Assembly (NCBI GenBank): GCA_046095245.1
Contig: JBJTJB010000386.1
Location: 1-25,491 of the forward strand
Direction of reading: 5' to 3'
Source: Bacteroidota bacterium
GTDB taxonomy: Bacteria > Bacteroidota > Bacteroidia > AKYH767-A > OLB10
Length of the DNA stretch: 25,491 nt
The number at the start of each line of letters is the position of its first letter. The stretch's first letter is position 1. Shown here piece by piece: positions 1 through 25,491 of the stretch. A model generated the notes under the pieces. It did no database searches. It was not told the DNA's origin and worked only from the letters and a program-made list of their open reading frames with translations. The position numbers and the translations under genes were made by a program.

Positions 1-76
1 GCATTGCTGCGTACACAGAGGCCAGCAGAACGAAGCACTTGTCCTCGACAGATAAGCGTTTCATTGCGGTTTGCAT
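1..76 (-). CDS. Possible 5' end of a gene running off the left edge (MQTAMKRLSVEDKCFVLLASVYAAM...)
   Basis: ATG at 76-74 overlaps the rlmB stop in a TGATG arrangement. The frame is open to the edge and has a basic-then-hydrophobic N-terminus. It is too short to identify. Confidence 0.35.
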   Translation of the reverse strand, partial: MQTAMKRLSVEDKCFVLLASVYAAM

Positions 77-825
77 CATAAAGACTTTCGCTGACACATC
101 ACTTCATACAGGATCATACCGGTGGCAACCGATACATTGTAGGAGGATACATTTCCGGCCATTGGCAATTTCACTGCTTCATCACAGCGTTTCATGTATT
201 CTGGGGAAACGCCATTTTCTTCACTTCCCATGATAATCGCAAGGGGCATTGAGAAATCGACCGCGCGACTTACAGACCGACCCTTTTCGCTACACGCCAC
301 AACACGTATACCTGATTCCTTCAGGAAGTCGATCGTATCTTTCAGGTTGTCTTCCCGGCAAACAGGGAGATGATTCAAGGCACCCGCACTCGTTTTAATC
401 GCATCGCCATTGATAAGGGCAGACCCTCTGGAGGGAAGGATCAACGCATCCACTCCGGCACACTCGGCTGTACGCGCAATAGCACCCAGATTCCGGGTAT
501 CAGTAATCCGATCCAGGATCAGAAACAGGGGCACCTTACCCGATTGAAATGCATTGGACACACATTCGGACACGCTGGCGTATTCGAGCGGAGACTGATA
601 GGCTACGACTCCCTGGTGATTGCCCCTGATCATCCGGTTCAACTTTTCCTGCGGAACCATTTGATAGTGGATGTTGGCGCTGTGGAGTTCCTGCCTAAGC
701 TCACGCATAAGAGGATTCACCAAACCCTGTTGCAGGTATACACGTTCGAAGGCGCTGCCGGAGCGAATGGCTTCGATTACCGCACGGGTTCCATAAATGA
801 GTACCAACTCTTCCTGATCAGGCAT
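76..825 (-). CDS. rlmB: 23S rRNA (guanosine-2251 2'-O)-methyltransferase RlmB (SpoU/TrmH family)
   Basis: N-terminal IYGTRAVIEA, HQGVVA, ILDRITDTRNLGAIARTAECAG, KTSAGA, and SPOUT motifs GSEENG and SYNVSVA. Confidence 0.93.
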   Translation of the reverse strand: MPDQEELVLIYGTRAVIEAIRSGSAFERVYLQQGLVNPLMRELRQELHSANIHYQMVPQEKLNRMIRGNHQGVVAYQSPLEYASVSECVSNAFQSGKVPLFLILDRITDTRNLGAIARTAECAGVDALILPSRGSALINGDAIKTSAGALNHLPVCREDNLKDTIDFLKESGIRVVACSEKGRSVSRAVDFSMPLAIIMGSEENGVSPEYMKRCDEAVKLPMAGNVSSYNVSVATGMILYEVMCQRKSL

Positions 826-886
826 AGGGGCGAATGTAGTAAAAGCCCGGTTTTATTTCCAGCGATGGCATCCCTGTGAAAATAGG

Positions 887-2233
887 TTACGCTTCAGTGG
901 CCGGCTCTTCGATGTCCAGTCCCTCGGTACGTTCAATCAATTTAGGATTGATCTGCTTATGGGTCTTGGCACCGAGTTTTTTAAGACGTTCGGTGCGGGC
1001 AATCAGGTTTCCGTTACCGGTATGCAGACGCTTCATGGTCTCCTCGTAAGCAGTTTGTGCATCCTGCAGCTTCTTTCCGACGATAATCATTTCATCAATC
1101 AGCATACAGAACTTATCGTACAGATCACCGGATTGACGTGCGATTTCGATGGCGTTCTTGTTTTGGTGTTCGATGCGCCAGATGCTAGCAATGGTACGCA
1201 GTGTTGCGAGCAGCGTGCTTGTTGTAACAATGACGATGTTATGCTTGAAGGCCTCGTTGAACAACTCCGCATCGTGTTCGACCGCCAGCGAAAATGCAGG
1301 CTCAATGGGAACGAAGAGCAAAACGAAATCCAAGGTATTCAAGGCATACATACCCTGGTAGTTCTTACCACTGAGGTCTTTGATGTGTTTGCGAAGGGAA
1401 TTCATGTGCTCGCGCAGTAACACAATCCGCTCGGCCTCGTCGGATGAATTGCAATACCGTTCGTAGGCGATGAGCGAAACCTTGGAGTCGATGACTATGC
1501 TTCGGTTTTCGGGGAGATTCAGGACAACATCGGGTTGAAGTCGCTTGCCATCTTCAGTAAGGAAGGATGCCTGAACCTGATACTCCCTCCCTTTGACCAG
1601 ACCTGAACTTTCAAGAATGCGTTCAAGAATCATCTCCCCCCAATTCCCTTGGATTTTGGTTTGACCCTTCAAGGCAGAAACCAGGTTTCTGGCTTCATCG
1701 CCGATGGTCCGGTTGAGGGTTTGCAGCTGATTTAATTCAGCACGCAGATCCACATGCTCCTTCATGCGGTCTTCGTTGGTTTTGGTAACCTGCTGCTCGA
1801 ACCGTTCAATGCGCTCACGCAGTGGATTCAACACATCTTCCAGACGGGACTTGTGTTCGTCCTGAATCCGGTTGGCGTTGCGCATGACCACATCGGAAGC
1901 GATGGCTGCGAACTGCTCCTTCATTTGCGCCCTGACTTGCTCCAGCTCGCTGCGGTGCTCCTCCAACCTAAGCGCAACATCCTCAGCTCCCTTTTCTGCA
2001 CGTACCCTGGCCTGATGCGCCTGATTCAATTCCTCACGCAGCGAATTGAGTGCCGACTGCTCCTTTTCAAGCCGGGATTGCAAATCCTCCGCCCGATGGG
2101 TTAGGACAGCAAACCGTTTTTCATCCTCCAGATTCAATTGAATCGTTGGATTGCCCGACATCCGTCGCAGCACAAGAAAAGTCAGCCCGGAACCAATCAC
2201 GAGACCAACGAGCAAATACACCAATTCTGACAT
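887..2233 (-). CDS. rmuC: DNA recombination protein RmuC
   Basis: N-terminal TM anchor and long coiled coil, then QGNWGEMILERILESSGL, LQPDVVLNLP, IVIDSKVSL, DFVLLFVPIEPAF and a terminal LKKLGAK. Confidence 0.93.
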   Translation of the reverse strand: MSELVYLLVGLVIGSGLTFLVLRRMSGNPTIQLNLEDEKRFAVLTHRAEDLQSRLEKEQSALNSLREELNQAHQARVRAEKGAEDVALRLEEHRSELEQVRAQMKEQFAAIASDVVMRNANRIQDEHKSRLEDVLNPLRERIERFEQQVTKTNEDRMKEHVDLRAELNQLQTLNRTIGDEARNLVSALKGQTKIQGNWGEMILERILESSGLVKGREYQVQASFLTEDGKRLQPDVVLNLPENRSIVIDSKVSLIAYERYCNSSDEAERIVLLREHMNSLRKHIKDLSGKNYQGMYALNTLDFVLLFVPIEPAFSLAVEHDAELFNEAFKHNIVIVTTSTLLATLRTIASIWRIEHQNKNAIEIARQSGDLYDKFCMLIDEMIIVGKKLQDAQTAYEETMKRLHTGNGNLIARTERLKKLGAKTHKQINPKLIERTEGLDIEEPATEA

Positions 2234-2272
2234 GGTAACGAAGATAAGGATTGACCGGTTGAGATGGAGGGT

Positions 2273-2725
2273 TCACAGGGCAGGTAATGCATCCATATAC
2301 TCCACGCCATCCGTGTCAAGGCGCATACACACATGCTCCAGTCCGTTGGTCAGGACAACAAACGGAACCCGGAGTGTCATGTTATAGCGGGCTGCCTGCA
2401 GAAACACATCCTCATCGAGTGCAACGGAAGTTGATTTACATTCTGCAATCAACCAAGGTTTTCCTTCTGCATCGTAGACCACCACATCCGCACGCTGCGA
2501 CAACCCATTCACTTTCACCTGCTTCTCCACAGCCATACGCGATACGGGATAGTGGTAAGCCTCCTGCATGAAACGGATCAGGTTCTGCCTGACCCATTCC
2601 TCGGGTGTTAAAGGAACAAACTTACGTCTCACGACGTCGAAAATTTCCCTAATTTGGCCTTTTACACGGACGCGGAATCCGAAATCCGGAAAATTCAACG
2701 GTTCAAGGCCATCCATCTCCAACAT
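2273..2725 (-). CDS. Standalone type I restriction enzyme HsdR N-terminal-domain protein (PD-(D/E)xK-like)
   Basis: IFDVVRRKFVPLTPEEWVRQ, RADVVVY...LIAECK, QAARYN and LTNGLEH are typical of the small Bacteroidota HSDR_N protein found divergent from amn/holA. Confidence 0.88.
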   Translation of the reverse strand: MLEMDGLEPLNFPDFGFRVRVKGQIREIFDVVRRKFVPLTPEEWVRQNLIRFMQEAYHYPVSRMAVEKQVKVNGLSQRADVVVYDAEGKPWLIAECKSTSVALDEDVFLQAARYNMTLRVPFVVLTNGLEHVCMRLDTDGVEYMDALPAL

Positions 2726-2729
2726 GGGT

Positions 2730-2760
2730 CAAAGGTAATTCCCTTGAGGGGCCTGTACAA
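2730..2760 (-). promoter_or_regulatory. Bacteroidota sigma-A promoter, TTG-N20-TACCTTTG, ending 4 nt before the HsdR_N ATG
   Basis: The minus strand reads TTG (2760-2758), a 20-nt spacer, TACCTTTG (2737-2730), ACCC, then ATG. This fits the TTG-N19-21-TAnnTTTG consensus. Confidence 0.7.
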
Positions 2761-2784
2761 CCCGCAACCGGACAAACAGCTTGT

Positions 2785-3555
2785 ATGAAGACAAAACAGG
2801 AAATCGTAGAAAACTGGCTACCCAGGTACACCGGAGAGCAGACGGAGAAATTCGGGAAATATATTTTGCTGACCAATTTCCAGCACTACGTAGAATTGTT
2901 TGCTTCCTGGCACGAAGTTGAGGTAATCGGTCTGGGAAAACCCATGACCTGTGCGACTGCCAACAACATCACCATCATCAATTTCGGTATTGGCAGTGCC
3001 AACGCCGCAACCATCATGGATCTGCTCAGCGCCATCATGCCCAAGGCAGTCCTGTTTTTAGGGAAATGTGGTGGATTGAAGAAAAAAAACAACGTTGGGG
3101 ACCTGATCCTTCCTATCGCTGCCATACGGGGAGAAGGAACTTCCAATGACTACCTGCCGCCCATCGTTCCGGCTCTTCCTGCGTTCAGCCTGCAAAAAGC
3201 GGTTTCAACAACCATCAGGAATTTCGACAAAGACTACTGGACCGGTACGGTATACACCACCAACAGGCGCGTTTGGGAGCACGATACGGAGTTCAAAAAA
3301 TACCTCGAGACGCTCAGGTGCATGGCCATTGATATGGAGACCGCCACCATTTTCATCACCGGTTTCGCAAACCAGATTCCGACAGGTGCGTTGTTGCTGG
3401 TATCCGACCAACCCATGACTCCCGAGGGTGTAAAAACTGCTCAAAGCGATACGCAGGTAACACAACAATTTGTGGAAGATCACATCCGCATCGGAATTGC
3501 TGCCTTGAACGAACTGATCAACAACGGTCATACGGTGAAGCATCTCCGCTTTTGA
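2785..3555 (+). CDS. amn: AMP nucleosidase (Bacteroidota short form, PNP/UDP phosphorylase family)
   Basis: MKTKQEIVENWLPRYTG, YILLTNF, NFGIGSANAATIMDLL, FLGKCGGL, AAIRGEGTSNDY, IDMETAT and LLLVSDQPM. Confidence 0.9.
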   Translation: MKTKQEIVENWLPRYTGEQTEKFGKYILLTNFQHYVELFASWHEVEVIGLGKPMTCATANNITIINFGIGSANAATIMDLLSAIMPKAVLFLGKCGGLKKKNNVGDLILPIAAIRGEGTSNDYLPPIVPALPAFSLQKAVSTTIRNFDKDYWTGTVYTTNRRVWEHDTEFKKYLETLRCMAIDMETATIFITGFANQIPTGALLLVSDQPMTPEGVKTAQSDTQVTQQFVEDHIRIGIAALNELINNGHTVKHLRF

Positions 3556-3573
3556 TAATCATCTCGAGGTGAT

Positions 3574-4650
3574 ATGCCCTTAAAAACATTTGAAGAGATC
3601 AGTCGCGATGTCCGAAATCGGATCTACTCGCCCGTGTACATTTTTCAGGGTGAAGAGCCTTATTACATTGACCGGCTCGCTGACCTGATGGAGGATAGCA
3701 TCATTGATGACTCACTCCGGGAATTCAACCAGACAGTAGCGTATGGTAAAGACTGCGATGTAGTACAACTTGTCAGTATGGCCAAGCGGTATCCGATGAT
3801 GTCGGATTATCAGCTGGTGTTGGTCAGGGAAGCCCAGGAAATCCGCAACCTGCTTCCCAGGGGAAAGGGCGCTACGAGCGAGGAAACACCCATCAAGGGC
3901 GATGAGGAAAAAGATAAGACGGATCACTTTCTGGCCTATGTTCAGAACCCGCAGCCATCAACAGTGCTTGTCCTGTGCCTCAAGTACAAGTCGATTGACA
4001 AGCGCAGCAAGCTCTACAAGGCCCTTGAAAAAAAGGGCGTCGTGCTGGAGACCAAGAAACTGTATGACGACAAGCTCCCAAAGTGGATTGAAACTTACCT
4101 TGCCGACAAGAAGGCATTGATCCGTCCGAATGCGGCTTTGCTGATGGCCGAGCACCTGGGCAATGACCTTTCTCGCATTGCCAATGAATGCGATAAACTC
4201 CTTATCAACCTAAAACCCGGAGAAACCATCGATGTGAAACACATCGAACAAAACATCGGTATCAGTAAAGAATTCAACGGACTCGAGTTACTGAAGGCAA
4301 TCGGCAAAAAAGACATTTTTCAGGCGACACGGATTGTCAATTATTTCCGTGAAAACCCCAAGAGCAATCCGATCCAGATGACTCTTGGCATGCTTTACAA
4401 CTACTTTTCAAAATTGCTTTTATTCCACTCCCTGACTGATAAATCCAAACAGGCCGTAGCGACAGCATTGAAAGTACACCCCTTTTTCGTGGATGAATAC
4501 TTCGTGGCTGCCAAAAATTATCCTCCGACGAAACTTGTCGAGATTGCAGGTTTACTACGCCAGTTCGATATGCGATCGAAGGGTGTTGGAAGTACCGAAA
4601 GTGATAGTGGTGAATTGACGCGCGAACTTGTGTACAGAATCATGCATTGA
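3574..4650 (+). CDS. holA: DNA polymerase III subunit delta
   Basis: PVYIFQGEEPYYID, EFNQTVAYGKD, AKRYPMMSDYQLVLVREAQ, HLGNDLSRIANECDKL, EQNIGISKEFN and DMRSKGV. Confidence 0.93.
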   Translation: MPLKTFEEISRDVRNRIYSPVYIFQGEEPYYIDRLADLMEDSIIDDSLREFNQTVAYGKDCDVVQLVSMAKRYPMMSDYQLVLVREAQEIRNLLPRGKGATSEETPIKGDEEKDKTDHFLAYVQNPQPSTVLVLCLKYKSIDKRSKLYKALEKKGVVLETKKLYDDKLPKWIETYLADKKALIRPNAALLMAEHLGNDLSRIANECDKLLINLKPGETIDVKHIEQNIGISKEFNGLELLKAIGKKDIFQATRIVNYFRENPKSNPIQMTLGMLYNYFSKLLLFHSLTDKSKQAVATALKVHPFFVDEYFVAAKNYPPTKLVEIAGLLRQFDMRSKGVGSTESDSGELTRELVYRIMH

Positions 4651-5441
4651 GGCAGATGAGCAAATTGTTCCGGATTTCTGTCGTCTCCTACCTGAATTCA
4701 AAACCGTATCTGACGGCATTGAACAGCCTATCTACCGAGCATTTCCGGATAGAACAGGACATCCCGGCCATCTGCGCCCAAAAACTATTAGCCGGAGTTG
4801 TCGACCTCGGTTTGATTCCTGCTGCGGTCATTCCGAAAATCGTACAACCTCATTTCGTTCCGGGTTTCGGTATTGCAGCAAACGGAAAGGTTGACAGCGT
4901 TCTGTTGCTGAGCCAGGTTCCCATCAGCGATGTGCGTAATGTGGTTCTCGACATGGAATCGCGCACATCTGTTCAGCTGGCACGAATTCTCGCCAAGGAA
5001 TACTGGAACATTCAACCCACCTGGCTGAATGAATCGGAAACCGGGAAACCAATTGAGTCTGGAGAACATACCAGCGTTGTGGTGATTGGCGACAGGGCTA
5101 TGGAATTGGCACCGAAGTATGAATTCGGTTATGATTTGGCTGAGGCCTGGAAGAACCATACGGGTTTGCCGTTTGTTTTTGCAGCCTGGGTAAGCTCAGG
5201 GTCTATACCGGAAGAAATCCTGAAAGCGCTGACTGCTGCTTTTGAAATTGCGGCTAATCCCTCAGAGTCCTTATTGGATGCAATCCAATTGGATCATCCC
5301 CATCTAAATGTGCGTGAATATCTGACCCGGCGGATTGTATACCGTCTTGGGGAAGCGGAGTACCAGGGTCTCCATTGCTTCCTGCAAAAACTCGCTGAGT
5401 CGGATTCAATACCGGCTTCCGGTTCCACCCAAGCCCGATAA
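4647..5441 (+). CDS. mqnA: Menaquinone (futalosine pathway) biosynthesis protein, MqnA/chorismate dehydratase-like
   Basis: ISVVSYLNSKPY, GKVDSVLL, DMESRTSVQLARIL, VVIGDRAM and YDLAEAWKNHTGLPFVFAAW. It overlaps the holA stop by 4 nt at 4647-4650 (a downstream ATG is an alternative start). Confidence 0.82.
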   Translation: MRQMSKLFRISVVSYLNSKPYLTALNSLSTEHFRIEQDIPAICAQKLLAGVVDLGLIPAAVIPKIVQPHFVPGFGIAANGKVDSVLLLSQVPISDVRNVVLDMESRTSVQLARILAKEYWNIQPTWLNESETGKPIESGEHTSVVVIGDRAMELAPKYEFGYDLAEAWKNHTGLPFVFAAWVSSGSIPEEILKALTAAFEIAANPSESLLDAIQLDHPHLNVREYLTRRIVYRLGEAEYQGLHCFLQKLAESDSIPASGSTQAR

Positions 5442-5675
5442 ACGGTCGGTTGCATCCGAAAGTCGTCTGACCAATTCGTACTCCTCGTCCGTGAGACCGG
5501 GAGCAGGATTTAAAGGGGTGATTCCCGCCTTGCGGACAGGATTGGCTGAACGCCCCATGACAAGTGCTGCCAAATCGCGGATGAACGCCGATCGCTCATG
5601 GTCCTCCATGGCTTCACTCAGTGTGACAACGAGACGAAGGGCTTTGAGGCGGAGATCCGAAAATTCATTTTCCAT
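5406..5675 (-). CDS. Small hypothetical protein of about 89 aa (MENEFSDLRLKALRLVVTLS...)
   Basis: ATG at 5675 lies 16 nt after the kinase stop on the same strand. The sequence looks like amphipathic helices. The longer 5816 start in the ORF track overlaps the kinase and is unlikely. Confidence 0.55.
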   Translation of the reverse strand: MENEFSDLRLKALRLVVTLSEAMEDHERSAFIRDLAALVMGRSANPVRKAGITPLNPAPGLTDEEYELVRRLSDATDRLSGLGGTGSRY

Positions 5676-5691
5676 GACCCTTCTACGCCAA

Positions 5692-7521
5692 TCAGGCACG
5701 ATTGGTTCCGGAACTCTGATGGACATTTGAGGAATTTGACACCGGTACGGTTTCATCCCTTGATTCAGGCCAGAAAACGACGAATGAAGCTCCCATTCCC
5801 AATTCGGATTCAACACGTATGGATCCGCCCTCTTCCTCCACTAATTTTTTGACGATGGCAAGACCCACCCCTCTTGATTCCACCTCATCCCTCGCATTGA
5901 GCGTTTGAAAAATCTCAAAAATTTTCTGGTGGTACCTGGGCTCAATGCCTGGACCATTATCCTGCACATAAAATTCCCATCCACCGGTGGTCAAACGACA
6001 TCCGATAGCGATTTCAGGCGCAGACTTGTTGTTGTATTTTAGCGCATTCTGTATGAGGTTGATAAAGACCTGCTGCATCTTTACCTTACGCGCAAAGATC
6101 CGAGACCAATCACCGGTGATAGTTATCCGGACACCTTGTGGCGGCCCGAGAAGATCAACGGTTTCCTGCACCATTTCGGCCACATCGAATATTACACGAT
6201 CCTCCTCCTTTTTAGCGGCTTTCGTATAGTCGAGAATACCATTGATAAGACCTTCCATACGAACCACCCGACCCTGTATAGTCGTCAAGTGCTTCCGCAT
6301 ATCTTCAGGCAGGTGCTGTCCCATATCTTCCTCAATCCAACCGGTAAGGCTTCCGATGGCACGAAGTGGTGCTTTTAAATCGTGAGAAACCACGTAAGCG
6401 AACTTGTCGAGTTCGGCATTGGTCTTTTCGAGGTTTCGCATGTAAAGCAGGGTCTGCTCTTCGGCCATTTTACGCTCAGTGATATCGGTACCGATGAGAA
6501 TGAACTGCGAACTTCCGTCCTCATCCGATTGAATGGGAGTCGCATTGAGCTGGATCCAATACCTGGTTCCATCTTTCCGAGCAATTTGAAGTTCGCCGGT
6601 GAAAGATGCATGCCGACCAAGTGCACCAGACAATTCCTTCAGTGCATTATCTGACAAACCAGGAACAGGTGTATAGACCGTCAATATGTCCAACCCAAGG
6701 ATGTGAGAAGAGCGAAGATGGGTCAGCCGCATGAACCCATCATTGACCCATTCAATCCGCCCATTTGCGTCGGTAATCACAATCGCATTTTCGGCTTTTG
6801 ATGCTACCGTTGACAACTTATTCAACTCACGGTTTTTCAGCGTAAGCTCGTTTCGTTGTTCCGTAATCCGTGAAATGACTTCGTTTTTACCGCTTTCCAG
6901 AAAATTCATCTGAGCGGATAGAATCAACATGGCAAAAAGCCAGGTCGACATGTAATCGAGGTTGATACTCCACTCATCTTTCCCGATGAGATCATACTGC
7001 ACCCAATCCGTATGCCCTGTGATATACCAGAAATAGACAATGTGGATGGCAGAGAGGGCGAATACGATGCGACCGGCCTTATTCCCCAACAACATGTAAG
7101 CCAGCAGCATATTCCCCGCGAGATACATGATTGCAGAGGCCCTGATTCCGCCCGAGCTATAGCTAATAAGATGCAAGGTGATAAAAGCCGCAAGTACGAT
7201 TGTGTAATAGGAAAACCTATGGTTACGGTGAAACGGCAGCGAAACGTAATTGACCACTAATCCGATCGCCAAAAGTCCGATCAACAACGAAGTCAATTTA
7301 GCGGTGACACCAGACTCCATTACATAAACGGACTGAGCGAATGCGATACCAATGACGATTCCCGCTGTGAGTGTGGTTATCGTGAATAACCTGAACCGCT
7401 GGCGATCGATCAGTTCCTGAGCCGCAAGGCTATCCAAATATTCCCGATAGCGAAGACGCCACCCGCCGAAAAACCCGAGCCTTTTGGGTAACTCTACCGA
7501 AACCGAGCGAAATGGATACAT
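5692..7521 (-). CDS. Membrane sensor histidine kinase: about 6 TM helices, coiled coil, PAS/PAC, HisKA and HATPase
   Basis: H-box VSHDLKAPLRAI, N-box NLIQNALKY, G1 DNGPGI, F-box IFEIF and G2 GVGLAIVKK. PAS region runs from AIVITDANGRIEWVN to DITERK. There are six hydrophobic segments at the N-terminus. The start is set at ATG 7521 because the 7623 start overlaps the divergent regulator and lies upstream of the promoter motif. Confidence 0.92.
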   Translation of the reverse strand: MYPFRSVSVELPKRLGFFGGWRLRYREYLDSLAAQELIDRQRFRLFTITTLTAGIVIGIAFAQSVYVMESGVTAKLTSLLIGLLAIGLVVNYVSLPFHRNHRFSYYTIVLAAFITLHLISYSSGGIRASAIMYLAGNMLLAYMLLGNKAGRIVFALSAIHIVYFWYITGHTDWVQYDLIGKDEWSINLDYMSTWLFAMLILSAQMNFLESGKNEVISRITEQRNELTLKNRELNKLSTVASKAENAIVITDANGRIEWVNDGFMRLTHLRSSHILGLDILTVYTPVPGLSDNALKELSGALGRHASFTGELQIARKDGTRYWIQLNATPIQSDEDGSSQFILIGTDITERKMAEEQTLLYMRNLEKTNAELDKFAYVVSHDLKAPLRAIGSLTGWIEEDMGQHLPEDMRKHLTTIQGRVVRMEGLINGILDYTKAAKKEEDRVIFDVAEMVQETVDLLGPPQGVRITITGDWSRIFARKVKMQQVFINLIQNALKYNNKSAPEIAIGCRLTTGGWEFYVQDNGPGIEPRYHQKIFEIFQTLNARDEVESRGVGLAIVKKLVEEEGGSIRVESELGMGASFVVFWPESRDETVPVSNSSNVHQSSGTNRA

Positions 7522-7524
7522 TTG
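7517..7524 (+). promoter_or_regulatory. Candidate sigma-A -7 box (TACATTTG) for the response regulator, overlapping the kinase start codon
   Basis: Perfect TAnnTTTG on the plus strand, 69 nt before ATG 7594. No TTG was found at the -33 spacing. Confidence 0.4.
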
Positions 7525-7555
7525 ATGGAGTTTCTCAGGGAAGATTATTCCTGCA

Positions 7556-7585
7556 TTGTACGGAAGTGCTCTCCCTCCGGTTGCA
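7556..7585 (-). promoter_or_regulatory. ECF-sigma-type promoter, copy 1 (TGCAACCG-N12-TTCCGTACAA), upstream of the histidine kinase
   Basis: The minus strand reads TGCAACCG GAGGGAGAGCAC TTCCGTACAA. It has AAC-N17-CGT geometry, and the boxes and spacing are identical to the copy at 11392-11421. Confidence 0.72.
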
Positions 7586-7593
7586 TTAGACCC

Positions 7594-8007
7594 ATGACAA
7601 ATCAGCTCCCCCGTATCCTTCATGTGGAGGATGACCAGATCGACCGAATGGTTGTTCAGCGGCTACTGGGCAGATTCGGGTTGGCAGAGGGTTTACTCCA
7701 GGCCGGGAATGGCCTTGAAGCACTTGAACTTTTAAGCACAGCTCCCAAACCTTTCCCGAGGGCCATCCTGCTTGACATCAATATGCCCAAAATGAACGGA
7801 ATTGAATTCCTTCAACAGATCAGACAGGATCCTCTTCCACTTGCTACGCGCATTTACATGCTTACCACCTCTACCGACGAAAGGGACCGAAAATCGACCT
7901 TCGAACTTGGTGTTGCAGGTTATTTTGTGAAACCCATCGATATGAGTGGCTACGAGATGCTTTTCGAAACGCTGAAGTCCTTTTGGTCATTGAATCAATG
8001 GCCCTAG
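7594..8007 (+). CDS. Single-domain response regulator (CheY-like, Rcp1-type receiver)
   Basis: LHVEDDQID, phospho-acceptor ILLDINMPKMNG, LTTS and VKP, with no output domain. The start is set at ATG 7594. Confidence 0.92.
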   Translation: MTNQLPRILHVEDDQIDRMVVQRLLGRFGLAEGLLQAGNGLEALELLSTAPKPFPRAILLDINMPKMNGIEFLQQIRQDPLPLATRIYMLTTSTDERDRKSTFELGVAGYFVKPIDMSGYEMLFETLKSFWSLNQWP

Positions 8008-8048
8008 GCAAGTTCCAGATGACAAGCTGAAATTTATAGCTCCCGTTC

Positions 8049-9326
8049 TCAACGGTCTTTTCTAAAAAACCGATTCACCTCCGCCATCGAACTACCCGCA
8101 TCGGCAAGGGCCATGGGCAGTTGAAGTGCGACTTCTTTCAGGAGACCTTCAATGTCCTCCCTCGTCATGTGCAAGGTGATCGGTACACGTATGCCGGTAT
8201 TGTTGTACGAAACACTCGGAAAAACAGATAGGTTCACGTAATAACCGGCATTCATGAGTCGGCGAACCAGATTGTATCCCACCACTGGCTTTCCCAGACA
8301 AATGAACTTGACCGGAGAGATATCATCCGACATCATTGGCAGATCGAGTAAGCGGGACGTCTGATTGAAAAACTTAATCCGATCCTGTAGTTGCTTCTGC
8401 ATGAATCCGATTTCCTGGGTCAGGTGGATTCGCATGGACGCCACTGCGGCTCCCAGTACAGGAGGAGGCATCTGGATGCTGAAAATAGAAGTCTTGCCAT
8501 AATCGTGTACCCGCCTGGCTTCATCCGGATCTGGAAACACCATTACACCACCTGCTGCACCAAAAGCCTTTCCGAGTGATGTACTTAAGTACATACGCGG
8601 ATGTGATTTTGTCTTACTCATTACAAAACCCGACCCATTGGGTCCGGCCCAACTCATGCCGTGGGCATCGTCGATGTATAAATTCAACTGCTCATACCGA
8701 TCGAGCAATTCCGTGATTTCCGATACAGGTGCCAAATCGCCGAACATTGAATACACCCCATCGGCCATGTACCAGATTTTCCTGCAAGATGTAGAAAGGA
8801 CCTTGACGCGATCTTCCAGCAAATCAAGTCGGTTGTGCCTAATCACCTCAACAGGAACTCCGCGTTCCTTTAACAAGGTGACCGCCATTTGCACGCTGGC
8901 GTGCACACTCACGTCCATTATGACGGCATCCTCCTCCCCGACAATAATCGGCAAACTGCTCAGATGTCCAAGCGTAGTTGTATTAAAAACAGCTACTGGC
9001 GTTCCGAACACTTCTTCGAGGCCATGTTCCAGTTCACCATAAAGCGGTGATGACAGGTATGAACGCGACGAGGAAAACTGAACACCAAACCGGGAAATCG
9101 CATCAACAGCGCCCCCCATCAGACGCTGATCGAGGTCAAGGCCTAAATAAGAGCAGGATCCGAAATTCTTCAGCTTGCGGCTGTTCAGGGTGACATGCCG
9201 GCCGTCGAGCTGCGCATCCTCTACCGTTTGAAGAATGATTCCGAGATTTTTCCCGGATACAGAAACTTCATCCAGCAGGGATAAAATCTGTTCATGCTTG
9301 GTTTTGAGTCTGTTTTCGGGATTCAT
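8049..9326 (-). CDS. PLP-dependent alpha-oxoamine synthase family enzyme (BioF/Kbl/SPT/CqsA fold), divergent subfamily
   Basis: NFGSCSYLGL, HASVQ, DGVYSMFGD, DDAHG, Schiff-base lysine in SLGKAFGAAGG, and terminal VFPSV...GIRV. The start is set at ATG 9326 (MNPENR). Confidence 0.88.
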   Translation of the reverse strand: MNPENRLKTKHEQILSLLDEVSVSGKNLGIILQTVEDAQLDGRHVTLNSRKLKNFGSCSYLGLDLDQRLMGGAVDAISRFGVQFSSSRSYLSSPLYGELEHGLEEVFGTPVAVFNTTTLGHLSSLPIIVGEEDAVIMDVSVHASVQMAVTLLKERGVPVEVIRHNRLDLLEDRVKVLSTSCRKIWYMADGVYSMFGDLAPVSEITELLDRYEQLNLYIDDAHGMSWAGPNGSGFVMSKTKSHPRMYLSTSLGKAFGAAGGVMVFPDPDEARRVHDYGKTSIFSIQMPPPVLGAAVASMRIHLTQEIGFMQKQLQDRIKFFNQTSRLLDLPMMSDDISPVKFICLGKPVVGYNLVRRLMNAGYYVNLSVFPSVSYNNTGIRVPITLHMTREDIEGLLKEVALQLPMALADAGSSMAEVNRFFRKDR

Positions 9327-9461
9327 CAGGTATATCAGGCCAAATGCTGATCTGCACCTAAAGTACCGTGGACCCGCAGCACATTCCAGACCGAATCCAT
9401 TCAATTATCAACCCGGGGGTGTTGATGGAATAGCGTGGTGAATCAAGTGAAAAAGCCGAGT

Positions 9462-11372
9462 TCAATCCTGTAGCAATGCAAAACCATTGGGCCTCACATC
9501 ACCCATCGTGACCCGGCAAGGCTCGGCAAGTCGGATATCCTGCGACAGCAATAGCGCTTGGGAGGGATAGGCCTTTTTGACGACCATACGACGGATAGCC
9601 TGATTTGCTGGCCATGTATCGAACTTGCCTGTGACCTGGGGATCACTTTCCGTATAAAAGAGATAAGTGGCTCCCGCATGGTACATCCGACCCGCAGTGC
9701 GTACATTCCCCGCATCCGATTTCGAATGTAACCCCTCCTGATGTCCGATACCGATGGTAGCGCCATCGTTCAGACTAAAGGTACCATCGCCGCTCACGAC
9801 AGCCTGTTCACAAAGCAACTCTGCACCTGTTTGCACTTCGAACATTCTGTTACGCGAAATTGGACCCAGAACGGCACCCTTGATTGACAAAGAACGATCC
9901 GTGGGGATTCGCATGTTTCCAAGTTGTACCGAGCAATCTTCACGTTGTATCCATCGGGCGGATGTTGAGCCATCAGCTCCAACCTTGAGTAAACTGTTAG
10001 CAGATTGCCTGCAATCGAAGCGGCCACCGAGCAAAATCACGTCCCCTTTCACCGATAGTGTTGTTGCGGCCGTTGTGTTCCGGGAATCACTAAAAGCCCC
10101 CTTGCGCATGACGAAGCGGCCATCTACATTCAAACGAAGGACACCATGTTGTGGACCGGCAAACTCGCCGCCATCAAGAACCAGATCGCCACCTACATTT
10201 AACGCTGCATCAGACGATGGAATGAAACCGCCCTTTCCAGTACCTGACAGAACCAGATCACCCTTGATTTCGGGAAGCGATAATCCAACGGGTAGACAGA
10301 CATCGGGATCGACCTCAAACCGAAAAGAACCCATGGTGGGCACGTGACCGAAGGATGCATTACCCATGCGCAAAATCACTTGTACTGAACCCCTGGCGAT
10401 TTCGGTTGTGAAGGCCGGAAGCGGACCTGTTGAATTGTGGTAATACAATGAGCCGCTTTCAAGACGCAAATCCGAGATAAACCAATCGCCGGCTACTGCC
10501 GTATCGACCTTGAGAACTCCACCACAGGCTACCTGAACGGCACCAAGGCGAAGAGGTGCAGTGATTTTCAACTCACCGCCTTTTTCAACAACGAGCGTTT
10601 GCAGGTTACCGCCCGTACTGGAGATCATCCGATGACCGGACTGGATGAAAAAACTATTCCGAGTTTCATTCATTTGCCTTGGGGGCAAACCGGATCCATC
10701 GCGTCGGGAATTCCAGGATGCGGCTTTATTGAGCGACAGACTGCCCATTGAATAAAAAGGGATGTTGGGCAAAATGAAACGCTTCCCCGCCGGATTTCCG
10801 TGTTCAGGCCTTACAATACGAGAACCGATTCGGACCTCGCGGCATGCGGCATCTACGGCAGCGCCGGGTGCACTTGCATCAGCAGGTATATCGTACGTAA
10901 GCCAAAAATGATTTTTTCCGCGCATCAATTCTTTTGTGCCCGTAAAGACGAGCTCCTCCCCGCTGATTCGAACGAGTGTTGACCCGACCGTTTCCTGCAA
11001 TGAAAACTCCGGGTCATTCCCGGTAAACCAAAGCCTGGCATTCATGAAATGACGCTCATACGGTAATGTTGTGCCCCGCGAAACGAAGGTGACGCTGTTG
11101 AGTGCAATAGGAACACCTTTTCCGTTGGTTTCAACGACCAGTCCGATTACACATTGGTTGATACTGCCACGCAATACAGGCAGCGTATCCTGATTAACCG
11201 ATACGCCAACCAAGGTCATTCCCGAGGCAGCTTTCCCCTCTTCTTCGACAGCGAGATTGAAAAAGACCAATAAGCCCAAACCAAGGGCCAGGGTAATTCC
11301 TGCGAAAACAAGCGTTACCTGACGTAAACGTGTAGATGGACTTTGCCTGAATCTGATTCGTTTTCCTGACAT
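9462..11372 (-). CDS. N-terminally anchored or secreted protein with a BNR_assoc_N-like (sialidase N-terminal) Ig-like domain and a beta-helix-like region
   Basis: TM or long signal segment VTLVFAGITLALGLGLLVFFNL. PVLRGSINQ...ARLWFTG...GKNHFWLTYDI matches my recollection of the BNR_assoc_N domain. The rest is Gly/Leu-rich beta-strand repeats (LNVGGDLVLDGG, LSVKGDVILLGG). No T9SS C-terminal domain is recognisable. Confidence 0.72.
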   Translation of the reverse strand: MSGKRIRFRQSPSTRLRQVTLVFAGITLALGLGLLVFFNLAVEEEGKAASGMTLVGVSVNQDTLPVLRGSINQCVIGLVVETNGKGVPIALNSVTFVSRGTTLPYERHFMNARLWFTGNDPEFSLQETVGSTLVRISGEELVFTGTKELMRGKNHFWLTYDIPADASAPGAAVDAACREVRIGSRIVRPEHGNPAGKRFILPNIPFYSMGSLSLNKAASWNSRRDGSGLPPRQMNETRNSFFIQSGHRMISSTGGNLQTLVVEKGGELKITAPLRLGAVQVACGGVLKVDTAVAGDWFISDLRLESGSLYYHNSTGPLPAFTTEIARGSVQVILRMGNASFGHVPTMGSFRFEVDPDVCLPVGLSLPEIKGDLVLSGTGKGGFIPSSDAALNVGGDLVLDGGEFAGPQHGVLRLNVDGRFVMRKGAFSDSRNTTAATTLSVKGDVILLGGRFDCRQSANSLLKVGADGSTSARWIQREDCSVQLGNMRIPTDRSLSIKGAVLGPISRNRMFEVQTGAELLCEQAVVSGDGTFSLNDGATIGIGHQEGLHSKSDAGNVRTAGRMYHAGATYLFYTESDPQVTGKFDTWPANQAIRRMVVKKAYPSQALLLSQDIRLAEPCRVTMGDVRPNGFALLQD

Positions 11373-11391
11373 ACGATTTACCGAATGCCAT

Positions 11392-11421
11392 TTGTACGGA
11401 ACACAGCGCTAAACGGTTGCA
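11392..11421 (-). promoter_or_regulatory. ECF-sigma-type promoter, copy 2 (TGCAACCG-N12-TTCCGTACAA), upstream of the BNR_assoc_N gene
   Basis: The minus strand reads TGCAACCG TTTAGCGCTGTG TTCCGTACAA. 18 of 30 positions are the same boxes, at the same spacing, as 7556-7585. Confidence 0.72.
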
Positions 11422-11423
11422 AT

Positions 11424-11453
11424 CAAAAAAAACAGGCCCGAATCCGGGCCTGT
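11424..11453 (-). terminator. Intrinsic terminator of hppD
   Basis: A 9-bp stem (ACAGGCCCG/CGGGCCTGT, 11432-11453) with a 4-nt loop, followed on the minus strand by a T-run (A-run at 11425-11432 on plus). It lies 23 nt past the hppD stop. Confidence 0.88.
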
Positions 11454-11476
11454 CTGTTAATCAAGTGGTGCTTCCG

Positions 11477-12571
11477 TTACAGATTGCCTCTTAAAGCCTG
11501 CTCACGTTCGATGGCCTCAAACAGCGCCTTGAAGTTGCCTTTACCGAAGGAACGGGCGCCCTTTCGCTGAATGATTTCAAAAAAGACCGTGGGGCGATCC
11601 TCCACCGGCTTGGTGAACAACTGGAGCAGGTAGCCTTCCTCATCACGATCGACCAGGATACCCAAGCGGGCGAGATCATCCATGTCCTCGTCGATCTTTC
11701 CTACCCGAGCCGTAAGGTCATCGTAATAGGTTTTCGGAACCGCCAGAAAATCGATGCCGCGCTCCTTTAACTTCGATACGGTTTCGATGATGTTATTTGT
11801 AATGATGGCGATGTGCTGTACACCAGCGCCATGGTAAAACTCCAGGTATTCGTCGATCTGGGATTTCTTTTTCCCTTCGGCAGGTTCATTGATGGGAAAT
11901 TTCACATATCCGTTACCGTTTGATACCACCTTTGACATCAGCGCGCTGTATTCGGTGCTTATGTCCTTGTCGTCGAAGGTGATGATCATCTTGAAGCCCA
12001 TCACATCCTCGTAAAATTTGACCCATTCGTTCATCCGGCCAAGCTCCACATTCCCCACACAATGATCCACGTGTTCCAGACCGACCGGTTCGACTTGAAT
12101 CGATGAAGACGCAGCACGGTAGCCGGGCATGAATGGACCGCTATAGTTCTTACGCTCTATGAACTTATGGATCGTATCACCGTACGTGTGAATGGCAGCT
12201 ATACGCACCTCACCGAAGTCATCACTGAGTGTAGTGGGCTGGGTATGCGCTTTAGCCCCTCGGGACATGGTTTCATAAAACGCCTTCTCTGCGTCATCGA
12301 CCCAAAGTGCCAGAACCTTGACTCCATCACCATGCTGTGCCACATGCTTTGTGATTTCGTGATCGGGATGCAAAGCCGTTGTGAGTACAAAACGCACCTT
12401 GCCTTGTTGCAGTACATACGATGCGCGATCGCGGATTCCTGTTTCGGGGCCGGCGTAGGCTACTAGCTTGAATCCGAAGGCATGTTGGTAGTAATAAGCG
12501 GATTGCTTGGCGTTTCCGACATAGAATTCAATGTGGTCGGTGCCGTTCAAGGGGAGGAAATCGGTGCTCAT
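11477..12571 (-). CDS. hppD: 4-hydroxyphenylpyruvate dioxygenase
   Basis: DHIEFYVGNAKQSA, HGDGVK, DHCVGNV, KFPINEPAEGKKKSQIDEYL, GVQHIA, YLLQLFTKP and FFEIIQRKGARSFGKGNFKALFEAIEREQ. Confidence 0.97.
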   Translation of the reverse strand: MSTDFLPLNGTDHIEFYVGNAKQSAYYYQHAFGFKLVAYAGPETGIRDRASYVLQQGKVRFVLTTALHPDHEITKHVAQHGDGVKVLALWVDDAEKAFYETMSRGAKAHTQPTTLSDDFGEVRIAAIHTYGDTIHKFIERKNYSGPFMPGYRAASSSIQVEPVGLEHVDHCVGNVELGRMNEWVKFYEDVMGFKMIITFDDKDISTEYSALMSKVVSNGNGYVKFPINEPAEGKKKSQIDEYLEFYHGAGVQHIAIITNNIIETVSKLKERGIDFLAVPKTYYDDLTARVGKIDEDMDDLARLGILVDRDEEGYLLQLFTKPVEDRPTVFFEIIQRKGARSFGKGNFKALFEAIEREQALRGNL

Positions 12572-12588
12572 GCGAAATTATTGTTGGT

Positions 12589-12596
12589 CAAAATTA
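12589..12596 (-). promoter_or_regulatory. Sigma-A -7 box (TAATTTTG) upstream of hppD
   Basis: Perfect TAnnTTTG 17 nt before the ATG. The -33 element is not evident. Confidence 0.55.
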
Positions 12597-12642
12597 CGCC
12601 TAAAACTGCAATCTGTCCAGCACTTGAACAGAGCCCGTAAAA

Positions 12643-13161
12643 TCAATCAAGGGGTTTGGATTCGGCATCGACCCTCATCCACGAAAGGCTTTCCAGCAGG
12701 CTGTCAACGGAATGCGCAAACCCGGAGACCCGAGCGGGAGGATTCACCTCCATTACCCTGATTTTTCTCAGGGTATGCGATGAATACACCTGAAGGTTGA
12801 GACCGGGATAATCCGCCAGCAGTGGGTTTATGTACACCGAATCCATGCGTGTGATTCCGGACGAACGAATCAACTGTTTGAGTGAACGGAGTTGGTTTTT
12901 GTCCAAATGAGCCTGCCATTGACCCTTTCGGTCCACACTCTTTTTACCCGTATAGGTTGCCAACCCGTTTCTGTAAATGGAGGCCAGATAGACGGGACAA
13001 GTTCCCATGCAGGGAGTCCGCTCGATGGACACCCATACCACATCCACATGGGCCGATCGCATGCCAAGGCCGGAGTCGACCGGGCCCCTGCAAGCAAGAA
13101 AAGACATCAGGATACAACCGAGCAGACCACCAAGTCGCGGGGATGCCATCCCTTGTTTCAC
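12643..13161 (-). CDS. DUF6438-like lipoprotein
   Basis: Lipobox SFLA|C and motif SIERTPCMGTCPVY...G...YTG. The GTG start overlaps the yidC stop (GTGA); an ATG at 13149 is an alternative start. Confidence 0.72.
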   Translation of the reverse strand: MKQGMASPRLGGLLGCILMSFLACRGPVDSGLGMRSAHVDVVWVSIERTPCMGTCPVYLASIYRNGLATYTGKKSVDRKGQWQAHLDKNQLRSLKQLIRSSGITRMDSVYINPLLADYPGLNLQVYSSHTLRKIRVMEVNPPARVSGFAHSVDSLLESLSWMRVDAESKPLD

Positions 13162-15023
13162 TTGGGCATATTGTAACCACGATCCTTGGCCATCTTCTCA
13201 AGCCGTTGCTGAAACTTGGACTTGGTTTGAGCGGCGGGGCGCTTTTTGTTTTCCTGGATCTTCCGGTGGATTTCGTCTTCGTCAACGAAGGATCGGAAAA
13301 GATACTGCTGACCGATACTGATCGTGTTGGCCAGAAAGTAATAGTAACTCAACCCTGCCGAGTAGTTGTTAAATACGCCCAGGAAAATGATCGGCATCAA
13401 GTACATCATCCACTTCATCTGCGGGTTGGTCATGGTGGTTTGACTATTCACCATCGTGATGAGCAGCGTTGAAACCGTCATCAGCAAGGTGAATAAACTC
13501 ACGTGGTCACCATAACCCCAAATATGAAAGGGCAAATCGAGAATGGAATCGTACGTACTCAAATCCTTGGCCCAGAGGAAACTCTCCTGTCGCAACTCGA
13601 TGGACTGCGGGAAAAAGCGGAACATGGCGATGAGGATGGGGAGTTGCAAGAGCATGGGCAGACAACCGCCAAGAGGGCTAACACCTGCTTTGCGGTATAG
13701 CCCCATCATTTCCTGCTGCATCTTCATTGGATCCTCTTTGTGTTTACCCTGGATCTCCTCCACTTCCGGACGCAATACCTTCATTTTTGCCTGGGATAGA
13801 TAGGCTTTGAACGTGAAGGGAGAAAGCATCAGCTTGATCACCAGGGTCAGCACGAGGATGATGAGACCATAGTTCCAATCGAAACTGTTCAGGAAATTGA
13901 AAATCGGAATGACGATGAACCTGTTCACCCAACCGAAAATGCCCCAACCGAGTGGAATCTGTTTTTCGAGATGATCGCCTGCAGCGCTTAGATACTGGTA
14001 GTGGTTCGGGCCCAGATAGAAGTGCATTGCCACTTCCTCGCTTGCCGCATGACGGTAGGGCAAGGTGAAAGATGCCTTCATGGCCTTCACAAACGAATCG
14101 GTTTCAAGACCGGACACCGTACTGATTCGGGTAGGCTTATCGAATGCATCTTCGGCAACCAGAACCTGGGTAAAGAACTGCTGCTTCATGGAAACCCACT
14201 TCAGTCTGGTTTTGATCTCATCCTGATCATCGCTTGTTTCACTCAGGGATTCCACTTCGGCATCATCATCCGCAAAAATGTAGTACACAGTCGAATTGGT
14301 TCGCTCAGTTACAATATCGCCCTCCTGAGGTTGCAAATGCTGTGACCATCCTAGCTCCACATATTGGGTGTTGGAGGCAATGATATCCTGTACGCCGACG
14401 AAGCGGATATCGAAACCCAACTTATAGCCTTGGCCGGAAATCGAGTATACGTACTCAATGTATTTCGTGGTATCACCGGCAAACAGGCGCATGGAAAGTG
14501 TGGCTGAATCGCCGGCAGCGACTTTGGTGCCCTGGCCGGTTGCCGCATAATACAATTCACCGGTATTTATAATTCGATTTCGCGCAAAGAAGTTCAATTC
14601 GAAACGCGTCGAATCTCCGCTGAACAACTTGACTGGCTTACCACCGGAAGTCTTGTATTTCTTCAACTCCACCTCACGGATCTGGCCGCCCAGGGATGAA
14701 ACCGAGACCTTCATGTCTTCGTTCTCCAACACGAAAACCTTGTCTTCACCTTTGCTTGCCGGCGCGAATGGGCCAAGCAAGTCATTCATCCGGGCAGAAC
14801 GGGTGGAGTCGTCCACTATGCCGGTATCAGCAGCTGCCTGAATCGGAGCGCGAGAGGCCAACTCCTGCTGTTTTGCTTTCAGCGCGGAAGCTTCGACTTG
14901 CTCTACGCTGTCGCGCCGATGCTGGATGGCATCGAGCTCCTCCTGAGAGGGTGCTGTAAAAATGCTATAACCGATGAGAACCAGGCCGATAAGAAACAGC
15001 CCGATCATTGACTGACGATCCAT
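13158..15023 (-). CDS. yidC: Membrane protein insertase YidC
   Basis: N-terminal TM and large periplasmic domain, then GWGIFGWVNR, NYGLIILVLT, KAYLSQAKMKVLRPE, GGCLPMLLQLP and YSAGLSYYY. Confidence 0.97.
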   Translation of the reverse strand: MDRQSMIGLFLIGLVLIGYSIFTAPSQEELDAIQHRRDSVEQVEASALKAKQQELASRAPIQAAADTGIVDDSTRSARMNDLLGPFAPASKGEDKVFVLENEDMKVSVSSLGGQIREVELKKYKTSGGKPVKLFSGDSTRFELNFFARNRIINTGELYYAATGQGTKVAAGDSATLSMRLFAGDTTKYIEYVYSISGQGYKLGFDIRFVGVQDIIASNTQYVELGWSQHLQPQEGDIVTERTNSTVYYIFADDDAEVESLSETSDDQDEIKTRLKWVSMKQQFFTQVLVAEDAFDKPTRISTVSGLETDSFVKAMKASFTLPYRHAASEEVAMHFYLGPNHYQYLSAAGDHLEKQIPLGWGIFGWVNRFIVIPIFNFLNSFDWNYGLIILVLTLVIKLMLSPFTFKAYLSQAKMKVLRPEVEEIQGKHKEDPMKMQQEMMGLYRKAGVSPLGGCLPMLLQLPILIAMFRFFPQSIELRQESFLWAKDLSTYDSILDLPFHIWGYGDHVSLFTLLMTVSTLLITMVNSQTTMTNPQMKWMMYLMPIIFLGVFNNYSAGLSYYYFLANTISIGQQYLFRSFVDEDEIHRKIQENKKRPAAQTKSKFQQRLEKMAKDRGYNMPK

Positions 15024-15041
15024 GAAGGGAAATTAGGTCGA

Positions 15042-15049
15042 CAAAAATA
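15042..15049 (-). promoter_or_regulatory. Sigma-A -7 box (TATTTTTG) upstream of yidC
   Basis: Perfect TAnnTTTG in the 60-nt pyrG-yidC gap, 18 nt before the ATG. Confidence 0.55.
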
Positions 15050-15083
15050 GTCAACCAAGTGGTAGGCACAGGCCTCAATGGGC

Positions 15084-16847
<1,764 letters not shown>

Positions 16848-17059
16848 TTATGTAAACATTTGTTAATGAGCTATGAACGGTGTAAAAAAGACTGATTTAC
16901 CCTCAAAAATCTGCCCGATTTGCCAAAGGCCCTTCACCTGGAGGAAGCGCTGGGAGCGAAACTGGAATGAAATAAAGTACTGCAGTGAGCGCTGTCGCCG
17001 GAACAAATCCGGTGGTTAATCTGTTCTTGCTCTAATTCTGCAACCATACCTCTGAAATC

Positions 17060-17521
17060 ATGCGCATTCTGGAAAGCAAGCAATTTTTACCGATTCCCAT
17101 CGAACAAGCCTGGGATTTCTTCTCATCACCCGAAAACCTGAATGCCATTACCCCTCCTCACATGGGATTCAAAATACTATCAGGATTTGAATCCGGTCAA
17201 AAAATGCATGCCGGGATGGTGATACGCTACCATGTCAGTCCGGTAGCCGGTATCCGCATGAACTGGGTCACCGAAATAACCCATGTGGACCACCTGCATT
17301 TCTTTGTTGATGAGCAGCGCTTCGGCCCTTATGCATTTTGGCACCACCAGCATATTTTCCGCGCAGTTGCCGGCGGTACTGAAATGACCGACATCGTACA
17401 CTACAAAGTCCCCATGGGTCCACTTGGACTACTGGCAGACTGGCTATTTGTGAAACGGCAGGTGCAATCGATTTTCGATTTCAGGACAAAGAAGCTTGAA
17501 ACCCTGTTTCCGGCCGGCTGA
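17060..17521 (+). CDS. SRPBCC (START-like) family protein
   Basis: AWDFFSSPENLNAITPP, WVTEIT, FVDEQRFGPYAFWHHQH and DIVHYKVP...IFDFR. Confidence 0.9.
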   Translation: MRILESKQFLPIPIEQAWDFFSSPENLNAITPPHMGFKILSGFESGQKMHAGMVIRYHVSPVAGIRMNWVTEITHVDHLHFFVDEQRFGPYAFWHHQHIFRAVAGGTEMTDIVHYKVPMGPLGLLADWLFVKRQVQSIFDFRTKKLETLFPAG

Positions 17522-17564
17522 TCCGCGCGCACCGTTTGTAAACGGATACAAATCCGAATACACC

Positions 17565-17594
17565 TTGCATTCGCATTCCGGCCAGCTAGGTTTG
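17565..17594 (+). promoter_or_regulatory. Sigma-A promoter, TTG-N19-TAGGTTTG, ending 4 nt before the DUF2851 GTG
   Basis: TTG at 17565-17567, TAGGTTTG at 17587-17594, GTG at 17599. Confidence 0.68.
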
Positions 17595-17598
17595 CCGG

Positions 17599-18924
17599 GT
17601 GATCTCCGAAGAATTCCTGTATTTCCTGTGGTCGAACAGACTCTTCAACCCTTCCTCCCTAAGGCTTAGTAGCGGGGAGCCTATTGACATCCTGCATCCG
17701 GGTTTTCGAAACTCAGGGAGTGGACCGGATTTCATTCAATCGAAAATCCGAATTGACGGGCTCATCTGGGCCGGCAGCGTAGAAATCCATGTACTTGCAG
17801 GCGATTGGAAAAAACACGGTCATCATGCAGACCCGGCCTACAATCCGGTTATTCTCCATGCAGTTCATGAATTGGACACCGAAGTGAAAACCCAGCTGGG
17901 TTCTTCTTTGCCCACCTTGGTGCTTAAAGGAGCTTACGACCCCGCTCTTCTTGAACGATTTCAGCGATTAACGCAAAGGCTTGATCGTATTCCATGCGCC
18001 AGTCAACTGAAGACCGTTTCTTCTTTGGTGAAGGCCGATGTAATGGCCAAGATGCTGGTGGAAAGGCTCCAGGATAAAATCAGCCGAATGAAGCCCATGG
18101 CGGATCAGCATGAAGAAGAGTGGCCTGAGTTGTTATACCGCCTGCTTGGCCGTGCAATGGGATTTCGCACCAACGCCGAGGGATTCGATTGGCTCTGCAA
18201 GCAGCTGCCTTACTCCATCATTAAGCGTAACCTCGGTGACCCGGAAACAGTCGAAGCGCTTCTATTCGGAACCTCGGGATTATTGCAAATAGCACCTGCC
18301 GAGCCGTATGCAAACCGTTTGATGAAAGCTTGGCAACGGATGCAGCGTCACTACCGAATCGAACCCATTCCTGCACATGCCTGGACTTTTGGCAGTGCGA
18401 GGCCAGGTAATTTTCCAAGCCTGCGTATAGCACAATTCGCATCCCTGATGAGCTCGGGTTCCGACCTGTTCGACAGCGTAAGAGAACCAATCCAGCTGAG
18501 CGATATGATCAATCGCCTGAACACGAGTCCCTCGGACTATTGGCAAATCCACTTCCGGTTCGGACATCCATCGCATACACATTCGGGGAGAATGGGTAAA
18601 GATGGCTTGCATGCTTTGGTAATCAATGCCATCGCGCCATTCCTGTTCTATTATGGAAAGCGGAGGCATTCGCCGCTCTTGTGCGATAAAGCCCTGCATT
18701 GGCTTGATTCCATTCCGCCTGAATCGAATCGAATTACACGCATGTGGAGCGATTTGGGCTGGACAGCCACTTCCGCAGCTGAAAGCCAGGCCCAATTCAG
18801 ACTGAAACAGAGTCAATGCGATTACCGCCTATGCGTCCGTTGCGGCATCGGTCAAGATCTGATCCGAGGCGACTTGCCCAAATCGTCATTCCGCCGCGAG
18901 ATGATATCTTCGCAAGAAGCATGA
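17599..18924 (+). CDS. DUF2851 family protein
   Basis: EEFLYFLW, HPGFRNSGSGPDF, WAGSVEIH, HHADPAYNPVILHAV, RPGNFPSLRIAQ, YWQIHFRFG, INAIAP and C-terminal CDYRLCVRCGIG. Confidence 0.9.
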   Translation: MISEEFLYFLWSNRLFNPSSLRLSSGEPIDILHPGFRNSGSGPDFIQSKIRIDGLIWAGSVEIHVLAGDWKKHGHHADPAYNPVILHAVHELDTEVKTQLGSSLPTLVLKGAYDPALLERFQRLTQRLDRIPCASQLKTVSSLVKADVMAKMLVERLQDKISRMKPMADQHEEEWPELLYRLLGRAMGFRTNAEGFDWLCKQLPYSIIKRNLGDPETVEALLFGTSGLLQIAPAEPYANRLMKAWQRMQRHYRIEPIPAHAWTFGSARPGNFPSLRIAQFASLMSSGSDLFDSVREPIQLSDMINRLNTSPSDYWQIHFRFGHPSHTHSGRMGKDGLHALVINAIAPFLFYYGKRRHSPLLCDKALHWLDSIPPESNRITRMWSDLGWTATSAAESQAQFRLKQSQCDYRLCVRCGIGQDLIRGDLPKSSFRREMISSQEA

Positions 18925-19826
18925 ACATTCTGATAACAGGTGCGAACGGACTACTGGGCCAAAAGCTTGTACATCGGCTTTGTAACGAAACGGATGTTGT
19001 TTTGTTTGCCACCGGAAGAGGTCCGTGCCGGATCAGGTCTGCCACAGGGTTTACGTATTACGATGCGGACTTGACCGACAAGTCAGCCCTGGAATTGCTG
19101 TTTGAAACATCCCAGCCCGACTGCGTTATTCACACAGCAGCCATGACGGATGTGGATGCCTGCGAACGCGACCCGAAGGCATGTCAATTGAACAATGTGG
19201 AGTGTGTGCGCCTGCTCACCGAATTGTGCCGCTCCAGGAAGGCGCATCTCATTCACCTCAGCACCGATTTTGTGTTTGACGGGCTTAGTGGACCCTATCG
19301 AGAAGAAGATCCCATAGGACCCTTGAGTGAATACGCTCGAAGCAAGGCCACGGCCGAAGAGATTGTGCGGGAAGCGGGCACCCCATGGACCATCATCCGC
19401 ACCATGATCATTTATGGTGTAACCGACGACCAGCAACGGTCGAATGTAGTCCTCTGGACAAAGCGTTCACTGGAAGAAGGAAAAGACATCCGTGTGATCT
19501 CCGATCAATACAGGGGTCCCACACTTGCAGAAGACCTTGCAGATGCCTGCGCAATCGCCGCTTTGAACAAAGTGACCGGCTTGTTTCATGTTTCGGGGCG
19601 GGAGGTCGTATCGAGTGTGGAGATTGCACAACGAACAGCACGGTTTTTCAACCTTGACGAACGCCAAATTTCGCCGGTCACCACAGAAGAACTTGCCCAG
19701 GCTGCTCGCCGACCTTTGCGAACGGGATTCATTATCAGCAAAGCCGAGCGGGAACTCCAGTACCAGCCACACAGCCTGGATGAAGGTCTTAAGATTGTGA
19801 GCGAACAACTCAGCCATCGGCATTGA
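18921..19826 (+). CDS. RmlD-like SDR family oxidoreductase (dTDP-4-dehydrorhamnose reductase family)
   Basis: Rossmann motif ILITGANGLLG, HTAAMTDVDACE, HLSTDFVFDG, catalytic YARSK, and PT...LA. The ATG at 18921 overlaps the DUF2851 stop (ATGA). Confidence 0.88.
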   Translation: MNILITGANGLLGQKLVHRLCNETDVVLFATGRGPCRIRSATGFTYYDADLTDKSALELLFETSQPDCVIHTAAMTDVDACERDPKACQLNNVECVRLLTELCRSRKAHLIHLSTDFVFDGLSGPYREEDPIGPLSEYARSKATAEEIVREAGTPWTIIRTMIIYGVTDDQQRSNVVLWTKRSLEEGKDIRVISDQYRGPTLAEDLADACAIAALNKVTGLFHVSGREVVSSVEIAQRTARFFNLDERQISPVTTEELAQAARRPLRTGFIISKAERELQYQPHSLDEGLKIVSEQLSHRH

Positions 19827-19833
19827 CACCAGT

Positions 19834-19879
19834 CCATAAAAGCAGAAGGCCGGCGATTGCCGGCCTTCTGCTTTTATGG
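19834..19879. terminator. Bidirectional intrinsic terminator: perfect 21-bp inverted repeat
   Basis: CCATAAAAGCAGAAGGCCGGC-GATT-GCCGGCCTTCTGCTTTTATGG lies between the convergent SDR and secDF genes, with T-tracts on both strands. Confidence 0.92.
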
Positions 19880-19890
19880 CATCAGTAAAA

Positions 19891-22884
19891 TCACTTTTTA
19901 TCTGCAGGGGCCTTGTCAAAATCGACAACCACAGGAGCCGCAATGCAAAGCGAGCTGTAGGTTCCAACCACGATACCGACCAACAGTGCGAATGTGAATC
20001 CGCGAATCACATCGCCACCAAAAATGAAAATCGCTAGCAGTACGAAGAAGGTTGTAAGGGATGTATTCAGGGTACGGCTCAAGGTGGAGTTCAATGCATT
20101 GTTGATTACAAGCTTCTTATCCATGTTCGGATGGATGCCGAGGTATTCACGGATCCTGTCGAACACCACCACCGTATCAGTCATGGAGTATCCCATAACC
20201 GTTAGGATGGCTGCTATGAAATCCTGGTTAATTTCCAGCGTGAAGGGCAGGATACCATTGAAAATGGAGAAGATGGAAAGAATCAGGGCGACGTCGTGCA
20301 CAAGAGCAAGCGTAGCTCCAAGTCCGAACTGCCATTTGCGGAAACGCACAAGGATGTAGATGAACATGAGTGCACATCCGAAAAGGATAGACCAAACCGC
20401 AGATGTCTTGATGTCATCCGCAACAGTTGGCCCTACCTTTTGGGAATTGATGATCTTCTGGCTCTTGAAATCCGCATCGGAAATTCCGGAATAATACCCT
20501 TTAGTTCCCTCGTACAAGGCAGCAATCACTTTTGCTTCCGCTTCAGCAGAGTTTTCCTCGATAAGGTAGTCAGTCGTGATTTTGAGACGGTTGTCGGTAC
20601 CGAAGGTCTTCACATCAGGAGCCTCTCCAAACGTTTTCGCCAGGGCTGCGCGCACTTCCGGAGTGGAGACACTCTTGTCGAATTGCACGACATACGTGCG
20701 TCCACCATCGAAGTCAACACCGAAGTTGAATCCTTTGATGGCAATCGATGCGATACCGGCGGCGATGACCAATCCCGATACGATATAATAGAGCTTACGA
20801 TTCTTGACGAATTGCAAGTTGATATTCTTGTAAGCGTCCTTTGAGAATCCGTTCCAGAAGGAAATCTCCTTGTTGCCATCGAGCATCCATTCAAACACCA
20901 AACGGCTAATGAAGATGGCGCTGAACAGGGAGCAAAGGATACCGATGATCAATGTTGTGGCGAAGCCTTGTACAGGACCACTACCGAACGAATACAGGAT
21001 GATACCCAACAACAAGGTGGTGACGTTGGAGTCGATGATCGAACTCAAGGCATGACGGTAGCCATCCGACACAGCCAACTTGACCCCTTTACCCAGCCTC
21101 AATTCTTCGCGAATACGTTCGAATATGAGGATGTTGGCATCCACAGAGAGTGCGATGATCAGGACGATACCGGCGATTCCGTGCAGCGTCAGTACTGCAC
21201 CAAGGGATGCAAGGACCCCGATGATGAAGAACATATTGCAAATGAGCGCAAAGTCAGCCACGAAACCAGCCTTGTTGTAGTAAAACACCATGAAGGCGAA
21301 CACCACCAGAAGAGCAACAAGGAATGATGAAAGACCGTTCGCAATCGCCTCTTTACCAAGTGATGGACCAACTACTGCTTCCTCCACGATACGGGCAGGC
21401 GCAGGCAGTTTACCCGCTTTCAGGATGTTGGCAAGATCTTTCGCTTCGTTGATTTCGAAGTTACCGGTGATGCTTGAGCTACCGCCGGCAATTTCGCCCT
21501 GAACAGTCGGGAAACTGTATACATAGTCATCCAGAACGATGGCGATTGACTTTCCGATGTTTTCACCTGTCATGCGTTTCCACACCTTGGCTCCATCGGG
21601 ATTCATGCGCATACTGATTTCCGGCTTGCTGTTGAATTGACCGAAATCCTGACGGGCATCCGAAATAGCAGAACCATCGAGTGGTGATTTTCCATCGCGG
21701 CTGGTCACTTTAATTCCAATCAGCTCGAGCGATTGGGATTCGGCAGTGCGTGGCTTCACAGTCCAGAGCAGACGCAAGTTCTTAGGCATGGCAGCCTTAA
21801 CATCGTCGCGGCTGAAAATCGCATTGACACGAGCCGTGTCCTTGATGAGCGAGTAACCGATGATGCACTGCTTATCGACTGCATTTTTCTCATCCTGCGT
21901 ACGCACCTGCCCATCGGCCGGGAACATCACAGCAAACAGTGGGTTCTCCTTTGCAAACTCTTCGAAGGATTTCTGAGCGCTTGTGTCCTTGGTGGCGGTC
22001 GTATCGGTGCCCATTTTGCTCAACAGGTCGTTGGCACTGGCCGTATCGGCCGAGGCGGTAGTTGTGCTATCAGCAGGCACTGTGCTGGCCGCCGCGGCTG
22101 AGTCGCGTTTGGCAGACTCGACCAGCAATTTGTTGACTGCAACCAAACCGGGAGCAACCTCTCCGAAATTGTAAGTTTCCCAAAACTCGAGTTTGGCCGT
22201 TCCCTGAAGCAGTTTACGAACCCGCTCCGGCTCTTTCACACCGGGCAATTCAACCAAGATGCGACCAGAACCCAATTGCTGGATATTCGGCTGTGTTACG
22301 CCGAACTTGTCGATACGCGTACGCAGGATGTTGAAGGAACGGCTGATGGCCGCGTCTGACTCATCCTTCAGGACCTTCAACACTTGCTCGTTGGTGGAGT
22401 TGAAGTTGATTTTATCCTGGTTTTCGATGTTGGCGAAAACGGCAGCGAGGCTTCCGTTGGGATCAATCTCCTGATGTGCCTGTCCGAAGAGCGTAACAAA
22501 ATCCTTGTTTGAATTCCGCTGAAGCTCAAGCGCACGGTCAATGGTTTTGACAAATACCGGCTCACCGGCATTCTGACCAGCCATGGAGCGAACAAGGTCA
22601 ACCACGGATACTTCCATGGTCACGTTCATCCCTCCTTTCAAGTCAAGGCCGAGGTTCAGCTCCCGTTCCTTGCACTCACGGTAGGTATATTCCTTGACCC
22701 CGAGATTGTAGACCCCCTTGGGTCCGATAGAATCGAGGTAGTTCTTTTCTTTTTCCACATCGCCGTTGGCATACGCCTTTGCATCGGACTCCACGCTGCG
22801 GGTCACCAGGGTAAACGAGATCTGGTAGAGGCAGACGAGGGCCAGAAGGATGGCAAACAGCCGAATCGCACCTTTGCTTTGCAT
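19891..22884 (-). CDS. secDF: Protein translocase subunit SecDF (fused)
   Basis: LNLGLDLKGGM, RIDKFGVTQP, AIVLDD, GPSLG, VDANILIFERIREE, GVDFDGG, GYSMTDTVVVFDRIRE and VGTYSS. Confidence 0.98.
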   Translation of the reverse strand: MQSKGAIRLFAILLALVCLYQISFTLVTRSVESDAKAYANGDVEKEKNYLDSIGPKGVYNLGVKEYTYRECKERELNLGLDLKGGMNVTMEVSVVDLVRSMAGQNAGEPVFVKTIDRALELQRNSNKDFVTLFGQAHQEIDPNGSLAAVFANIENQDKINFNSTNEQVLKVLKDESDAAISRSFNILRTRIDKFGVTQPNIQQLGSGRILVELPGVKEPERVRKLLQGTAKLEFWETYNFGEVAPGLVAVNKLLVESAKRDSAAAASTVPADSTTTASADTASANDLLSKMGTDTTATKDTSAQKSFEEFAKENPLFAVMFPADGQVRTQDEKNAVDKQCIIGYSLIKDTARVNAIFSRDDVKAAMPKNLRLLWTVKPRTAESQSLELIGIKVTSRDGKSPLDGSAISDARQDFGQFNSKPEISMRMNPDGAKVWKRMTGENIGKSIAIVLDDYVYSFPTVQGEIAGGSSSITGNFEINEAKDLANILKAGKLPAPARIVEEAVVGPSLGKEAIANGLSSFLVALLVVFAFMVFYYNKAGFVADFALICNMFFIIGVLASLGAVLTLHGIAGIVLIIALSVDANILIFERIREELRLGKGVKLAVSDGYRHALSSIIDSNVTTLLLGIILYSFGSGPVQGFATTLIIGILCSLFSAIFISRLVFEWMLDGNKEISFWNGFSKDAYKNINLQFVKNRKLYYIVSGLVIAAGIASIAIKGFNFGVDFDGGRTYVVQFDKSVSTPEVRAALAKTFGEAPDVKTFGTDNRLKITTDYLIEENSAEAEAKVIAALYEGTKGYYSGISDADFKSQKIINSQKVGPTVADDIKTSAVWSILFGCALMFIYILVRFRKWQFGLGATLALVHDVALILSIFSIFNGILPFTLEINQDFIAAILTVMGYSMTDTVVVFDRIREYLGIHPNMDKKLVINNALNSTLSRTLNTSLTTFFVLLAIFIFGGDVIRGFTFALLVGIVVGTYSSLCIAAPVVVDFDKAPADKK

Positions 22885-22911
22885 TGATTTCAGGGTTGGT
22901 TATAGAGCGGG

Positions 22912-22942
22912 CAAATATAGGTCAAAGGGGCTTAAGAAACAA
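22912..22942 (-). promoter_or_regulatory. Sigma-A promoter, TTG-N20-TATATTTG, upstream of secDF
   Basis: The minus strand reads TTG (22942-22940), a 20-nt spacer, then TATATTTG (22919-22912), 27 nt before the ATG. Confidence 0.7.
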
Positions 22943-23056
22943 TCGGTTAGCCTTGAAAACGATGCCCGCCCGAATTCACCAAGTCTTTATCCTTCAAGAT
23001 GTTAACCTATACACCCTAGAACAGGCTGACTGGCCGGGATGGTTTTCGAGTGAGAA

Positions 23057-24199
23057 TTGGCCTATTTTCGAAGCGTGCCCCTGCAGATCATCATCAGTGC
23101 GACTTCGGACTTGCTCAGTGACCAACGGGTGCACAGGACTGCATCGGCCCTTAAGGAAGATGGTCATAAAATCCTGGTCATTGGTCGGAGGCTGAGGAAT
23201 TCACCTGAGCTACCGGCCCGGCGTTACCGCTGTTTCCGGATGCGCCTACCGGTTGAGCGAGGCCCCTTGTTTTATCTGTTCTTCAATCTGAAGTTGGCCT
23301 GGATGCTACTTTGGTCCAAGACCGACGTACTTTACAGCAACGACCTGGATACACTACCTGCAAACTACCTCATATCCCGACTCCGCAAGATCCCTCTTGT
23401 TTACGACAGCCACGAGTATTTCACCGGAGTGCCCGAATTAACGAACCGGCCACGTGTACAGGGGATCTGGAAATGGCTGGAGCGGCACATGGTTCCGAAT
23501 TTAACTCATTGCATTACCGTGAATGCCGGTATCGCCAAACTCTACTTCGACGAATATGGCGTTCCATTCAACGTCATCCGCAATGTTCCGGAGCCAACAA
23601 CCATTGCGCTGCCCGAGCGGAGCATTTTGAGAAAATCGCTTGGGCTTCCGAATGAAAAACCGATTCTGATTTTGCAGGGAGCCGGAATCAATATCCAGCG
23701 TGGTGCTGAAGAAGCCGTTGAATCGATGCAGCACCTGGCCGATTATCTGCTGCTCATTGTTGGATCGGGCGATGTCATTCCCCAGCTAAAACAGAAAGTG
23801 ATTACCGATGGCCTTTCGGACCGGGTCCGGTTCGTTGACCGAATGCCTCCGGCTGAACTAAAGCGCTTTACGGCAGCTGCAGACATCGGACTTAGCCTCG
23901 ACAAGGACACCAATATCAATTACCGCTACAGTCTTCCCAATAAATTGTTTGACTATCTGCATGCACGAATACCGGTCGTAGCCAGCAATTTGCCGGAGGT
24001 GGCAGCCGTTGTTACACAATATCAAGTCGGAAAAGTAATTGCCGACCACACCCCTGAGCATATCGCTGCTTGCATCCGGGAAGTCCATCAAGGCCTCGAA
24101 AATGGAATGTACAAGAACGGGATTGAAAAAGCCTGTAGCGAATTGAATTGGAACGAGGAGCGGAAACACTTACTTCAGTTGATTAAACACCTTGCCTGA
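23057..24199 (+). CDS. GT-B fold glycosyltransferase (GT4-like)
   Basis: DQRVHR, SNDLDTL, LVYDSHEYF, ILQGAGINIQRGAEEAV, ADIGL and YSLPNKLFDYLHARIPVV. The start is uncertain (TTG 23057 or GTG 23075). Confidence 0.9.
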   Translation: MAYFRSVPLQIIISATSDLLSDQRVHRTASALKEDGHKILVIGRRLRNSPELPARRYRCFRMRLPVERGPLFYLFFNLKLAWMLLWSKTDVLYSNDLDTLPANYLISRLRKIPLVYDSHEYFTGVPELTNRPRVQGIWKWLERHMVPNLTHCITVNAGIAKLYFDEYGVPFNVIRNVPEPTTIALPERSILRKSLGLPNEKPILILQGAGINIQRGAEEAVESMQHLADYLLLIVGSGDVIPQLKQKVITDGLSDRVRFVDRMPPAELKRFTAAADIGLSLDKDTNINYRYSLPNKLFDYLHARIPVVASNLPEVAAVVTQYQVGKVIADHTPEHIAACIREVHQGLENGMYKNGIEKACSELNWNEERKHLLQLIKHLA

Positions 24200-25313
24200 A
24201 CGCCACCTGCATATTGTTTCGTTTGATATTCCCTGGCCTGCAGACTATGGTGGTGTGATTGATGTTTACAACAAGCTCAGGCACCTGAGGCTTCAGGGTT
24301 GGGAGATCAGCTTGCATTGTTTCCGTAGGCAGAGAGCTGAAAGCAAGAAACTTGAAGAAGTATGTAGAGAGGTCTTCTACTACAACCGAAACACCTCCTT
24401 GATCACCCAGTTCAGAAAAACGCCATTTATAGCAGCCAGTCGCACAAGCGACCTGTTGGTGCAACGCTTGCTTGAAACGGATTCCCCAATCCTGCTTGAG
24501 GGCCTGCACAGTTGCGCACCATTGAAGATATTGACCCAATCCGCGAAGAATGTTTGGGTGCGTACACACAACATCGAGCATGACTATTATAAAGGGCTTG
24601 CTCGAAGTACACCGAATCCAATCACATCGGTCTTTTTCAGTAGTGAGGCCTGGAAACTGAAAGAATACGAACGAGTCCTTGCTGCTGCTCACGGATTAGC
24701 CTGTATTTCGCCTGACGACACCGGTCACTTCCAAACCATTAACACGAACAGCCATTTCATCGGCCCGTTTCACCCTCACGATTTGGTCAGCCCGATTGAA
24801 GGGCGTGGCGATTTCATGCTCTACCATGGAGCACTTTCGGTACCCGAAAATCAGGCTGCTGTGCGTTGGATCCTGGACGAGGTCGTGCCGAAAACGGGCA
24901 ACAGACTGATCGTTGCGGGCAAGAACCCTCCAGACTGGATGACCAAGCGCATTCAGCGACTTGATCGGGTAAGCCTGATTGCCGACCCGGAATCGGCAGA
25001 GCTAGATCAACTGATTCGAGATGCACAAATACATCTCTTACCTGCAACTCAGGCAACGGGGGTGAAACTCAAACTGATTCATGCATTATTTCGTGGCAGA
25101 CACGTTTTGGTGAATGAGCAAATGGTTGCGGGCACAGGGCTCGAAACTTTTTGTCATTTGGCCTGCTCCGGTGAAGAGTTTGCCATGCGTGCCAATGAAC
25201 TGATGCAAAAACCCTTTTCGTCAGCAGATTGCACGGAAAGGGAAAACCTCGAAAATTCCGGATACTCAAACCGGGTCAACGCAGAGAAACTCAGTAAGCT
25301 GCTGCAGGCCTGA
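24192..25313 (+). CDS. GT-B fold glycosyltransferase (GT4-like, Bacteroidota type)
   Basis: HLHIVSFDIPWPADYGGVIDV, LLEGLHS, RTHNIEHDYY, YHGALSVPEN and TGVKLKLIHALF. The TTG start overlaps the upstream stop by 8 nt. Confidence 0.82.
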   Translation: MPERHLHIVSFDIPWPADYGGVIDVYNKLRHLRLQGWEISLHCFRRQRAESKKLEEVCREVFYYNRNTSLITQFRKTPFIAASRTSDLLVQRLLETDSPILLEGLHSCAPLKILTQSAKNVWVRTHNIEHDYYKGLARSTPNPITSVFFSSEAWKLKEYERVLAAAHGLACISPDDTGHFQTINTNSHFIGPFHPHDLVSPIEGRGDFMLYHGALSVPENQAAVRWILDEVVPKTGNRLIVAGKNPPDWMTKRIQRLDRVSLIADPESAELDQLIRDAQIHLLPATQATGVKLKLIHALFRGRHVLVNEQMVAGTGLETFCHLACSGEEFAMRANELMQKPFSSADCTERENLENSGYSNRVNAEKLSKLLQA

Positions 25314-25322
25314 CGCTGTTCG

Positions 25323-25491
25323 TTAAACCGCGTTGAGTCGGCCTTCCTCCACTTTCACGACACGGGAGGGGAAACGGTCCATCAACGCATAGTTGTGCGT
25401 TACCATCACCACTGCCCTGCTATTGCGGCTAATATCGAACAACAGATTCATGATTTCGGTACTGGTTTCCGGATCCAGGTTCCCTGTTGGT
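25323..25491 (-). CDS. ftsE: 3' end of an ABC ATPase, probably cell-division ATP-binding protein FtsE (partial)
   Basis: Manual translation gives PTGNLDPETSTEIMNLLFDISRNSRAVVMVTHNYALMDRFPSRVVKVEEGRLNAV*, with the D-loop (PTGNLD) and H-switch (VTH). Confidence 0.75.
   Translation of the reverse strand, partial: PTGNLDPETSTEIMNLLFDISRNSRAVVMVTHNYALMDRFPSRVVKVEEGRLNAV

What the first reader, a model, noticed from the sequence alone, without database searches (positions are those of the whole stretch)
5406..11421. Candidate Bacteroidota autoinducer or lipid-signal module: CqsA-fold synthase, receiver, 6-TM PAS kinase and envelope protein
Seen in the sequence: a compact block bounded by the hppD terminator and the convergent mqnA. 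It contains a divergent alpha-oxoamine synthase, a single-domain receiver, a kinase with about six TM helices and only short extracytoplasmic loops, an anchored BNR_assoc_N protein and a small ORF. There are no bio, sphingolipid or tdh genes nearby. Established: CqsA and LqsA are BioF-fold PLP enzymes that make alpha-hydroxyketone/aminoketone signals, sensed within the membrane by 6-TM kinases (CqsS, LqsS), and the Legionella lqs locus clusters synthase, regulator and sensor. Inference: this block makes an acyl-CoA plus amino-acid-derived signal and senses it. I know of no such characterised system in Bacteroidota. The motifs differ from CqsA, so the product may be chemically new.
Basis: partly seen in the sequence, partly recalled or inferred. 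Interest (0 to 1): 0.85.

Follow-up and report, generated by a model that had tools for sequence, protein, structure and literature searches.

The report
Aminoketone synthase paired with membrane kinase
An uncharacterised PLP enzyme that should make an amino-ketone stays beside a dedicated six-helix membrane sensor kinase, a stand-alone receiver and a small helical protein across many uncultured Bacteroidia, which looks like a signal-and-sensor unit built like Vibrio/Legionella quorum sensing but from unrelated parts.

Summary
All the genes are there. The block runs from the hppD terminator (11430-11455) to the convergent mqnA.

The core is four genes: AOS (8049-9326, -), a single-domain receiver (7594-8007, +), a 6-TM/PAS histidine kinase (5692-7521, -) and an 89-aa helical protein, "c3" (5406-5675, -).

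- **Linkage:** these four stay together through three unrelated flanking contexts. In the window's order, 126 of 146 genomes have both enzyme and kinase sensor domain, 12 have neither, and 8 have only one.
- **Second lineage:** another Bacteroidota family pairs a 44-50% identical AOS with a kinase whose 6-TM domain is remotely homologous (hhalign 94%).
- **The enzyme:** it keeps the catalytic residues but forms a deep clade of its own. It is not BioF, Kbl, SPT, ALAS or CqsA. The lineage has no bioB.
- **The sensor domain:** it is not homologous to CqsS. Its best fold match is the Rv1625c cyclase 6-TM anchor.
- **The BNR_assoc_N protein:** it is not core, but shares an ECF-type promoter with the kinase operon.

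Best reading, at about 45%: the kinase senses the enzyme's product. That makes this an analogue of Cqs/Lqs, not a member. Nothing is shown biochemically. Whether the product signals between cells or acts in the envelope stays open. The scan's other notes are on this same window.

The parts
5406..5675 (-). c3: 89-aa soluble helical protein directly downstream of the kinase; fourth conserved member of the module. The ORF is open up to 5816, and its 3' end overlaps the 3' end of mqnA by 36 nt.
   Evidence: A family HMM built from 37 loci hits this frame. Alignment A2 shows the motifs LxPxxR..Y.N and LSxxE..LI..LS....L. The family is present in 35 of 58 loci with enough flank. AF2 gives three helices, pLDDT 74, pTM 0.38. 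There is no Pfam/NCBIfam hit and no conserved His, so it is not an Hpt.
5692..7521 (-). Sensor histidine kinase: 6-TM input domain, PAS, HisKA (H-box SHDLKAPLR), HATPase. The ORF is open to 7623, but the promoter position favours ATG 7521.
   Evidence: Pfam PAS_9 3e-16, HisKA 2.5e-9, HATPase_c 3e-23. The start is inferred from the promoter at 7558-7584 and from the homologues' N-termini.
6844..7461 (-). About 205-aa six-helix membrane sensor domain of the kinase. It is an unassigned, MASE-like family (alignment A1), with the conserved motifs IPxDDLxxRQRxxLFR, YxSGGIRNSG and ESGKNxVIERITEQR.
   Evidence: Conserved among AOS-linked kinases with or without PAS, E 1e-30 to 1e-105. There is no significant Pfam/NCBIfam hit; MASE11 scores E about 0.2. 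AF2 pLDDT 86 with six helices. Fold matches: Rv1625c 6-TM, TM-score 0.58-0.62; DivJ 0.60. Atlas places it near MASE-type clusters.
7558..7584 (-). ECF-sigma-type promoter (GCAACC-N13-TTCCGTAC) in front of the kinase-c3 operon.
   Evidence: The exact bipartite motif occurs twice in the window, against 0.08 expected. G[ACT]AAC-N15-18-[CA]GTA occurs upstream of the kinase in 22 of 49 loci against 0.7 expected. It occurs upstream of AOS in 0 of 78.
7594..8007 (+). Stand-alone receiver (137 aa) with the DD, D, T and K phospho-acceptor signature. It is divergent from the kinase and convergent with the synthase.
   Evidence: Pfam Response_reg 1.4e-19, with no output domain. A receiver-only protein lies in the same position in 39 of 67 loci.
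8049..9326 (-). Alpha-oxoamine synthase (425 aa) of an uncharacterised clade. The PLP lysine and catalytic His/Asp/His are kept. The otherwise near-universal Asn of the FxSNDYLGL motif is Cys.
   Evidence: NCBIfam scores: PRK07505 270 bits (cut-off 342), bioF 159, SPT 133, Kbl 125, ALAS 93, CqsA-type 51. The closest solved structure is Alb29 at 138 bits (PMC11906848). Tree; residue table.
9404..9426 (-). Conserved palindrome upstream of the synthase (window ATCAACA-N6-GGTTGATAAT; relatives ATTAACA-N7-9-GTTAATAA). It lies about 50 nt ahead of a TACTTTG/A -7-like box and is a putative regulator site.
   Evidence: Seen by eye in the upstream regions of at least 8 group-A loci and in the window sequence. 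It was not tested statistically.
9462..11372 (-). N-terminally anchored 636-aa envelope protein with a marginal BNR_assoc_N domain. It is a neighbour that shares the kinase's promoter type, not a conserved module member.
   Evidence: Pfam 26.3 bits against a 25-bit cut-off. There is no NCBIfam or PDB sequence hit. It occurs only in the 24 closest loci and is replaced by a PKD/CHU_C protein or by thiolase genes elsewhere.
11394..11420 (-). Second copy of the ECF-type promoter, in front of the BNR_assoc_N gene.
   Evidence: The motif class lies upstream of this gene in 13 of 21 loci against 0.4 expected.
11430..11455 (-). Intrinsic terminator of hppD; upstream boundary of the block.
   Evidence: An 11-bp stem (7 GC pairs) followed by a T-run.

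Best explanation
The block holds a conserved product-and-sensor unit.

The cytoplasmic PLP enzyme condenses an amino acid with an acyl-thioester to give an alpha-amino-ketone. This is shown only by family membership and intact catalytic residues. The substrates are unknown.

The product, or a derivative of it, is hydrophobic enough to partition into the membrane. There it is read by the six-helix input domain of the neighbouring histidine kinase. This step is inferred.

The kinase then sets the phosphorylation state of the divergently encoded stand-alone receiver. The receiver has no DNA-binding domain, so it must act through protein partners. The small helical protein c3, co-transcribed with the kinase, is the obvious candidate. 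This is also inferred.

The kinase-c3 operon is driven by an ECF-sigma-type promoter. The synthase has a separate promoter with an upstream palindrome.

The logic matches Cqs/Lqs alpha-hydroxyketone signalling. Enzyme clade, sensor domain and receiver are not members of those families, so the resemblance is convergent. Whether the molecule acts between cells or as a cell-envelope cue is not decided by the evidence.
For: **1. Linkage survives rearrangement.** AOS, receiver, kinase and c3 stay adjacent in three unrelated flanking contexts:
- hppD/BNR_assoc_N ... mqnA;
- phosphodiesterase plus a 1600-aa PKD/CHU_C protein ... M16 peptidase;
- thiolase, thioesterase and hexapeptide transferase.

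None of the other ten window genes follows them. Of 67 loci with enough flank, 44 have the kinase within 2.5 kb downstream.

**2. The partner is specific.** The kinases share one 205-aa 6-TM domain, E 1e-30 to 1e-105, whether or not a PAS domain is present.

**3. Phyletic profile in the order's 146 genomes.** 126 have both, 12 have neither, and 8 are discordant (5 AOS-only, 3 kinase-only). Six of the 8 are incomplete assemblies or have the retained gene at a contig end. Complete genomes of genera g191 and g193 and of family f61 lack both.

**4. Co-retention after separation.** In genus g197 the enzyme and the receiver-kinase-c3 trio lie on different contigs, and all are kept.

**5. A second, distant lineage.** Family f7 has AOS 44-50% identical, placed next to a kinase in a different gene order. 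That kinase's 6-TM domain is homologous to this one (hhalign 94.4%, E 8.5e-8) in 6 of about 13 stand-alone-AOS loci from five genera.

**6. The enzyme is competent and has no other job assigned.** The catalytic residues are intact. It forms a separate, fully supported clade. A true Kbl exists elsewhere in the genome. No bioB was found in the own genome or in five near-complete relatives.

**7. The sensor domain looks like a ligand-binding membrane domain.** It is membrane-embedded with loops of 2-12 residues. It resembles the Rv1625c 6-TM anchor. That anchor is isosteric and functionally exchangeable with the CAI-1 receptor domain of CqsS (PMC4821796).

**8. Precedent.** cqsA-cqsS and lqsA-lqsR-lqsS cluster in the same way (PMC3376566). 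CqsA-type genes in Chlorobiaceae-like genomes also sit beside a hybrid kinase.
Against: - There are no biochemical or expression data. Every functional step is inferred from gene neighbourhood.
- All loci that have the receiver and c3 fall in one AOS subclade (88/75 support). That four-gene arrangement may therefore have arisen once.
- The enzyme family also occurs without this kinase. It sits beside a MerR gene and a LytTR/LytS-type pair, beside a PAS-GAF kinase, or alone. In sister clades it is fused to a FemAB-like GNAT domain.
- The synthase does not share the kinase's promoter (0 of 78).
- The ECF-type promoter and the co-regulated anchored envelope protein fit an envelope-homeostasis role at least as well as cell-cell signalling.
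- The sensor domain also occurs on a LytS-type kinase in a genome without the enzyme.
- Foldseek did not rank CqsS among the matches.
Confidence: 0.45

Rival explanations
1. The two-component system senses something else, such as envelope or membrane stress or a redox or small-molecule cue through PAS. The synthase is a downstream effector. Its activity or use is adjusted by the receiver and c3, so information flows kinase to enzyme rather than enzyme to kinase.
For: - The kinase-c3 operon and the anchored envelope protein carry an ECF-type promoter. From general knowledge, the AAC...CGTA class of promoters typically drives envelope-stress regulons.
- A stand-alone receiver acts by protein-protein contact, so it could target an enzyme.
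- Many members carry a PAS domain as a second possible input.
- Other two-component systems lie beside the enzyme in other lineages.
Against: - About half of the linked kinases (group B, 460 aa) have no PAS, only the 6-TM domain. The membrane domain is therefore the constant input.
- The specific pairing of one enzyme clade with one membrane domain in two distant lineages is more typical of ligand-receptor pairs.
Confidence: 0.25
2. The enzyme makes the long-chain base of a bulk envelope lipid, analogous to sphingolipid or sulfonolipid synthesis. The kinase monitors the membrane content of that lipid. This would be a homeostatic loop, not communication.
For: - Other Bacteroidota AOS enzymes, SPT and cysteate acyltransferase, make membrane lipids and are also encoded as single genes (general knowledge; PDB names).
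- The enzyme is under very strong purifying selection: 98% identity to the nearest relative, against 79-86% for its neighbours.
- The sister clade is fused to an N-acyltransferase-like domain, as expected for lipid assembly.
- The ECF promoter and the envelope protein fit this reading.
Against: - The enzyme is not an SPT or SulA/CapB relative. Scores are 133 bits against a 500-bit cut-off, and 53-55 bits to the solved cysteate acyltransferases.
- Whole genera of the same family lack it, so it is dispensable.
- Relatives on proteobacterial plasmids sit beside an MFS exporter, asnB or response regulators, which is a small-molecule context.
- No reductase or acyltransferase is linked.
Confidence: 0.17
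3. The neighbourhood is inherited gene order without any functional connection.
For: The four-gene arrangement is confined to one order-level lineage and one AOS subclade.
Against: - Both flanks have been replaced at least twice while the four genes stayed together.
- Enzyme and kinase are lost together in complete genomes.
- Both are retained after separation in g197.
- An independent pairing with a homologous sensor domain exists in family f7, with a different gene order.
Confidence: 0.08
4. The enzyme is simply a divergent BioF, Kbl or SPT.
For: BioF is the best-scoring named equivalog (159 bits). No canonical bioF was found in the genome.
Against: - All equivalog scores are far below their cut-offs.
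- The family forms a separate clade on a branch of length 2.1 with 100/100 support.
- No bioB, and no bioA above cut-off, was found in the own genome. No bioB was found in five near-complete relatives that carry the enzyme.
- A genuine Kbl (707 bits) is present.
Confidence: 0.03

Closest known systems
Legionella Lqs system (lqsA-lqsR-hdeD-lqsS) and Vibrio Cqs system (cqsA-cqsS)
   Same: A BioF-fold PLP acyltransferase is encoded beside a kinase whose input is a six-helix membrane domain with minimal loops. As in Lqs, there is also a receiver protein with no DNA-binding output. The clustering is conserved (PMC3376566).
   Different: - The enzyme is from a different deep AOS clade (51 bits on the CqsA/LqsA model; a separate clade).
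- The 6-TM domain shows no homology to CqsS-type domains (hhalign 0.2%).
- The kinase is not hybrid, and many members add a PAS domain.
- The receiver is a bare 137-aa domain without LqsR's extensions.
- There is an extra conserved 90-120-aa helical protein.
- The product is unknown.
Alb29 (Streptomyces albogriseolus alpha-oxoamine synthase; PDB 8XHA, 8XHD, 8I7U, 8XHK)
   Same: It is the closest solved relative by sequence (138 bits, E 2e-39). It belongs to secondary metabolism, not to biotin, threonine or sphingolipid pathways (PMC11906848).
   Different: The relationship is distant. It was not placed in the tree here, because no sequence reference was available. The substrate residues were not compared.
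Hexahelical membrane anchor of class III adenylyl cyclase Rv1625c/Cya (PDB 7YZK)
   Same: It is the best fold match of the kinase's input domain (TM-score 0.58-0.62, probability 1.0). It is proposed to be a receptor, and it is exchangeable with the CqsS receptor domain (PMC4821796, PMC9433096).
   Different: The output domain differs (cyclase against HisKA). Identity is 17-18%. The ligand of Rv1625c is itself unknown.
MASE-type integral-membrane sensor domains (MASE11, MASE7 and others)
   Same: These are modular multi-helix membrane input domains found on kinases, cyclases and chemoreceptors. They are the nearest clusters by language-model features and predicted structure. This domain also occurs on a LytS-type kinase.
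   Different: No Pfam model reaches significance; MASE11 scores E about 0.2. The domain would be a new family.
AOS-FemAB-like/GNAT fusion proteins of other Bacteroidota (about 810 aa) and Mycobacterium BioF2-type proteins
   Same: The AOS part is the sister clade of this family (39-44% identity).
   Different: They are fused to an acyl/aminoacyl-transferase-like domain. They are not linked to this kinase. No homologue of that domain was found in the window's genome.

Membership tests
Alpha-oxoamine synthase superfamily (KBL-like, PF00155) | Fold-type I PLP enzyme with the PLP lysine and the His/Asp/His catalytic set (E. coli BioF H133, D205, H207, K236) | tested here: met
   Pfam 6e-15. All of these positions are conserved in the alignment. 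N47 is replaced by Cys throughout the clade.
CqsA/LqsA alpha-hydroxyketone autoinducer synthases (NF005526) | Score above the curated cut-off of the equivalog model | tested here: not met
   51 bits against a cut-off of 428. Genuine members in the same phylum score 590-640 bits.
CqsA/LqsA alpha-hydroxyketone autoinducer synthases (NF005526) | Phylogenetic grouping with known members | tested here: not met
   The five CqsA-type sequences form their own clade (100/100). It is separated from all other AOS, including this family.
CqsA/LqsA alpha-hydroxyketone autoinducer synthases (NF005526) | Produces an alpha-hydroxyketone or amino-enone signal | not testable with these tools
   This needs expression and mass spectrometry.
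BioF (TIGR00858) | Equivalog score, and presence of the rest of the biotin pathway | tested here: not met
   159 bits against a cut-off of 426. No bioB, and no bioA above cut-off, in the own genome. No bioB in 5 near-complete relatives.
Kbl (TIGR01822 / NF005394) | Equivalog score; tdh linkage | tested here: not met
   114-125 bits against cut-offs of 460-493. A true Kbl (707 bits) lies on contig C209. No tdh is in the window.
Serine palmitoyltransferase (NF047599/600/603) | Equivalog score and grouping with SPT | tested here: not met
   109-133 bits against cut-offs of 500-670. It does not group with the SPT-like sequence in the tree.
CqsS/LqsS-type sensor kinases | N-terminal six-helix membrane domain with short loops, joined to the HisKA domain | tested here: met
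   AF2 model. Group-B members join TM6 to HisKA without PAS.
CqsS/LqsS-type sensor kinases | Sequence homology of the membrane domain to CqsS | tested here: not met
   hhalign of A1 against the cqsA-adjacent kinases' membrane domains (A3): probability 0.2%. CqsS is not among the top 30 Foldseek hits in Swiss-Prot models.
LqsR-type response regulators | Receiver domain flanked by LqsR-specific N- and C-terminal parts | tested here: not met
   The protein is 137 aa and receiver only. LqsR's receiver spans residues 80-160 of a longer protein (PMC3376566).
ECF-sigma-dependent promoters | Bipartite AAC (-35) and CGT(A) (-10) elements with a 16-17 nt spacer, conserved upstream of orthologous genes | tested here: met
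   The cognate sigma factor and the transcription start were not identified.

The most novel reading that the evidence does not exclude
This is a previously unrecognised family of cell-cell signalling systems in Bacteroidota. A new clade of alpha-oxoamine synthase makes a chemically new amino-ketone-derived autoinducer. A new family of six-helix membrane receptors on histidine kinases detects it. The system would have evolved independently of the Cqs/Lqs/Jqs systems of Proteobacteria.
Probability: 0.22. Interest if true: 0.88.

Novelty: new variant of a known kind. Interest (0 to 1): 0.68.

Why it matters
As far as I know, Bacteroidota have no well-characterised dedicated autoinducer-receptor pair. 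Three full-text searches found no paper on a system like this one.

Here an orphan enzyme clade and an orphan membrane sensor domain are tied together by conserved linkage, co-loss and a second distant pairing. That gives a concrete, testable ligand-receptor hypothesis for both.

If it holds, it would:
- add a new signal chemistry;
- give a ligand to a MASE-like 6-TM domain that resembles the still ligand-less membrane anchors of adenylyl cyclases;
- show convergent evolution of the 'AOS plus 6-TM kinase' design.

The lineages concerned are abundant freshwater, groundwater and wastewater Bacteroidia. A cultured-type family (f7) carries the simpler enzyme-kinase pair, so genetics is feasible.

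Tried and rejected
- **Hpt hypothesis for c3:** rejected. There is no conserved histidine. The only Pfam hint is TorS sensor at E 0.007, below cut-off. Atlas gave nothing. The AF2 model is only a loose three-helix protein (pTM 0.38), so no fold search was run on it.
- **BNR_assoc_N protein as a core member:** rejected.
- **Kinases beside the enzyme in groups D and E:** their membrane parts are unrelated to A1, so these were not counted as support.
- **Exact promoter motif elsewhere in the genome:** only one further site, before a weak VWA-like ORF on contig C160. No sigma factor was identified.
- **Homologue of the GNAT/FemAB-like domain of the fused relatives in the own genome:** none found.
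- **NCBIfam PRK07505 in 14 control genomes:** none above cut-off, so no model-organism member can guide function.
- **Literature searches for such a system in Bacteroidetes:** nothing relevant.
- **Solved SPT, SulA, Alb29 and CqsA sequences:** they could not be added to the tree because no sequence reference was available. An SPT-like genome sequence and Chlorobiaceae-like CqsA-type genes were used instead.
- **Exact count of same-contig adjacency in the 146 genomes:** not computed. It was only read from the coordinate lists, where roughly 100 or more of the 126 have both genes within about 3 kb.

Full report
**What is in the window**

ORF listing with Pfam and NCBIfam scans gives this order:
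- mqnA (+, 4647-5441)
- a small ORF (-, 5406-5816)
- a histidine kinase (-, 5692-7623) with PAS, HisKA and HATPase domains behind an N-terminal hydrophobic region
- a receiver-only protein (+, 7594-8007)
- an aminotransferase class I/II protein of the alpha-oxoamine synthase (AOS) type (-, 8049-9326)
- a 636-aa protein with an N-terminal anchor and a marginal BNR_assoc_N hit (-, 9462-11372)
- a strong terminator (11455-11430)
- hppD (-, 11477-12571)

The receiver is divergent from the kinase and convergent with the synthase. The rest of the window is housekeeping: holA, PNP, yidC, CTP synthase, secDF, rmlD-like and a glycosyltransferase. There are no bio, tdh or sphingolipid genes.

**The enzyme**

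Its best NCBIfam hit is the unnamed subfamily PRK07505, at 270 bits against a 342-bit cut-off. The named equivalogs score far below their cut-offs: bioF 159, SPT 133, Kbl 125, ALAS 93. The CqsA/LqsA model scores lowest of all, at 51. The closest solved structure is Alb29, a Streptomyces secondary-metabolism AOS, at 138 bits (PMC11906848).

The window's genome is a 2.5-Mb MAG, 88% complete. It holds two more AOS paralogues: a bona fide Kbl (707 bits) and an unassigned one.

I built a maximum-likelihood tree of 48 AOS sequences. It included:
- annotated BioF, Kbl and ALAS genes taken from plasmid records;
- an SPT-like gene;
- five CqsA-type genes from Chlorobiaceae-like genomes of the same GTDB phylum.

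In this tree the window's family is one clade (92/90). Its sisters are roughly 810-aa AOS-FemAB-like/GNAT fusion proteins of other Bacteroidota and a stand-alone AOS of family f7. Next come proteobacterial plasmid AOS genes. This whole assemblage sits on a branch of length 2.1 with 100/100 support, apart from every named family.

The catalytic His, Asp, His and Lys are conserved. The near-universal Asn of the N-terminal motif is Cys in this clade.

No bioB, and no bioA above cut-off, was found in the genome. No bioB was found in five near-complete relatives that carry the enzyme. The enzyme is therefore an active AOS with no assigned function.

**Gene linkage**

A scan of one genome per species returned at least 568 related stretches. 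I examined the best 80 loci, clustering all their ORFs. A four-gene core recurs: AOS, convergent receiver, kinase, and a 95-120-aa protein that I call c3. It sits in three unrelated settings:
- (A) hppD and the BNR_assoc_N protein upstream, mqnA downstream;
- (B) a phosphodiesterase and a 1600-aa PKD/CHU_C surface protein upstream, cytochrome b561/molybdopterin oxidoreductase or M16 peptidase downstream;
- (C) divergent thiolase, 4HBT thioesterase and hexapeptide transferase.

None of the other window genes follows the enzyme into settings B and C.

Of 67 loci with at least 2.6 kb downstream, 44 have the kinase within 2.5 kb and 39 have the stand-alone receiver. Of 58 loci with at least 4.2 kb downstream, 35 have c3.

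The window's small ORF is a diverged c3. The family HMM hits that frame, and the alignment shows the family motifs. Its likely start is ATG 5675, 17 nt after the kinase stop.

**The sensor domain**

The first 205 or so residues of all these kinases are one conserved domain, with E 1e-30 to 1e-105 against a group-A profile. The group-B kinases (460 aa) have no PAS and join this domain directly to HisKA. No Pfam or NCBIfam model matches significantly.

AlphaFold gives a confident six-helix bundle with loops of 2-12 residues. Its best fold matches are the 6-TM anchor of M. tuberculosis adenylyl cyclase Rv1625c (TM-score 0.58-0.62) and DivJ. The ESM Atlas places it among MASE-type membrane sensor clusters.

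Rv1625c's anchor has been shown to be interchangeable with the CAI-1 receptor domain of CqsS (PMC4821796). That makes the resemblance suggestive.

A direct profile-profile comparison with the membrane domains of the cqsA-adjacent hybrid kinases found no homology (0.2%). The architecture matches CqsS/LqsS; family membership does not.

**Co-occurrence**

In all 146 species genomes of the window's order, the sensor domain is found in 129 and the enzyme in 131.
- 126 have both and 12 have neither.
- 8 are discordant. Six of these are incomplete assemblies or have the retained gene at a contig end.
- Complete genomes of genera g191 and g193, inside the window's own family, lack both. So does family f61.
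- In genus g197 the enzyme lies on a different contig, but receiver, kinase and c3 remain together.

One of the 146 genomes, G492, is flagged as unpublished.

In an even sample of 400 Bacteroidota genomes both features are rare:
- one strong sensor-domain hit, on a LytS-type kinase in a genome without the enzyme;
- eleven genomes besides the window's own with enzyme relatives, nearly all of the fused type.

**A second lineage**

In family f7, stand-alone AOS genes 44-50% identical to this one are adjacent to a kinase. It is usually directly downstream on the same strand, with no receiver between. This holds in 6 of about 13 stand-alone-AOS loci, from five genera. That kinase's six-helix domain is homologous to the one here: hhalign 94.4%, E 8.5e-8, over TM3-TM6 and the exit helix, including the SGG motif.

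The enzyme-kinase pairing therefore persists across deep divergence and a changed gene order. This is the strongest argument that the two proteins work together.

**Promoters**

GCAACC-N13-TTCCGTAC indeed occurs exactly twice in the window, before the kinase (7558-7584) and before the BNR_assoc_N gene (11394-11420). The chance expectation is 0.08. Both copies are kept in the nearest relative.

The looser ECF-type pattern G[ACT]AAC-N15-18-[CA]GTA gives these counts:

| Upstream of | Loci with motif | Expected by chance |
|---|---|---|
| kinase | 22 of 49 | 0.7 |
| BNR_assoc_N gene | 13 of 21 | 0.4 |
| synthase | 0 of 78 | 1.3 |
| hppD | 0 of 21 | 0.4 |
| yidC | 0 of 18 | 0.3 |

The synthase instead has a conserved palindrome about 50 nt ahead of a TACTTTG-like box. 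In several relatives a terminator separates it from the upstream gene.

The anchored protein is therefore co-regulated with the kinase in this lineage but is not part of the conserved core. The synthase is transcribed separately.

**Interpretation**

Shown:
- an intact AOS of an uncharacterised clade;
- a dedicated 6-TM kinase family;
- a cognate-looking stand-alone receiver and a small helical protein;
- conserved linkage, co-loss, co-retention after separation, and a second distant pairing.

Inferred:
- the enzyme's product, or a derivative, is the ligand of the membrane domain;
- the receiver signals through protein partners such as c3.

The analogy with lqsA-lqsR-lqsS and cqsA-cqsS (PMC3376566) is close in logic. 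Every component fails the membership tests for those families, so this would be a convergent system.

The ECF-type promoter, the co-regulated envelope protein and the N-acyltransferase fusions in the sister clade keep an envelope-lipid or envelope-stress reading alive. The evidence does not say whether the molecule acts between cells.

My estimates:
- about 45% that the kinase senses the enzyme's product;
- about 25% that information flows the other way;
- about 17% for a bulk-lipid homeostasis loop;
- under 10% for a meaningless neighbourhood.

**Novelty**

Searches of the paper library found no description of such a system in Bacteroidetes. CqsA-type synthases in the phylum sample are confined to one family, f25, whose 2-3 Mb genomes look like Chlorobiaceae. 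From general knowledge, cqsA homologues are already known in Chlorobium.

I rate this as a new variant of a known kind: an AOS-plus-6-TM-kinase signalling design made from uncharacterised families.

Noticed in passing
window 9404-9426 (-), and AOS upstream regions of L004, L006, L008, L011, L014, L017, L019, L021: A conserved palindrome lies upstream of the synthase: ATTAACA-N7-9-GTTAATAA in relatives, ATCAACA-N6-GGTTGATAAT in the window. Both half-sites have changed symmetrically. It sits about 50 nt ahead of a TACTTTG/A box. It is a possible site for a dimeric regulator, or a hairpin.
   Followed up: partly
G000 contig C160:4705-4729 (locus L084 1501-1525, -): This is the only other genome site matching GCAACC-N12-14-TCCGTA. 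It lies at the 5' end of a 371-aa ORF with a weak VWA-domain hit, next to a PNP_UDP_1 gene. It could be a third member of the same ECF regulon, or chance.
   Followed up: partly
L087-L094, L096, L097, L140, L143, L144, L146, L149, L150 (e.g. L090:1507-3975): Many other Bacteroidota encode an approximately 810-aa fusion of this AOS clade with a C-terminal FemAB-like/Acetyltransf_6 (GNAT) domain. As far as I know it is uncharacterised. It suggests that the amino-ketone is N-acylated or aminoacylated in those organisms.
   Followed up: partly
L123 (Agrobacterium fabrum pAtC58, 5839-7080 in the locus), L124, L102: Distant proteobacterial plasmid relatives of the enzyme lie in three contexts: beside two response-regulator transcription factors, an SDR and an acetolactate-synthase-like gene (pAtC58); beside an MFS transporter (an E. 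coli IncF plasmid); and beside asnB (Enterobacter). All are unnamed in the annotation.
   Followed up: no
L074 (8953-12472), L076 (6115-9608); genus g192 genomes G489-G496: Some relatives carry two tandem copies, or three copies per genome, of the 6-TM kinase but a single synthase. This recalls Legionella, where several sensor kinases serve one signal.
   Followed up: no
L099:176-1435 (genome G087): The same 6-TM domain (E 1e-32) is fused to a LytS/His_kinase-type core in a genome that lacks the enzyme. The domain is therefore modular.
   Followed up: partly
G000 contig C557:685-1962 (L083): This is the genome's third AOS paralogue, and it falls below all NCBIfam cut-offs. It groups with 100/100 support with a Spirosoma plasmid gene annotated as 'pyridoxal phosphate-dependent aminotransferase family protein'. 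It may be a cysteate-acyltransferase-like lipid enzyme.
   Followed up: no
L130-L132 (Chlorobiaceae-like genomes G126, G206, G098): CqsA-type synthases score 590-640 bits here. Each lies divergently beside an approximately 850-aa hybrid kinase with a CqsS-like 6-TM domain joined directly to the H-box. This is consistent with the known cqs homologues in green sulfur bacteria.
   Followed up: partly
window 5406-5441: The 3' ends of the convergent genes mqnA and c3 overlap by 36 nt. No terminator was predicted between them.
   Followed up: no
L126 (genome G486, 92% complete): This genome has the kinase and c3 but no detectable synthase. Its receiver is only a truncated fragment, in a rearranged position. 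This may be decay of the module after loss of the enzyme.
   Followed up: no
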